In this document: in pieces, positions 1 through 64,000 of the stretch
Position numbering within the stretch: the stretch's first letter is position 1
Layout of the letters: the number at the start of each line of letters is the position of its first letter
Source of the DNA: Candidatus Bathyarchaeota archaeon
GTDB lineage: Archaea; Thermoproteota; Bathyarchaeia; Bathyarchaeales; Bathycorpusculaceae
DNA length: 64,000 bases
NCBI GenBank assembly: GCA_963775685.1
Contig: CAVZJV010000014.1
Coordinates: 1,696,001 to 1,760,000, forward strand
Direction of reading: 5' to 3'
The notes under the pieces: generated by a model
What the model was told of the DNA's origin: nothing
Databases searched by the model: none
The model's input: only the letters and a program-made list of their open reading frames with translations
Translations under genes and position numbers: made by a program

Positions 1-103
1 GATATTCTTTTTTGGCTTCTTTAGCGATGTCTATGGCTTTCTCTGGTTTTCCATTTAGGAGCATAGTTTCCAGTATTTCTTGTTTAATAGACGATAAACT
101 CAT
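1..103 (-). CDS. Partial gene (N-terminus MSLSSIKQEILETMLLNGKPEKAIDIAKEAKKEY), probably a winged-helix protein; runs off the window edge
   Basis: Manual translation; ATG at 103 preceded by GGTG; wHTH-like start. Confidence 0.6.
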   Translation of the reverse strand, partial: MSLSSIKQEILETMLLNGKPEKAIDIAKEAKKEY

Positions 104-269
104 TTTGAGCACCTTACTTTTAGTCTATATAAAATGAAGCTAATCAAACTTTTCCCCAAATTTTCCGCTTTCACTAACAGTTTAGATGGGCTCCAAGTAG
201 TGATCGCAGATAAGTAAAGCTTTAGTACGGTGATTCATATGCTAAATACCAAATGGGTGACTGAAAGAC

Positions 270-1521
270 ATGAAGATCGCTGTTTTTGTCTACGAATACC
301 CGCCAAAAATCGTCGGCGGACTAGGAACGTACGCTGCAGAGATTACCCGCAAATTTGTCTTAAACGACCACGATGTAACCGTCTTCACCATGAATGATGA
401 TGAGGGTTCGCTACCGACTCGAGAAATTTGGCGTGGCATAGAAATCCATCGTCCCCTCCACATAGATGTTTCCGATTCGTTACCCGATGTAATCGCTGAG
501 GACATAAGAAAATGGGGGCGAGGCATTCACTTGTTCGGCAAATTGATGGTCTACAATTATCTGTCAGCGGCAAAGCTGGTTAACGAACTTATCAAAAAAG
601 AAGGCATGAAATACGATGTTGTTGTGGCGCACGATTGGCTCTCAGCTATGGGAGGAATCACAGTTAAACGCGAAACAGGGTTGCCTTTGGCTTTCCATGT
701 CCACTCTACTGAGAAGGGCAGAACGTTAGGGAATGGTTCAAGTGTTGTTAGTAACATCGAGTTAAGGGCTGGCAAGATGGCGGATATGGTTGTCACGGTC
801 TCTTACGCCATGAAAGATGAGCTGGTTCAGCTGGGTTTTCCCAAAGAGAAGATTCAAGTTAGCTACAACGGAGTTGACCCCCAAAAGTACAAGCCTGAAA
901 ACGTGTCTAAGGAAAATATTCAGAAAACTAGGGCAAAATATGGCATTAAAGATGACGAGTTTATGATTCTTTTCCTCGGACGTCTAGTATTGGTTAAAGG
1001 CGTTGACAAGTTGATCCTGGCTATGCCTCACATCATCGCCAAGATGCCTAAAGTTAAATTGGTAGTCGTTGGCGTTGGCGACTTACAAGAATATTTAAGC
1101 AACCTTACTCGTATGACAAAACTGGATGAATACGTCAAATTCTGCTTCGACTTCATCCCAGAAGAAGAAAGAATCCAACATTACGCGGCCTGCGATATAG
1201 CAGTGTTTCCAAGCCAGTATGAACCCTTTGGGATAGTTGCAATCGAAGCCATGGCAATGGAGAAACCAGTCGTGGTCGGCGCTTCTGGAGTCAGCGGAAT
1301 GCGGGAAATAGTGATTTGCTGTGGAGAAGAGCAATGTGGATACCACATAGACCCCAACAATCCCTCAGACATCGCATGGGGAGTAATCAGCGCATTGGAA
1401 AACCCTGCGAGACGAAAAATGTCTGGGCAAGAACGGCAGAAAACGCGTCTTGGCAGAGTTCACATGGAACAAAATAGCCGAGAAAACCATTGAACTCTAT
1501 GAAACAATCGCTAAACGGTAA
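270..1521 (+). CDS. GT4 glycosyltransferase (glycogen synthase-like), +1 frameshift in the A5 run at 1415-1419
   Basis: EYPP..GGLG, HDW and EPFGIVAIEAMA motifs; the natural C-terminus LGKNGRKRVLAEFTWNKIAEKTIELYE continues in the next frame to TAA 1519-1521. Confidence 0.9.
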
Positions 1522-1526
1522 ACCCT

Positions 1527-2141
1527 TTGTCTGACGACTTTGATTTAAAGTACAGAGTCACAAGAGAAGCCGCCACGCTCATATATTTTGGGGCTGAAAA
1601 AGAGTACAAGCAGGCTAAGCGGAAGGCAGCTCAGGTTTTTGGGGCTCATTTTTTGCCCTCTAACCTCGAAGTTGCCCTGGAACTTGACAAGATTTCTGAG
1701 GAAAACGAGGGCGCAAAGAGAAAAGAAAGCTTAGTGCAAATGCGTAAAGAAGCATTGGAAGTGATGAGGCTTTTAGCCAAGTTTTGCCCTGTTTTAATTG
1801 GCAGCGTTTGGCGAGGCACAATTAGGCGTGGAAGCGACATCGACATTGCCGTTTACTCCGACGACGCGGAAGAAATCCTAATAATCCTAAAATCTGCCTG
1901 TGTAAAAGTTTCGAAAACAGCGTGGGCTACCGTTAACAAGCGTGGAACAACTCTTTCGTCATTCCATATTTACGCCGAAACCGCATCTAAACATGCGCTG
2001 GAAATCGTTGCTCGCTGCCAAGAGGAAGCAGGGAAAAAAAGGAAATGTGAAACGTTCGGCGACGAACTTAAAGGCTTAAACATTAAAGAACTTGAAAGAG
2101 TCCTCGAATCCAACCCGACTCAACAGTTCATCCCATCATAA
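1527..2141 (+). CDS. Pol-beta-superfamily nucleotidyltransferase domain protein
   Basis: GSVWRG...SDIDIAV motif. Confidence 0.8.
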   Translation: MSDDFDLKYRVTREAATLIYFGAEKEYKQAKRKAAQVFGAHFLPSNLEVALELDKISEENEGAKRKESLVQMRKEALEVMRLLAKFCPVLIGSVWRGTIRRGSDIDIAVYSDDAEEILIILKSACVKVSKTAWATVNKRGTTLSSFHIYAETASKHALEIVARCQEEAGKKRKCETFGDELKGLNIKELERVLESNPTQQFIPS

Positions 2142-2221
2142 TTCTCTCTGAAAAACATTTTTTTCTTCAAAAAAGAAAATAAATGACGCGTTCAAATATT
2201 ATTTTTGTACACTGATGCAAG

Positions 2222-2626
2222 ATGGCAACAGATAAAAAATCCATCAAAAAAATATTTCCACATCTCTACGAAGAGCTTGAATCTGGAGAAGTCAAGGTTC
2301 CAATTAACGCTGTACGGAAAAACACCTTGGAAGCAGAGGAAGAGGTCACTGAAGAGGGGAAACATGAAGATTGCACAGAAGAAGAGTTTGTTTGCAGTGA
2401 GACGCCTGATAAATTACGACATTTTAACCCTTCAGCCGTAGATTTTATTCGTCGTTGCGATACAGAAGCCCAAGCAGAGGAAATCATCGTTTACTTAGAA
2501 AAGAAGGGCGAAATAACTAAAGAAAATGCTAAGGACATGCGGTGCCAACTCATAAGGGATGGCGTAAGGAGCTTCGGCCCCAAAAAAGAAGAGTACCATT
2601 ACTTCAAAGAAGGCGGCCTTTATTAA
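2222..2626 (+). CDS. DUF2095-like conserved archaeal protein
   Basis: FPHLYEELE, P.AVDFIRRC, GVRSFG.KKE motifs. Confidence 0.75.
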   Translation: MATDKKSIKKIFPHLYEELESGEVKVPINAVRKNTLEAEEEVTEEGKHEDCTEEEFVCSETPDKLRHFNPSAVDFIRRCDTEAQAEEIIVYLEKKGEITKENAKDMRCQLIRDGVRSFGPKKEEYHYFKEGGLY

Positions 2627-2793
2627 GCCATCTTTAACCTTTCTATATTAAAAACCCTATTTTTGCCTTTGACAAGGGAGCTATAGGTTTTTCTGGGCAA
2701 TTGAGTTCGCGTTAACTAAGACCTGCTTTTTGGTCGGAAAATTAATAAAGTTAGAGTGGCTTGTTACAGTTTTACAGGTATAGGTGAATTGTT

Positions 2794-3816
2794 ATGGCGA
2801 ATATAAAAGTTGGAATCAATGGTTTTGGAAGGATCGGAAGACTTCTCTACCGAGCAGCCATCGAAAAGAACGCAAATATTGATTTTGTGGCCATCAACGA
2901 CTTGGCAGATGCAAAAACAAACGCTCACTTGCTCAAATACGACTCAGTTCACGGACGCTTTCCAGGAACTGTTGAAGTCAAAGGCAACGACCTAGTTGTC
3001 AATGGAAAAGACCTCAAATGCCTCAGCATGAGAGACCCAGCGCAACTTCCATGGAAAGATCTAGGAGTTTATTTAGCCGTTGAGTCAACAGGCTTATTTA
3101 CCAACCGTGAAGGCGCAACCAAGCACCTCATTGCGGGAGCCCAAAAAGTCTTAATCAGTGCCCCAGCCACCGACCCGGATGCAACCTTCGTTTTAGGTGT
3201 TAATGACACTACATACGATCACGACAAACATAATATTCTCTCAAACGCCAGTTGCACAACTAACTGCCTAGCCCCCGTCAGCAAAGTCTTATCCGACAGC
3301 TTCGGACTCGAAAAAGCACTCATGACAACATGCCACAGCTACACAAATGACCAACGCATCCAAGATGTCGTGCACAAAGATCCCCGCAGAGCAAGAGCAG
3401 CAGCCATAAACATCATTCCAACAAGCACAGGCGCTGCAAAAGCAATCGGGTTAGTTCTGCCAAGCTGCGCAGGAAAAATGAACGGCTATTCTCTACGAGT
3501 CCCAACGCCAGACGTATCCATCGTTGACCTAACTGCAATATTAGGTAAAGAAGTCACCAAAGAAGAAATAAACGCAGCCATGAAACAAGCCGCTCAAGGC
3601 CCTCTAAAAGGTATACTCGAATACATCGAAGACCCAATTGTCTCAACCGACGTTCTCCACAGCACAGCTTCAGCAGTCCTCGACTCACAATTAACCATGG
3701 TTCTAGGCGAGAAGAGCAATTTCGTGAAGGTCTTTGCATGGTACGACAACGAATGGGGCTTTAGCAACCGCATGGTTGATTTCATCGAAATGATTGGCAA
3801 AAAAGCCAACCTCTAA
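2794..3816 (+). CDS. gap: Type I (bacterial-type) glyceraldehyde-3-phosphate dehydrogenase
   Basis: [18 protein letters not shown] active site, WYDNEWG. Confidence 0.97.
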
Positions 3817-3888
3817 TACACCCTCAAACAAACTTAAATCCATCCTTTCTTTTCCTTTTTTAAAATAAAAAGTGAAGGCGTATGTGTT

Positions 3889-5121
3889 ATGGGAAAGTAC
3901 AAAACTTTGGATGATTTTGACGTTAAGAACAAAGTTGTTCTTGTCAGAGTGGATTTTAACTCGGAAATAGACCCGCAAACCAAGAAGGTAAACAGCGATG
4001 TGCGGATTAGGGCACATGCGGAATCAACGCTCACAGAGTTAGCTGAGAAAGGTGCCAAAACCGTTGTTCTTGCGCATCAAGGCAGAAAAGGCGATCCAGA
4101 TTACACACCTCTAAAGGAGCATGCAGAAATTCTGTCGAAAATCCTCAAATGCCCGGTAAAATATGTTGACGATGTCTTCGGCGATAAAGCCAAAACCGCC
4201 ATAAAAGACCTCAAAGGTGGAGAAATCCTTGTTTTGGAGAACGTGCGTAGCTGGGATAGAGAAACAAAAAGTTCAACACCTGAAGAAGCAAGCAAAACCG
4301 AACTAGTGCAGAACCTTGCGCCATTAGCCGATTTGTTTGTTAACGATGCTTTTGCAGCAGCGCATCGAGGCCACGTCAGCATGGTTGGCTTCACTGCAGT
4401 TTTGCCTTCAGCCGCTGGTCGCATAATGGAACGTGAATTAACCTCGCTCAGCAAAGCTTTAGAGAAGCCAGAAAAACCATCGGTTTACGTTATGGGTGGA
4501 GCAAAAGCCGACGACAGTTTAGAAATCAGTAAATACGTTTTAAGCAAAGGCATCGCAGACTCCGTTCTTACAGGTGGAGTAACGGGACAATTGTTCTTGG
4601 CAGCCAAAGGCGTTGATTTGGGCAAGGGAAACATGATGTTTCTGGAAAAGAAGGAGTTGACAGGGTTGATTCCCGGCATAAAAGCGTTAGAAGCGCAGTT
4701 CGGCGACAAAGTTATGGTCCCATCAGACATTGCATTAGACATGAATGGCAAACGTATAGAACTCCCAGTTAGCAAACTTCCCACCGAAAACTCGATTCTG
4801 GACATCGGCGCCAAAACCGTTGAAGCCTATGCAAAAATCATCTCGTCAGCCAAATCAATCGTAGTCAGCGGACCAATGGGAGTCTACGAAGACAAAGAAT
4901 TCAACTACGGCACCAAAAAAGTGTTTGAAGCCATCGCAAACAGCGAAGCCTTCAGTCTTGCAGGAGGCGGAAATACCATAGCTGCCATCAAAGAGTACGG
5001 TTTAAACAAAAAAATAGGCTATATCAGCACTGCGGGCGGAGCGCTCATCGAATTCTTGATGGGCAAGAAGCTTCCAGGAGTTGTTGCACTGGAAAACGCG
5101 GTTCAAACCAAAAAAATCTAA
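3889..5121 (+). CDS. pgk: Phosphoglycerate kinase
   Basis: VRVDFN, LENVR, NDAFAAAHR, GGAKADD, STAGGA. Confidence 0.97.
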   Translation: MGKYKTLDDFDVKNKVVLVRVDFNSEIDPQTKKVNSDVRIRAHAESTLTELAEKGAKTVVLAHQGRKGDPDYTPLKEHAEILSKILKCPVKYVDDVFGDKAKTAIKDLKGGEILVLENVRSWDRETKSSTPEEASKTELVQNLAPLADLFVNDAFAAAHRGHVSMVGFTAVLPSAAGRIMERELTSLSKALEKPEKPSVYVMGGAKADDSLEISKYVLSKGIADSVLTGGVTGQLFLAAKGVDLGKGNMMFLEKKELTGLIPGIKALEAQFGDKVMVPSDIALDMNGKRIELPVSKLPTENSILDIGAKTVEAYAKIISSAKSIVVSGPMGVYEDKEFNYGTKKVFEAIANSEAFSLAGGGNTIAAIKEYGLNKKIGYISTAGGALIEFLMGKKLPGVVALENAVQTKKI

Positions 5122-5200
5122 TTTCCTTATCTTTTCTTTTGTTATCTTCGAGCTCAAATATAAATCAAAAAAGTTGGTTTCCAAAAGGTTTGTTTTTTGT

Positions 5201-5716
5201 TTAGTAGAGTTGTTTTCCACAGTTGGGGCAGAAACGTTCATTTGCTTGTACGATTCGTCCACATTGTGGACAAACACGAGTAGCTGATTGCTGTTGCGGC
5301 TCATCAGAAGTTTGTTGTGGTGGTGGACCATAGTATGGTTGTCGTGGTGGCCCATATTGTTTCTGAGGGGCTCCAACAAGAACAGGTGTGTAGATTAGTG
5401 TGAGAAGGCCTCCAACGAACCCGAGAAGGCCTCCAACGCCAAGGAGTGAGAATACGAGTATAAGTGCACCCCATTTTGTATGTTCCATTGGATTTGCCTT
5501 TAGATTGCGTGCGAAGATAATTACTAATGTCGAGGCTACGAACATCCAGATTCCTAAACCAGCGACACCAATGAAGCCTATTCCAAAAGTGAACACTCCA
5601 AGTAGTGCTCCGATGACGATTAGTACTATGCCCGCCAGTAAACCTATTATTGCGCCGATAATGGACAGCCAGTATGCTGCTGTTGGTTGGTTTTGAACTT
5701 GATTTTGCTGATACAT
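5201..5716 (-). CDS. Membrane protein with Pro/Gln linker and C-terminal zinc ribbon
   Basis: Several hydrophobic helices; CPQCG...FCPNCG. Confidence 0.8.
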   Translation of the reverse strand: MYQQNQVQNQPTAAYWLSIIGAIIGLLAGIVLIVIGALLGVFTFGIGFIGVAGLGIWMFVASTLVIIFARNLKANPMEHTKWGALILVFSLLGVGGLLGFVGGLLTLIYTPVLVGAPQKQYGPPRQPYYGPPPQQTSDEPQQQSATRVCPQCGRIVQANERFCPNCGKQLY

Positions 5717-5826
5717 TGTCCATTCTCCTAATTAGTCGCTTCTTTAGTTGAAGGGATATAAAAAATTTGTGATTACTTGGCCGCTTCAAAAAATTGTCCT
5801 CTTGGGCTATAATTTAAGCGCCAGGA

Positions 5827-6564
5827 TTAGAGGGAAAGAATTTGATTTAAACTCAGGCATATTGCAGTCAGATCTTTGGGCACTTGATTTGGTTCTTGTT
5901 TGCTTTCTTTTAAGTTTTTTAAGTTGTTGAATTGTGAGGGAACAAAAACGGTTCTTATTCCTGCTTGTTTGGCACCCTTGATGTCTTCGTTTGGACTGTC
6001 ACCGATGTAGACGGCTTCGTGTGCTTGAATCTGTAACTGGTTTAAGGCATACTCGAATATGTTGGAACTTGGTTTTCGCCAGCCCACTTCCTCAGAAACA
6101 ACAATCGTGTTGAAGAACTCGATTAAACGTAGCTTTCTGAGGCTTTTGTAGATGACTGGCGCGTGGGTAAAGTTTGAGATTAACGCCACCTTACATTGCC
6201 TTTTGGCTTGTTTAACCAGTTTTTTTGCGTTCTCTCGTAACTCAAGGGTATCTATGAAATCTTGAAAAAAAACATTCAAGGCAGCCTTAACACGGGCATC
6301 CTCCGCAGTCACCCCAAAACCTAAATTGCATAGTGTCTCAGCCACCCAAACAGCATTAGTAACCTCTCGCAGCTGGTCATAGCGTACTTTGCGGTATTTC
6401 TCATGTGATAAATCGTAGGCATCCAAGAACTTGTCTTTAGCTACATCAAATCCCTCGGCAACCAACGCCTTGTGGAGTTTTTGTTTTAAGACATCCATAG
6501 TGTAGTTTTTGCAGTTAACCAAGGTCCCGATGTAATCGAAGATTACGGCCTTACAAGACATCAT
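5827..6564 (-). CDS. HAD-superfamily hydrolase
   Basis: FDYIGTL, ISN, KP, GDS..EDI.GA motifs. Confidence 0.9.
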   Translation of the reverse strand: MMSCKAVIFDYIGTLVNCKNYTMDVLKQKLHKALVAEGFDVAKDKFLDAYDLSHEKYRKVRYDQLREVTNAVWVAETLCNLGFGVTAEDARVKAALNVFFQDFIDTLELRENAKKLVKQAKRQCKVALISNFTHAPVIYKSLRKLRLIEFFNTIVVSEEVGWRKPSSNIFEYALNQLQIQAHEAVYIGDSPNEDIKGAKQAGIRTVFVPSQFNNLKNLKESKQEPNQVPKDLTAICLSLNQILSL

Positions 6565-7304
6565 AGTTCACTTTTCGCCGATTTTTTGATTTTGGGCAAA
6601 CCTTCGCCGACAGATGTCTTCATCAGTTTCGTGGCGTTACCGATTGCAGCTTCCAACTTTGGGTCATAGGGAATTGAACCAAGATATTTCAACCCTAATT
6701 TTTCGGTTTCCACTTGCACGCAAGTTGATTTATCCATCTTCATGTTTTCTAAGACACCGATGACGGGCATCTTAAGTTCGCAGAGCAAAGATACCTGCTT
6801 TTTGACAACTTCGAAAGCCAAAAGTGACGGTGTCGTCACAATCAGAAACTCAATCCGCTTGACCAACCGCACCAAATCCAAAACCGCATCCCCGATGCCG
6901 GGCGGCATGTCAACTATTAAAAAATCCAATTTACCCCAAAGCGTTACGGTTAGCAACTCGATGAGGGCGTTTGAAACATCGTTTCCACGAAGCGGCGCAG
7001 GGTTATCTCCGACAAAGTAGACAAGCGACATATAAACTAAGCCCTCAAATGTTGGCGGAACAATGCCTTTGTCTTCTTTTGGCTGCAAGTTTGAGGGAAC
7101 TCCAAGGATTATGTGGGTTGATGGACCTGTGAAATCCAAGTCAAACAAGCCGACCCTGCAACCCTCCTTAGCAAGAGAGAGAGCCAACGCAGTGGCAACA
7201 ATGCTTTTGCCGACGCCGCCTTTGCCGCTTGAAACAACCACTATCCGTCCTATCCCAGCCAAACGTTGATTAATTACGCTTGTCCGCGGATCAATCATCA
7301 GCAT
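6561..7304 (-). CDS. hypB: Mrp/MinD-family ATPase, probably ATPase-type hydrogenase maturation factor HypB
   Basis: SGKGGVGKS, DMPPG, ENM; no C-terminal CxxC; overlaps hypA; resembles Thermococcales ATPase-type HypB (IDPR...PLRG..S.ALIELL). Confidence 0.75.
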   Translation of the reverse strand: MLMIDPRTSVINQRLAGIGRIVVVSSGKGGVGKSIVATALALSLAKEGCRVGLFDLDFTGPSTHIILGVPSNLQPKEDKGIVPPTFEGLVYMSLVYFVGDNPAPLRGNDVSNALIELLTVTLWGKLDFLIVDMPPGIGDAVLDLVRLVKRIEFLIVTTPSLLAFEVVKKQVSLLCELKMPVIGVLENMKMDKSTCVQVETEKLGLKYLGSIPYDPKLEAAIGNATKLMKTSVGEGLPKIKKSAKSEL

Positions 7305-7699
7305 TTAACCCCTTTCATGTCCTCCAGCCAAACGCCGCGTCCACTTGTGATTTCAAAATCTGGACTGCCACATTTTGGACACTTAACGTATGTATGTGCT
7401 GCCTCGGGAACAAAATGGATTGCTTCCGCAGTTGCTTTGTCGAGCTTTTTGAAGTTAAACTGCCACTTTCTGCCACATACTCTACATTTGAGCGTGGATT
7501 TAGCCTTCAAGATGCGGAATTTTGCTTTCTTGAAGGTGCCGGGTTTCATTTGGTTTAAAGCAAACCGCAAAATTGGTGGTTCAACCTGTTGAAGTTCACC
7601 GACTCTAATTGTGATTTCCGTAATTTCTTTAAGTTTTTCCTGTTCAGCAACTTGTTCTGCTGATTTTAGAATCGCTTCAGCTAATGCCCATTCATGCAT
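7298..7699 (-). CDS. hypA: Hydrogenase nickel incorporation protein HypA
   Basis: MHEWALA, CRVC...CPKCGS, GRGV. Confidence 0.95.
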   Translation of the reverse strand: MHEWALAEAILKSAEQVAEQEKLKEITEITIRVGELQQVEPPILRFALNQMKPGTFKKAKFRILKAKSTLKCRVCGRKWQFNFKKLDKATAEAIHFVPEAAHTYVKCPKCGSPDFEITSGRGVWLEDMKGVKC

Positions 7700-7899
7700 A
7701 AAGTAAACTTAGGCTTTAAGGAACATAAAAGAATATTGCACCAGCCAACATATTTTAACCCCAAGAGCCAATCAACGAAAAAACTAGTAAGGTTGATATC
7801 GTTACTGGCGATTTTCTCAAGAAGAAAAAATCAGTTTAATCTGGAGTAAACATGTTTAAATTCGCTTGGTTAATTCAATTTGTCTTGGTAGGTGTTTCT

Positions 7900-8466
7900 G
7901 TGGAACAAAAAATTAGGGTTCTGGCTTTTGCAGGAAGCTTAAGGAAGGACTCCTACAACAAAGCCTTAATCCGAGCCGCCGTTGAATTAGCGCCTGAAAA
8001 CGTAGCAATCGAAGTTTTTGATTTATATGGCATTCCGCCCTTCAACCAGGAATTTGAAGTTACTCCGCCTCAAATAGTTGCTGAGTTTAAGCAGAAAATC
8101 AGAAACGTCGATGCCCTCTTGATTGCGACCCCGGAATACAATTATTCGGTTCCAGGAGTTCTCAAAAACTCGATTGACTGGGCTTCAAGACCAAGAGCAG
8201 ATACACCTCTAGAAGGCAAACCTGTCGCCATCATGAGCGCCTCAATCGGAAGATTCGGTGGTGCCCGAGCCCAATATCATCTGCGTCAATCGTTCATTTT
8301 TCTTGACATGCATCCCGTTAACCGCCCTGAAATAATGCTGTCAGATGCAGCTCATAATGTCGATACTGAGGGAAAATTAACCAATGAGCAAACGCGCCAA
8401 CTAATTGTGCAGTTACTGGAGTCACTGGTGAATTGGACCTTAAAAGTTAAAGTAAAACCTCCATAG
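7900..8466 (+). CDS. NADPH-dependent FMN reductase (ChrR/SsuE flavodoxin-like)
   Basis: GSLRKDSYN, TPEYNYSVPGVLKNSIDW; GTG 7900 follows GGTG. Confidence 0.9.
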   Translation: MEQKIRVLAFAGSLRKDSYNKALIRAAVELAPENVAIEVFDLYGIPPFNQEFEVTPPQIVAEFKQKIRNVDALLIATPEYNYSVPGVLKNSIDWASRPRADTPLEGKPVAIMSASIGRFGGARAQYHLRQSFIFLDMHPVNRPEIMLSDAAHNVDTEGKLTNEQTRQLIVQLLESLVNWTLKVKVKPP

Positions 8467-8547
8467 ACTCATGATTCTAATGTTTTTTGGTTAACACAGC
8501 AAAGCCTTAAAATGGTTAATCTCTACGTAAGGTTTTGGGCGCCATAT

Positions 8548-9846
8548 ATGAGAGTCATAGCTGACCTTCACATCCACGGCAAATACAGCCGAGCCACAAG
8601 TGAACAGATGAGCATACTTGAAATCGCCAAATACGCAAAAATCAAAGGCTTAAGCCTCGTCGGCACAGGCGACTTCACCCATCCCCAGTGGCTAAAAGAA
8701 ATCAACGAAACACTTACACCTGAAGGTAACTCTGGACTTTTCAAATTAGCCAACGAAAATTCATCAGTGCGATTTATGTTGCAAACTGAAGTCTGCACAA
8801 TCTTTGCCTATAAAGGCGAATCAAAAAAAGTACACCATGTTATACTTACTCCGTGGCTTGAAACTGCCGAACAAATCAATGAACGACTTCAAAGTTTTGG
8901 TAGTTTGAGCTCCGATGGCAGACCTAACCTCAACGTCTCAGCACCCCAACTAGTCGAGCAGGTGATGGAGGTTTGTAGCAACAACATGGTTTTTCCTGCG
9001 CATGCTTGGACACCATGGTTTAGCATCTTTGGAGCATTTAGCGGCTTTAACACCGTTGAAGACTGTTACCAAGACATGACCAAACATATCCATGCGTTGG
9101 AAACGGGGTTGTCTTCTGACCCCCCGATGAATTGGCGCCTTAGCACACTTGACCGATACGCAATGGTTTCCAATAGCGACTGCCATAGTTTTTGGCCTTG
9201 GCGCATCGGCAGAGAAGCCAACGTTTTTGAACTTGAGAAATTCGCCTACAAGAACGTCACGGACGCCATTGTCGCCAACGATTCTGCCCACTTCAAGTTC
9301 ACCATAGAAACCGATCCTGCATACGGGAAATACCACTGGACAGGACACCGCAACTGCAAAGTCTCCCTCTCACCAGCCGATGCCATAAAATTCGGTAACG
9401 TCTGCCCAGTTTGCCGCCGAAAACTCACCAAGGGCGTTGAGCAACGAGTTGAGGAACTCGCGGATAGACCAGCCGATTTTAAGCGTACGGGCGCCCCCGG
9501 ATTTTTGCGTTTGCTTCCGCTTTCTGAAATCATCGCAACAGTGCTTGGAACTGATTCTCCTTCGACGCAGGCGGTTTGGAAAAAATACAATGCACTGATT
9601 GAGAAATTTAGTGACGAATACAAGGTGCTGATTGATGCACCGTTAGATGCACTTGTTCAAGTGGTGGATACGCCCATTGCACAGGCAATTCTCAAAGTTA
9701 GAGATGGTACTGCAAAGGTTACGCCTGGGTATGACGGGGTGTATGGGCAACTGGTTTTAGGAGTCGATGTGCCGCCACCAATAAAGCTTAAACCCAAGCT
9801 GGTTCAGCCAACAGTTAAACAGAAAAGCATGAGCGACTTCTGGTAA
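8548..9846 (+). CDS. endoQ: Endonuclease Q (PHP domain + zinc finger)
   Basis: DLHIHGKYSRATS, GTGDFTHP, PAHAWTPW, SNSDCHS, GKYH..GHR.C, CPVC, PGYDGVYG. Confidence 0.9.
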   Translation: MRVIADLHIHGKYSRATSEQMSILEIAKYAKIKGLSLVGTGDFTHPQWLKEINETLTPEGNSGLFKLANENSSVRFMLQTEVCTIFAYKGESKKVHHVILTPWLETAEQINERLQSFGSLSSDGRPNLNVSAPQLVEQVMEVCSNNMVFPAHAWTPWFSIFGAFSGFNTVEDCYQDMTKHIHALETGLSSDPPMNWRLSTLDRYAMVSNSDCHSFWPWRIGREANVFELEKFAYKNVTDAIVANDSAHFKFTIETDPAYGKYHWTGHRNCKVSLSPADAIKFGNVCPVCRRKLTKGVEQRVEELADRPADFKRTGAPGFLRLLPLSEIIATVLGTDSPSTQAVWKKYNALIEKFSDEYKVLIDAPLDALVQVVDTPIAQAILKVRDGTAKVTPGYDGVYGQLVLGVDVPPPIKLKPKLVQPTVKQKSMSDFW

Positions 9847-9916
9847 GCCCGAACAAAACGGTTTAATTATCCAAATAATTCTAGATAAACGTTAACCCAT
9901 CAAAGGACAGATAACC

Positions 9917-11302
9917 GTGAAAGACCTTCTCATCAAAATTAACAACACCGCCACCCAAAAGTTCGGAGCCCAATATGCTGAAACCCGAGCTCAAAAACTC
10001 ACCAAAACATCTCTAACCCTCAAAGAGGAGCGTGTAGAAGCCGCCAAACAGGGCATAGAGAAGGGCGTTGCTATACGCGTTCTGGTGAATGGTGCTTGGG
10101 GGTTTGCTTCCGTGGGCTCGTTTGAAGGGTCGATTTTGGAAGACGCAGTTTCTGACTCTTGCAGGATGGCAAAGCTTGCAAGCGAGCGATTGAATACCCC
10201 GATTAAGCTTGCAAACGTTAAAGTTGTTGAGGATCGTGTGGTTTCCAGACCCCGAAAAAATCCAGCGGACATATTGATGGAGGACAAAATAAAAACTGCC
10301 CTTGCCGTAAACAAGACGAGTTTGGGTTTTGATGAGCGAATTAAAAGTTGCTCGATCGATTATATGGATTTGATGGGAAACAGCTTTTTTGTAAACAGCG
10401 AAGGCACATGTATTGAGCAGGATAAGCTGTATGTTTGGGCTAGAATCACCGCTTCAGCCCAAAGCGAAGGCGTCTTCACGTTTAGCCGAGAAGAAATCGG
10501 TTCCACAGCAGGCTACGAACTATTCGACCAGCAAGCTCCAGAGGTTTTAGGCGCAAAAGTCGCCAAACGCGCAATTGAGCAGCTAAGCGCAAAGTCTCCC
10601 CGAGGCGGAAAGTTCCCGGTAGTTTTGGGGCCTAACGTGGTTGGGGTTTTTGTGCATGAGGCGTTTGGGCATTTAGCGGAAGCTGATTTGGCGCTTTCAG
10701 GGGGCGTCTTAGCCAGCAACATTGGCAAAAAAATCGGTTCAGACCTCGTCACGTTTTACGATGATGGCACAGTTGAGGGTGCGTTTGGAGCATTTAGGTA
10801 CGACGACGAAGGCACAACATCCCAAAAAACACTGCTCATAAAAGACGGCGTAGTGACGGGTCTATTGCATAATCGCGAAACAGCCGAGAAATTCAACGCG
10901 CAACCAACGGGAAATGCGAGGGCTGAGGACTTCCGCGTGGAGCCCATCATTCGGATGCGGTGCACGTACATGGCTCCGAGAGATCAAGCCTTCGAAGAAC
11001 TCATCGAGGATGTTAAGTCTGGTTACTACTTCAAAAGCTTCAGAGGTGGACAAGCGAACCTTGACGGCACGTTCCAAGTGGGCATCCAAGAAGGCTATGA
11101 AATAAACAAGGGTGAAATCGGTGCACCCATACGCAACGCATCCATAAGCGGCAGCACACTCGAAACGTTGCATAAAGTCAGTGGCGTTGGCAAAGATTTC
11201 AAGTTGGATCCTGGGCGATGCGGCAAGGGGCAGACAGCCTTTATTAGCGATGGGGGACCGCACATTAAAATCAGTGAGGTAGTTGTCGGTGGCAGCGCTT
11301 GA
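9917..11302 (+). CDS. tldD: TldD metalloprotease subunit
   Basis: [11 protein letters not shown]; CGKGQ...GGPH. Confidence 0.92.
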
Positions 11303-12653
11303 AAGAAAGACCATGATAAGTATTGCAGAACACGTCGTTGAGGCAGCCCTAAAGAAAGGCGCCCAGGAAGCGGAAGCCTACACCTATGAGGGACAAGCAA
11401 CAAACATAGGCATTGAGCTAGGACAAATAAGCAAAACAAACCGAATAATCGACCGTGGCTTAGGCTTAAGGATAGTTTCCAATAAAGCAATAGGGTTTGC
11501 ATACACAAACATCTTAGATGACCAGAAGGCTGTTGAAGGCGTTATAGCAGGGGCACTTAGTGCGGCTATGGCAAGCAAACCCGACCCCGACTGGAAGGGA
11601 TTGCCGCAAATGAAACCCTACGTCAAGACGGCAAAGACATTTGACAAAAAAATCGTAGCGCTCACACCCGAAGAGTTGGTCAGTGTAGCTGCCGTAATGT
11701 TGGATGCTGCTGTCCAAGTGGATAAACGAGTTTTCGCTATCGAAGGCGGAGTAGGAGCAGGATACGTCTCCAGCGCCATCGCTAATTCAAACGGCGTATC
11801 AGGCTTTGACCGGGGAACAGTTGTGGAGTGCAGTTTGGCTACGCTGGCTAAAGAGGCTGATACAGTGACGCCTATGTGTTTTGAGTTCAACGCCGCAAGA
11901 AACTACAACTTTGACGCAGCATGGGTGGGCAGGGAAGCAGCAAAACTGTCGGTTTCAGCCCTAAAAACCAAATCGGTCGAAACCAAATCCGGCAAAGTAA
12001 TCCTAACCCAGTTCGCGCTTCAGGAGCTTTTCGCCTACACATTAATCAATGCCATCAGAGGTGACAGCGTACAGAGGGGACAATCGCCGTTTAAGGGAAA
12101 AATCGGAGAAAAAGTGGCCTCCGAAAACCTCACCATATATGATGATGGCTTATTTGTCGGCGGACTACGCACGTCGATTTTTGACGCAGAAGGGGTGCCG
12201 CATCAGAAAACCCCTGTAATAGAGAAGGGCGTTTTGCGCAATTTCCTCTACGATAACTATTCAGCCAAAAAAGACGACGTGGAGAGCACTGGAAATGCTT
12301 CAAGGGCTGGGTACCTATCAACTCCCGGCATCGACCCCACAAACTTCCACATAACTCAAGGAAACAAAACCTCAGAGGAGATGCTAAGCGAAATCAACGA
12401 CGGTTTAATAGTATATTATCTACAGGGCGCCCACAGCAGCAACCCTGTCAGCGGTGAATTCTCGGTTGTGGCAACCCCAGCATGGAAAATTAAGGATGGA
12501 AAAATCACTCATTGCTCACGAGGCGTTATGTTGGCAGGCAATATTTTTGAACTGCTCAAAAACATCAGTGTGGTTGGGGGGAACGAGCGGCAGATGGGGC
12601 AGTTGATTTCGCCGTGGCTTCAAGTAGAAAACGTGCGAGTCATCGGAAAATAA
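11283..12653 (+). CDS. pmbA: PmbA/TldE partner subunit (exact start uncertain)
   Basis: FDAEGVP, STGNASR, N.VSGEFS; no HExxH; follows tldD. Confidence 0.9.
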
Positions 12654-12657
12654 CACC

Positions 12658-13860
12658 TCAAGCCCAAAAACTCTTGGAGTCCTCACCTATAACTCCCTCA
12701 TAGATGCGCTTGGTCTGCTGGGCAATTTTCCCCCAATCGTACTTTTCCTGGATACGCCTGTACGCGTTGTCCCTTAGTTGTTTTGCGTAGTACCCGTCTA
12801 GCAGAATTTTGGTTATGCCCCACGCTAATGAGTCAGGGTTATTTGGGTAAACCTTCACGCCTGTTACGTCATGTTGGATAATTTCAGATAAGCCACCAGT
12901 GTCGGATACAACCACTGGGCTTCTGGCAGCCATAGCCTCCAAGGCAACAATGCCAAAGGGTTCAAAGAGCGACGGCACAACAGACACATCAGCGCACCTC
13001 TGCAGATTAATAAGCGAGGGTTCATCGAGAAAACCTTGAAACAACACTTTATGTTCCAACCCCATGCTTCGGACGATGTTTAGGAGCTGCTCTTTCATGT
13101 AGCCACTTCCTACAATTATGAATTTAGCGTTAACTTTGCTGAGTATTTTTGGGACAGCGTTAATCAGGACATGGATTCCCTTTTCATAGACAAGGCGTCC
13201 GACAAAGAGGACGATTTTTTCTTCTGGCAAAGCAAACTTTCCCCTGAACTCCTTTAGGTCTTCGTTTCCATCGTAGTTGTGGGTATTAACGCCGTTTGGA
13301 ACCATAACTAACTTGTCGCTGGGCAGCCCAAAAACGTATTTTACGTGTGAAATCATGTAGTCGCTGCAGCAAATGACCTTCCAGGCTTCGTAGGTGAGCC
13401 AGGCTTCGGTTTCATGAATCATTCTCTCTGTGGTGGTGTGCAGTCCATCGCGTCTGCCCATCTCAGTTGAGTGCATTGTTACCAGCAGTGGCTTTCTGAA
13501 GACATGTTTTAAGCCTATTCCTGCGTTTGCGACGAGCCAATCGTGGGCGTGGAAAACGTCGATTTCGTCCGCGATCTTCTTTGTCAGCACTGCCGTTTCC
13601 CGTTGCATGTTCATGTTCATCAAGTAAACCCATGTAGCAAAGTCAGGAGCTGGGTTTTTGTATGAGTCAATTCGATAGACTTCTACACCGTCGATTACTT
13701 CATGTGCTGGTGCTCCGGGAAAATCGCAGGTTACTACGTAAACTTTCACGTCTTGTTTGGCTAAATGTTTGGAGAGGAAGTATATGTGGGGTGATATGCC
13801 TCCGATTACTCTTGGCGGATATTCCCAACTCAGCATCATGACCGTTAGTTTATCTTTCAT
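12658..13860 (-). CDS. GT4 glycosyltransferase (glycogen synthase-like)
   Basis: WEYPPRVIGG, HAHDW, GRLVYEKG, EPFGIVALEAMA. Confidence 0.92.
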   Translation of the reverse strand: MKDKLTVMMLSWEYPPRVIGGISPHIYFLSKHLAKQDVKVYVVTCDFPGAPAHEVIDGVEVYRIDSYKNPAPDFATWVYLMNMNMQRETAVLTKKIADEIDVFHAHDWLVANAGIGLKHVFRKPLLVTMHSTEMGRRDGLHTTTERMIHETEAWLTYEAWKVICCSDYMISHVKYVFGLPSDKLVMVPNGVNTHNYDGNEDLKEFRGKFALPEEKIVLFVGRLVYEKGIHVLINAVPKILSKVNAKFIIVGSGYMKEQLLNIVRSMGLEHKVLFQGFLDEPSLINLQRCADVSVVPSLFEPFGIVALEAMAARSPVVVSDTGGLSEIIQHDVTGVKVYPNNPDSLAWGITKILLDGYYAKQLRDNAYRRIQEKYDWGKIAQQTKRIYEGVIGEDSKSFWA

Positions 13861-14479
13861 TTTTCTTTGCCTCCGCCACTTTGCTGTATATTTTTTGGAT
13901 TTCCTTAACCAATAGGGTAGAGTCTAATGAGATAACTGTTATTTTTTCTTTAGGCACCTTGTATACCCTAATTACCTCAGCTTTCATCCACTCAGATTTC
14001 ACAGTTATTCTTTCAGATTCATAAAACCCAAGCCACTCGATGCTTTTGATTGCCATGTTGTACGAGGTGTTTGAGTTGGGTGAGCGATGATCTTCTATGC
14101 TTTCCACCGAATAAACAAAAGGTAAGTCAAAAGCGTTTTTTAGCGTGATAGCTGCAGGAATAAAGTGCCAATCGAAAACGTCTATCAGGTCAATTTGCTT
14201 GTGGGCTTCATAGTAAATGTTAGTTGCTGCCCGTTCGACTTCCTGATTTAGAGTTAGCACCCAGGTTAAGACGCCAATGTGGGTTCGCACGGGATTGGCA
14301 ACTCTGAAGGTTTTTACGCCACTTGGATTTTTGGTTTGACCCGTTGTGGATTCATCGTAGGTAACAACGTTAACTTCCACTTTGCTGTTGGCAAGCTGAG
14401 TTGAAAGGGCGCTAACGTACCCAGAAAGTTGACCAACCACCCTTGGCGGATACTCCCAGGAAAAAATTATGACACGCAT
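13850..14479 (-). CDS. GT4 N-terminal-domain-only protein
   Basis: WEYPPRVVG start but no C-terminal nucleotide-sugar domain; 209 aa; coupled to the next GT4. Confidence 0.75.
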   Translation of the reverse strand: MRVIIFSWEYPPRVVGQLSGYVSALSTQLANSKVEVNVVTYDESTTGQTKNPSGVKTFRVANPVRTHIGVLTWVLTLNQEVERAATNIYYEAHKQIDLIDVFDWHFIPAAITLKNAFDLPFVYSVESIEDHRSPNSNTSYNMAIKSIEWLGFYESERITVKSEWMKAEVIRVYKVPKEKITVISLDSTLLVKEIQKIYSKVAEAKKNER

Positions 14480-14486
14480 GATTCCA

Positions 14487-14738
14487 CTACGTGAAAAGCG
14501 AACAAACCTTAATTATACCTCTACCGTTTAGATAGTACCGTTTCTTGCCTTCATTGTCATAAAAGCTTTCAGCGAAACCTTCAAACTTGTACTTGTCTAG
14601 AATGCCTTCGATTTCGTTTGGGTCTTTCTGCAGGAGCCGAGCTACTTCTTCGCCTCTTCTTGCTAAATCAGCGGCGGTAGCGCACAAGTTGTGCAATGTC
14701 TGCAGGACTTTATCTGGAAACGGAAGCTCTTCTCTCAT
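14487..14738 (-). CDS. Small winged-helix-like protein
   Basis: 83 aa; helix-turn-helix then wing (GKKRYYLNGRG); operonic position. Confidence 0.6.
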   Translation of the reverse strand: MREELPFPDKVLQTLHNLCATAADLARRGEEVARLLQKDPNEIEGILDKYKFEGFAESFYDNEGKKRYYLNGRGIIKVCSLFT

Positions 14739-14805
14739 TTTGCATGCACCGTGTCATTAGAGAATACCACGACTTATCTAATAAACTCATGTGAGAAGGT
14801 TTTTT

Positions 14806-16353
14806 TTAGAAAAGCTTGGTTGCATCCTGAATCGCCTTGGTTTGGGCAAGGTAACGTTTTGTCGCAACTTCAACTATTGCTTTTCTGAGTTTATCGCCTA
14901 CTTCTACAGAAGCTTTGAGTTCTTTAATTTTGGATGCTAATTTCTTGTCTTTTAGCGAGCTCCTAGCCCAACTCTCAAAATCGCCCTTGCCGACATGGAA
15001 ATCTATAGCTTTGACATCTACCTCCTTGAGTGCTTCAATGAAACCCTTAAGGCTCCAAGCCATCCTTCCTGTATAGCAATCCTTTCCAACTCCCGTGTAG
15101 AACAAGAAAGGCTCATTAGCTGTAAGAAGTGAAATTCTTATCCTAGCCTCAAAATCATTGAGCAGTGTTTGTGCAACTACGAAGGCATCCATGGGCGACT
15201 CGTATGGGCTGAAGTATGAGTGAACTTCGCCTGGTCCGCCGCCTGCAGTGAACATGTAGTAGAGGTGGTCGCTTGTTTGAAAATCCCGCCAGAGCCCCAG
15301 AAACTCGGCGTCGCCAGCCTCTTTAATCAACGGCTCCAATCGTCGTATAGTGGTGTAGTATGCCCATTGCATAACGTTGCCAAGCCATCCTGACTGGTCA
15401 CGTTTAATGTCAGCCCAAGAAACGGTTCCTTCAGCCTCAGGAACATCGATTTCTCCTGCAGAAGCATGTTTATCCAAAGCCTCAGAAGGCGTAGCCATCT
15501 GCATATGATCAAATTTCAGAATTTCGTCTGGGAGGTGTTGGAGGAAGCTGTGAATGCCTGTTTCTGGCCAGTGATGTTCTCCAAACGTTTCGTAGTCAGG
15601 GAAAATATTGATACATTCACCTTTGGTTTCGGCTAACCACCTTGCGTATTTGTCGGCGGTCAGAGGCCACTCTGGCCACCAACGAGCCGAAAACCTGAAT
15701 CCGACATCGTCGGTCAACTTGTAATTTCGAAGGAGCACACCGATTTTCTTGGTGCCCTTAGGTGTGTAGATGTAGTTGGGGGATTTTTCGCCTAGAATCT
15801 TTTCTAGGCCCTCAGTGTAGATGCCCTTGTAGCCCATGTCCTCAACTGTTTTGGCGATGGTGTTGTTATAGAGCAATTCAGTGTTCTCAAAAACATTCGG
15901 AGTATAACCTAGCAGGCCTCTGATGGCTTTTTTGTGCATTGCAACTTGCTCGATAAACTCTTCTTTTTCCGGGTAGAGGCTTGCTATAGAGTGATAGTAG
16001 GTTTGGTCTAGGAACTCGGCGCCTCCTGAAGCAGCGAGTTGCCGGAAACTTTCCAGCAGGTCTTTGTCGAACATTTCACATTGTTCAAGAAAAACGCCTG
16101 AAACACTAAAGGAGAATTTGGCTTGTTTGCGGTCGTGCTTGCGTCTATCGATTACGTCTAGGATTATCTGGTTTGAAGGAAAGTAGCATTTGCGCGCGGC
16201 ACGCTTAAAGATTTCGCGGTCAACTTCAGTGTCAAAATAGTAGTCGAATAATTCGTCTTTGGATAGACGCCTAAACACTTTACCTTCCCAAAACAGGTTC
16301 CGCCTAAGCCTATGCGGCTGGTGAACTTCAAAGACAAACACAACATCCGTCAT
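14806..16353 (-). CDS. GH57 alpha-amylase with C-terminal DUF5752-like domain
   Basis: FEVHQP, NTELLY, DYETFGEH, QTSDHLYYM; tail AWSLKGF...FHVGKGDFESWAR. Confidence 0.9.
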   Translation of the reverse strand: MTDVVFVFEVHQPHRLRRNLFWEGKVFRRLSKDELFDYYFDTEVDREIFKRAARKCYFPSNQIILDVIDRRKHDRKQAKFSFSVSGVFLEQCEMFDKDLLESFRQLAASGGAEFLDQTYYHSIASLYPEKEEFIEQVAMHKKAIRGLLGYTPNVFENTELLYNNTIAKTVEDMGYKGIYTEGLEKILGEKSPNYIYTPKGTKKIGVLLRNYKLTDDVGFRFSARWWPEWPLTADKYARWLAETKGECINIFPDYETFGEHHWPETGIHSFLQHLPDEILKFDHMQMATPSEALDKHASAGEIDVPEAEGTVSWADIKRDQSGWLGNVMQWAYYTTIRRLEPLIKEAGDAEFLGLWRDFQTSDHLYYMFTAGGGPGEVHSYFSPYESPMDAFVVAQTLLNDFEARIRISLLTANEPFLFYTGVGKDCYTGRMAWSLKGFIEALKEVDVKAIDFHVGKGDFESWARSSLKDKKLASKIKELKASVEVGDKLRKAIVEVATKRYLAQTKAIQDATKLF

Positions 16354-16646
16354 GACACGTTAGCCTCATAAAAACCATAACAGACCGTACAGGTATTTCT
16401 AATTTGTCTCTATAGCAAAAACTAAACGGAAGTAGTTGTAAGAAAAAGTGCCTATCCACAGCAACATCCATCAGAGTTTGTTGAATTTGCCGTTTTGGAT
16501 TCTGCATCTGCTATATTCTGTGAGCTATTTGTGCAATATGATAAAAGTAGCATAGAAAAAACCTAAATACAACGATGCCCGCAAAAAAATGGCGGCTTCT
16601 TATGGCATAACCATTGGGCAGCTTTACTATTTGGCAGACTCAACAA

Positions 16647-17117
16647 CTATCGAACAGCTAACCGGTTGCCCATAATTAACAGAGCCTGTAAGGATATTGT
16701 CAGGGTATAGTTTCCAGGGCTACTCGGTGGCCAAATAGTTGGCGAGGTAAACAATGTTTTCGAGTGTGCGGCAAGTGGCGGGTATTTTGCGTTTATGTCC
16801 AAAGGGACAATTGCTAAAGTCACCTAAAGGGGGCTCTCACTAAAAGTCACAAACAATGGGTAAGGCACAGCCCAATCATGAGGATTATAAACATAAATCT
16901 GCAACCGAAACTGCTCACTGCGCGAGTACACAGTTTGGTTGGTGGAGACTATTTGTAATTCAACAGGTCCATTGCCCTCTCTCACAGGGGCAGACGGTTC
17001 CACATACAGATAAGTTGCCGCAAAGAACACCACAGCTAAAAATACAACTGCTTTAACAAAAAGTACAAGGTACTTTTCCATTTTTTCGAAGCTTCCACAA
17101 AACAACCAAAGAAGCAA
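16647..17117 (-). pseudogene. Membrane-anchored, probably Ig-like protein interrupted by an in-frame TAG at 16824-16826
   Basis: N-terminal TM helix; the frame stays open 58 codons past the TAG (…PGNYTLTISL…). Confidence 0.5.
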
Positions 17118-17290
17118 CTATTAAAACCACAATAAAGAGGATGGAGAGTGATTGCGCAATAAGCTCAAACGCCATAAGAAGTCATGTGCAATCATCGATA
17201 TTTAGCCTTAAAGCAAAGATTCCAATATTAGGCGTCCCAGTGTCTATTGAAAAAGTTTTAATGTACACACTAAACAGATGTTAAAGGCGG

Positions 17291-18590
17291 TTGAGAATGG
17301 TGACTGACGGCAAAGAAGAAATTTACTCCATCATCTTTAGTTCACTAAAGCATCCTATCCGCCGCAAGATACTTCGCATTTTAGCCGACAAATCCATGGC
17401 TTTCACTGAAATGCTAGAGTTGCTAGGGGTCTCTAGTTCAAACCTAACCTACCACCTTGATAGCCTGGGGGAACTGGTAACTAAAGATAACAACGGCGTG
17501 TACAAGCTTTCGACATTTGGGTTAGCTTTCAGTTAGCACCATGAAGAATCGTGGAGGAAGCACCGCCAATTCAACCAAGAAAACGCACCACCGTATCTCT
17601 GAAGTGGAAAACAGCCCTCGGAGGCCTGCTTGTTGGAGTTATCCTTCTATCAAGCATCACCGTTTTGGAGACCTACCTACTTAGCCAAACAGACAGCGAA
17701 AGGGACAGCTTGCAGTCAAAGTACAACCGACTTCTATCTTGGAGCAACACCACAAACAGCGCCAATTACGTTCTTGCAGCAAGTCACCCAAATCGACACA
17801 TCCCACTACCAAGCAACTCTTCTTTGCAACACCGTTGAGCAGCGGTCGGATTTAGGCGGAGCATTGGAGCAAATTATGACTTACTCACTTACCAGTAGCG
17901 ACAGCAAACTCGATGTCGTCTTCAGATTCCGAAACAACCAGCTTTCTCGCTACCAGATTATTCTGCTGGAGGGCACACCCGTTTATTCTGTTCCACAACC
18001 TTTCAGCGTCTTGGACACTTCAAAGGGTTTGTTAGAGAGGCTAGCAACATACGAAGGCACTCCCTACCTTTTGAACATGAGCAGCTTACTCTCGCTTGTT
18101 ACTCCATCGACAGAGAGTATCGAGATTGCGGAGGGAAACATCAAGTTAAACTACACCAGCCAAGGGGACAGTGCACAGATTCTTTTGATGTATATCCAAA
18201 ACAGCGTTGACTTCTCACCAAAGAGCCTTTAGCTTGGTCTTTGACAACGGAGACCTGGAAACCCTAACGAATGGCTGGTTCCTCTTCATCGTTGGAAGCA
18301 CTACCATCAATATATCTCCTGATAAAGCAGTAACGTTGGCGAGAAACGCTTTGACGAGTTATAGTTGGACCAGCAACGGCCAAGCAGTCTCAAACTTCAA
18401 CGTACTTGACAACTCCGCAGCTGTTTTTCATCCCAACACCAAAAACGGCTTAACCCTCTACCCCCAATACACTGTTACATTCCAGCTTGACAAGGTTTAC
18501 CCCGGCGGTGTAAACACCTTAACGGTTGAGGTGTGGGCAGACACAGGCGAGGTAGCGAAGATAAAAACTAACAGCTATGTAGCGCCCTAA
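17291..18590 (+). CDS. ArsR-type wHTH + TM + extracellular domain regulator (about 430 aa), split by four +1 insertions
   Basis: SSLKHPIRRKIL...LTYHLDSL HTH; frame offsets of the four ORF fragments match single extra bases near 17528, 17547, 17764 and 18229. Confidence 0.75.
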
Positions 18591-18687
18591 AAAAGGTATG
18601 GAAGTCGACTTCTGGTCAATAGGCAAAATGACTTTTTGAAGTAAATTATGGAAAAATTTTATATGAAAAGCCGTTGACTACCAAGCT

Positions 18688-19431
18688 ATGACACCCAATA
18701 AAAACAGTAGAGCACCAGTCAAACGAAAATCTAACAAGACACTGTTTCTGACAATCGGCATTATAGCTATAATTCTCATTGGCATCGGGACATACATTGT
18801 ATTAAGACAATCTGCAAACCAACCAAACACAACAGCCAGTCCAACGCCCACTCCATCACCTACTGCAATCCAAACGGCGTCACCTTCACCCGGTACATCC
18901 TCAACACCATCTCCAACAACAAGCGATCCATCCTACGTTAACCCAACAAAAGTTCTCCTCCAAACTAGTGTTGGAGACATAACCTTAGAGTTGCGAAGCG
19001 ATAAGCCGATAACAACTACCAACTTCATAAGCCTCGTTCAACAAGGAAAGTACGATGGAACAATCTTCCACCGCGTCATAGCGGGCTTTATGATACAGGG
19101 CGGCGCAATCAGCGGCTCCACTCCAACGATAAATGACGAGATAGGAAGCAACAACCGCAACGTTGCATATACCATAGCCATGGCGAAAACAAGTGACCCC
19201 AATTCAGCAACGAGCCAATTCTTCATAAACGTCGCAGATAACGGAAACTTGGCTGTAGATCAGGCAGGCACAAAATTTGATGCAGTATACGCAGTATTTG
19301 GAAAAGTAGTCGATGGACAAAACGTCGTGGATGCTATAGCCAACGCTCAAGTAACCGCAAACCCATATACACACGAAAACAGTGACCCCGTAAACCCAGT
19401 TACAATAGTAAAAGCTACAATAATATCTTAG
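18688..19431 (+). CDS. Membrane-anchored cyclophilin peptidyl-prolyl isomerase
   Basis: TM helix, P/T/S linker, FHRVIAGFMIQGG, SATSQFFIN. Confidence 0.92.
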   Translation: MTPNKNSRAPVKRKSNKTLFLTIGIIAIILIGIGTYIVLRQSANQPNTTASPTPTPSPTAIQTASPSPGTSSTPSPTTSDPSYVNPTKVLLQTSVGDITLELRSDKPITTTNFISLVQQGKYDGTIFHRVIAGFMIQGGAISGSTPTINDEIGSNNRNVAYTIAMAKTSDPNSATSQFFINVADNGNLAVDQAGTKFDAVYAVFGKVVDGQNVVDAIANAQVTANPYTHENSDPVNPVTIVKATIIS

Positions 19432-19579
19432 CAATTCTGAAAAATTAGCCTTTTTACTTTTCTTTTTTAATAAAAACATAATCTAATAAAAATATAAAAC
19501 CATCTAAGCACAAATCAACCTGCAACTATTTTGCAATAGGCATAATAGCCATAATTCTAATTGATATCTGGGAATACAT

Positions 19580-20062
19580 ATGTCAGGACAATCAAATCAA
19601 CCCGAAACCAAAGTTCTACTCCATACAAACATGGGCGATATAACCATAGATTTACGCAATGACATGCCAATTACAACTGGTAACTTCAAAAATCTCGTAC
19701 AAAAGGGAACTTATAACGGCACAATCTTCCACCGCGTTATACCTGGATTCATGATTCAAGGCGGAGACCCAACAGGCACCGGATACGGCGACCCATCAAT
19801 CCCAGAGATAAAAGACGAATTCACAAAAACCAACCGTAACGATAGAGGCACCATCTCTATGGCAAATGCAGGCCCGAACACTGGAAGTAGCCAATTCTTC
19901 ATCAATCAAGTAAACAACAATTTTTTAGACAGTAAGCACCCTGCTTTCGGGAAAGTTATCGCTGGAATGGATGTCTTAGACAAAATTGCCAAAGTACCAA
20001 CCAACTCAAATGATAAACCGCGAACTAACGTAACTATAATCAGCGCATCAATCTTGACTTAG
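19580..20062 (+). CDS. ppiA: Cytoplasmic cyclophilin peptidyl-prolyl isomerase
   Basis: FHRVIPGFMIQGGDPTGTG, SMANAGPNTGSSQFFI. Confidence 0.93.
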   Translation: MSGQSNQPETKVLLHTNMGDITIDLRNDMPITTGNFKNLVQKGTYNGTIFHRVIPGFMIQGGDPTGTGYGDPSIPEIKDEFTKTNRNDRGTISMANAGPNTGSSQFFINQVNNNFLDSKHPAFGKVIAGMDVLDKIAKVPTNSNDKPRTNVTIISASILT

Positions 20063-20089
20063 ACAAAAATAGAGAGTTAAAAAATTAAA

Positions 20090-20293
20090 CTATTTTTTCT
20101 TTTCTTCTTCAGGTTTAGGCTTTGAACCTATCTCTACAACTTGTATGCTGATTTGATATTTTTTGCCGCCGGCGACCATCTTTCCTGTTCCATAGTAGCC
20201 TCGGCTGCCTGTTTTGAAGTCTTTTTTGTCGAGGATGAAGTTTTGTTTTTCGCCGTTAAGCTGGATAGTTGACATGTTTACATCGTTACTCAT
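20090..20293 (-). CDS. Small conserved-looking hypothetical protein
   Basis: 67 aa; GGTG upstream; KDFKTGSRGYYGTGK. Confidence 0.7.
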   Translation of the reverse strand: MSNDVNMSTIQLNGEKQNFILDKKDFKTGSRGYYGTGKMVAGGKKYQISIQVVEIGSKPKPEEEKKK

Positions 20294-20530
20294 TTGAGTT
20301 CACCTGTTACTTTTTATCTAGGCAGTGTGGCTTTTCACCTTTTCGCTCCAACTGTCAGGCGCTACCTGATTTAGAGTAGTTTCTTATTTTTCGTTAACCC
20401 AAGTCTGAAAGTGGCTTCAAAATGAAGGGCAATGCTTGTTTTATGCGCTCCGCCGATTTCTTTGTTTTGTGTGTAACAGAAGATTCTGCAAAATCTTTAT
20501 TCGCTAATCGGTTATTTCAAGAGTTAATAT

Positions 20531-20893
20531 GTGAGACATATGTTGTTCAAAAGTGAAAAAATTATCGGCTACGCCCTACTAATCTTAGGGCTCATACTGC
20601 TGCTCTTCTCGATCTTCGAAATGGTAAACGTCTACTACGGCAATGCGCCGCCCCCACAACTATTCAACATCGGCGATATTTCTCTGTCGATAGGAGACAA
20701 CGGACCCGGCGTGTCGTTGATTCAGGGTGCTCAAGTAAGCCAGCTTCCTAACTTGTTTTTCTGGTTTATCTTGATGGGCTTTATGTTGCTCGCTGGAGGC
20801 AAAATTGCTTCGCTGGGCGTCAGCATGATTAAGGATATTAAGGTAGAAATAAACGGGCCAATGTCAGCGCCGCCAGAAACAAAAAACGCCTAA
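20531..20893 (+). CDS. Hypothetical membrane protein (2 TM)
   Basis: Hydrophobic segments; EKIIGY...GGKIASLGV resembles the next gene. Confidence 0.75.
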   Translation: MRHMLFKSEKIIGYALLILGLILLLFSIFEMVNVYYGNAPPPQLFNIGDISLSIGDNGPGVSLIQGAQVSQLPNLFFWFILMGFMLLAGGKIASLGVSMIKDIKVEINGPMSAPPETKNA

Positions 20894-20915
20894 ACAAAAA
20901 AATACGTGACTGCCT

Positions 20916-21353
20916 ATGGATGCTACTGAATACATCAAAATTCTTTTAGACGTCTTGGTAGCTGCAGTCATATCAACAGTCCTGTTTTTCATAGCACGCC
21001 GCACCCGAAAAGAACAGACCTTTGTCGGCTACAAGTCGGGATCGAAAGATGAAAAATACGTCGGATACATTTTGCTGGCAGTTGGCATAGCCATTATAGG
21101 TGTTTCAATCTATGAATTGATTGTGCTCTTAAACGGAAACTATTATTCGCAGATTCCTTTGGGCTTATCTGGTCTTCAGATAACAGTCGGAAGCCAAACC
21201 ACAGATATACTGTCAGCACAGATTCTAGGCTTAAGCTTTGGAATATCTTTCTGGCTATTGATTTTTGGGTACGGTGGAAGAAAACTCGTAACGCTTGGAA
21301 TTGACATGCTTAAAGGCAGAGAAGTAAAAATTATCCGAAAACTCAAAACTTAA
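20916..21353 (+). CDS. Hypothetical membrane protein (3 TM), probable paralog of the upstream gene
   Basis: EKYVGYILL...GGRKLVTLGI. Confidence 0.75.
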   Translation: MDATEYIKILLDVLVAAVISTVLFFIARRTRKEQTFVGYKSGSKDEKYVGYILLAVGIAIIGVSIYELIVLLNGNYYSQIPLGLSGLQITVGSQTTDILSAQILGLSFGISFWLLIFGYGGRKLVTLGIDMLKGREVKIIRKLKT

Positions 21354-21373
21354 TCTCAGAGTAAAAGAAGAAA

Positions 21374-21452
21374 TGGTGCGGTCGCCGGGATTTGAACCCG
21401 GGATCATTAGCTTGGAAGGCTAAAGTCCTAAACCAGACTAGACGACAACCGC
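21374..21452 (-). tRNA. tRNA-Gly(TCC), intronless, CCA encoded
   Basis: GCGGTTG...TTAGC-CTTCCAA-GCTAA...GGTTCAAATCC...CGACCGC ACCA cloverleaf. Confidence 0.97.
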
Positions 21453-21483
21453 TCATATTTTGCTGTTTAAGGCTGTTTTTGGG

Positions 21484-21491
21484 CTTATATA
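21484..21491 (-). promoter_or_regulatory. TATA box of tRNA-Gly(TCC)
   Basis: TATATAAG about 32 nt upstream of the mature 5' end. Confidence 0.55.
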
Positions 21492-21851
21492 GGTCATGGG
21501 CTTCATTGTTTTGTCTTTGACCTATTTGACCACTTGTTGCCTTTTCAGTTGCCAGAGAGATGCATTGAGTGATTTTAATAAAGTTTTCAGAGAATCTAAG
21601 TCTATCTATCCTGCAATAGGTAGATTGGGGCTTATGCGATACTGCATGCATTGTGGGATTAATGGCGTACCCTTGCATAATTAATATCGCGTTACTTGTT
21701 TAGAAATATCTGGTTAATCCTGTCTTCTTGAAGCGGCATTCTACTTTTCACATTTAATCTTCATCTTAACCAAACTGTAGTTTGTTCCCAGACTGGTTAA
21801 CTTTGGATATAAAGACCGTTGAGAAATCATTCGGAAGTTGATTTCTGAAAA

Positions 21852-21995
21852 CTAAACATGCATTGATTGATTAATTTTAACCTTGAATTGATTGTGGCAT
21901 CTTTCACAACTATAGGCTTGAATAGTAAAACTATAGTTTTTTAATTCCCTTGAAGGTTTGGTAACTTCTTTGCCACAGCTGGGACAGTGCACCAT
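21852..21995 (-). CDS. Small zinc-ribbon protein (47 aa, below the ORF-track cutoff)
   Basis: MVHCPSCGKEVTKPSRELKNYSFTIQAYSCERCHNQFKVKINQSMHV. Confidence 0.65.
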   Translation of the reverse strand: MVHCPSCGKEVTKPSRELKNYSFTIQAYSCERCHNQFKVKINQSMHV

Positions 21996-22400
21996 TGCGC
22001 ATCAACCTTTCACATTGGGTGAAGTAAGAATATGAATATTATGAACTCCGAATCAGTGAATAAGCGATAAAATCCAAATCAACCATTGACAATTTCCAAT
22101 AATTCATTTAATAAAACAGAAGGATTGCCCGAAAGTATAATGAGCCCACGTATCGAGTTTTCTCTTGCCGTTTGATTTAAGTGAAAAATATTGTTTCTTG
22201 AATTGAGAGCCTAAACGGGGACTATCCTACTCCATTCCCTTAGGCGCAGCATTAATTTTAACCTTCTTTTATAGTGAATGAATAATGACAGCAGTACATT
22301 TGAATCTGTTAGGTATCCGTTTTTTAGACTGAGAATTTTATCACATTTTAATACCTTTTAATATAGGTCGTCTTTCATAGAAGAACCTTCTAACAAAAAT

Positions 22401-22832
22401 AGGTCTTACGCCTCAATCTCGCTTTTGAAAACTTTCGAATTTGACCTTGCAAGCAACTAACAAATGAAATCTTTTAAGCAAGTCTAACATGGATAAAATC
22501 AGTGGCATCATGAGAAGATTTAGATTAGTGGGTTGGTCTCTTTTTTTGATTGGTTTGGTGCTCCTCACTATATTGTTGGTTGAGGAGTTCTCCAACAATT
22601 TGAATTATTATTACAAACATCAAGTCAACTTTGTCTTGTTATTCGGGGTTGGAACGATATTATCGGCAATAGGTTTTGTGATTCTTTGGGGAAAAAACCA
22701 GAGAAACAACAAAAGCCCTCTTCTCAGAATAAAAATGACATTCTTGCATTCACAAAAAAGAAGAAAAGTTCATAATCTGAAGGAGGTCTTACGCCTCTAT
22801 CTTTCTGTTGAAGACTTTTTCGTTCTTGACCT
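22401..22832. repeat. Degenerate ~50 bp direct repeat, two copies starting at 22401 and 22784
   Basis: Identical AGGTCTTACGCCTC core followed by alignable ATCT..CT.TTGAA.ACTTT..CG...TTGACCT. Confidence 0.7.
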
Positions 22833-22860
22833 CAAAATAGCTTGGTCAAATAACCATTGA
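22489..22860 (+). CDS. Hypothetical 2-TM protein; C-terminus runs through the second repeat copy
   Basis: Two hydrophobic helices. Confidence 0.45.
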   Translation: MDKISGIMRRFRLVGWSLFLIGLVLLTILLVEEFSNNLNYYYKHQVNFVLLFGVGTILSAIGFVILWGKNQRNNKSPLLRIKMTFLHSQKRRKVHNLKEVLRLYLSVEDFFVLDLKIAWSNNH

Positions 22861-23509
22861 AGAAAAATTTATGAACACAAATTTGAATGGTGAACTCGTT
22901 TTGAAGAAAGAATTAAGGAGAGGGTTCGTAGTATGAAATGGGTGTAGGTTGGAACCAAGCATCAGGATTTTGGAACTTCACAAATGGCATATTGCTATTC
23001 TGTTTTTTTTCAGCGATTAATTGCTTAATTGTCTCAAACAATACCAGAATTATTTGCACAAAATCTTGCAGCAATAATGATAATTGCGGGCTCTATTGGT
23101 ATGATAATCCTAAAAAGAAAAAATAAATTATCTTTGACTTAATCTTTTAATTGCTAAGAATTAAAATGGATTGAGGGGCATATTACCCCATCTCCCTTGT
23201 GAGAAGCTTCTCCTTTCTCCTCAAACAAGAAGTTGGTTGCAAGCCTTAAAAGGGATATTTCAAAAGATGGAATATGTCAAAAAGGCAATATTGGTTTTAG
23301 CTTAACCATCTAAAATACTAACTAAACAATACAGCCTTGGCAAAGGATATAAGTAAAATAGTGACTCGCTCGTTGGGCATTCTTATTGGTTTAGGGGTAT
23401 TTTTGTCATTATTGACGTTGCTTACCTTCTCTATTTACCTAAGAGATAGAATAGGAAGAGCCAAATTTGCGAAGTTTTCTCTATTGCTGTCCCGATAACA
23501 AAAAAGGTC

Positions 23510-23905
23510 CTATATCTTAGCGTTTGTTAACAGCACTTTTCTAGATAGTTGTCTATAGTCAAGGTAGGCAAAGACTACTAGCAGTATTGTCCATGATATG
23601 AATATGCCATGAGCGCCCCCTATAAAAATTGGGTCTGAAATTACTCTATTGATAATCGAAATACCAATCAGAAAAAGTGGCCCCATTTTTCTTCTTCTAA
23701 AAATCCATACCAAAGCAATAAAGTTTAGAACTGCAAAAACAGCCGCATTTACAACCGCTATCGTATAATCTACAGCTAAACTGAAACGGGCATATGGTTC
23801 ACCCCCCATAGGGCCATTTCTAATCCACAGGATCATTGAAGCAATTTCACCAATGATTGTTAATGCAGTTAGGACTAACAGGATTCTATGAGCTAAATCC
23901 TTCAT
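23510..23905 (-). CDS. Hypothetical 4-TM membrane protein
   Basis: 131-aa hydrophobic ORF. Confidence 0.7.
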   Translation of the reverse strand: MKDLAHRILLVLTALTIIGEIASMILWIRNGPMGGEPYARFSLAVDYTIAVVNAAVFAVLNFIALVWIFRRRKMGPLFLIGISIINRVISDPIFIGGAHGIFISWTILLVVFAYLDYRQLSRKVLLTNAKI

Positions 23906-24143
23906 AATTCAATGAAAACGAGTTACTGGAATAAAAGCATGAATGATATAAGGCCAGCATATTTGTTATCTATTTTGCCTAACTTGTGGGTTTAGATTGA
24001 GTCCAATCAAAAAACACAACAGCAGGGTTTAGTTAATATTTACTTTAGCTCATTCATTACTTCCTTGGATGAAACCTTGGAAAAATCACTTTTGCAGGGG
24101 AAGCCTATATCTTAGTCACGATTTATCCATACTGTAGTTTAGG

Positions 24144-24431
24144 TTGAAAAAGATGAGTTCAGGAAAGGATAGGCATAAAATTCCAGGAAGCCGAATGAAA
24201 ATCCTAACCAAAGACGCAAAACAAATGGTAAACGGACCATACTACTGCCCCAAGTGCCGAAAGGAACTACTTCAGATTTGTGCCGACCTGAAAAAGAAAG
24301 AAGTTTACGCAATCTGCAAATGTGAACTTGAGTGGCCTCTAACTTATGCGCCGGTTTTTCAACCAATCGACTACTACAACAAGTTCCGCGACGCATGGAA
24401 AAAGCAAAGCTACGGAATAATAAAAAAATAA
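24144..24431 (+). CDS. Elf1-like zinc-ribbon protein
   Basis: Basic N-terminus, CPKC...CKC, PVFQPIDYYNKF.D as in archaeal Elf1. Confidence 0.55.
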   Translation: MKKMSSGKDRHKIPGSRMKILTKDAKQMVNGPYYCPKCRKELLQICADLKKKEVYAICKCELEWPLTYAPVFQPIDYYNKFRDAWKKQSYGIIKK

Positions 24432-24520
24432 GCCCGAACGTTATGTTTTCATTCAAAAACCAATAAAACAAATCGTCTATAAGCAGGAACCAATCCGTAC
24501 TATCGAATGGAGCAAACGCC

Positions 24521-24989
24521 TTGACCGAGCAAAAACTTGACTTTACCCGAAGACTGCTTGTTTTGGGCAACCTTACGCTTCTTGGATGGATCTTCTCAGC
24601 TTTCTTTAGCGTTTTATTCTACAATTTCCTTTACAGTTGGCTTTACCTGATTTTTACTAGCATTCATGGTTTACGGGGTTTTGCGTAGGTTAGGCTGCAG
24701 TAACTGCTACATGTGCAAAACGTGTTCAAGCGGTTTTGGCAGGTTGGCAGGAGCTTTTTTTGGAAAAGGATTCGTTAAGAAAGAGAGTGTAGGCAACAGG
24801 ATTGGATTGGTGGCATTCATTTATTTGCTACTGTTTCCTATTCCGGCTGTTTTGTTGTCGGTTTCGCTTATGGGCTCGTTTTCATACTTTAAAGTGTTGG
24901 CAGCAACTTGCCTTTTAGCCGTAACGGCATATAGCTTAACAACCTGGTTCAATCGTTCGACAACAACCAAAAAACCTGATTTGGGATAA
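24521..24989 (+). CDS. Membrane protein with CxxCxxCxxC motif; +1 frameshift in the T5 run at 24651-24655
   Basis: TTG 24521 after GGAG gives two TM helices that join ORF 24666 if one T is removed. Confidence 0.65.
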
Positions 24990-25052
24990 CTTTTAAACAT
25001 TAGAATACAAACATTACCGACAACGAAATAGACAAAGAGGGGTGGACTCTCG

Positions 25053-26171
25053 CTGAAGCAAAAACCTACTAAATTGTTCATCATCATAACTTTATTTCTC
25101 ATAGTATCTGCTTTAGTGGTTGCCCCACAAAAAGCCGCAGCACAAACCAACGGATACTACGACAAATATTTCCAGTGGGATTATAACGGGCAACATTGGA
25201 CATGGAACCTGAGCATTCCAGTAGACTTATACAATGCCTACAAGTCGGTTCCAGTTTCCACCCGGACACATGATGGACCCGCAGGATACGGTTTCTGCAC
25301 TACAACAAAAGACGCTTACGTTCAAAACTTAGCTAAAGAACTAAATGACACCGCAAACAGGCAAGGATACAATTCATTTGACGAAGTTAGCTTTGTGTTA
25401 GCGTTTGTGCAAAGTTTACCCTATACCTCTGATTCGGTGACGACGGGGCATGATGAGTACCCGAGGTTTCCAATAGAAACATTGGTGGATGATGGCGGAG
25501 ATTGCGAGGATACATCAATACTATTTGCGACGTTAACCCTCATTATGGGTTATGGTACAGTGTACATTAATCCGCCAAACCACTACGCTGTCGGTGTTTT
25601 AGGAGACGACCTCCGTGGATCATACTGGACTTACCCAGAAGGATCCAACAAAACTTATTATTACAGCGAAACAACCGGCAACGGATTTATGATTGGACAG
25701 TTACCAGACGAGTTCCGCGGTCAAAGCGCCTACATCTACGCGATAGATGAAAGTAAACAGTTTATTCCCACAGTAGTTTCGCTACCAACTCCTGAACCTC
25801 AGCCAACAGATTCAACTGTCCCAACAGAACCCAATCAAACCCTGCAGCCAACGCCAACATATTCCTCTTCACCAACAATCCCCCAACCAAGCGTTGACCC
25901 TCCTCTGCAGCTACTTTCGTTCAGCATAATCTCTGACAACCCACTCTTGTTCGTACTAATTATTTTCGCCGTAGTTATTTCGCTAGGTATAACAGTTTGG
26001 TCAAACAGAAGACCAAAGATGATGTTAAACAAGACAACTACCTCTGAATTACAGAGCACAGCGCAACCAGACCCAGCCGGTTTAGAGGGAAATAAGTTCT
26101 GCATTTTTTGTGGTTCAAGCAACAAAAACTATGCTGCCTTCTGTGAGAGCTGCGGCAAAAAAATGGAGTAA
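25053..26171 (+). CDS. Secreted transglutaminase-like protein with PT linker, TM anchor and C-terminal zinc ribbon (CTG 25053 or TTG 25074 start)
   Basis: Signal peptide; P.ETL...GGDCEDTSIL, H, YxETT; CIFCG...CESCG. Confidence 0.8.
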   Translation: MKQKPTKLFIIITLFLIVSALVVAPQKAAAQTNGYYDKYFQWDYNGQHWTWNLSIPVDLYNAYKSVPVSTRTHDGPAGYGFCTTTKDAYVQNLAKELNDTANRQGYNSFDEVSFVLAFVQSLPYTSDSVTTGHDEYPRFPIETLVDDGGDCEDTSILFATLTLIMGYGTVYINPPNHYAVGVLGDDLRGSYWTYPEGSNKTYYYSETTGNGFMIGQLPDEFRGQSAYIYAIDESKQFIPTVVSLPTPEPQPTDSTVPTEPNQTLQPTPTYSSSPTIPQPSVDPPLQLLSFSIISDNPLLFVLIIFAVVISLGITVWSNRRPKMMLNKTTTSELQSTAQPDPAGLEGNKFCIFCGSSNKNYAAFCESCGKKME

Positions 26172-26181
26172 ATTACTCAAA

Positions 26182-26700
26182 TTATTTCAAGACTTCAACT
26201 GAAAACGCATCGATTTTGGAGCGAACATAAACTACAATTGTCGCCTCTAAAAATATGATAACTGAAAGAAAAGCCGACAGTTCCCATGTTAAATTAATGA
26301 ATGCTTGAGCAGCAGCTAAATCAATGTTGCCCCCGGAAGTAACTATCCAATTCCAAAAACTGGGTTTGAGGGTAGCGTTAAAACCGGTTAAATCTAAAGC
26401 TATCCAAATACATAAGCCGACGAGAACTCCAGCTAAGAAGCAGCCGACAAGAGTGATGTTTTTCCAGTCAGATGCCAAACTTGAAGAAAAACGTATCCTT
26501 GTACCCTTATCAATTGGCTGAAAATCTACGTTGATGTTTTTTTTGGCGGTCTTGGGCGTTATTCCCCAAAGCGAACCCTGATTAAATCTGATTTGGATAG
26601 GCGGCTGTTCACAGATTACTTTGCAACATTTCGCGGTTAAAGCAGCCTTCAACTGTGAATAAGCTTCTTCAGTTTTTAACCTGACTGTTCGCTCAATCAA
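26182..26700 (-). CDS. Hypothetical membrane protein
   Basis: TTG 26700 after GGTG; QGSLWG motif; two TM helices. Confidence 0.65.
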   Translation of the reverse strand: MIERTVRLKTEEAYSQLKAALTAKCCKVICEQPPIQIRFNQGSLWGITPKTAKKNINVDFQPIDKGTRIRFSSSLASDWKNITLVGCFLAGVLVGLCIWIALDLTGFNATLKPSFWNWIVTSGGNIDLAAAQAFINLTWELSAFLSVIIFLEATIVVYVRSKIDAFSVEVLK

Positions 26701-26731
26701 CCAGACACCACATGCAATTATGCGTTTGTTG

Positions 26732-27403
26732 CTATTGTGGTTTTTCGTTAGATTTAAAAAGCCGCTTTTGATACTGCGACCTGGGCTTAAAACCCCTGAT
26801 AGGCTGACGTGGCATAGCTCGTTGGCGTTCAAGGTTTTTGATTCTTGCGTAGAGTTTTGAAACTTTGGTCTTAGACGGAACCTTCGATTTTGGAATATGT
26901 ACTGGCACAGGCGTGAAAGGCTGGGTGATTTCCAATTTTTTCTTCCCAGATTTCTTAAACGATACGTTGCGCACTTTCTTGAATGTCACGTTTCCCTGTT
27001 TGAGGTTGACTTCATGCACTTCCCAGCCTGCATCAAGCCAAGCCTTCGCATGTGCACTCGCAGATGTGTTGCTCCACCAAGCTGGGTCGCGAAAAGCAGC
27101 CATGGGAAGATTACTGCCTATTAACCCGTCAATGCGTGCAAACTTGAGTGTAACGGTGTCGGTGAATGCAGCTCTGAATTTTAGATGACTTCCAAGTCCA
27201 GCCCACTTTGAAACAATCCGTGGCGAAACCACTCGCCTAGCACAGTGAAGGCAGAGCATCGCATTTGGGTCACCGGTGGCAATGTCAGGTGTCATGCAGT
27301 CTCGACAGAACATTTTCTTGCAACGTTGACACTGCCGCATGTACGTTGTGCGCATAACTCTACCGCATATTCCACATTCATCCTTCATGAAGCTGCACTT
27401 CAA
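26732..27403 (-). CDS. Zn-finger + DUF7662-like domain basic protein
   Basis: Four CxxC pairs; LP..A..PAWWSN...HAKAWLDAGW; Lys/Arg-rich tail. Confidence 0.7.
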   Translation of the reverse strand: MKCSFMKDECGICGRVMRTTYMRQCQRCKKMFCRDCMTPDIATGDPNAMLCLHCARRVVSPRIVSKWAGLGSHLKFRAAFTDTVTLKFARIDGLIGSNLPMAAFRDPAWWSNTSASAHAKAWLDAGWEVHEVNLKQGNVTFKKVRNVSFKKSGKKKLEITQPFTPVPVHIPKSKVPSKTKVSKLYARIKNLERQRAMPRQPIRGFKPRSQYQKRLFKSNEKPQ

Positions 27404-27546
27404 GCGATGAGGAAAAATCGCTTATAGTATATTTCGTTTTATTCAGATATTAATTTTCAGTTGAAAAACGACGTTTTACCTGAAAACTATGCTATTAAAT
27501 TGGGTAATCCTTAGAAGATTTCTGGAAAAAGAAAGATGAATGCGGA

Positions 27547-29025
27547 CTAACCTTTCACAACAGCTAATGGAACAAGCCTTGCAACTTTGGTGGCTATCCC
27601 AACTTTGTCACTGACGTCGGCAACCGTGTCCACGTTCTTGTACGCTGGGTCAGCTTCCTCAGCCAACACTGAAGCGCTTGCCGCACGAACCACAATACCT
27701 CTTTTCTCCAAGGCTGTCTTTATGTCACCGCCCCAATATTGCCGCTTTGCTGCCGAGCGACTCATCATCCTGCCTGCACCATGCGCTGTTGAGCCAAAGG
27801 TCAAATCCATGGCCTTCTGAGAGCCCACAAGGACCCATGAACTGGTGCCCATACTACCAGGAATAAGCACAGGTTGCCCTTCGCTACGATAATCCTCTGG
27901 AACATCGAGGTGACCCGCTGGGAAAGCGCGAGTTGCACCTTTTCGGTGAACCCAAACCTTCTTTTGGACGCCGTCAATGTTGTGGGTTTCCATTTTGGCG
28001 ATGTTGTGGGCGACGTCGTAGACGAGGTTTAAGCCGAATTTCTCTGGGTCCTGCCCATAGACTTGCTGGAAGCTCTGGCGAACCCAATGCATAATAGCCT
28101 GACGATTTGCAAAGGCATAGTTTACGGCGCAAGCCATAGCCTCTATGTAGTCGCGTGCTTCAGGGCTGTTTCCTGGAGCGCAAGCTAATTCGCGATCGGG
28201 CAGGGATATCTTGTATTTTTGAACAGCGTGCTCCATGACTCTAAGATAATCAGAGCAGACTTGGTGACCATACCCTCTGGAGCCGCAGTGGATCATTACA
28301 GTAACTTGACCTTCACCTGTGATCCCGAAGGCTTTGGCTGTTTTGGGATTGAAGATTTTATCAACTTTCTGGATTTCCAGGAAGTGGTTGCCGGAGCCCA
28401 AGGTACCGATTTGTGTTAATCCCCGGTTTTTAGCGGTGGTTGAAACTTTGTCGGGGTTGGCGTTTTTCATATGCCCGTTTTCCTCGCAGTGGTCCGCATC
28501 TCCTGCCCAGCCTAATCCGCGGTCAATAAGCCACTGTACGCCTTCAACTGCTAGTGTTTCTAAGTCCCGCGGGGATATTGTGAAGTCTTTTCTGCGGCTT
28601 CCCAGACCCGAGGGAACGTTGTGGAAGATAGTTTCTGCCAAGGGCGCAAGTTTGGGGCGCACATCTTTTTCTGTGAGCGTTGTTGATAGCAAGCGGACGC
28701 CACAGTTTATATCGTATCCGACGCCGCCTGGGCTGATAACACCGTTTTCGTAGTCGGTTGCAGCTACACCGCCGATGGGAAAACCGTATCCCTCGTGACC
28801 ATCTGGAAGTGTTATGGCATGCTTGTAGATGCCGGGCAGCTGCGCAACGTTTGAGCATTGCCATAGCGTTCGGTCAGTCTGCATCTTCTCCAAAAGTGTT
28901 TGGTTAGCAAAAATCATGCCTGGAACTCTCATCTCAGGCTTGTATTTGGGAATTTGCCACATGTAATCGGTAACTTTCTCTAACGGAACCCGTTCGGGAA
29001 AGGCTATGCTTTCACTTTCACCCAA
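27547..29025 (-). CDS. rtcB: RNA-splicing ligase RtcB
   Basis: PDGHEGYGFPIGG, GYDINCG, GSGNHF, HCGSRG, HRKGAT, HGAGR. Confidence 0.97.
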   Translation of the reverse strand: MGESESIAFPERVPLEKVTDYMWQIPKYKPEMRVPGMIFANQTLLEKMQTDRTLWQCSNVAQLPGIYKHAITLPDGHEGYGFPIGGVAATDYENGVISPGGVGYDINCGVRLLSTTLTEKDVRPKLAPLAETIFHNVPSGLGSRRKDFTISPRDLETLAVEGVQWLIDRGLGWAGDADHCEENGHMKNANPDKVSTTAKNRGLTQIGTLGSGNHFLEIQKVDKIFNPKTAKAFGITGEGQVTVMIHCGSRGYGHQVCSDYLRVMEHAVQKYKISLPDRELACAPGNSPEARDYIEAMACAVNYAFANRQAIMHWVRQSFQQVYGQDPEKFGLNLVYDVAHNIAKMETHNIDGVQKKVWVHRKGATRAFPAGHLDVPEDYRSEGQPVLIPGSMGTSSWVLVGSQKAMDLTFGSTAHGAGRMMSRSAAKRQYWGGDIKTALEKRGIVVRAASASVLAEEADPAYKNVDTVADVSDKVGIATKVARLVPLAVVKG

Positions 29026-29076
29026 AACTTTTCACCGAGGGAACAAAGGTTGAGGGTGATTATAAAATGTTTATGG

Positions 29077-29991
29077 CTAGGTCTTGGCTTGTTTTTGTTG
29101 GGCGTAGTCGATGAATCCTTTGACGCAGTTCTCAAGCATCGTTTTTGAGTAAATCTTATGGGACTTCACGTATCCGCTTACCCGATTCATTACCTTGTCC
29201 TTTTGGATTATCCTGTCCCGAATTTGTTCTAAACTCTGGTTTTTCTTGGCACCATCTTCAGCGATGTCCGCCCAAAGCTGAAGCTGAACCTTGTAATCTT
29301 TAAGACGCTGCACAGCATCGGTGGCTTTTCCGAAGTGGCTAAAGTACAGAACCGTTGGGTTAAGGCTGATTAGTTTATCCAAAGAAGCCACTGCGATTTC
29401 AAGATGGAAAGGCGGCGGAGTTGTCGGCACGATGACATCATACATTGGAAGGTAGGTGCCAGCGGCATCTCCCGGGAAAATGCCTCCGTTGAAGGATTCA
29501 TGAAAACTCAGGTTATGTGAGGCGTGACCGAGGGTTTCTATGACTTTTAATTTGGAACCGAACCCTAAGTCAAAAGAGCCATCAAGCGTTGGGATTATTC
29601 TTTCTTTTGGGACTGGTTCGGGTTTGTCAAAGATGTCGCTGATAAATCCAAGGACTGATTGGGATGAATGCCATAATCGTTCTGGGTCAACAAGGTGAGG
29701 CATACCCCTTGGATGAACAACGATTTTAGCGTTTGGAAGCGACTTTAGCAGGGTGCCTGCGCCCCCTCCGTGGTCAAGGTGAACATGGGTAACGGCAACG
29801 TATTCTACGTCTTCGAAGCGGATGTTTAGCTCCTTTAAGCCCGAGAGCAGATTTGGAACAGAAGATGTTGGTCCGGACTCGACAAGAATGGGTTTCTCGC
29901 CCAATATTATGTAACTGCAGATTAAATGTTCAAAGCCACCCATCACCAGGTCAACCATGAACAGATTTTCTCCTACTTGTTTGGTATGCAA
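29077..29991 (-). CDS. MBL-fold metallo-hydrolase
   Basis: THVHLDHGGG, GHASH, GDAAG, HFG. Confidence 0.9.
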   Translation of the reverse strand: MHTKQVGENLFMVDLVMGGFEHLICSYIILGEKPILVESGPTSSVPNLLSGLKELNIRFEDVEYVAVTHVHLDHGGGAGTLLKSLPNAKIVVHPRGMPHLVDPERLWHSSQSVLGFISDIFDKPEPVPKERIIPTLDGSFDLGFGSKLKVIETLGHASHNLSFHESFNGGIFPGDAAGTYLPMYDVIVPTTPPPFHLEIAVASLDKLISLNPTVLYFSHFGKATDAVQRLKDYKVQLQLWADIAEDGAKKNQSLEQIRDRIIQKDKVMNRVSGYVKSHKIYSKTMLENCVKGFIDYAQQKQAKT

Positions 29992-30108
29992 CCGTTAGCA
30001 CCTTACTCCAGTTTGTGTAGTGATGTATTAACCATAAATGTTGACTGACAATAAAACTTAATTATGCATCTTTAATGTAACAAAGAGAATACAGGTGAAA
30101 ACAACAGT

Positions 30109-30765
30109 ATGTTAAAAGCCATAATCTTTGGGGCGCCAGGAGCAGGTAAAGGCACCTATGCATCGCGTCTTCAAGCCAAACTCGGCGTTGACGTTATTTC
30201 AATGGGAGATATTTTCCGTGAACTTGTTAAAGAAAAATCGGAACTTAGCAGCAAGGTTAAAAGTTACATGGAAAAAGGAGCGTTGGTTCCCGACGACGTG
30301 GTCGTTGAAGTTTTAAAGGCCCATTTAGCCAAGATTTCTAAAGGAAATGGCTTTATCCTCGACGGTTACCCGCGCACACTTGACCAAGCAAAAAAACTTG
30401 ACACCATCACAAAAATCGACGTCATCATGCAACTAAATGTTCCCGACTGGATAATCATCGAACGCCTATCCACCCGAAGAATCTGCAAGAACTGTGGTAC
30501 AGTCTACAACGTGAAATTTTTAAAACCCAAAGTTGAAGGTATCTGTGACAAATGTGGCGGACCCCTCTATCAGCGCTCAGATGACAACCCAGAAACCATA
30601 AAGAACCGACTCAAAGTCTACCAAGAACAAACCAGCCCACTTATTACGTTCTACAAGGAAAAGAAGATCCCCTTCATAGAACTTGAAACAAAAACCCTTG
30701 AACAGCCACCAGAGCCAATGGTTGAAAAACTGTTCACAGAACTAAAGAACCTAAAACTCGCTTAG
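30109..30765 (+). CDS. adk: Adenylate kinase (bacterial-type, Zn-LID)
   Basis: GAPGAGKGT, LDGYPR, CKNC...CDKC, RSDD. Confidence 0.95.
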   Translation: MLKAIIFGAPGAGKGTYASRLQAKLGVDVISMGDIFRELVKEKSELSSKVKSYMEKGALVPDDVVVEVLKAHLAKISKGNGFILDGYPRTLDQAKKLDTITKIDVIMQLNVPDWIIIERLSTRRICKNCGTVYNVKFLKPKVEGICDKCGGPLYQRSDDNPETIKNRLKVYQEQTSPLITFYKEKKIPFIELETKTLEQPPEPMVEKLFTELKNLKLA

Positions 30766-31211
30766 ATGTCGAGGATAAACTCCAAAATCACCCGATCCAT
30801 CTCGCGGATAACTACCATGCGATGGTAGGTTACTGCTTTGACAGCGACCTTTTGCGGGTGCTTTTGGGGATCAAATTTTTCTCCCCAAACTTTTGCGCTA
30901 AATTTGAAGCTTTCAGGTGTTTCTTTCCAGTTTGTTATTTTGAATTTTGAGTAGAGCATGTTTTCGGTTTCAAACTTGACCAACAGCGCCTCAAGCCAGC
31001 TATAGAGAAGAGCATATTGGTCTTCTGCTGCAATCTCAACGATTGCTTCTTGAGTCGGAGCGATTTTTTCGGTGTCAGTCATTGTTTCAAACATCGAAAG
31101 CGCTGCGTTTTCGTATGCTTCCTCCATAGAGTTGCCGTGTGCTCGAACATAAACATCCGCGGTGTGCTCCAGAAACTCGAATCTTCCTGCAAATTTGTCG
31201 GCTTTACTCAT
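30762..31211 (-). CDS. Archease
   Basis: LEHTADV...VKAVTYH...LDI. Confidence 0.95.
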   Translation of the reverse strand: MSKADKFAGRFEFLEHTADVYVRAHGNSMEEAYENAALSMFETMTDTEKIAPTQEAIVEIAAEDQYALLYSWLEALLVKFETENMLYSKFKITNWKETPESFKFSAKVWGEKFDPQKHPQKVAVKAVTYHRMVVIREMDRVILEFILDI

Positions 31212-31331
31212 ACCCTATGACCAATAAGAAGTAAAACAAAGGGCTAGAATAAAAACAAATTTTAGATCTATGTCTTCGCTGCTTCAAATAAGAGAGAATA
31301 TCAACTTAGGAGAGTTCGTAGTGGTCTTGGA

Positions 31332-32375
31332 TTAGAAGTGATTTGTGATTGTTTGTATTGCTGCGGCGGTTAGTTTAGCCGAGTTTTCTATGTCTTTTAA
31401 GCTGAGCATGCCGACTGGACTGTGTATGTACCGTGTAGGGATTGAGACCGTTCCGCAGGGAATACCTTGGCGGGTGATGGAAATTCTTGCGGCGTCTGTG
31501 CTTCCCAGTAACCCTGACTCAAGTTGGAAGGGGATTTTTTCTTCTTCCGCCGTGTCGATTAGCCACCGCAAGACCTTTGGGTGAGTTATCAAGCCTGAAT
31601 CGCTTATGGTTAATGCAGGTCCTTTGCCCATCTTAACGGTGGTGTCGAATTCTCTTACACCTGGAACATCTCCGGCTATGGTTACGTCAAGAGCTAATGC
31701 CAAGTCAGGGTCAACACCAAACGCTGCCGCAGCTGCTCCTCGTAAGCCGACTTCTTCTTGGACGGTACCAACAGCGCAGACCGTACATTCGGTTTGAGTA
31801 AGTAATTTTAGGGTTTCAACCATAGTTATACATCCTGCACGGTTGTCGAAGGCTTTGCCGATTACTGCATCTCCACCGAGTTTAGAGTATTTTACATCAA
31901 AAGCTACTGAGTCGCCGATTGAAACGCCAAGTTTGACCGCAGCCTCTTTGCTCTCAGCCCCAATATCAATGAAGAGGTCATCGTAAGTGATGATTTTTTT
32001 GCGTTCCTCTTCTTTTTGAATATGTGGAGGTTTGGAGCCGATTATCCCTGGAAAAGCACCTTTTTTTGTATGGACCATTACTCTTTGGGCTGGGAGAATG
32101 CGGTCGTCGATACCACCCATTTTGGTGAACTGTAGAAAACCGTCCTTCATTATGGTTTTGACCATCAAGCCGACTTCATCCATGTGAGCTGCAAGCATGA
32201 TTTTCGGCGATTTCGTTTTGCCCTTCTTGATAGCTATGACGTTTTCTAGTTTGTCGACTTGAATTTCATCAGCCAACGGTGTCATAAGGTGAACCATAAG
32301 GTTTCTAACGTGGTCTTCTCTGCCTGTTACTCCGCACGCGTTGGAGAGTTTTTCAAGATTTGTGTTTATGGACAA
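31332..32375 (-). CDS. M42 family (TET) aminopeptidase
   Basis: AHMDEVG, KAFDNRAG, QEEVGLRG, RYIHS. Confidence 0.93.
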   Translation of the reverse strand: MSINTNLEKLSNACGVTGREDHVRNLMVHLMTPLADEIQVDKLENVIAIKKGKTKSPKIMLAAHMDEVGLMVKTIMKDGFLQFTKMGGIDDRILPAQRVMVHTKKGAFPGIIGSKPPHIQKEEERKKIITYDDLFIDIGAESKEAAVKLGVSIGDSVAFDVKYSKLGGDAVIGKAFDNRAGCITMVETLKLLTQTECTVCAVGTVQEEVGLRGAAAAAFGVDPDLALALDVTIAGDVPGVREFDTTVKMGKGPALTISDSGLITHPKVLRWLIDTAEEEKIPFQLESGLLGSTDAARISITRQGIPCGTVSIPTRYIHSPVGMLSLKDIENSAKLTAAAIQTITNHF

Positions 32376-32483
32376 TAAGAGGCCTTCTTGGTTGTTGTTC
32401 GATAAGACTTTAAAGGAATTGTTATTAAACGGTTTTGGTTCTAGGCGCTTTAATAGTTATAGAGGGAACTATCTCTTTCTGGA

Positions 32484-34004
32484 TTATTCATTTTGCGACA
32501 GTTCAACGGTGAATTTTGTGCCTTTGTTCACTTGGCTTTCAAAGTGTATCTTGCCATTTAATGCTTCCACTAAGCGTTTAACGACGGCTAAGCCTAAACC
32601 TTGACCTTTGGATTTTGTAGTGAACAGCGGCGTGAACATTTTGGTTTTAACATTTTCTGGGATGCCTAACCCCGTGTCTTGGATGCTGATTGCTGTTTTA
32701 TCCTTTTTCCTGTTTATTTTTACGGTTAATTTGCCTTCATTGGGCATAGCTTGAACTGCGTTAGTGATCAGGTTTGTCAATATTCGTCTCAAGTAAGCGG
32801 TGTCTGTTTTGATTGCTGAGTTTTCTTTGAGTTTTGTTATGAGTTCTATTCGATTAGGAATATTGATAGCCAGGATGGTGCTTTGGATTAATTCGGAGAG
32901 ATTTATGACTTGAAGGTTTGGTTTTAAGGGTCTTGTGTAATCTTGCAAGTCGCTAACAATCTTGTCAATGTAGGTGATGTTTTCGTTAACTGACTCAATA
33001 CTTTCAAGTATGGCTTGCTTGCTTTCGCCCTCCTTCATGGACTTTGTTTCTTCAGTTATCAAGTACATATCGCTTGTTATTGCCTGCAGGGGGTTGCGAA
33101 TGTCATGTCCAACCATGCCCGCGGTTTGGCCGATGGCTGCCATACGCTCAGCGTCTTTCAACTGAGCAGCTCGCTGATTTGCTAGCTCCTCCATTTGGTT
33201 TGCATACTCTTCCAACAATATGGCGTTTTCCTCAAGCTTAATCTGCGCCTTAACTCGTTCTTCTTCAACTAACTTTAACTCGTCAATATCTACAGTATAA
33301 ACGCGTACTTGCTGGGTTTCGGGCACAAGATAAATTTGTTCGTGGTACCAATGCTCATTAACTTTAATTTCTCTGCCAGAAGTTGTAGTTTTAATTTTTT
33401 GCGCATAGTCTTTAGCGATGTCTTCCCAGTTGGACAAGAGGGGATGCTTTAGACCTAATTCTTCTATGTCAGGAAAGAAAAGTGTTGTTGCAGGATTGGC
33501 GTAGGTTAATTTTCCTTTAAAGTCTACTTCGAAGACTGGGTTAGGATTAAGGGTAGGAAAAGTAGCTAATCGCGCAATTTCTTTTTCTGCTTTCTTGCGT
33601 TCCGTTACATCCTCGAAGAGCGTTACGAAGTATCCTTTTTCTGGGCAGTAAGCAGAAATATTATACCATTTGTCAAGAGGCTTAGCATAATTTTCGAACT
33701 GAATGGACTCGCAATTGAGCGCAACCTTTCCATATGTGCCAATCCAATCTGCTGGGTCGTTTTCGATGCCCTTTAGGATTTCGGTTACTTTTTTTCCAAT
33801 AATTTCCTCTTTTTTGAGCCCAATCATTTTTTCAAAGGCATTGTTGACTTCTAGAAAAACGTAGTCTATTGGCTTCCCAGATTTGTCAACAACTACCTTG
33901 TGATAGGCAAATCCATCCATCATTTTTTCAAAAAATATGCTGGAGTGTTTTCTTTCGACGCTGAGTGCTTTTGTCCAGCCGTTAGCTAAAGAATCAACAG
34001 ACAA
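32484..34004 (-). CDS. Soluble PAS-domain sensor histidine kinase
   Basis: PAS folds; GHDIRNPL, NLITNA, DTGLGI, GQGLGL. Confidence 0.93.
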   Translation of the reverse strand: MSVDSLANGWTKALSVERKHSSIFFEKMMDGFAYHKVVVDKSGKPIDYVFLEVNNAFEKMIGLKKEEIIGKKVTEILKGIENDPADWIGTYGKVALNCESIQFENYAKPLDKWYNISAYCPEKGYFVTLFEDVTERKKAEKEIARLATFPTLNPNPVFEVDFKGKLTYANPATTLFFPDIEELGLKHPLLSNWEDIAKDYAQKIKTTTSGREIKVNEHWYHEQIYLVPETQQVRVYTVDIDELKLVEEERVKAQIKLEENAILLEEYANQMEELANQRAAQLKDAERMAAIGQTAGMVGHDIRNPLQAITSDMYLITEETKSMKEGESKQAILESIESVNENITYIDKIVSDLQDYTRPLKPNLQVINLSELIQSTILAINIPNRIELITKLKENSAIKTDTAYLRRILTNLITNAVQAMPNEGKLTVKINRKKDKTAISIQDTGLGIPENVKTKMFTPLFTTKSKGQGLGLAVVKRLVEALNGKIHFESQVNKGTKFTVELSQNE

Positions 34005-34239
34005 TTAGCAGCCCCTACAAACATTTATACCTAAAAATTTAAGCGTTGAAGTATAAAAGAGTATATTTTGCCCATGGACATCCATAGAAATCAGGAACAA
34101 CTATTTTTCTTTGACAAGGTCAAAGTTCCAGCAACGGGATTAGAACAACTTTGTAATTATCTTGGAAATTAACTCATTCCAATTTTGGATAATTCTTAAA
34201 TCATTAAACCGCATTCACAAACAATGTAAGGTGTAAAAA

Positions 34240-35178
34240 TTGGCACAACAACCCCCAAGTTATAAGACAGTTTTCGTTTTCCTAGACACAGACAAATATT
34301 GCAGTCCATTTGACATGCTCGTCGCCATAGACGCATTCCCAGACTCGACGATTTTCAAGTATGAAAATGTTACAAGCGAAGATGCCCCAAAAATCATCTT
34401 TGACCTGCTATTCCCCCGTGGACCCGAAGGCGCAAAACACACAAAGGTATTCATCAACGGAAGCAAGTTTGAAATGGTAGAAAAAGTAGTTGAAGCAACC
34501 CAGAAAGCAATGAAGTCAGCCCCATGGGGAAACAGCATCATCGTTGACCCAAGAGGCGGATACTCAACAGCCGCAGCCGCAGTAGCAAAAACTTTCGGAG
34601 CAGCCATGGAGAAAGGTTTTGGGAGCTTAGAAGGCAAAAATGTAACCGTCCTAGCTGGCACAGGACCAGTAGGACAGACAGCCGCAAGAATCTACGCGAC
34701 AGAAAAAGCCAACGTAACTATTACAAGTCGAGCACTCGCAAAAGGTCAAGTTATAGCCTACAAAATCAACCAAGAATGCGGCGCCCAAAGAGTCAAAGTT
34801 GTCGAAGTCAAAAATCCCGAACAAACAGCCGAAGCCATAAAAGACGTAGAAATCGTCCTATCAGCGGGCGCAGGCGGAATCCAATTGCTCTCAGCAGCAG
34901 ATCTTAGCAAAAGCCCAATGTGCAAAATTGTAGCAGACATCAACGCGATCAAACCGCTGGGTGTAGAAGGGTTAGCCCCCAATGATGACGGCAAAGAACT
35001 CAAACCTGGCGTTTATGGCATAGGGGCGTTGGCGATCGGCAAACTTAAAATCAAAACCGAAACGGAAATGATTAAACGTGCAACCGCTGAGCCGTCAGGA
35101 CTCTTTGACTACTCAATTGCATACACCATCGCTAAAGACCAAATTTTAAAGAAACTCGCAAAAGCAGCTGCTAAATAA
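34240..35178 (+). CDS. mtd: NAD(P)-dependent methylene-tetrahydromethanopterin dehydrogenase (MtdA/MtdB-like)
   Basis: SPFD...AIDA, F.RGP, DPRGGYSTAAA, GTGPVG, DINA..PLGVEG, GALAIG.LK. Confidence 0.85.
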   Translation: MAQQPPSYKTVFVFLDTDKYCSPFDMLVAIDAFPDSTIFKYENVTSEDAPKIIFDLLFPRGPEGAKHTKVFINGSKFEMVEKVVEATQKAMKSAPWGNSIIVDPRGGYSTAAAAVAKTFGAAMEKGFGSLEGKNVTVLAGTGPVGQTAARIYATEKANVTITSRALAKGQVIAYKINQECGAQRVKVVEVKNPEQTAEAIKDVEIVLSAGAGGIQLLSAADLSKSPMCKIVADINAIKPLGVEGLAPNDDGKELKPGVYGIGALAIGKLKIKTETEMIKRATAEPSGLFDYSIAYTIAKDQILKKLAKAAAK

Positions 35179-35304
35179 GCAGCAACTTTATCTTTTCTTT
35201 ATATTATTCTTTCAATTTTGACAACTATATTTATTTATGATAAGATCCTTTTTTATATTAACCCTTCAAGAAAGCTCCCTGTCAATTAAGGATGATACGA
35301 TAAG

Positions 35305-36369
35305 TTGGCTAATCTTACAGAAATTATTCAGAATGTACTAAACACGAATTCGAGCATCGCTGAAATCCTATCATCTATAGTCATTTTCGCTATCGTTGCC
35401 ATAGTGGGCTGGGGTTTCTACCTTATTATTAACAGGTACTTTTCTAAGTGGGCAAAAAAAACCGAAACAACCCTAGACGATGACATACTTGCCGCTGTTA
35501 AAGCCATAACAATCATAATGATTGTGGTAATCGGCATCGAATATGCGCTTCAACCGCTTTCGTTCCTTCAACCGTACAACACTACATTAACGGGAGTCTT
35601 TACAGTAATTGAAATCTTTTTAGGCGCATTTGCAGTCACCCGAGTCTCAAACATAGTGGCGGACTGGTACACAAGCAGAACCGCGCTTATGGAAGGAAAA
35701 AACAGCCGTCACCTACTGTTCATCTTAAAAAAAGTCATACAGATAGTTGTTTACGTCTCGGCATTTCTAATCATTCTATGGGTATTCAACGTTAACCTCA
35801 CCGGCGCAGTTGTCGGCTTAGGAGTCGGGGGCATTGCCATAGCGTTCGCTTTACAAAGTACTTTGAGCGATTTCTTCAGTGCTTTCTCAATCTATTTTGA
35901 TAGACCTTTTGAAATCGGTGACTTCATTGTCGTAGGCAACTATAGCGGAACGGTGAAAAACATAGGTGTCAAATCGACAAGACTACAGCTGCTGCAAGGC
36001 GAAGAACTCATTATCTCAAATAAAGAATTGACTGGCACCAGTGTCAGGAACTTTAGGAAACTGGAAAAAAGACGCGTAACCTTCACCATCGGAGTAACTT
36101 ATGACACCGTAGTTGAGAAACTCAAAAAGGTCCCTGGAATAATTGCTGGCATAATAAAGAACATGGATTTGACTTCATTTGACCGGGTAAACTTTACAGA
36201 ATTCGGAGATTTTAGCTTAAAATTCCTGGTAATATACTACGTAAATTCATCAGATTGGGGCAAATACCTAGATACACAAGAGAGAATCAACTTTTCAATT
36301 AAGGAAGCATTTGAACGGGAAGGTATAGAGATGGCGTTCCCAACCAGTACAGTCTACGTCAAAAAATAA
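35305..36369 (+). CDS. mscS: Small-conductance mechanosensitive channel
   Basis: GLGVGGIAIAFALQ, DRPFEIGD, GIEMAFP. Confidence 0.93.
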   Translation: MANLTEIIQNVLNTNSSIAEILSSIVIFAIVAIVGWGFYLIINRYFSKWAKKTETTLDDDILAAVKAITIIMIVVIGIEYALQPLSFLQPYNTTLTGVFTVIEIFLGAFAVTRVSNIVADWYTSRTALMEGKNSRHLLFILKKVIQIVVYVSAFLIILWVFNVNLTGAVVGLGVGGIAIAFALQSTLSDFFSAFSIYFDRPFEIGDFIVVGNYSGTVKNIGVKSTRLQLLQGEELIISNKELTGTSVRNFRKLEKRRVTFTIGVTYDTVVEKLKKVPGIIAGIIKNMDLTSFDRVNFTEFGDFSLKFLVIYYVNSSDWGKYLDTQERINFSIKEAFEREGIEMAFPTSTVYVKK

Positions 36370-36391
36370 GCAAACCCCCAAGCAGGGTTCT

Positions 36392-37555
36392 TTATTTGAA
36401 TACGTCAGCGATTCTTGCGCAAGCCTCGGCAATGCGTTCTTTGGGCTGAGTAAAAGTAATCCTTGCGTAACCTTCACCATACCTGCCAAAACCGACTCCA
36501 GGCGTTACAGCGACACCCACACCAAGCAACTTGGTTGCGAATTTCATTGAGTCGCCCTTACAATTTACCCAAACATAGAAGGTTGCTTTTGGTTTTTCAC
36601 ATTGGTAACCGATTTTGCAAAGAGTATTTACTAGCAGGTCGCGGCGTTCCTGGAGTATTTGATTATTTTTCTCAAGGAATTCTGGCGACTCTCTACTTGT
36701 ATATGCTCCTAGGGCTTTCACGGCGGCCTTCTGCGTATAAACCGGCGGTCCCGAGTCTATTTGGGATTTAACTTTAGCTAGTCCTTGGACTACCGCTTTG
36801 TTTCCTGCCGCGAACCCAATGCGGTCGCCTGTCATGTTAAAGGTTTTTGAGAGCGAATGGAATTCGACAGCGACCTCCATTGCGCCATCTATCTCCAGGA
36901 TGCTGGGGGCACGGTAGCTGTCATAGGTGATTTCTGAGTAAGCGTTGTCATAGCAGAGGATTATGTTGTTGTCCTTTGCAAAATCAACTGCTCGCTTTAG
37001 GAATTTTTTGTCGACTGTTGCGGCGGTCGGGTTGTTCGGATAGTTGATGAACATCATTTTGGCTTTCATGGTGTCGATTGCATCGAAGTCGGGTTGGAAA
37101 TTGTTTTCTTCTAAAAGTGGCATTGGCACGGCTAACCCGTCACAAAGAATCGTGCTGCCGTTAGCATACACGGGGTAAGCCGGATCTGGCACCAACACTT
37201 TGTCGCCCGGGTTTATGAATGCTCGTGCGATGTTAGCTATTCCTTCTTTTGACCCTAGTAATGCGACGACTTGGTCGTGGGATAAGTCAACGTTGAACCG
37301 TTTCCTGTACCACTCCGACACCGAATGCCGGAAATCTGGTTCTCCCTGACTAAACGAGTAACTGTGGTTTTTGAGATTTGCCGCTTCCACTTTAAGTGCT
37401 TCAACAACAAAAGATGGAGGCGGAAGGTCAGGGTCACCTATACTCAGCGAAATCAGATCTACTCCTTGCGCCCTTTTTTCTCTAATGGCTTTTTCTATTT
37501 CAGCAAACAGGTATGGCGGTAAACGTTTTATCCGATCTGCATACTCAAACGTCAT
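36392..37555 (-). CDS. dapL: LL-diaminopimelate aminotransferase (class I/II PLP)
   Basis: LPPYLFA, NYPNNPT, SLSKTFNMTG.RIG; last gene of the dap operon. Confidence 0.8.
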   Translation of the reverse strand: MTFEYADRIKRLPPYLFAEIEKAIREKRAQGVDLISLSIGDPDLPPPSFVVEALKVEAANLKNHSYSFSQGEPDFRHSVSEWYRKRFNVDLSHDQVVALLGSKEGIANIARAFINPGDKVLVPDPAYPVYANGSTILCDGLAVPMPLLEENNFQPDFDAIDTMKAKMMFINYPNNPTAATVDKKFLKRAVDFAKDNNIILCYDNAYSEITYDSYRAPSILEIDGAMEVAVEFHSLSKTFNMTGDRIGFAAGNKAVVQGLAKVKSQIDSGPPVYTQKAAVKALGAYTSRESPEFLEKNNQILQERRDLLVNTLCKIGYQCEKPKATFYVWVNCKGDSMKFATKLLGVGVAVTPGVGFGRYGEGYARITFTQPKERIAEACARIADVFK

Positions 37556-37557
37556 TT

Positions 37558-38391
37558 CTATGGCTCCTTGAATAGTGTGCCTTCATAAACTTTCTCGGCT
37601 GCCCCAATCAAGAATATGTTTTTGTTTACTTCAACTTGGAGGTTGCCGCCGAGCACATGAACGGTGACTTTGTTACCGACTCTTCCCAGCTTGTTAGCGG
37701 CAGCCACAGCAGCGCAGGTTCCGGTGCCGCATGCTAAGGTTTCTCCGCATCCGCGTTCCCAAACCCTAACATTCAGCTCGTTCTTGTTTAGCACCTCTAC
37801 AAAGCCCACGTTGGTTCGCTTTGGGAAAGTCTTGTGATTTTCAATTTTTGATCCGATTTCTTCAACCGGGAAACAGTCGATGCAGTCAACGAAGATTATG
37901 CAGTGGGGATTACCCATTGAGAGGCATGTTACATTGAACTGTTCGCCGTTAACATCTAGGTCGGCGCCTATGCATGTTCCTTTTCCTTTCATGGGTAGGC
38001 TTCTTCTTTCCCAGTTCGGCTCGCCCATATCTACCTTGACGGCGGCGACTTCTTTGCCCTTAACCGTTAACCAAACATGTTTAACACCTGACATCGTCTC
38101 AACCGAAAACTCATCTCTCATAACAATGTCGTTTTCGTAACAGTACTTGCTTAAGCATCTTATTCCGTTTCCGCACATTTCGGCTTCGCTACCGTCAGCG
38201 TTGAAAATCCGCATCCTTACATCAGCAACCGTTGAATTGCAGACCAAAAGAAGCCCGTCAGCGCCAACTGAGAAACGCCTCGCACAAAGACTCTTCGCCA
38301 ATGCCGCAGCCCTCTGGTCACTGACTTTTCCATCCCGATTGTCGATCAAGATGTAGTCATTGCCTAAGCCATGCATCTTCCAAAAAAGCAT
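37558..38391 (-). CDS. dapF: Diaminopimelate epimerase
   Basis: KMHGLGND, EMCGNG, GNPH, ERGCGETLACGTG. Confidence 0.97.
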   Translation of the reverse strand: MLFWKMHGLGNDYILIDNRDGKVSDQRAAALAKSLCARRFSVGADGLLLVCNSTVADVRMRIFNADGSEAEMCGNGIRCLSKYCYENDIVMRDEFSVETMSGVKHVWLTVKGKEVAAVKVDMGEPNWERRSLPMKGKGTCIGADLDVNGEQFNVTCLSMGNPHCIIFVDCIDCFPVEEIGSKIENHKTFPKRTNVGFVEVLNKNELNVRVWERGCGETLACGTGTCAAVAAANKLGRVGNKVTVHVLGGNLQVEVNKNIFLIGAAEKVYEGTLFKEP

Positions 38392-38395
38392 ATAC

Positions 38396-39679
38396 TCACT
38401 CTACCATCCGTTGACTAGACATCAAATCGCTTAGTTGTTCACGTTGTCTAACCACAATCGCCTTGCCCTGCCGAATCATCACTTCCGCTGCTCGTGGTCT
38501 TGAGTTGTATTGTGAGCTCATGCTAAAACCGTAAGCGCCAGCATTTAATATAGCAAGTAAGTCGCCCTCCTCAACCAGGGGTAATTTTCGGTCTTTGGCT
38601 AAAGCGTCACCTGACTCACATATCGGACCCACCACGTCATAAGTTTCCTTGTCCGACTGCGCAACCTTGTTGGCGACTAATATTTGATGGTAGGAGCCAT
38701 ACATCGTTGGACGTAACAATGTGTTAAAGCCTGCATCTACACCGACGAATTTCTTAGAAGGCGTTGCCTTTACAGTGTTAACAGCGGTTAAGAGTATGCT
38801 TGCGTCACAAACAAGGTATCTGCCTGGTTCAACGCATAAGAATGGCTTGCCAAGTCCGTACTCCTTTACTTTGCTCTTGAACATGGCGACCACCTTGGTG
38901 GAATATTCCGTTAGGTCAAGATCTTTGTCACCTGGAGTGTAGGGAACCCCGAATCCTCCGCCGATGTCAATGAATTCAAAATCGACACCCACCTCATCAT
39001 GCACACGCTTGGCTATGCTTAGCAGCTTCTCCACCGCCAAAACATACGGCTCTAACTCCAAGATGCCTGAGCCAATATGCATGTGTAACCCGAAGCGTTC
39101 CACACGAGCACGCTTAGCAATAGCATAAGCCTGAATGGTTTCTTCTTCCCAAAGTCCAAACTTTGATTCAGGACCAGCGGTAATGCAGTGACTGTGATGC
39201 CCAGCGCCGACATCAGGATTAACACGCACAGACAAAATCTGTGGCACAGCAATCTTTAGCAACCTATCCAGTTCTGATTGGGAATCCACGTTTACAGTTA
39301 TGTTTGCACCAGCAAGAAACTTTAGTTCGTCGTCTCGAACACTAGTTCCAGTGAATAGTAGGCGATCTGGTGTGAATCCGCAACTTAAGCCCATGAACAC
39401 TTCGCCTGGGCTAACCGTGTCCAAGTAGGCGCCTTCTGACTGCAAAATCTTTAGCACGGTTAGGTTGCTGTTGGCTTTGGCAGCGTAGTAGACGCGCAGA
39501 TGCTTGTAGTTACTGATTAAAGCGTTGTGTAGACGGTTGTAGTTGTCTCTGATGCGTTTCTCGCTTAGCACATAAAGCGGTGTATCATATTTTTCAGCCA
39601 GTTCCTTCACTGAGAAGCCGTCAAAAAAGAGGCTGCCTTTTCGGTCTTCTAAGGGTTCACGAAGCTTTCTTTTAACCAT
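38396..39679 (-). CDS. lysA: Diaminopimelate decarboxylase
   Basis: YAAKAN, HMHIGS, EPGR, CESGD, GAYG. Confidence 0.96.
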   Translation of the reverse strand: MVKRKLREPLEDRKGSLFFDGFSVKELAEKYDTPLYVLSEKRIRDNYNRLHNALISNYKHLRVYYAAKANSNLTVLKILQSEGAYLDTVSPGEVFMGLSCGFTPDRLLFTGTSVRDDELKFLAGANITVNVDSQSELDRLLKIAVPQILSVRVNPDVGAGHHSHCITAGPESKFGLWEEETIQAYAIAKRARVERFGLHMHIGSGILELEPYVLAVEKLLSIAKRVHDEVGVDFEFIDIGGGFGVPYTPGDKDLDLTEYSTKVVAMFKSKVKEYGLGKPFLCVEPGRYLVCDASILLTAVNTVKATPSKKFVGVDAGFNTLLRPTMYGSYHQILVANKVAQSDKETYDVVGPICESGDALAKDRKLPLVEEGDLLAILNAGAYGFSMSSQYNSRPRAAEVMIRQGKAIVVRQREQLSDLMSSQRMVE

Positions 39680-39720
39680 ATAACATACACCAGACTCTAC
39701 TGTTACAGCTCGAATTGCAT

Positions 39721-40779
39721 TTAAGCTAAACCGTTAGCCACATACAGCTCTGCGCTTAGAATGCCTCCGCCCGCAGCGCCCCGAACCGTATTGTGTCCTA
39801 AACACATATATTTGAAAGTCATAATCGGGTCTTTGCGAATTCTGCCCACAATTATACTTTGTCCATTGCCTGTATCTCGGTCGTAGCGTGGCTGAGGTCG
39901 GTTTTTTTCATGGCGAACAACGATTGGGTACGCCGGTGCAGAAGGCAGCTTGAGCAGCTGTGGAGCACCCTTAAAGTCCTCAAACGCCGCCTCTATTTGC
40001 TCAAGCGATGGTTCTTGGTCCAGCTTTACGAATATGGATTCTAGATGACCATCTTTAACGTTGACTCGGTTGCAACTTGCGCTAAGTATGAAATCTGCGT
40101 TCTGCACAACTCTACCATTGAAGGACCCAAGAATCTTCAGGGCTTCCGTCTCCATCTTGTCCTCTTCACCTGAGATGAAGGGAATTACATTGTCGATGAT
40201 ATCCAATGAAGGTACACCTGGATAACCTGCACCGCTAAGCGCTTGCATCGTAGTAACAACGACCTGTCTTAGACCGAACTGCATCAGCGGCTTTAACGTA
40301 ATCGCCATTTGAATCGTGCTGCAATTTGGGTCAGTAGAGATAAAGCCTTTCCAACCCCGAAGTTGCTTCTGAACTTTAATTAACTCCGCGTGATCAGGAT
40401 TGATTTCTGGAATAATAAGCGGTACATCTTTTTCCATTCTGTGAGCGCTCGCTTTGCTAAACACTGGATACATTGCAGCAAATTCTGATTCAACTGGTCC
40501 CGCCAAATCACCTGGCATAGACGAGAAAACCAAGTCAACGTCACCAGCCTTCTCCACCGATGGCACGTCAGCATTTACGACCGGCATTTCAGCAATTTCT
40601 TTAGGCAAATCAGACTCCATCAACCAGTTGGCGGCGTCCTTGTATTTTTTGCCTGCTGACCGCTCTGAAGCAGCCAGAACCTCAATTTGGAACCAGGGGT
40701 GACCTTGCAATAGTTGAATGTACCGTTGTCCGACGGCTCCGGTTGCGCCCAGAATGGCAACTTTACGTTTATTTTGCAT
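39721..40779 (-). CDS. asd: Aspartate-semialdehyde dehydrogenase
   Basis: GATGAVG, PNCST, SGAGYPG, HNTVRGAAG. Confidence 0.96.
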   Translation of the reverse strand: MQNKRKVAILGATGAVGQRYIQLLQGHPWFQIEVLAASERSAGKKYKDAANWLMESDLPKEIAEMPVVNADVPSVEKAGDVDLVFSSMPGDLAGPVESEFAAMYPVFSKASAHRMEKDVPLIIPEINPDHAELIKVQKQLRGWKGFISTDPNCSTIQMAITLKPLMQFGLRQVVVTTMQALSGAGYPGVPSLDIIDNVIPFISGEEDKMETEALKILGSFNGRVVQNADFILSASCNRVNVKDGHLESIFVKLDQEPSLEQIEAAFEDFKGAPQLLKLPSAPAYPIVVRHEKNRPQPRYDRDTGNGQSIIVGRIRKDPIMTFKYMCLGHNTVRGAAGGGILSAELYVANGLA

Positions 40780-40845
40780 GGGGTTTCTTCCTTTGCTCTT
40801 TTCACTTTGTTCTTTCTCGATAAAAAAGTTAATGGTTCTGGCTGG

Positions 40846-41640
40846 TTAAGTTAAACCTAAAACGTCAGCCATGCTGAACACTTTGGGCTCATTTTGTTTG
40901 CTTAACCATTTAGCCGCACATACGGCGCCCTGTGCAAACACGTTCCGCGAGAAAGCCGTATGTTCTATGCGCAGCATCTCGTTTGGACCGGCAACGATTA
41001 AGTCGTGGATTCCTGCGACGCCGCCTGCACGTATCGCTGTGATTTCGAGTTCTTCCGGTAGACGAGGGCTTATACCTTCTCTTCCCGACACCGTTTTCGT
41101 GTAGCCCCGAATGTTTGCAATGATTTCGCCCAATTTTTTGGCTGTTCCACTTGGAGCATCCTTTTTGCCTGTATGGTGAATCTCGTTTATGCTGAAATCG
41201 TAGCCTTGCGGAAACGCGTTGAGTAATTCGGCCAGTTTAAAGAGTATGTTGATGCCTACACTGTAGTTTGGAGAGAACACTGCTGGAACTTTTCCCGACA
41301 TTGCGGCTGTAACTTGTCGGTATTGTTCGGGTGTGAAGCCTGTAGTGCCGAGAACTATACTTTTTCCTAAGTTAGCAACAATTGGAACATTTATTATGTC
41401 CGCTCTTGGCGCGGTGAAACTTACGAAAATGTCAGCGTCCTTTACTGCATCGACGACCTCTTCCGAACTTAGTATCAGCGTTTTTTGATCTGTTATGCCG
41501 CAATCAATTAGTGTTTTACCAATAGCCGGACTGTTTGGGGCCTCTATTGCTCCAATGGTCATTATCCCTTTTGCTCGTGCTTCATGAATTATGGCAACAC
41601 CCATTCGCCCAGTGGCGCCTGCTACGCAGATCTTAAGCAT
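40846..41640 (-). CDS. dapB: 4-hydroxy-tetrahydrodipicolinate reductase
   Basis: GATGRMG, GTTG, EIHH..KKDAPSGTA; ATG 41640 overlaps the dapA stop. Confidence 0.96.
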   Translation of the reverse strand: MLKICVAGATGRMGVAIIHEARAKGIMTIGAIEAPNSPAIGKTLIDCGITDQKTLILSSEEVVDAVKDADIFVSFTAPRADIINVPIVANLGKSIVLGTTGFTPEQYRQVTAAMSGKVPAVFSPNYSVGINILFKLAELLNAFPQGYDFSINEIHHTGKKDAPSGTAKKLGEIIANIRGYTKTVSGREGISPRLPEELEITAIRAGGVAGIHDLIVAGPNEMLRIEHTAFSRNVFAQGAVCAAKWLSKQNEPKVFSMADVLGLT

Positions 41641-42667
41641 AGAATAGTCCTTCAAGATACTTTTCGTTATAGAGACGGTCTTTCAGGTCCACGTCGAAGT
41701 GCTCAGCGATTGGCTTTAGGATTTGCGGGTTAGCTTCATAGACTTTACGTGCGTTCGTAAGCACAACTTCTATGCCTAATCGAGTCATTTTTCCCAGCGG
41801 TTGCCTGCATGGCCCCGACGGCATCCCCAGCACACTCATCAGTGTCTTGTAGGCAACAGGATTGCGAGCTTTGCATGTGACCGTTCCGAACGCGGTTTGT
41901 TCTTGGGTCTTCACTGTCACTATGTCAAAGAGCGGTTGGAGCGCCTGGGCAATTACGCTTGCAGCTTCTTCATTGCCATCGATAACGTAATGAACCATGT
42001 CCACAACAGTTCTGGGAGCAATATTTGATACGACAGAAATTACGCCACTTGCACCAATGTCTGGCGAAATCATCATAGTATAGGTCTTGTCATCATCGCC
42101 TGAGATGATGTCAAAGCTCTCTCCGCAGAGCTTTCGGGTTAACTCCATATTCTTGAGGTCGCCAGTTGCTTCTTTGACACAGCAAACATTCGGGTATTGC
42201 TGGTGAAGCACGGCAAGGTCCGGGGGAAAGAGTTGGGTTCCTGTTCTTCCCGGTATGATGTAGGGGATGACTTGAACTTCTGGAAACTTGCTGGCAACGG
42301 GCTCTACGTATTCTCTGCGTATTTCCAAGGAACTTGGGCCGTTATAGTAGGGGTCGACGAGTAGAACGTTTCTGACGCCTAAGTCTAGGGAGTGGGCTGT
42401 GGCTTCGATGGTTTCCTGTGTGGAGTTGCTGCCTGTTCCGGCGATAGTTTGGGTTTTGCCTGCGTACTCATGGATTTTTTCTATTACTTTGTTGTGTTCG
42501 TTCCATTCTAGGGTTGGGCTTTCACCTGTTGTTCCTACAGCAAGTATGCCTTTGACGCCGTTTTTTATTTGGAAATCTACTAGTTCTTGTAAGCCCTCGT
42601 AATCGACTTGATGATTACGGTTCATGGGGGTTATTAATGCAGTGTAACAACCATTAAATGTTGCCAT
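41633..42667 (-). CDS. dapA: 4-hydroxy-tetrahydrodipicolinate synthase
   Basis: GTTGESPTL, PYYN, KEATG, SGDD. Confidence 0.95.
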   Translation of the reverse strand: MATFNGCYTALITPMNRNHQVDYEGLQELVDFQIKNGVKGILAVGTTGESPTLEWNEHNKVIEKIHEYAGKTQTIAGTGSNSTQETIEATAHSLDLGVRNVLLVDPYYNGPSSLEIRREYVEPVASKFPEVQVIPYIIPGRTGTQLFPPDLAVLHQQYPNVCCVKEATGDLKNMELTRKLCGESFDIISGDDDKTYTMMISPDIGASGVISVVSNIAPRTVVDMVHYVIDGNEEAASVIAQALQPLFDIVTVKTQEQTAFGTVTCKARNPVAYKTLMSVLGMPSGPCRQPLGKMTRLGIEVVLTNARKVYEANPQILKPIAEHFDVDLKDRLYNEKYLEGLFYA

Positions 42668-42789
42668 TTTAAATTCCTCTTAGGATGAAAGATTAGTGGA
42701 GTACAGATTATTTAAGCATTACGTTTTTCACATATTCTTTACTAATTACGCAATAATTAGAGGTGTTTAGCACTTAATTTAAGCGTAAG

Positions 42790-43110
42790 CTAACTTTTTT
42801 CGAAGTTAGTCAATGGTGCAATATAGTACGCTGTAAAAACCCCATCGCAAACCCCGTAAATCCTCCACAAATAATCAACCGCCTCACTGAGCTCCTGTGC
42901 CGATGGAATAACCTGCTTAAAATTATCTAAACGCAAAACTTGGTCAAGTTGCCCAAATTCTTTCTTCACAATTTCATACCTCAATATGTGGGGCCCTGAC
43001 TGGAAAACAACGATGTCACCCTTCCGAGGGGTGCCTTTTCGAATATCGATTGTTTTTTTGCCCTGTTTTAGCCAGTTGAATACTTCCTTTCTTGCGTACA
43101 GAAGCGGCAA
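42790..43110 (-). CDS. ASCH/PUA-like domain protein
   Basis: LKQGKKTIDIR...GD.VVF. Confidence 0.75.
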   Translation of the reverse strand: MPLLYARKEVFNWLKQGKKTIDIRKGTPRKGDIVVFQSGPHILRYEIVKKEFGQLDQVLRLDNFKQVIPSAQELSEAVDYLWRIYGVCDGVFTAYYIAPLTNFEKS

Positions 43111-43224
43111 ATCTGAAACCTGATTTAGAGCTTAATTGCTAAAAGATAAGTATTCAGTAGAAAAGCGTATAGCCCTCACAAAATAGGAAAAAATGGGTTG
43201 AAAACGTAGAAGATTGTTGTTGGT

Positions 43225-43422
43225 TTACCCTTTGCCCTTCTCTTCTTTACCGAAGTATTTGGTCCATTTCAGTTTGCGTGCATCGCGTTTGAAGGATAAG
43301 CTGCTTTTCTTGCATTTGCTAGAATCGAACCACAGAATTGAGCCGTCGTTTTTAACGAACATCATGCCTGTGCCAGCTGGGAAATCAGCACCACAGAACG
43401 AACATTTTCTAGGTTTTGGCAT
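43225..43422 (-). CDS. rpl24e: 50S ribosomal protein L24e
   Basis: CSFCG...[11 protein letters not shown]...SSKC. Confidence 0.96.
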
Positions 43423-43443
43423 GACAAATTCTCCAAGTCAGGT

Positions 43444-43662
43444 TTATCTAGTAAGTTTCTTTGCTTCTCGCTCAGTTTCTCGCAGCATCAGAATATCTTG
43501 TGCTCTCACGGGTCCTTTAACGTTTCGTGAGATGATTCTGCCTTTGTCTTTGCCTTCCATGATTCGGACGCGGACTTGTGTGATTTCTCCGGTTACGCCC
43601 GTGCGACCGATGACTTGTATGACTTCCGCGGGAATTAGTTCTTCAGCTGCTTCTTTACTCAT
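43444..43662 (-). CDS. rps28e: 30S ribosomal protein S28e
   Basis: GRTGVTGE...RNVKGPVR...ETEREA. Confidence 0.97.
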
Positions 43663-44042
43663 TACTGAGTTCCTCGTTTAACCTGGTCGATACGAGTGAC
43701 GATTTCTTTGAGTAGTCCTGCTGCTTCTCCTTCTCTTATGATACATGCTGCTGCGCATGGTACGTCTATGCCGATGGATTTGCCGAGTTGTTCTTTGCTT
43801 GGGACAAATACATATGGAATTTTTCTTTCGTCGCAGAGTAATGGCAGGTGTGCTATGACTTCTGGTGGATCAACATCTTCAGCAATTACAACTAGTTTTG
43901 CTTGTGACCGTTCAACAGCTTTTGTAGCTTCGTTTGTTCCTTTCCTAACTGATCCTGATTTTGAAGCAATCGTTAGGGCTTCATAGGCTGCATCTACGAT
44001 TTCTTTTGGGACTTCATATTTTACATAGAATGGTTTTGACAT
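43662..44042 (-). CDS. rpl7ae: Ribosomal/sRNP protein L7Ae
   Basis: [20 protein letters not shown]. Confidence 0.97.
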
Positions 44043-44195
44043 ATTAGCCTCACCCTTTTAAGGCACAGTCTTATCCACACAACTTATTTAAGAAGCTTTC
44101 TGCTAAAAACCGATACTTGTACTTTCTGCTCATATAGCATCTAGAAAACTTTATATAAACTGTTACGGGTTCCTACATGCTTTTCGAGAGGGGAA

Positions 44196-44453
44196 TTGCG
44201 TTTGCAAAGATTGGGCAAGGTTTCAAATGTAACTCCATCGCGAAATATGGTGGTAAGAGCAGAAAATACCCCGAAAATTAGTTTTGAAGTTGTGGATGAA
44301 AACCTAAACGTTGTCGGAAAAGTTTTCGACATTATTGGTCCAGTGGCATCCCCTTATGCAGTGATTAAAACAACCGTTAGGGAACCTGAGAAATTAGTGA
44401 ATAAACCGGTGTACTTGCTTCTCTCGAAAACCAAACGGAGCAAAAATAGATGA
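44196..44453 (+). CDS. gar1: H/ACA RNP component Gar1
   Basis: [15 protein letters not shown]; coupled to tfb. Confidence 0.88.
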
Positions 44454-45424
44454 TAAGAGCTAGCAAGTTACATGAACAAACAAATCAAGACCAAACTGCA
44501 CCAAAAGCAGAACCAGCCAAAGTTCAGGCATGCCCTGAATGCGGCAGCACTCGACTAATGCGTGACTATGAATGCGCCGAAATAGTATGCATGGACTGCG
44601 GTTTCGTGGTTGCAGCCAAAATAGCTGACCGAGGTCCCGAATGGCGAGCTTTTGATGATGAGCAAAGGTCAAAGAGAACCCGTGTTGGAGCTCCCCTGAC
44701 ATATACAATCCATGATAAAGGATTGTCAACAACAATCGACTGGCATGACCGAGACATCTACGGTAAAAGTCTCTCGCCAGGACAGAAAGCACAGGTTTAC
44801 AGGCTCAGGAAATGGCAGCGACGCATCAGAGTTTCAGACGCAACAGAGAGGAATCTGGCGTTTGCTCTATCCGAAATCACCAAGATTTCCAATAACCTAA
44901 ACCTACCAAAGAGTATTCTTGAAACCGCCTCAGTTATTTACCGTAAAGCAGTAAAAGAACGCCTAATACGCGGTAGGTCAATTCAGGGCGTCACCTCAGC
45001 AGCGCTCTATTTAGCGTGCAGGCAATGTGGCTTACCCCGAACTTTGGACGAAATCTCACAGGCATCAACAGTTAACAAGAAAGAAGTTGGACGAAGCTAC
45101 CGTTTCCTAATCAGAGAACTAAACTATTCCATCCCACCCCTACGACCAAGCCAATACATAACAAAGTTCTCCAACCAACTCACCATGCAGGGAAAAGTTG
45201 AAGAAATCGCTCATAAAATTTTAGCTTCAGCAAAAGAACTCAAACTCACTTCAGGCAGAGGACCAACAGGCATAGCAGCTGCAGCAAGCTATGTGGCATC
45301 CGTTTTAACCGGTGAACGCAAGACACAAAGAGAAATCGCAGAAATCGCACAAGTGACTGAGGTAACTATTCGGAACAGGTACAAAGAGCTCGCTGAACGT
45401 TTACTGTTCCAAATAAGCATCTAA
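44450..45424 (+). CDS. tfb: Transcription initiation factor B
   Basis: CPECG zinc ribbon, GPEWRAF, cyclin repeats, [12 protein letters not shown]. Confidence 0.98.
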
Positions 45425-45462
45425 ACGTTCATCTTTCTTTCTTTTTTTAAGGCTCCAACCAT

Positions 45463-45743
45463 GTGGCTGATTTCAACAAAATTTTAAAGTAGACAAAATT
45501 GTAGAGTTGCTTGCTAAACACGGAGAAATCCAGGCGGCCTTAAGCAAAATCTGCAATCGCCATCAGAAGCTGGAAATGTTTGATTCAAAGTTTTTTTCTA
45601 AACAGCCTTGATACCCTAAAGAGAGATGTTCGGACGAGGGCCAGCGACCTTGAAGTTGAGGTGAAGCGACTGTGAGAGAACAAAGAGCTATTCGAGAGCT
45701 TTTAGGCTTGAACTTGGACAAACGTTGTCAAGGCAAAACTTGA
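45463..45743 (+). pseudogene. Decayed small coiled-coil protein
   Basis: Fragments VDKIVELLAKHGEIQAALSKI and LDTLKRDVRTRASDLEVEVKRL*...IRELLGL joined by frameshifts and a stop. Confidence 0.45.
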
Positions 45744-45791
45744 TTGTGGGTAAGCAATTTTTTTAAGCATCTACGTTGCTAATGCTAACTT

Positions 45792-46406
45792 ATGCCCTAT
45801 AAATTCACCTTTGACCTCTCTAAGGTCCCACGATTCTTCTTTACCGAAATAGCCATGATTAGCTACCAGAAGGGCATGCACAAAAGTTTCCTTTCAACAC
45901 TCAACGATGTAATCCTTAAATTTAAGATTCAAGAAGCAACGGGATTAAACCTTTCAGACGCAGTTTCTTTGCTCCAGGACTTGATTGATTTGCAAGCCAT
46001 CAACAGTATGGAGAGAGGCAGATTTTTGCAAACCAAAAAAAGAGCAATTTTCTTGCCCCACTGCTCCCGAAAATTCATGGATAGCCGCTGTAAAGCAACA
46101 TTTGACCCTAACGTTCCATGCTATACATGTGCGCATTGCTCGGAAGATTGCATGGTAAACAAGGCAGACCAGTACGCTCGGAAGAAGGGTTACGACGTTT
46201 ACTTGTTGCCCGGCGGCTCCTGCATCCCGAAGATACTTAAAAACACTCGTTACGAAGGCATCGTCGGAGTGGCTTGTGGGGAAGAAATGAAAATTATGGG
46301 TCCGCTTCTTAGCGGCATGAATGTGACGGGGCAAGGTATACCATTGATTAAGAATGGTTGCGCGTGCACCGTTTTCAACATGGATACTCTACGAAAAGTT
46401 CTCTAA
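45792..46406 (+). CDS. DUF116 family Cys-rich protein
   Basis: FLPHC, CAHC, PGGS, GVAC. Confidence 0.8.
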   Translation: MPYKFTFDLSKVPRFFFTEIAMISYQKGMHKSFLSTLNDVILKFKIQEATGLNLSDAVSLLQDLIDLQAINSMERGRFLQTKKRAIFLPHCSRKFMDSRCKATFDPNVPCYTCAHCSEDCMVNKADQYARKKGYDVYLLPGGSCIPKILKNTRYEGIVGVACGEEMKIMGPLLSGMNVTGQGIPLIKNGCACTVFNMDTLRKVL

Positions 46407-46576
46407 TTGCACTCTATGATTTGACTTTGAGTTTAGTTGATATCAAAATAGCTAAATTTTTCAATCACTTTAAAGGTGGTCAACTTATAGGGGCTTTATT
46501 CACTGTGAGTTAGAGAGAGAAAAACGCCTATTACCGTTTCATTTCTTAGGAAACAGAATAAAGAAAAGTAAAATTG

Positions 46577-46738
46577 CTACTTTACTAATTCTCGTTTCTT
46601 CCAGCGCAAGTTTTTGCCCTTGCACTTTCTGCATTTCAGCGCTGTTGCAGCATTGCGTGAGCCACAATCGCGGCAGATTTTCATGTGTAATCGGTGTTCC
46701 TGCGCGATGGATTTCTTTACTGGGTCTAATATTGGCAT
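46577..46738 (-). CDS. rpl40e: 50S ribosomal protein L40e (missing from the ORF track)
   Basis: MPILDPVKKSIAQEHRLHMKICRDCGSRNAATALKCRKCKGKNLRWKKRELVK. Confidence 0.95.
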   Translation of the reverse strand: MPILDPVKKSIAQEHRLHMKICRDCGSRNAATALKCRKCKGKNLRWKKRELVK

Positions 46739-46838
46739 TTTAAATTGTACCTTCCGTTTCGGCTAACTCTTTGATGGTTAGGTATCAAATATACCTTTTG
46801 TCTAAACTTGTGCGTATTCAACAGATACAAATACTCAT

Positions 46839-47306
46839 CTACTTTATTACTTCAATGGTAACGTAAGAGCGCGTGTCTTCTATTCCTTCGATGCTGTAGA
46901 GTTTCTTCAAGATTTCATCGAGGTTCTCGCGTTCAACGATAATCAATGCATCTACTTCGCCTGCTATTCGGAATGCTCTGGAGACCGCAAGTTCATGGAT
47001 TTGCTCGTAGACGTGGACGCGTTTGATGGGTGAAACTTTGAGAAGTATGAAGGCAGGTGTTGTAGAAACGCCAAGTGCGCTCAAGCCTTTTTCTGTAACG
47101 TCGATGAAACCTCTTCCTGTACGTATGTAGCCGCGATTTTTTAATTTCCTCAAGTGGACGTTTAGTGCTTGCCTGCTTACGCCCAACTGGTTTGATAGTT
47201 CGTCTTGTTTTACCCTCAGGGTGTAGGTGTTTGTGGATTTGCCTTTTTCGTAGAGGGTTTTTAAGAGTTGAATTGAACGTTTAGTTAATGGTTCCAATTT
47301 AGTCAC
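46839..47306 (-). CDS. Lrp/AsnC family transcriptional regulator
   Basis: wHTH (QDELSNQLGVSRQALNVHL) plus RAM-like domain. Confidence 0.85.
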   Translation of the reverse strand: MTKLEPLTKRSIQLLKTLYEKGKSTNTYTLRVKQDELSNQLGVSRQALNVHLRKLKNRGYIRTGRGFIDVTEKGLSALGVSTTPAFILLKVSPIKRVHVYEQIHELAVSRAFRIAGEVDALIIVERENLDEILKKLYSIEGIEDTRSYVTIEVIK

Positions 47307-47623
47307 TTTTGTGGTGTTTTGTTAAGTTAAACCTTTACAAATAGTTGCATACTTCCTTAATAATCTGACGCAAAAACTTAAAAGCTGATTCTAACAGGCA
47401 TACCAGAAAAAGAAGAAGACCCCTTTTCCAGGTTTGCCCGAATAGCCCTGATCACCATTTTTTTTAACAACCAAAAAACCAAGTGATAATAATTAACCAT
47501 TAACATAAAAAAAATAACCAGTTTTCTTGAGCAAGAACCCAAACCAGCACACCACAATGTATTTATTTTGAAAAAAAGCTTAAGTCAAGCCACTTAAAAG
47601 TAAACTAGGAGTGTAGCAGAACC

Positions 47624-47911
47624 GTGACAGAAAACGCCAGCGCAGTCTTAATCGGTAAAAAACCAATAATGAACTATGTCCTCGCATGCATCACATTCTT
47701 CCACGGCGGAGCAAAAGAAGTCAGCATCAAGGCACGAGGCAGGTCCATCAGCCGAGCAATCGACGTCGCCGAAGTTGTTAGACATCGATTCCTACCAGAT
47801 GCTAAAATAAAAAGCATCAGCATTGGAACAGACCAGTTCCTACCGCAAGATCAAGAAGATGGCAATACAGCAACCAACGTCAGCACCATTGAAATAACAT
47901 TGATAAGGTAA
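47624..47911 (+). CDS. albA: DNA/RNA-binding protein Alba
   Basis: [29 protein letters not shown]. Confidence 0.96.
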
Positions 47912-47962
47912 AATTCATGGTCTTTAGCTAAACTCCTTCTTTGCAGGAAAAACGACACACAA

Positions 47963-48472
47963 ATGAAAACAGAACTATGCAGTTTCTGCCTAAAAAGTGG
48001 CATACTATGCCAAAAATGTTCAGCCAAAGTGAAAGCTGGCGAAATCAGCGACATAGACCTGAAAATCGCACGAATACTGCTCTCCCTAGAAGAAAAGTAT
48101 CCTTCCCTGCAAAACGTCTGCTTCTACAAGGCAGTTGAGGTTGAAAAAACCTTAGCCATCCTCGTCGGACACGGAGATGTCCCTAAACTTTTAGGTTATG
48201 GCGGCAAAATCGTCAAAACCCTCGGAGACGAAACAGGCAAAAACGTCCGCGTACTCGAACATGGTGTTGACGACCGCAAATTCCTCGAAGACCTCTTTGT
48301 ACCCTTCAGCATTCTGACCATCAACACAATCTGGATTCCAGACGGAACCACCGAAACTCGGGTAATTCTTAAGAGGAAACGTGGTGCACAGCTACCCTTT
48401 GACCTTAAAGCTTTAAAGGAAATTGCCAGTAAAGTACGTAAAATGTCTCTACGCGTTGAAATTGCAGATTAA
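47963..48472 (+). CDS. NusA-like KH-domain protein with N-terminal Zn motif
   Basis: CSFCLKSGILCQKC, LLGYGGKIVK. Confidence 0.75.
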   Translation: MKTELCSFCLKSGILCQKCSAKVKAGEISDIDLKIARILLSLEEKYPSLQNVCFYKAVEVEKTLAILVGHGDVPKLLGYGGKIVKTLGDETGKNVRVLEHGVDDRKFLEDLFVPFSILTINTIWIPDGTTETRVILKRKRGAQLPFDLKALKEIASKVRKMSLRVEIAD

Positions 48473-48474
48473 GG

Positions 48475-49806
48475 TTGGCAAGCAGCATGAACTTGGACTC
48501 TATCGGCGACTGGATTAGAACTCACTATACAAGCCAAGTGACACCTGAAATTGACGGTCAAGAAGTTACTCTCTTTGGCTGGGTCCAAGATATCCGCGAC
48601 CTGGGTGGGATCCGCTTCATAATTCTGCAAGACCGCGAAGGAACAATCCAGTTAACCATCCCCAAAAAAAGAATTGCGCCTGAAGTTTTGGCGAAGTCTG
48701 ACCTTCTGCAAAAGAGGTTCAGTATTGGCACTTGCGGAACCGTTAAAAAAACTAACATGACGCCCAGAGGAATCGAAGTAATTCCCAGCGCAATAAAGAT
48801 TCTAAACATCGCCACCGAGCAACTTCCTATAGACATCACCGGAAAAACGCCTGCCCTCATAGAATCCCGATTAGATGCCCGACCGCTTGACCTTACGCAA
48901 GAAAAAAGCTTGGCAACATTCAAGGTTCAGCACATCGCTCTTGAAGCAATCCGCAGTTTCCTTTTCCATAAGGATTTTTTGGAGGTTCACACTCCCAGAA
49001 TCATTGCCTCTGCCACCGAAGGTGGAGCGGAATTGTTCAGTGTGGATTATTTTGGTCAAAAAGCCTACCTTGCGCAAAGTCCACAACTCTACAAAGAAGA
49101 ATTAACGTTGAGTTTTGAGAAGGTGTTTGAGGTTGGACCCTTCTTCCGAGCTGAGGAATCGCACACAAGAAGGCACCTTAGCGAATTTACCTCTGTTGAC
49201 ATTGAGGCGGCTTTTGCTAACGCGACCAATGTTATGGCACTCTTGGAACAAGTCATACACCATGTCTTTACGATTGTCAAAGAAAAGTGCGGCAGCGAAC
49301 TTGCGGTGCTCGGGTATAAGTTTGATGTGCCTCAGATTCCGTTTAAGCGATTAACTTACGACCAAGTCGTCGAAGACCTCAAAGCGCAGGATGTAACGAT
49401 TCCATGGGGCGAAGACATTCCAACTGAGGCATTTAGAGTCTTAGGCAAGCTTTACCCATTCTTCTATTTCATAACAGATTGGCCTACCCACGCAAAAGCC
49501 TTCTACATTAAACCCCGCGAAGACAAACCTGAAGTTTGCGAAGGCTTCGACTTGATGTGGCGATACATTGAACTTGTTTCTGGCGGAACAAGAATATCCC
49601 AAAAAGACCAACTGATCCAAAGGCTAAAGGAAAAAGGCTTGGATCCTGAATCGTTCAAGTGCCATCTAAAAGCCTACGATTACGGGATGCCTCCACACGC
49701 GGGATGGGGACTGGGGCTAGAGAGACTAACGATGATTTTAACTGGAAACAAGAACATCCGAGAAGTAACCTTGTATCCTAGAGATAGAGTCAGGCTAACA
49801 CCATAG
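48475..49806 (+). CDS. aspS: Aspartate-tRNA ligase (archaeal type, possibly non-discriminating)
   Basis: RTHY, EGGAELF, LAQSPQLYK, FRAEES, GMPPHAGWGLGLERL. Confidence 0.95.
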   Translation: MASSMNLDSIGDWIRTHYTSQVTPEIDGQEVTLFGWVQDIRDLGGIRFIILQDREGTIQLTIPKKRIAPEVLAKSDLLQKRFSIGTCGTVKKTNMTPRGIEVIPSAIKILNIATEQLPIDITGKTPALIESRLDARPLDLTQEKSLATFKVQHIALEAIRSFLFHKDFLEVHTPRIIASATEGGAELFSVDYFGQKAYLAQSPQLYKEELTLSFEKVFEVGPFFRAEESHTRRHLSEFTSVDIEAAFANATNVMALLEQVIHHVFTIVKEKCGSELAVLGYKFDVPQIPFKRLTYDQVVEDLKAQDVTIPWGEDIPTEAFRVLGKLYPFFYFITDWPTHAKAFYIKPREDKPEVCEGFDLMWRYIELVSGGTRISQKDQLIQRLKEKGLDPESFKCHLKAYDYGMPPHAGWGLGLERLTMILTGNKNIREVTLYPRDRVRLTP

Positions 49807-50039
49807 TCAAGCACACAAACACTGTTCCTTAGATGTGATTTCTTGTATGTTGCAAGTGGACATAAACATAGTTTAGGTTTTCTTCGTTGTCTGGACAGCG
49901 TTACCCAAAAATTACTGCAAAATATTTGGGTTAAGGCTAAGAATGTTATGTAACCGCACATTACCGATAACAGACTACAAAAAAGATAAAAGATAAGTTT
50001 GGACCTTATTCTATGTGGTGCTAAAATATTCTTTCAGCT

Positions 50040-50239
50040 TTCATATGGGTTCCTGCTCCATATTATTCCGATTTTTTAACCTGCCCAAAATGCAAATCAC
50101 AAGCAACTACAATTTCTAACTTCTGCAACTTCTGCGGCACACCTCTGCATCAACCCATTGTGTTGAAAACTGCCCAAAATGCAGTACTCGAATGGATGCT
50201 AAGGCACATTTTTGTCCAGAATGCGGTCAAAAACAATGA
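50040..50239 (+). pseudogene. Degenerate double zinc-ribbon ORF
   Basis: CPKC..FCNFCG and, after a frameshift, CPKC..FCPECGQKQ*; no clear start. Confidence 0.5.
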
Positions 50240-50583
50240 CATCATAGCAATTATTGATTCTGACTGGGGGTACAGGTGGTAAACCGTAGCTAATTTTGTC
50301 ATGTAATCCTTCAAGCGAAAATTGAAGGGTCCTCCATTTAATTTTGCAGCGAGAACCAGACGAGCAAGCTTTACAAGCTTATTTTTTGAAGCTCACCCAC
50401 AAAAACTGTAAAGCGGGTCTGATGGGAAGCCAAAGTTATACATGTTTTTCTCACTTTTGTCGCCTCTTCAATATTTTTCCCGGGATAAGGATTCTAAAAG
50501 TGCAATATTTCCCGCCAACAATCCTATCTTTCTTGTATAATATCAACTATTTTCCAATATCCAATTAGACTTATAAAAAATGA

Positions 50584-50621
50584 TGTTCAGGGCGCGAATA
50601 TTTGCTACTTTGCCCTGAACA
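50584..50621. terminator. Inverted repeat / hairpin
   Basis: TGTTCAGGGC-N18-GCCCTGAACA just downstream of the minus-strand gene ending at 50649. Confidence 0.45.
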
Positions 50622-50648
50622 AAATCGTTAAGTGAAAGGCGGAACTGA

Positions 50649-50942
50649 CTACAGGGTTTTTGCAATTTCACTTAGTGGTTTAACTGGCCTTACTTCAACC
50701 TTCATTGGACCAAAGAATTTTTCGATTGCTTCTGGGTTCTGTGCTTCTATTGTAAAGAACCCTTTGTGGTCGACGGCTTTGTCTTGAGGGCAACTCATAT
50801 AGGCGGCTGCTAAGTTGATTCCAGCGTTCTTTATGTTCTGCTCAGAGAAAAGCTGCTTGAACATAGCTTTCCCTTCAGCACTTAAAAGCGGACATTGCGG
50901 CGCCGGATGAGAATGTGTAGCTTCATATAGCAAGAAAATCAC
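50649..50942 (-). CDS. Small hypothetical protein
   Basis: GGGAGGTG start context; H.HPAPQCP...H.GFFTIEA. Confidence 0.7.
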   Translation of the reverse strand: MIFLLYEATHSHPAPQCPLLSAEGKAMFKQLFSEQNIKNAGINLAAAYMSCPQDKAVDHKGFFTIEAQNPEAIEKFFGPMKVEVRPVKPLSEIAKTL

Positions 50943-51315
50943 CTCCCTGTTGGAAGTTGTTCAAATAAGATGCAGTAATTTGTCTTATTAGCTTAATCTT
51001 AAACAGGCATTTAAAAGTTATTTAGGTATATTTTAGGTCGGAGTTATTTTCCTTGTTTTATGTTGTAAGATTCCTCTCCAAGTTGGCGCAAATCTCGTTC
51101 TTCATCAACCGACCATGGTTTACCCCTCAACCCCAAACCCCCCACAACATTTCCAGTCTCTAAACTCAGAAGACGGCCTTAAAAATTATTGACACCAATA
51201 ATACAAAAAAACCAAAAGCAAAAGACAAACACACAAACATAGCTTTAACAAAAAGACGTAAAAAATCAAACTTTCTCTAAACACAAAAAATATTCCAGAT
51301 GCCAGTTAATAGTTG

Positions 51316-51391
51316 TGGTGCGGTTGCCGGGATTTGAACCCGAGTGTTCAGCTTGGGAAGCTGATGTCCTACCGAACTAGACTACAACCGC
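51316..51391 (-). tRNA. tRNA-Gly(CCC), intronless, CCA encoded
   Basis: GCGGTTG...TCAGC-TTCCCAA-GCTGA...GGTTCAAATCC...CAACCGC ACCA. Confidence 0.97.
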
Positions 51392-51470
51392 AATTGTCTC
51401 CTGCATAAGCTATCGCATAGGGATAGTTCATTTAATATAGAAACTTTGCTATCAAACCTTTTTGGTGAAG

Positions 51471-52251
51471 TTAATTTAGGATTCTTCTCGCGTCGACATT
51501 ATACCCGCAGTTGGCGAGTTCTCGAATGAGGGCAAGCTTCCAGCTATCACGGTCGTCAAAGGCGCTAACTTTAATGCCTTCAAAATCAGGGATTGCAAAG
51601 CCTTCACATTCCCTAAAGAAGACAAGAACATTGGCTTTACCGAGCGTTCCTACCAAGAAACCAAGCTCAAAAACCGCGTCCTGCTGGGACTTAAGCTTAC
51701 GTTTCGTTGGCGCTTCATTTCTGCCATAAACAAAATCGTCAGGCGACAATAAAACCACAGCAAAACCAACATCTGAGTAATCCTTGAAGTGAATTGGTTA
51801 AAGCTGCACTGATGGCCTGTTTCATTTCATTATCCGTACCCGAAACAACAAAGATTCTGTGGCGAATGTTTCCCAAAGCGGATGCTGCCGAATCGTTAGG
51901 CTGAGTGGTTTCTTTGGGTGTGAGCAAAAATTTTTCGGTGCAGAGGTAGACGCCTTTCACTTTGCTTTTCAGAATGCTTTCAATAAGGTACTTTTTGTCT
52001 TTGGCAGATACGAGGTTTTCGTAATTTGGCAGGGTTATTTTATCGGCTGTTTCGTATGACCAAAATAAGATAGCTTTGGTGACTTTCAGGGGGTTGAGGA
52101 GTCTACCTGTGAACCAGAAGGGTTGGCCAAAATTGAAGGGTGTGGCAAATGTGCGCACGAGTTCTTCTCGGGAGACGTTGAAGCGGACTCCGGACTTATC
52201 ATGCTCGGCATATTCTAAGTAGATGTGGTATTTTGGCACTTGCAAGCTCAT
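51471..52251 (-). pseudogene. TIR-like nucleotide-binding protein (PF10137/Cap12-type) with internal deletion and frameshift near 51795
   Basis: RIFVVSGTD then, in another frame, DYSDVGFAVVLLSPDD...VFELGFLVG.LG...WKLALIREL. Confidence 0.75.
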
Positions 52252-52309
52252 CGAGTGCTAATCAGCAACTCTTAGAACAAAAACGTTACCATTCCCAAGA
52301 CAAGAGAGT

Positions 52310-52827
52310 AGGTTACGCAGTCAAAAAGCTCCATCGGGAAATAGAACGATTCTCTACAGTTCTTAATGGCACCCTCAACAAACTATAGAGCCATAAAGGC
52401 ATCTGGGGAAACCTCTTTGTTGAAAGCCCCACCCACTTGCGAATCTAAAACCGAATCGGGCATAATAGTCCTGGTGCCCAACAACTAAAACAGAAGAGAC
52501 CCCACGCTGTTTTTGCTGTTACTAATCCAGCCGTCACCAGTTCACTGCCGACACCGCGCCTCTGGTAACTCGGATGCACAGATAAAGGAGCTAAGACAAG
52601 CGTCTGCAAGGCTTCTCCGTCCGCTTTAACTTCTATGGGGAAAAACAGGATATGCCCAATCACACGACCCTCATATTCGACGACTAAAGATAACTCTGGA
52701 ATGTACTTTGGATTTTGTCTGAACTTTTCTATTAGCTGGGATCGAAGTTGCGCCTGAATGCTAACCGTACACCCTCAAGCACCTCAGCAAAGTCAGCTTT
52801 CGTTTCCTGCCTGACTTTTATATCCAA
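52310..52827 (-). pseudogene. GNAT (YhbS-like) N-acetyltransferase remnant
   Basis: IPELSLV...IGHILF, LAPLSVHPSYQRRGVG, VGHQDYYARFGF in shifting frames, with an internal stop. Confidence 0.75.
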
Positions 52828-52958
52828 GACAACTCCCTCCAAGAAAATGTTAGTGTTGCACTTTGGCTTAAGAAGTTTGCTTGTTCAGCATGAAGATGGA
52901 AACAAAATCGTTATGAGACAGTTGCTTACTAATTTAGCGTGCAAGGAGAACCCTGTCT

Positions 52959-54041
52959 ATGCCAAAAAACTTCACCTACACAGATGCAGGCGTCAATCGA
53001 CAACAGCGCCATGAATCAAAGAAAGCCCTAGTCGCGCTTAAAGAAACATATAAGCACATCGGTTTTGGCGGTATTATGCATTTGCCCTACAGCAACATAT
53101 TCCCAATTGGCGCCAACGCTTTTCTTGATCTTGAAATTGAAGGCGTCGGAACAAAAGTGCTAGTTGCCGACCTCGCAGACAAATATGACACTATTGGTAT
53201 AGATGCAGTGGCAATGGTAGTTAACGATGTTATCCGCTCGGGAGCTAAACCTCTAGCAATTGCAGACAACATCCATGCAACTGCCAGTAAACCTGAACTC
53301 GTAAAAGCTTGGCTCAAAGGCATCATTCAGGGCGCAAATGAATCGGAGTGCCCAGTTACAAACGGCGAGACAGGTGACGTCGCAGAAATAATCAAAGGCA
53401 TCACCCCCAACTCAGGCTTTGACATTGTTATCTCCTCAGTGGGCAAAGTGGAAAGCCAAGACATCATTACGGGCGAAGGCATCAAGCCAGATGACCCAAT
53501 CATTGGCTTAGCCAGCAGCGGCGTCCATAGCAACGGCATCACCCTTGTTCGGAAAATTCTCTTCAAGCAGTGGGGTGGAAAATACCTGCCAAACGACGTA
53601 CCCAAAGGTTTAGACAGGGAAGTTGCACTTGAGGTTTTGGAACCTACAAAAATCTACGTTAAGCCGCTCCTCAAACTCGTACACGAAGTCAAAGTTAAAG
53701 CCGCCGTGCATGTAACAGGCGACGCATTCACCAAATTCAACAACTTGGCGAACTACTCGCCGGGCATAGGCTTTAAGTTCAACAATTTTAAGCCCCAACC
53801 AATCTTTGGATTGATCCAGAAAACTGCCGCTGAACTCGGCTACACCATAACCGACGAGGAAATGTTCAAGACATTTAACATGGGCTGGGGCTTTGGCATT
53901 ATCGTTGACAAAGCAGACACAGATAAAGCCATGGACAACCTTGAGCAAAACAGCATGGTTCCCCAGTTGATAGGCAAAGTCACCAACAAAGAAAGAGTAG
54001 TTGAGATAGAGCACCAGAACAAACGTATGGTTTTAATGTAA
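52959..54041 (+). CDS. purM: AIR synthetase
   Basis: Y.DAGV, EGVGTK, GETG, SSGVHSNG, HVTG, TFNMG. Confidence 0.95.
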   Translation: MPKNFTYTDAGVNRQQRHESKKALVALKETYKHIGFGGIMHLPYSNIFPIGANAFLDLEIEGVGTKVLVADLADKYDTIGIDAVAMVVNDVIRSGAKPLAIADNIHATASKPELVKAWLKGIIQGANESECPVTNGETGDVAEIIKGITPNSGFDIVISSVGKVESQDIITGEGIKPDDPIIGLASSGVHSNGITLVRKILFKQWGGKYLPNDVPKGLDREVALEVLEPTKIYVKPLLKLVHEVKVKAAVHVTGDAFTKFNNLANYSPGIGFKFNNFKPQPIFGLIQKTAAELGYTITDEEMFKTFNMGWGFGIIVDKADTDKAMDNLEQNSMVPQLIGKVTNKERVVEIEHQNKRMVLM

Positions 54042-54098
54042 AGTATTGCTTTTTTCTTGATGAAAGCGTTTAAATCCCGAGGCTGAATTTAGAGGCTT

Positions 54099-54350
54099 AT
54101 GAAATACGCTGCAAAAATTGAAGTCAGCCTCAAACCCGGACACAGCAACCCGGAAGGCGAAACCACCGCACGACTACTAATCGAACTCGGCTACAAAGTA
54201 GATGCAGTGGACGTTAGCAAAGTCTACACCGTAACCCTTGACGCAGCCTCACCAAAGGAAGCCAAAGCAAAAGCTGAAGAAATGAGCAAACGCCTCCTGG
54301 CAAACCCAACCAAAGACAACTACACCATAAGCGTCGCTGAGCAGAAATGA
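54099..54350 (+). CDS. purS: FGAM synthase subunit PurS
   Basis: LKPG..NPEG, LLANP. Confidence 0.95.
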   Translation: MKYAAKIEVSLKPGHSNPEGETTARLLIELGYKVDAVDVSKVYTVTLDAASPKEAKAKAEEMSKRLLANPTKDNYTISVAEQK

Positions 54351-56734
54351 ACTCGGAACTCTATACCCAACGCAAAAACAGCCAAGTTTTAGAATTTCCC
54401 ATAGCAAAAGCCACCAAAGAGCAGCTTTCTGAAATTAACAACGAACTTGCTTTGGGATTTAGCGCAGAAGAACTGGATGCAATCCAAGCTTATTTTAAAA
54501 AAGAAAAACGCAATCCCACTAATGTGGAGTTGCAAACAATAAGTCAAACGTGGAGTGAGCATTGCTGCCACAAAACGTTTAAGGGCAAAATCCAACTCAA
54601 CGGCAAAGAAATCCAAAGCCTCTTTAAAACCTACATCGCAAAAGCCACGAAACAAATCAAAGCACCTTGGTGCGTAAGCGTTTTTGAGGACAACGCAGGC
54701 ATCGTAAAGTTTGACAAAGGCTATGGAATCGCGGCAAAGGTGGAAACACACAATCACCCATCCGCTGTGGAGCCGTTTGGAGGGGCAGCAACAGGCGTGG
54801 GCGGTGTTATCCGCGACATTTTAGGTGTGTGGGCTGACCCAATTGCGTGCACCGACGTTTTGGGTTTTGGACCCTTAGATTACGATTACAGTAAACTTCC
54901 AGCAGGCGTTAAACACCCAAAATACTTGTACATGGGCGTAACAGCAGGCATCAGCGCATATGGTAACAACATGGGCATCCCAACAGTCAACGGCGCAATA
55001 TACTTCGACGACAGCTACACGGGCAACGTCATAGTGTACTGCGGTTGCATCGGACTCTTACCCCTAAACAAGTACAACAAAAACGCTAAAATCGGAGACA
55101 TAGTTGTTTTGGCAGGCGGCAAAACAGGACGCGACGGCATCCACGGCGTAACCTTCGCATCCGCTGAACTCACCGAAAAATCAGAAGAAATCTCAAGACC
55201 CGCCGTACAAATAGCTGACCCAATCGAGGAAGAAAAAGTCAAACGGGCAATTATAGAGATTCGGGACTTGCGGTTGGGCTCGGCAATAACAGACATTGGC
55301 GGGGGAGGGTTATCTTCAGCTGTAGGTGAAACGGCTGAACGTTTTTGTTGTGGCGTGTCAATTGACTTGGGGAAGGTTCCTTTGAAGTATCAAGGATTAG
55401 CGCCATGGGAAATCTACCTTTCCGAATCCCAAGAACGCATGCTCCTAACTGTGCCGCCCGAGAATTTGGAGCGGGTTATGGCTGTTTTCGAAAAAGAAGA
55501 TGTACAAGCCAGGGCTATCGGTAAACTAATTCCGGAAAGGCGATTGCAACTCAACTACAACAGTGAAATAGTCTCCGATATCGATATGGAGTTTATGTTC
55601 AATCCCTGTCAAAGCACCAAAGTAGCAACCATCGAGAAGCCAAAACTAACTGAACCAGAGTTTGATGAACCAACAAACATAACAGAAACACTCCTACAAT
55701 TACTCGCAGCCCCCAACATCGCCAGCAAAGAATCTGTGATACGCACCTACGACCACGAAGTCAAGGGCAACACAGCCCTCAAACCCCTACAAGGCGAGTA
55801 CGCTGGACCAAACGACGCAGCAGTTCTCAAACCGTTGGACGATTCGATGAAGGGCTTAGTTATATCATGCGGCATGAACCCAAACTACGGCAAGATTGAT
55901 GCTTACTGGATGGCGGCTTCAGCAATCGACGAAGCCATGCGAAACAACATAGCTGTCGGTGGAAGAAGAATTTCGCTTTTGGACAATTTTACTTGGGGAA
56001 ACCCAGAGAAAACAGAACGGTTAGGCTCACTGGTGAGAGCTTGTCAAGCGTGCTACGATTTCTCGGTGGCGTTCAAGGCACCGTTTATTTCAGGAAAAGA
56101 CAGCCTCTACAACGAGTCGCCACTGGGTCCCGTGACCCCAACGCTCCTAATAACGGCAGTCGGCGTAATCTCCAACATCCAATCAACCATAAGCATGGAC
56201 CTCAAAACCCCAGGCAACAACCTCTACATCATCGGCGAAACATTCAACGAACTAGGCGGCAGCGAATACTACAAACTCAAAGGCTTCTCAGGTGTATCCG
56301 TCCCTAAAGTCAAAGGCGCAAAGGCCAAACGAACCTTCAAAGCCGTCACCAAAGCCATCGACGCAGGCTTAGTTAAATCGTGCCACGACCTTTCGGAAGG
56401 AGGGTTAGCTGTGGCGGCAGCGGAGATGGCGTTTGCAGGTGGCTATGGCTTAGAAATCAATTTGCAAAAAGTCCCAGGCAAAGACCTTGCGCGCAACGAC
56501 TTTGTATTGTTCTCTGAATCCAACAGCCGGTTCCTAATGGAGGTCATAGAAGCAGACAAAGAAGACTTTGAGGACTTAATGAAAGGCAAAAGCTGCATCC
56601 TGATAGGAAAAGTAACCAAAGAACAAAAACTAAAAATCAAAGGCCTACATGGAAAAGCTGTGGTTGATTTAGCACTTGAAACGCTTCGGCGCAGCTGGAA
56701 GAGAACTTTGAGTTCAGAGAAGATGCCACAATGA
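54347..56734 (+). CDS. purL: FGAM synthase subunit PurL
   Basis: WSEHCCHK, ETHNHPS, GRDGIHG, SESQERM, SGKDSLYN, HDLSEGG. Confidence 0.97.
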   Translation: MNSELYTQRKNSQVLEFPIAKATKEQLSEINNELALGFSAEELDAIQAYFKKEKRNPTNVELQTISQTWSEHCCHKTFKGKIQLNGKEIQSLFKTYIAKATKQIKAPWCVSVFEDNAGIVKFDKGYGIAAKVETHNHPSAVEPFGGAATGVGGVIRDILGVWADPIACTDVLGFGPLDYDYSKLPAGVKHPKYLYMGVTAGISAYGNNMGIPTVNGAIYFDDSYTGNVIVYCGCIGLLPLNKYNKNAKIGDIVVLAGGKTGRDGIHGVTFASAELTEKSEEISRPAVQIADPIEEEKVKRAIIEIRDLRLGSAITDIGGGGLSSAVGETAERFCCGVSIDLGKVPLKYQGLAPWEIYLSESQERMLLTVPPENLERVMAVFEKEDVQARAIGKLIPERRLQLNYNSEIVSDIDMEFMFNPCQSTKVATIEKPKLTEPEFDEPTNITETLLQLLAAPNIASKESVIRTYDHEVKGNTALKPLQGEYAGPNDAAVLKPLDDSMKGLVISCGMNPNYGKIDAYWMAASAIDEAMRNNIAVGGRRISLLDNFTWGNPEKTERLGSLVRACQACYDFSVAFKAPFISGKDSLYNESPLGPVTPTLLITAVGVISNIQSTISMDLKTPGNNLYIIGETFNELGGSEYYKLKGFSGVSVPKVKGAKAKRTFKAVTKAIDAGLVKSCHDLSEGGLAVAAAEMAFAGGYGLEINLQKVPGKDLARNDFVLFSESNSRFLMEVIEADKEDFEDLMKGKSCILIGKVTKEQKLKIKGLHGKAVVDLALETLRRSWKRTLSSEKMPQ

Positions 56735-57549
56735 ACACCGAGGACATTAAAATCTGCGTGCTGCGTGTCGGCGGAACCAACTGCGACGCTGAAACCCAAC
56801 GCGCCTTCCAAGAACTCGGTGTACAAGCCGAAACGGTACATGTTAACGAACTTATCAAACGCCGCAACCTGCTCGATTACAACGTGCTGGTTTTCCCAGG
56901 CGGCTTCTCATTTGGCGACTACGTACGTTCAGGCGTCATCTTTGCAAGGCATCTTTCAACCCAATTAGGGAAGGAAATTGAAACCTTCGTTGACGAAGGC
57001 AGACCAATATTGGGTATTTGCAATGGATTCCAAATCCTCGTCGAATACGGTTTGCTCCCAGGATTCCAAGGAATAAGTACCTACCCCGAAGCAACGTTAA
57101 CAACCAATGAACCAGCAGGCTTCAAGTGCCAATGGGTTTACCTAAAACAGGAAAACAAGAGCAAATGCGCCTTCACAAGTAAAATCCCCGCCGAAAAAAC
57201 CATCCAGCTACCAATTGCACACGGTGAAGGAAGATTACTCTTCCCTAAGGAAAAAGAAGAGTCTCTACTAAAGAAACTGATCGACGAAGACATGCTGGTT
57301 TTCCGTTACTGCACCAAGGAAGGAAAAGTAGCCGACAGCAAATACCCCGCCAACCCGAACGGTTCATTCTACGACATAGCAGGCATCTGCAACAGAGAAG
57401 GCAACATTTTTGGTTTGATGCCACATCCCGAGAGGGCAATGTACTGGTGGCAACAACCCGACTGGACACGCCAACAACAAATGCTACAGTACGGCGACGG
57501 CAAACTAATCTTCCAAAGCATCATCGATAAACTAACCAAGAAGTGCTAA
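56731..57549 (+). CDS. purQ: FGAM synthase glutaminase subunit PurQ
   Basis: GGFSFGD, GICNGFQ, AHGEG, MPHPER. Confidence 0.97.
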   Translation: MNTEDIKICVLRVGGTNCDAETQRAFQELGVQAETVHVNELIKRRNLLDYNVLVFPGGFSFGDYVRSGVIFARHLSTQLGKEIETFVDEGRPILGICNGFQILVEYGLLPGFQGISTYPEATLTTNEPAGFKCQWVYLKQENKSKCAFTSKIPAEKTIQLPIAHGEGRLLFPKEKEESLLKKLIDEDMLVFRYCTKEGKVADSKYPANPNGSFYDIAGICNREGNIFGLMPHPERAMYWWQQPDWTRQQQMLQYGDGKLIFQSIIDKLTKKC

Positions 57550-58446
57550 ATCCTTAGCGTAAGGCAATCCCGTGCGAGCACCCATCACCGTAACGCTTCG
57601 GGAAGCAACAAAATTGGCAAGTTGTCCGCATTCGTAAAGGGTTTTACCATGGATTAATCCGTAAAGAAAACCCGCGTCGAATGCATCTCCTGCGCCAGTC
57701 GTGTCGACAACTTTTACTTTGAAGGGGTCTATGCTAAGTCTTTCTTGTCCGTCAGTGACGTAGCAGCCCTTGGCGCCAAGTTTTACCGCAACTATTTTGA
57801 CGCCCATCGCAATCATGAAGTCGGCGCCTTTGCGGTAATCAGTTTCGCCGGTTATTTGTTCAAGTTCAATGAGGTTAGGCAGCAAAACGTAAGAATTCCT
57901 AATCATCGGCTCTATTACGGCAAAACCTTTCTGTGCATACAGTGAACCGGGGTCAAAGCTGATTTTAACTTCATCAGGCAACGAACTTAACAGCTTTTTT
58001 TGTGCACGAAAAGATTTCTCGCCCACAAAGGAAGATAAGTGCAAGAATTTGGATTGGGAAACGTATTCCCATTTGATCTCGCGGGGCTCAACTAAGTCGT
58101 TGACGCCTGAGTTTATGTAGAGGGCTCTTGCGCCTTTTCTGTCCACAAAACCCATCACTACGCCGCTCTTGCCTTTCGTTGCCACTGTTATGCCATTGAT
58201 GTCGACACCTTCGGTCTTTAAATTGTCGATTTGAAGTTTTCCTTCGCGGTCGTCTGCGACTTTCCCGATGAAGCCTACTTTGCCGGCTAGCCTAGCCAAC
58301 CCAACTATGGTGTTTGCAGCTGAACCTCCGCAGGCTTCCGTGTAGTCTTCAATGAAGCTTTCTTCTTCCGCACATACAAGTCGCTGCACTTTGAAAAGCA
58401 TATCGACATTAAGTGCACCAAAACCTATTACATCAAATTTTGTCAT
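57532..58446 (-). CDS. PfkB/ribokinase-family kinase (EhaT-like)
   Basis: GFGALNVD, GGSAAN, DTTGAGDAF; ATGA overlap with the upstream gene. Confidence 0.92.
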   Translation of the reverse strand: MTKFDVIGFGALNVDMLFKVQRLVCAEEESFIEDYTEACGGSAANTIVGLARLAGKVGFIGKVADDREGKLQIDNLKTEGVDINGITVATKGKSGVVMGFVDRKGARALYINSGVNDLVEPREIKWEYVSQSKFLHLSSFVGEKSFRAQKKLLSSLPDEVKISFDPGSLYAQKGFAVIEPMIRNSYVLLPNLIELEQITGETDYRKGADFMIAMGVKIVAVKLGAKGCYVTDGQERLSIDPFKVKVVDTTGAGDAFDAGFLYGLIHGKTLYECGQLANFVASRSVTVMGARTGLPYAKDLALLG

Positions 58447-59348
58447 GAAAATAGCTCTCTTAATTGGATTTTGTATTCGCCAAGTTTACCGCCGTAGTTA
58501 CCACCGGAGACCCGTACAACCCCTTCAATGTCTAATACTGCGTTTATACCTTTTTTTGTGGCTTCTTTGATTGCGTCTAAGGAAATCCCGTCATAAACGA
58601 TTTCGGCGATGTATCCCACGCCATCTGGAACCAGTGATTCCGCGCCTAAGCGTGCCTTGAGCGAGGGACAGTGGAGGTGGTTGGTTGTTGGTCCGATTTT
58701 TGGGAAGTGGGTTTCGGGTTTAGAGCCTGCGGAGCAAATGTCAAAGGTGGTCACGACGCCATAAACCTTATGAATGGACTTTAAGGCTTTGGCGCCCGCT
58801 TCCTTAAGCGCTTGTTTAGTGCCACACATTACCCAGAAATTGCCGCCCATCACCCCGCGCGCATAACCCAAGTAACGTTCGACAACAAAGTCCGGAACCA
58901 TCAATGGAACCACAATGACCTCTCTACCATACCGAGTTTCAACCCACTCGTAACCATCGCCACAGTGACCTACACGCTCCATCATGTCCAATTTCCCCTC
59001 AGCTCTCGGCAGGGCGTCGAATACAGCCGTGAATGGTTTTACAAGTATGTCTTGGCGAATACGATAGGACAACTCAGTTTCGAATTTTTTTAGGGATTCT
59101 TGGAAGGTTTTTTTCGGGCTAATTTCTCCCCAGAACTGCAGGATTGCGCCAACCCTTTTATCCGGAGTTTCGTTTGGGCGGAGGTATTTTTCTACCCCGC
59201 CTTCTGTTCTGCCTATAACAACCGATGGAGTTGCAGTCGAGTCTTCGGCTGCTTTACGCAATGTTTCGGGATCGTCGGCAGTCAGTATTATGCGGCAGAA
59301 TACACCCGCGAACGCTTCGATGTAAGTATCATCGATTTTTTTATTCAT
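58443..59348 (-). CDS. Formylmethanofuran:H4MPT formyltransferase paralog (Ftr-II / EhaS-like)
   Basis: DTYIEAF, ETPD.R.G, GGNF, GNYGGKLG (Ftr fold) with divergent TATP..IGR.EGG, RIRQDILVKP, VGHCGDGYEW. Confidence 0.85.
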   Translation of the reverse strand: MNKKIDDTYIEAFAGVFCRIILTADDPETLRKAAEDSTATPSVVIGRTEGGVEKYLRPNETPDKRVGAILQFWGEISPKKTFQESLKKFETELSYRIRQDILVKPFTAVFDALPRAEGKLDMMERVGHCGDGYEWVETRYGREVIVVPLMVPDFVVERYLGYARGVMGGNFWVMCGTKQALKEAGAKALKSIHKVYGVVTTFDICSAGSKPETHFPKIGPTTNHLHCPSLKARLGAESLVPDGVGYIAEIVYDGISLDAIKEATKKGINAVLDIEGVVRVSGGNYGGKLGEYKIQLRELFS

Positions 59349-60440
59349 TTACCCAAGTCCTCCAATATCTATGCCCCGAACCTTATTGCGAAACATGCAA
59401 CTCTCTTTCACAAGTGCGTCCACATTTTGAGGAGTGATAATTTGAACGCTCGGCAAGGCTCCAGGATATACTGAATAAAGCTGTTTTAGGAAAACAGAGT
59501 TTACACCGCTCTCTTCTACCGCTTGTTTGCACCAAAACAAAATCACTTTTAGAGTCTGGGCTTTTCCCAACCTACAGAACAAGTCAGCAACTAGGGCGGT
59601 AATGAGATTGCTTTCGGAGAACACTGCAACCTCAGCGCTCCTAACAGCATAACTGTTGCCATTAAAAGAGACAGCTAAGCCACCACCAGCGCGGACCAGT
59701 TTGAAGGCTTCCATGTCGGTTATGCTGTCGCCAACATAGATTACATCCGCCAATCGTACGCCTAAACGTTTTGCAGCATCACGTATAGCCTCAGCTTTTT
59801 GTGCCCCACCAACCGTAACCACATCTGTGAGGAATTTGCCAACAAACATTTTGGGGACGTCACTCCAGAAGATCTCATCCAACCGCTGGATCACCGATAG
59901 GTCGCTATGGGAAAAATCTTGAAGAGTTCTTGCCCCAAGTGGAATATCGATTAACTGCATTTGCGCGATTTCTTGCGCTATTTCCTTTAAACGCTCTTTT
60001 TCTTGGGGAGTTATGGCGATTTTGTCGAGGCTGACTTTGGTGCAGTAAGTGTTTTTGTATGGGAAATCGACGACGGTGCAAAGGGCGCGGATGTAGTGTT
60101 CATAACTGGTGCTGACGATGAAGGCGTCGGCTATGTCTTGTATATAGTGTAGGGTGGTTTGGGTGTTGGCGATTAGTAGGATGTTTTGGGCAGAGAACTC
60201 TTCCATCTGGCGGTCGGTTACGCCATATGCTTTGAAGAAGGGCAAAATGAGCTTTAACGTGCTGCCCGCGGAATACCCAGGTTTCTTCAGTATATCTGCA
60301 AGCGTATCGTCGTATTTGCTGATATTAGCAAAAAAGCTGTCACCGTTTGGAATAAAATTAGCCGCCAACTCAAACGCATTATCATTTTTTGAGATAGGTC
60401 CTTCGCAATCAGAAACAAAAACACGCTTCAAACCCTGCAC
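59349..60440 (-). CDS. HAD-like protein (COG4030 / EhaR-like)
   Basis: SDCEGPISKNDNAFEL, AG.TLKLILPFF, VSTSY, VGDSITD, SFNGN.YA. Confidence 0.85.
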   Translation of the reverse strand: MQGLKRVFVSDCEGPISKNDNAFELAANFIPNGDSFFANISKYDDTLADILKKPGYSAGSTLKLILPFFKAYGVTDRQMEEFSAQNILLIANTQTTLHYIQDIADAFIVSTSYEHYIRALCTVVDFPYKNTYCTKVSLDKIAITPQEKERLKEIAQEIAQMQLIDIPLGARTLQDFSHSDLSVIQRLDEIFWSDVPKMFVGKFLTDVVTVGGAQKAEAIRDAAKRLGVRLADVIYVGDSITDMEAFKLVRAGGGLAVSFNGNSYAVRSAEVAVFSESNLITALVADLFCRLGKAQTLKVILFWCKQAVEESGVNSVFLKQLYSVYPGALPSVQIITPQNVDALVKESCMFRNKVRGIDIGGLG

Positions 60441-61840
60441 CTCAACTGCTCCATGTGTCTGACGCTTTTGGCTATGTGATGTTTTTCTGCCACGTCGGTT
60501 CGGTTCCAGAGCGCACCACCCTTGATTGCTTTGGCGCCTTCTTGGCTTATTTGGCGTGCTTCCTCGATGCTACTGCCTATTCCCAGAATACCGATAGCAC
60601 GGGATTTGAGCGCATAGTTTTTGCCGTCACGTACCTCCATGGAGCCTGGGTAGATGCGGATTTTGTCGCCGTACTTTTCGGTTAGGTCTTCGGCTTTAGT
60701 TAGATCGACCGGTGTGTTGATGAAGGCTTTATCCACTTTGTCTGGGTGTGCTTCGGCGTAGCCGCCGTAGTCTGCGGGAACCTTATAGGTCAGCACCGTC
60801 GCCGACTTCTCCATAGCGACCCCCTTCAGGTTGCCGTCAATCATTCTGAGGCATACGTCGACGAAGTCGTTTTTAATGACCGGGAGGAGGTTCATGATTT
60901 CGGGATCTCCTGGGCGACTGTTTATTTCTAGGATTTTTATGTCTTTGCCCGTGTGAATGAAAGCAAGGTAGAGTGGAACGCCGCGGAGTGCCGAATCGTC
61001 AAGGATTTTTGCCTTCCATCCATTGAAAACCCGGTCAGCTAAAGCAAGTTCTTGTTCACGTTCAGAGGCAGTGAGGAAAGGCAGGTAATCGCCGACATCT
61101 TTGTATGAACCCATACCGCCTGTGTTTGGGCCTTTGTCATCATCGAAGGCGCGTTTGTAGTCGCGGGTGTCGGGCAACATCATGAAGTGTTTGCCGTCGC
61201 AGAACCCCATACAACTGGATTCTTCCCCGTCAATTTTTTCCTCTATAATTACTGAGTCATATTGGAAGTTAGACATGAAATGCTCGAAAAGTTGTTCGCG
61301 GTTTGCGAAGTGGTCTCCCCAAACGCCCACGCCTTTACCCAAGGCCGGTTTGTCAGGTTTAACCACAGCCTGATTATCGAGTTCGTCTAGCCACTCGTAA
61401 ACAGCCTTTCGTACATCTTTGCCTTTGTAATCGGTAGGGTGGAAAATCCGAAAACGGGGATTAGCGTCCGGCGCAATCTCCTCGAAGAGTATGCGTTGGG
61501 CAATTTTGCTGCCTTCGATGGCGTAGTCTTTTTTGGGGCAGATGACAGGTATGCCGGTTTGTTCCTCGACTAAGTCGCGTATGCCCTCAATTATGGGTTT
61601 CTCGGAGCCAACCATAACGAAGTCCAGGTTCTCCTTGTTTTCTTGGGCAAACTTGCATACTTCGTCAATGTTGAGGTTTGGGATGACTTTGTGTTTGGCG
61701 GCGTGTTTTGCATTGAAGGGATTGCGTTGTTTGTCGGCAACGAAAAGTTCAACTCGGTAGTTATTGCTTCTTAAAAGTGCGTCTGCCATAGCGACTTCCC
61801 GTGCGCCGTAAGAAACTAGTAGGATGCCTATCTTCTCCAT
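60428..61840 (-). CDS. purD: Phosphoribosylamine-glycine ligase
   Basis: GARE, EGSK, GKGV, DYKRAFDDDKGPNTGGMG, EINSRPGDPE. Confidence 0.93.
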   Translation of the reverse strand: MEKIGILLVSYGAREVAMADALLRSNNYRVELFVADKQRNPFNAKHAAKHKVIPNLNIDEVCKFAQENKENLDFVMVGSEKPIIEGIRDLVEEQTGIPVICPKKDYAIEGSKIAQRILFEEIAPDANPRFRIFHPTDYKGKDVRKAVYEWLDELDNQAVVKPDKPALGKGVGVWGDHFANREQLFEHFMSNFQYDSVIIEEKIDGEESSCMGFCDGKHFMMLPDTRDYKRAFDDDKGPNTGGMGSYKDVGDYLPFLTASEREQELALADRVFNGWKAKILDDSALRGVPLYLAFIHTGKDIKILEINSRPGDPEIMNLLPVIKNDFVDVCLRMIDGNLKGVAMEKSATVLTYKVPADYGGYAEAHPDKVDKAFINTPVDLTKAEDLTEKYGDKIRIYPGSMEVRDGKNYALKSRAIGILGIGSSIEEARQISQEGAKAIKGGALWNRTDVAEKHHIAKSVRHMEQLRCRV

Positions 61841-61889
61841 CTAAGATACACCTTAACTGACTAATCAGTGGAGGAACTCTTTATAGCGG

Positions 61890-63371
61890 TTACGGCTGGA
61901 CTTCTTCAGATTCGTAAATCCTGTTTTTCTCTTCATAGCCTTCGAGGAAACGTTTTTTCATGACATCAGACATTTTCTGCGCACACAGCGTCGGGTACTT
62001 GCCAGTGACGCAGGCTAAGCAAAGTTGGTTTTCGGTTTGTCCTGTGGCCCCGATTAAGCCCTCCAACGACTGGTAGCATACGGCGTCGGCGCCGATAATT
62101 TTGGCGATTTCTTCAGGATTATTTCGAGATCCGATAAGCTGCCCATAAGTGGACATGTCGATCCCGTAGAAACAGGGTCCGATGATTCGCGGGAAAGTCA
62201 CGAAAAGATACACTTTTTTGGCGCCTGCCTTGCGGAGTTTTTCTATAATGACTTTGGTGGTGTCGCCGCGGACAACGCTGTCTTCGGTTATTATAACTCG
62301 TTTGCCTGCTACTTTGCTGCCGAGAATGTTGATTTTTTTGTCGATAGTTGAGTAGCGTTCGTTGTTGAGCAATATGAAGGCACGTTCGGTTACGTAGCGG
62401 TGGCGTCTTGAGGCACGTTCCCATCTTAGACCTGACGCTTCATGGACTCCCATTGCTGGGTCGTCGCCGGTTTCAGGCACCGACATGATGATGTCGCTGT
62501 CTTTTACGATTTCTGGGAATTCTTTAACAAGGTTTCTTCCGAATTCTTCTCGGATTTCGTAGACGTATTTGCCGTCAAAACGTGAGTCGGGTCTTGCAAA
62601 ATAAGCGTATTCGAAACAGCAGAAGGCTTCACGTGGATTCTCTATGATTTGGGTGCGTTTGAAGCCGTTTTCCGAAACCGTCACGAGCTCGCCGGGTTTC
62701 AACTCGAAGTCTCTCACAAAACTATTCATGTCTAAGCTTACGGTTTCAGAGGAAAAAGCGAAAGTTTTGCCTTCAGGGTCATGTCCAGCGCACAATGGCT
62801 TTATGCCATAGGGGTCTTTGAAGGCAAAGAATTGGCCATCGCCTGTTATGCCTGTTACGGAGAATGCGCCGTCCAAGGTTTTCATAACGGTGCCAGCTGC
62901 AGAGGTTAAGTCTTGACCCTGTTTTAAGGCAAGGAGCATTTTATGGCACACAATGTCAGAGTCGCAGTTGTAAAGAAAATCAGAAAAGTTTTGGTTCATC
63001 TCTTTTTTGAGCGGCAACGTGTTAACGATGTTGCCGTTAAAGGAGAGGGCAAGTTTTATTCTGCCTGAGGAGGCAAGGACAGGTTGTGTTCCGTCGATTA
63101 TGGAGACGTCGTCGCATTTGCCTGAGGTTGTGTAGCGTACATTACCGATGCCGATGGATCCAGGTAGACGTGCGAACCATTCAATTATTACGCTTGTTTT
63201 CAGTTTTGGGACAAGATCAAGTGCTTTGTAGGTATAAAATTGGTTATTGTTGCTTGTTAGGAAACCGTGTGATTGGTGTCCTCGATGATTTTGGGCTCGT
63301 AGTCCCCAGTAAACATAAGGGAAAACGGGTTTTTTATCGTAATTTATTGCACCAAAGATACCGCAGCCTAT
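61890..63371 (-). CDS. purF: Amidophosphoribosyltransferase; the frame extends to CGIFG at 63365 with no canonical start (ATA at 63371 is the candidate)
   Basis: CGIFG, NHRGH, RYTT, NGN, CCFEYAYFARPDS, EDSVVRG.T, CFYGID, CLAC. Confidence 0.93.
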   Translation of the reverse strand: MGCGIFGAINYDKKPVFPYVYWGLRAQNHRGHQSHGFLTSNNNQFYTYKALDLVPKLKTSVIIEWFARLPGSIGIGNVRYTTSGKCDDVSIIDGTQPVLASSGRIKLALSFNGNIVNTLPLKKEMNQNFSDFLYNCDSDIVCHKMLLALKQGQDLTSAAGTVMKTLDGAFSVTGITGDGQFFAFKDPYGIKPLCAGHDPEGKTFAFSSETVSLDMNSFVRDFELKPGELVTVSENGFKRTQIIENPREAFCCFEYAYFARPDSRFDGKYVYEIREEFGRNLVKEFPEIVKDSDIIMSVPETGDDPAMGVHEASGLRWERASRRHRYVTERAFILLNNERYSTIDKKINILGSKVAGKRVIITEDSVVRGDTTKVIIEKLRKAGAKKVYLFVTFPRIIGPCFYGIDMSTYGQLIGSRNNPEEIAKIIGADAVCYQSLEGLIGATGQTENQLCLACVTGKYPTLCAQKMSDVMKKRFLEGYEEKNRIYESEEVQP

Positions 63372-63556
63372 CTTCCAGTCCCTTCTAGCAGTAAATGCTC
63401 ATTTATTGAAAGAAGGGGTTTATACGCTTTTAGTACAAATTTAGGTAAAAAACATGTGGTTTTTAACATAATAAGATTGAAAGCAAACAAGTAAGCAAAG
63501 ACGGTAGTTTTAAAAATACTAACGGTTCACATGAGTTAAAAGCAGGTGGCGATTGC

Positions 63557-63690
63557 TTGACTTCAACTTTGGGAGAACTAGCCATTGAAACATCAAACCT
63601 CATAAAAGTCTATAAAGAAGGAAAAATCAAAGCCGTAGACGGACTCAATCTAAAAAAATAGGAAAGGGCGAAATCTACGCCCTAATCGGC
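63557..63690 (+). pseudogene. N-terminal fragment of an ABC transporter ATPase
   Basis: AIETSNLIKVY...AVDGLNLK.(fs).GEIYALIG, ending before Walker A. Confidence 0.65.
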
Positions 63691-63759
63691 GTTCATCACC
63701 GGAATCGAATTGTTGTTCTTTGAGGTAGCAGTTTCTACGGTGAAAGATAGAATGACAGA

Positions 63760-64000
63760 TTAAAATGATTTTTGCATATATTCCAGCAAACTAAAATGGT
63801 TGCCTTCTGGGTCAAGCGCCAGCGCCCACCAGCCTAAACCCGGAATCTCCATCTTCGATACCACGATTTTGCCGCCTAAGTCTACAACCTTCTTGCTGTA
63901 CTCCTCCACCGACTCCACCGAGATGTAGTTTGTCGGCTTAGCGAGCTCTGGCATCGAGAAATCCTTTTTCGCATAAAGTCCACCATTGACGCCCGGTCGA
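63760..64000 (-). CDS. VOC/glyoxalase family protein (partial, starts beyond the window)
   Basis: GVNGG...YISVESV...GGKIV...IPG.GW.A...DPEGN.F. Confidence 0.85.
   Translation of the reverse strand, partial: RPGVNGGLYAKKDFSMPELAKPTNYISVESVEEYSKKVVDLGGKIVVSKMEIPGLGWWALALDPEGNHFSLLEYMQKSF

Follow-up and report, generated by a model that had tools for sequence, protein, structure and literature searches.

Canonical formylmethanofuran:H4MPT formyltransferase (Ftr; PDB 1FTR/2FHJ, 1M5H and 1M5S) employs methanofuran as formyl acceptor. A homolog of methylotrophic bacteria, FhcD (PDB 6S6Y), transfers a formyl group from formyl-H4MPT to a primary amine, with Glu252 as the oxyanion glutamate, according to an excerpt of its description (PMC6926001). 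A third setting for an Ftr-like protein is the end of the Methanothermobacter eha hydrogenase operon. The excerpted report of Kaster (2011, PMC3087415) describes ehaR, ehaS and ehaT as co-transcribed with ehaA-Q, EhaS being annotated as Ftr and EhaT as ribokinase. The downstream genes of eha have homologs in unrelated systems, and their linkage is not tight (PIRSF paper, PMC2674652).

Formylation of GAR to FGAR, the third step of purine synthesis, is carried out by PurN, which depends on folate, or by PurT, which depends on formate and ATP. In excerpts of the survey by Brown (2011, PMC3261824), purN and purT are missing from the Archaeoglobi, from M. kandleri and from four species of Methanobacteriales (termed Methanomicrobiales in that paper), a lack that the original prediction had put forward for some genomes of the Methanobacteriales; N10-formyl-H4MPT is not believed there to be a formyl donor. 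The Ftr2 clade comprises sequences from ANME-1, Archaeoglobales, M. kandleri and Methanothermobacter; ANME-1 lacks both PurN and PurT, while ANME-2a and ANME-2b have Ftr2 alongside PurN (Chadwick, 2022, PMC9012536). We found no report in the literature that links Ftr2 to purine synthesis.

We have studied a window of 64,000 nucleotides from a Bathyarchaeia genome, in which genes for a HAD protein, Ftr2 and a PfkB kinase follow purD. We consider it likely that the three proteins form one functional module that converts GAR into FGAR in organisms without PurN and PurT. The original prediction, of a purine module instead of hydrogenase subunits, is supported, all of its computationally checkable consequences having held, and the literature agrees with the module on distribution.

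Organization of the locus

Open reading frames and family scans place purF, purD and the genes of the module in a tight array on the minus strand, pointed at purM-purS-purL-purQ, the order and orientation that had been claimed. The genes are as follows.

52959..54041, plus strand: purM, AIR synthetase, step 5 (TIGR00878, 258.5 bits, above cut-off)
54099..54350, plus strand: purS (TIGR00302, 68 bits, above cut-off)
54347..56734, plus strand: purL, FGAM synthase, step 4, which consumes FGAR (TIGR01736, 686 bits, above cut-off)
56731..57549, plus strand: purQ, glutaminase subunit of FGAM synthase, step 4 (NF002252, 324 bits, above cut-off)
57532..58446, minus strand: PfkB-family kinase of the module (PF00294, 176 bits)
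58443..59348, minus strand: Ftr2, Ftr paralog with a proposed role in formylating GAR or GAR-riboside (PF01913 and PF02741)
59349..60440, minus strand: EhaR-like HAD-superfamily protein, putative phosphatase, 363 aa (weak HAD Pfam matches)
60428..61840, minus strand: purD, GAR synthetase, step 2, divergent type (GARS_N, GARS_A and GARS_C all match; TIGR00877, 233 bits, below the cut-off of 288)
61890..63398, minus strand, stop-to-stop frame (61890-63017 as listed): purF, amidophosphoribosyltransferase, step 1 (TIGR01134, 256 bits on the listed part)

The purF stop-to-stop frame, which extends to 63398, includes the catalytic CGIFG motif; no ATG, GTG or TTG occurs before 63017 upstream of this motif, and the start codon is uncertain. 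The predicted tight coupling is confirmed, with a 13-nt overlap of purD and the HAD gene, abutting HAD and Ftr2 genes (59349/59348) and a 4-nt overlap of the Ftr2 and kinase genes. The kinase gene and purQ are convergent, and overlap by 18 nt. Neither PurN nor PurT is encoded in the cluster, leaving step 3 as the gap that had been claimed, and the expected absence of flanking hydrogenase genes also stood, with none detected by Pfam in 10 ORFs at 38-52 kb or in scans of the cluster. By the gene content of these regions the locus is not an eha hydrogenase operon.

The arrangement recurs in a sample of 76 loci labelled Bathyarchaeia/Thermoproteota. Among the 65 loci whose flank is long enough, 61 have purD directly before the HAD gene. 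Ftr2 comes immediately downstream of the HAD gene in 51 of 70 (with one gene inserted in a further 7), and PfkB follows Ftr2 in 44 of 47. In 11 Bathyarchaeia loci no Ftr2 comes after purD-HAD in the available flank, and in some genomes the module is split, as in G043, where Ftr2-PfkB is located 16 kb from purD-HAD. The recurrence of the arrangement is far beyond chance, and the linkage with purD and purF repeats across the loci as predicted.

Purine genes of the genome

The whole genome from which the window is taken was also searched. No PF00551 (PurN-family) match occurs anywhere in its 3.06 Mb (96.9% complete), and PurT is equally absent from the whole genome, the best match being one of 49 bits in a 1139-aa frame. 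A separate canonical Ftr, of the Ftr1 type, is encoded elsewhere in the genome (186 bits). Both absences and the presence of this separate Ftr are consistent with the original prediction. PurH is absent from the genome; the other formylation of the pathway is provided for by two PurP genes (253 and 228 bits). Its purine pathway has a single gap.

The three proteins

The HAD protein has the four catalytic motifs of the HAD-superfamily phosphatases, together with the Rossmann-like fold and cap. All 16 sequences compared share D11-x-E13, S110-T111, K215 and GDSITD (237-242) without variation; in the first of these motifs, glutamate replaces the second aspartate. The AF2 model (pLDDT 92.6) was compared with known folds using Foldseek. 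The nearest is AF1437 of Archaeoglobus fulgidus (PDB 1Y8A; TM 0.79/0.91), the closest solved relative of the protein (E=4e-35, 28% identity), followed by phosphoserine phosphatases and ThrH. Relatives of the protein carry the JGI name 'energy-converting hydrogenase A subunit R', and one Atlas cluster is also called EhaR. Taken with the annotation of EhaS and EhaT in the excerpted report (PMC3087415), the JGI name is in keeping with the putative link to Eha that the original prediction had proposed.

Ftr2 belongs to the Ftr family, with PF01913 (144 bits) and PF02741 (166 bits) both above their cut-offs over the full length, and NF002554 at 314.5 bits (cut-off 297). The solved chains of canonical Ftr, which have the same two domains and equal length, score 146-170 bits against it, and FhcD only 94 bits. 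Nevertheless Ftr2 is not a canonical Ftr. Its score of 214.3 bits for the equivalog TIGR03119 falls below the cut-off of 292.6, and it is placed outside the Ftr1 clade, in a clade of 19 entries that is separated from Ftr1/FhcD with an SH-aLRT of 99. Ftr2 shares 36-41% identity with copies of the Ftr1 type and 49-100% with those of its own type. The oxyanion-stabilizing Glu249 is conserved in 15/15 Ftr2 and 23/24 Ftr1 sequences, the glutamate of AEIVYDG in Ftr2 being aligned with that of YEIVING in Ftr1. In contrast to the canonical enzyme, Ftr2 contains an insert with an invariant Trp73, and is further distinguished from Ftr1 by Met123, Cys129, Gly185, Glu212, Thr213 and Pro220. One Ftr2-like clade carries Lokiarchaeum and Promethearchaeota names.

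The PfkB domain and the motifs GGSAANT, NLIE and DTTGAGD assign the third protein to the PfkB/ribokinase family. Identification as ribokinase proper (TIGR02152) or ribose-1-phosphate kinase was rejected, with scores of 166 against a cut-off of 299.65, 150 against 330 and 129 against 500. All three proteins of the module retain their catalytic motifs.

Distribution in Bathyarchaeia

We examined 151 Bathyarchaeia genomes, 126 of which encode PurD. Ftr2 and PF00551 genes were each found in 59, and 11 have a PurT-like gene; the Ftr2 count includes kin, most of these genomes belonging to a few related families and so not being independent. Among the Ftr2 genomes a PF00551 gene occurs in 1/59 and a PurT-like gene in 0/59, a near mutual exclusion that matches the anti-correlation foreseen in the original prediction. 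The sole overlap is genome G130, where a PurN-like gene, located beside FolD and 5-formyl-THF cyclo-ligase, coexists with the Ftr2 trio. One or other of the three genes is present in 123 of the 126 genomes with PurD, and all three solutions are found within a single family (f11). Ftr2, PF00551 and PurT-like genes are complementary solutions in Bathyarchaeia.

The HAD protein accompanies the module throughout. It is present in 64/151 genomes, comprising all 59 with Ftr2 and 5 with a PurN-like gene, and in 0/87 others. An ortholog of the kinase (>=47% identity) is found in 53/59 Ftr2 genomes, and in 0/92 of the other Bathyarchaeia genomes.

Replacement of Ftr2 by a PurN-like gene

The five HAD-bearing genomes without Ftr2 have a divergent PurN-like gene of 281 aa after purD (best family TIGR00639, 74.5 bits). 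Ftr2 is replaced in place by this gene. The HAD gene is kept in 5/5, and PfkB is found on the same contig in 3.

The same exchange is found outside Bathyarchaeia, where a trio of PfkB, PurN-like and HAD genes is present in three 'Deltaproteobacteria' MAGs and one 'Methanomassiliicoccales' MAG. All four encode canonical PurD, and neither canonical PurN nor PurT was found in any of them. In the bacterial phylum a PurN match (E<=1e-30) occurs in 0/34 HAD-bearing genomes vs 80/117 others, 71 of the 80 being above cut-off; in the phylum of the Methanomassiliicoccales MAG, PurN above cut-off occurs in 0/25 vs 116/126. The HAD gene, PurN (E<=1e-30) and PurT are all absent from 37/151 genomes of the bacterial phylum, and the five of these that were checked all have another divergent PurN-like gene, again with no HAD gene.

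Retention of the HAD gene wherever a PurN-like gene replaces Ftr2, in archaea and bacteria, is a new observation. The PfkB kinase lies beside the PurN-like modules of both domains wherever the flank is long enough. The kinases of the Ftr2-type modules and of the PurN-like modules from bacteria and the Methanomassiliicoccales MAG form one clade (SH-aLRT 95), and the kinase adjoining the Bathyarchaeia PurN-like modules lies outside this main clade.

Discussion

Distribution and genomic context point to the formylation of GAR as the role of the module, and the trio most likely fills a purine step that has no known enzyme in many archaea. On the best reading its formyltransferase is interchangeable, being Ftr2 here and a PurN-like protein elsewhere. 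Ftr2 would formylate the glycinamide moiety at its primary amine, with this moiety occupying the position of methanofuran in canonical Ftr. Judging from the family, the donor is most likely N5-formyl-H4MPT, with formyl-methanofuran as the alternative. The low group-transfer potential of N5-formyl-H4MPT counts against its role as donor, and the statement on N10-formyl-H4MPT (PMC3261824) is also unfavourable. Further points against the reading are the co-occurrence of Ftr2 with a PurN-like gene in G130 and with PurN in ANME-2a and ANME-2b, the 11 loci with no Ftr2 after purD-HAD, and the bacterial genomes that have a divergent PurN-like gene but no HAD gene.

The mechanism that we hold most likely, tentatively and with rather less than even confidence, proceeds through the riboside, the second of the two options in the original prediction. 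The HAD protein would remove the 5′-phosphate from GAR, Ftr2 would formylate the riboside, and the PfkB kinase would restore the phosphate using ATP, generating FGAR for PurL. If true, this would render a low-energy formyl transfer irreversible at a cost of one ATP. The riboside route gains weight from the retention of the HAD gene in every PurN-like replacement and the presence of PfkB beside the module. Folate-dependent PurH was found in 5/5 genomes with PurN-like modules that were checked, so the thermodynamic reason for a phosphatase-kinase cycle is not obvious there.

Direct formylation of GAR by Ftr2 is the alternative, and in our judgement only a little less likely. The HAD protein and kinase would then lie off the reaction path, with an accessory role in ribose or riboside salvage, repair of side products or regulation. 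This would be the simplest chemistry, PurL could pull the reaction, and Ftr-PfkB is separable from purD-HAD, as seen in G043; the outlying kinase found next to the PurN-like modules in Bathyarchaeia also fits. However, an accessory HAD protein would not be expected in 64/64 module genomes and in none of the rest, nor to be retained when the fold of the transferase changes, nor to be never found with canonical PurN in two further phyla. The restriction of the kinase ortholog to Ftr2 genomes, and the conservation of catalytic motifs in both proteins, argue in the same direction.

It is improbable that the trio has a non-purine function, making or recycling a cofactor or sugar derivative, with GAR formylated by another enzyme and the anti-correlation with PurN reflecting a folate-free lifestyle. 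PurN requires folate, and folate-free archaea would lack it for that reason alone; moreover, the eha operon of Methanothermobacter is not a purine context. Yet the PurT-like gene, which is folate-independent, is also exclusive with Ftr2 (0/11), the PurN-like gene takes the position of Ftr2 after purD, and the HAD gene adjoins purD in nearly all loci. In addition, the trios of the bacteria and of the Methanomassiliicoccales MAG are accompanied by folate-dependent PurH but by no canonical PurN.

Formylation of AICAR (step 9) in place of GAR is very improbable. The absence of PurH from the present genome would be consistent with it, as would the fact that AICA-riboside is a known substrate of adenosine kinase, a member of the PfkB family. 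Against this, the genome has its two PurP genes, PurH accompanies the PurN-like modules in the five genomes checked, the module is exclusive with the GAR enzymes PurN and PurT, and its genes come after purD. A role of the trio as Eha-type energy-converting hydrogenase subunits is scarcely credible despite the EhaR name and the co-transcription with ehaA-Q (excerpt of PMC3087415), given the lack of hydrogenase genes in the regions scanned, the occurrence of the module in bacteria and in the Methanomassiliicoccales-MAG phylum, and the loose linkage of the downstream eha genes, with their homologs in unrelated systems (PMC2674652).

Comparison with known systems

PurN and PurT act at the same step as that proposed for the module, and are mutually exclusive with it in distribution. 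Their folds are unrelated to that of Ftr, and each acts alone, whereas the module is always found with the HAD protein and usually with the kinase. Unlike canonical Ftr, Ftr2 is a second copy, located in a purine operon, and its proposed acceptor is GAR or the riboside of GAR. FhcD catalyzes transfer in the direction proposed for Ftr2, but does so within the Fhc complex, with methylofuran in bound form; Ftr2 has no adjoining Fhc or Fmd partner. EhaR, EhaS and EhaT are likewise HAD-like, Ftr-like and ribokinase-like proteins, and their carriers lack purN and purT, as does the genome studied here.

A precedent for dephosphorylation, transformation and rephosphorylation in one route is provided by the riboflavin pathway, where a HAD phosphatase acts on a phosphorylated pyrimidine intermediate and riboflavin kinase phosphorylates later. 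It differs from the proposed riboside route in its substrates, and in that its kinase acts several steps later.

A Second Ftr Gene within the Purine Cluster

Open-reading-frame and family scans of the purine region gave nine genes in two converging operons. They confirmed what the original prediction had described, a trio embedded among purine genes and encoding a HAD-like putative phosphatase, a second copy of the formyltransferase Ftr (Ftr2) and a PfkB-family kinase. The couplings are also as first given: purD and the HAD gene overlap by 13 nt, the HAD and Ftr2 genes abut, and the Ftr2 and PfkB genes overlap by 4 nt.

Features of the purine region (window coordinates)
57532-58446, minus strand: PfkB kinase, 304 aa
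58443-59348, minus strand: Ftr paralog (Ftr2), 301 aa
59349-60440, minus strand: HAD-like gene, 363 aa
60428-61840, minus strand: purD
63017-63398, minus strand: upstream part of the purF frame; the operon reads purF, purD, HAD, Ftr2, PfkB
Plus strand: operon of purM, purS, purL and purQ
51739-52251, minus strand: ORF of 170 aa just upstream of purM, with no Pfam family
38-50 kb: upstream neighbors, housekeeping genes (lysA, asd, dapB, dapA, TFIIB, class II tRNA synthetase)

No hydrogenase genes were found among the upstream neighbors at 38-50 kb. The purF gene retains its catalytic CGIFG motif, and the stretch from the upstream TGA to the Cys codon (…AAG ATA GGC TGC…) contains no ATG, GTG or TTG. 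Its relatives begin with ATG and a propeptide of ~8 residues, and the anomaly may reflect an error in the assembly, a gene that is broken or the use of a non-canonical start codon.

GAR Formylation in the Host Genome

The organism belongs to Bathyarchaeia by the source names that its near-identical proteins carry. We made an inventory of the purine pathway in its own assembly (3.06 Mb, 14 contigs, 96.9% complete). As anticipated, the known enzymes for the conversion of GAR into FGAR are absent from it: PF00551, the family of PurN, Fmt and PurU, had zero matches, and the best match to PurT reached only 49 bits, within a 1139-aa frame. PurH was not found in this genome either. There are two tandem PurP genes (253 and 228 bits; L107 and L108, at G000:C14:1214143-1215782, outside the window), which accounts for formylation of AICAR from formate. 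PurP duplications of this kind are noted as unexplained in a passage of Brown (2011; PMC3261824). Among the steps inventoried, those of the clustered genes and the two formylations, GAR formylation is the sole one without a known enzyme. The genome has two Ftr genes, the window copy scoring 146 bits against PF01913 and a separate canonical copy, 280 kb away, scoring 186 bits. A search for sequencing runs turned up no RNA run; its two entries were DNA runs from soil metagenomes, in which the shares were small.

Complementary Distribution across Bathyarchaeia

Each of 151 Bathyarchaeia genomes was searched for Ftr2, PF00551, PurT, PurD, the HAD protein and PfkB. Related genomes are not independent, so counts are given without probabilities. 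Ftr2 was present in 59 genomes, PF00551 in 59 and PurT-like genes in 11, the last scoring 225-303 bits, all below the curated cut-off. The anti-correlation of Ftr2 with PurN and PurT that the original prediction called for is marked: among the 59 Ftr2 genomes one (G130) also has a PF00551 gene and none has a PurT-like gene. The PF00551 gene of G130 is a 279-aa PurN-like gene in a row with FolD and 5-formyl-THF cyclo-ligase (L140, G130:C191:465-2834); this PurN-like type, at ~277 aa, seems common in family f18.

Solutions for GAR formylation among the 126 of 151 genomes with PurD
Ftr2: 56
PF00551: 57, one of them also with Ftr2
PurT-like: 11
None of the three: 3 (G041, G050, G095)

In three Ftr2 genomes PurD was not matched. 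Two of these have Ftr2 on a short contig, at its end; G052, the remaining one, was dismissed as a counter-example on account of a stretch of N that interrupts its purD-HAD region. The complementary pattern recurs within single families: f11 has Ftr2 in two genomes, PurN in one and PurT-like genes in seven, and f21 has Ftr2 in three genomes and PurN-like genes in two.

PurD itself is of two types in Bathyarchaeia, canonical (300-505 bits) and divergent (220-281 bits, below the TIGR00877 cut-off). The divergent type, to which the window copy belongs, goes with most modules. It is also seen without the module (family f15), and G031 has the module with canonical PurD.

Ftr2 Forms a Distinct Clade

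The Ftr2 query divided its matches in the 151 genomes into two separated classes, one of 49-100% identity and at least 260 bits, the other of 34-41% identity and at most 191 bits. In a tree of 57 representatives a 19-row group of Ftr2-like proteins separates from Ftr1, the canonical type, and FhcD (SH-aLRT 99). In the alignment Ftr2 conserves the glutamate of Ftr and FhcD that is described as the oxyanion stabilizer in a passage of PMC6926001. It is set apart from Ftr1 by an insert that carries an invariant Trp73 and by the specific residues Met123, Cys129, Gly185, Glu212, Thr213 and Pro220.

Source names in another branch of the Ftr2-like group are those of Lokiarchaeum and Promethearchaeota, including Lokiarchaeum ossiferum (P0300, P0406, P0294), and Asgard archaea may thus hold a related paralog. 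These names ruled out the 7-row clade that includes P0258, P0294 and P0300 as the EhaS of Methanobacteriales. Several Ftr proteins (P0281, P0288, P0301 and others) are fusions with domains of Fmd/Fhc type; they are uninformative on Ftr2.

The Formyltransferase Is Exchanged While the HAD Protein Is Kept

The HAD protein occurs in 64 of the 151 genomes: all 59 with Ftr2, and G002, G010, G034, G028 and G124. These five have, right after purD, a divergent 281-aa PurN-like gene whose best family is TIGR00639 (74.5 and 51 bits against a cut-off of 150) and whose product retains the N-x-H-P and D-x-G-P motifs. In G034 and G028 it is followed directly by the HAD and PfkB genes; in G124 the contig end falls inside the HAD gene, and in G010 and G002 the HAD and PfkB genes lie elsewhere in the genome. 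The formyltransferase of the module has thus been exchanged in genomes that keep the HAD gene (5/5) and PfkB (at least 4/5).

Of the 59 Ftr2 genomes, 53 have an ortholog of the module kinase (at least 47% identity) and three more have a less closely related PfkB adjoining Ftr2; the ortholog is in none of the 92 other genomes. No PfkB of any kind was found in G005, which is of the PurT type. A general role for the HAD protein as phosphoserine phosphatase was ruled out, as none of 87 module-free Bathyarchaeia genomes carries it.

Glycosidase genes interrupt some modules. A GH43-like gene (41 bits) lies between the HAD gene and Ftr2 at L029:11081-12058, and also at L035, L057, L061 and L100; a GH4 gene (172 bits) lies between purD and the HAD gene at L041:5221-6594. 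The glycosidase genes thus lie inside a module whose substrates may be ribosides.

The Module outside Bathyarchaeia

Species genomes scanned with the HAD alignment yielded 547 loci, and the best 80 of these, nearly all from Bathyarchaeia, were examined. For Methanobacteriota and Halobacteriota, both the eha context and the distribution of PurN and PurT are taken from the literature. Four of the best 80 loci lack a Bathyarchaeia or Thermoproteota label, one from a Methanomassiliicoccales MAG and three from 'Deltaproteobacteria' MAGs. In all four PfkB, PurN-like and HAD genes are consecutive, and the PurN-like and HAD proteins share 41-47% identity with their Bathyarchaeia counterparts. The four genomes have canonical PurD (4/4) and PurH (4/4), with PurN over the cut-off in 0/4 and PurT in 0/4.

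The HAD protein and PurN in two further phyla (151 genomes each)
Bacterial phylum: HAD protein in 34; PurN (E<=1e-30) in 0/34 of these; PurN in 80/117 remaining genomes, 71 over cut-off
Phylum of the Methanomassiliicoccales MAG: HAD protein in 25; PurN over cut-off in 0/25 of these, best 77.5 bits; PurN over cut-off in 116/126 remaining genomes

PurT was present in 2 of the 151 bacterial-phylum genomes, both of which have PurN too, and in none of the five examined among the 25 HAD-bearing genomes of the Methanomassiliicoccales-MAG phylum. In at least 7 of those 25 a weak PurN-like gene adjoins the HAD gene. Thirty-seven genomes of the bacterial phylum lack HAD, PurN and PurT alike; all five examined have another divergent PurN-like gene, 25-31% identical to that of the module, and no HAD gene. 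This further type has 242-296 aa and scores 41-73 bits (L119-L121, in G182, G173 and G192).

In the kinase tree, the Bathyarchaeia kinases associated with Ftr2 and the bacterial and Methanomassiliicoccales-MAG kinases associated with PurN-like genes form one clade (SH-aLRT 95), outside which lie the kinases adjoining Bathyarchaeia PurN-like genes. The HAD tree places the bacterial proteins, weakly supported, among those of Bathyarchaeia. The trees support a common history of the module partners. The extended interpretation is of a module that can exchange its formyltransferase and that occurs in three phyla, from two domains.

A Possible Route through Ribosides

From the distribution, context and catalytic motifs we infer that the module supplies FGAR, with Ftr2 as the formyltransferase in this archaeon. 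Every comparative test run supported the purine-module reading first proposed, which is still a prediction from sequence. By analogy with Ftr and FhcD, Ftr2 would transfer the formyl group of N5-formyl-H4MPT to a primary aminomethyl group, GAR or its riboside replacing methanofuran.

We tentatively favor, at somewhat under an even chance, a three-enzyme bypass of GAR formylation that would be shared across domains. The HAD phosphatase would convert GAR into GA-riboside, the interchangeable formyltransferase (of Ftr fold and using H4MPT in archaea, PurN-like and using folate elsewhere) would convert this into FGA-riboside, and the dedicated PfkB kinase would yield FGAR. The gene order purD-HAD-Ftr2-PfkB is the order of the proposed reactions. 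All four HAD motifs are intact, the first being Asp-x-Glu, and a structure search with a model places the predicted fold near AF1437 and next to phosphoserine phosphatases. The PfkB catalytic motifs of the kinase are likewise intact.

Ftr2 might instead formylate GAR directly, with the HAD protein and kinase as accessories, a reading that we consider possible and on the doubtful side. A phosphatase and a ribokinase-like kinase are tied to two unrelated formyltransferases, an association of which the three-step riboside route is the simplest single account. As a formyl donor N5-formyl-H4MPT is weak. The known routes, through PurT and through PurN with formate-THF ligase, each cost one ATP, which the phosphatase-kinase cycle would supply. 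This energetic argument fails to account for the folate versions, which have PurH. The PurN-like enzyme of the module has 'S-[ST]-G-R-D' in place of the 'SG-x-G-T-N' loop, which we take to hold the GAR phosphate in E. coli PurN; as a lead from sequence, the change fits a phosphate-free acceptor. Prediction of a complex of HAD protein, Ftr2 and PfkB (968 residues) scored 0.00 against a mark of 0.32 and gave no answer either way. All other readings, taken together, are unlikely.

Discussion

In Methanobacteriales, Archaeoglobi, Methanopyrus and ANME-1 the enzyme for GAR formylation is an acknowledged hole in the pathway, for which the trio is a concrete and testable candidate. In the passages concerned, Brown (2011; PMC3261824) lists the enzyme as missing and argues against methanopterin as donor. 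Chadwick (2022; PMC9012536) describes the Ftr2 clade in one section and, in another, the missing enzyme of ANME-1, Archaeoglobales and Methanobacteriales ('an as yet unidentified enzyme'); these passages do not connect the two. A search of a library without subscription papers found none linking Ftr2, EhaS or the HAD protein to GAR formylation.

The problem now extends to Bathyarchaeia, and may reach Asgard archaea through the Ftr2-like clade with Lokiarchaeum names. Bathyarchaeia are among the most abundant archaea of sediments. The HAD protein, usually with the kinase, travels with either of two unrelated formyltransferases, and the set replaces PurN in three phyla, which points to an undescribed variant of the textbook purine pathway. 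The folate version is testable directly in E. coli purN purT. If the proposal is true, Ftr, known only from energy metabolism, would have a biosynthetic role, and carbon 8 of the purines would be tied to the H4MPT pool; by the riboside route, the purine pathway would include non-phosphorylated intermediates.

EhaR, EhaS and EhaT, whose genes end the eha hydrogenase operon of Methanothermobacter, are treated as Eha subunits in a passage of Kaster (2011; PMC3087415), on the ground that they are co-transcribed. A passage of the PIRSF paper (PMC2674652) already doubts this assignment. Were our proposal true, three 'hydrogenase subunits' would be reassigned. Lie and colleagues reportedly found in 2012 that Eha is anaplerotic, replenishing formyl-level intermediates withdrawn for biosynthesis. 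Given such a role, an eha-ehaRST operon would make sense if EhaS draws on formyl groups for purine synthesis, and the riboside bypass, if true, would explain why ehaRST rides on the operon of this anaplerotic hydrogenase in Methanobacteriales.
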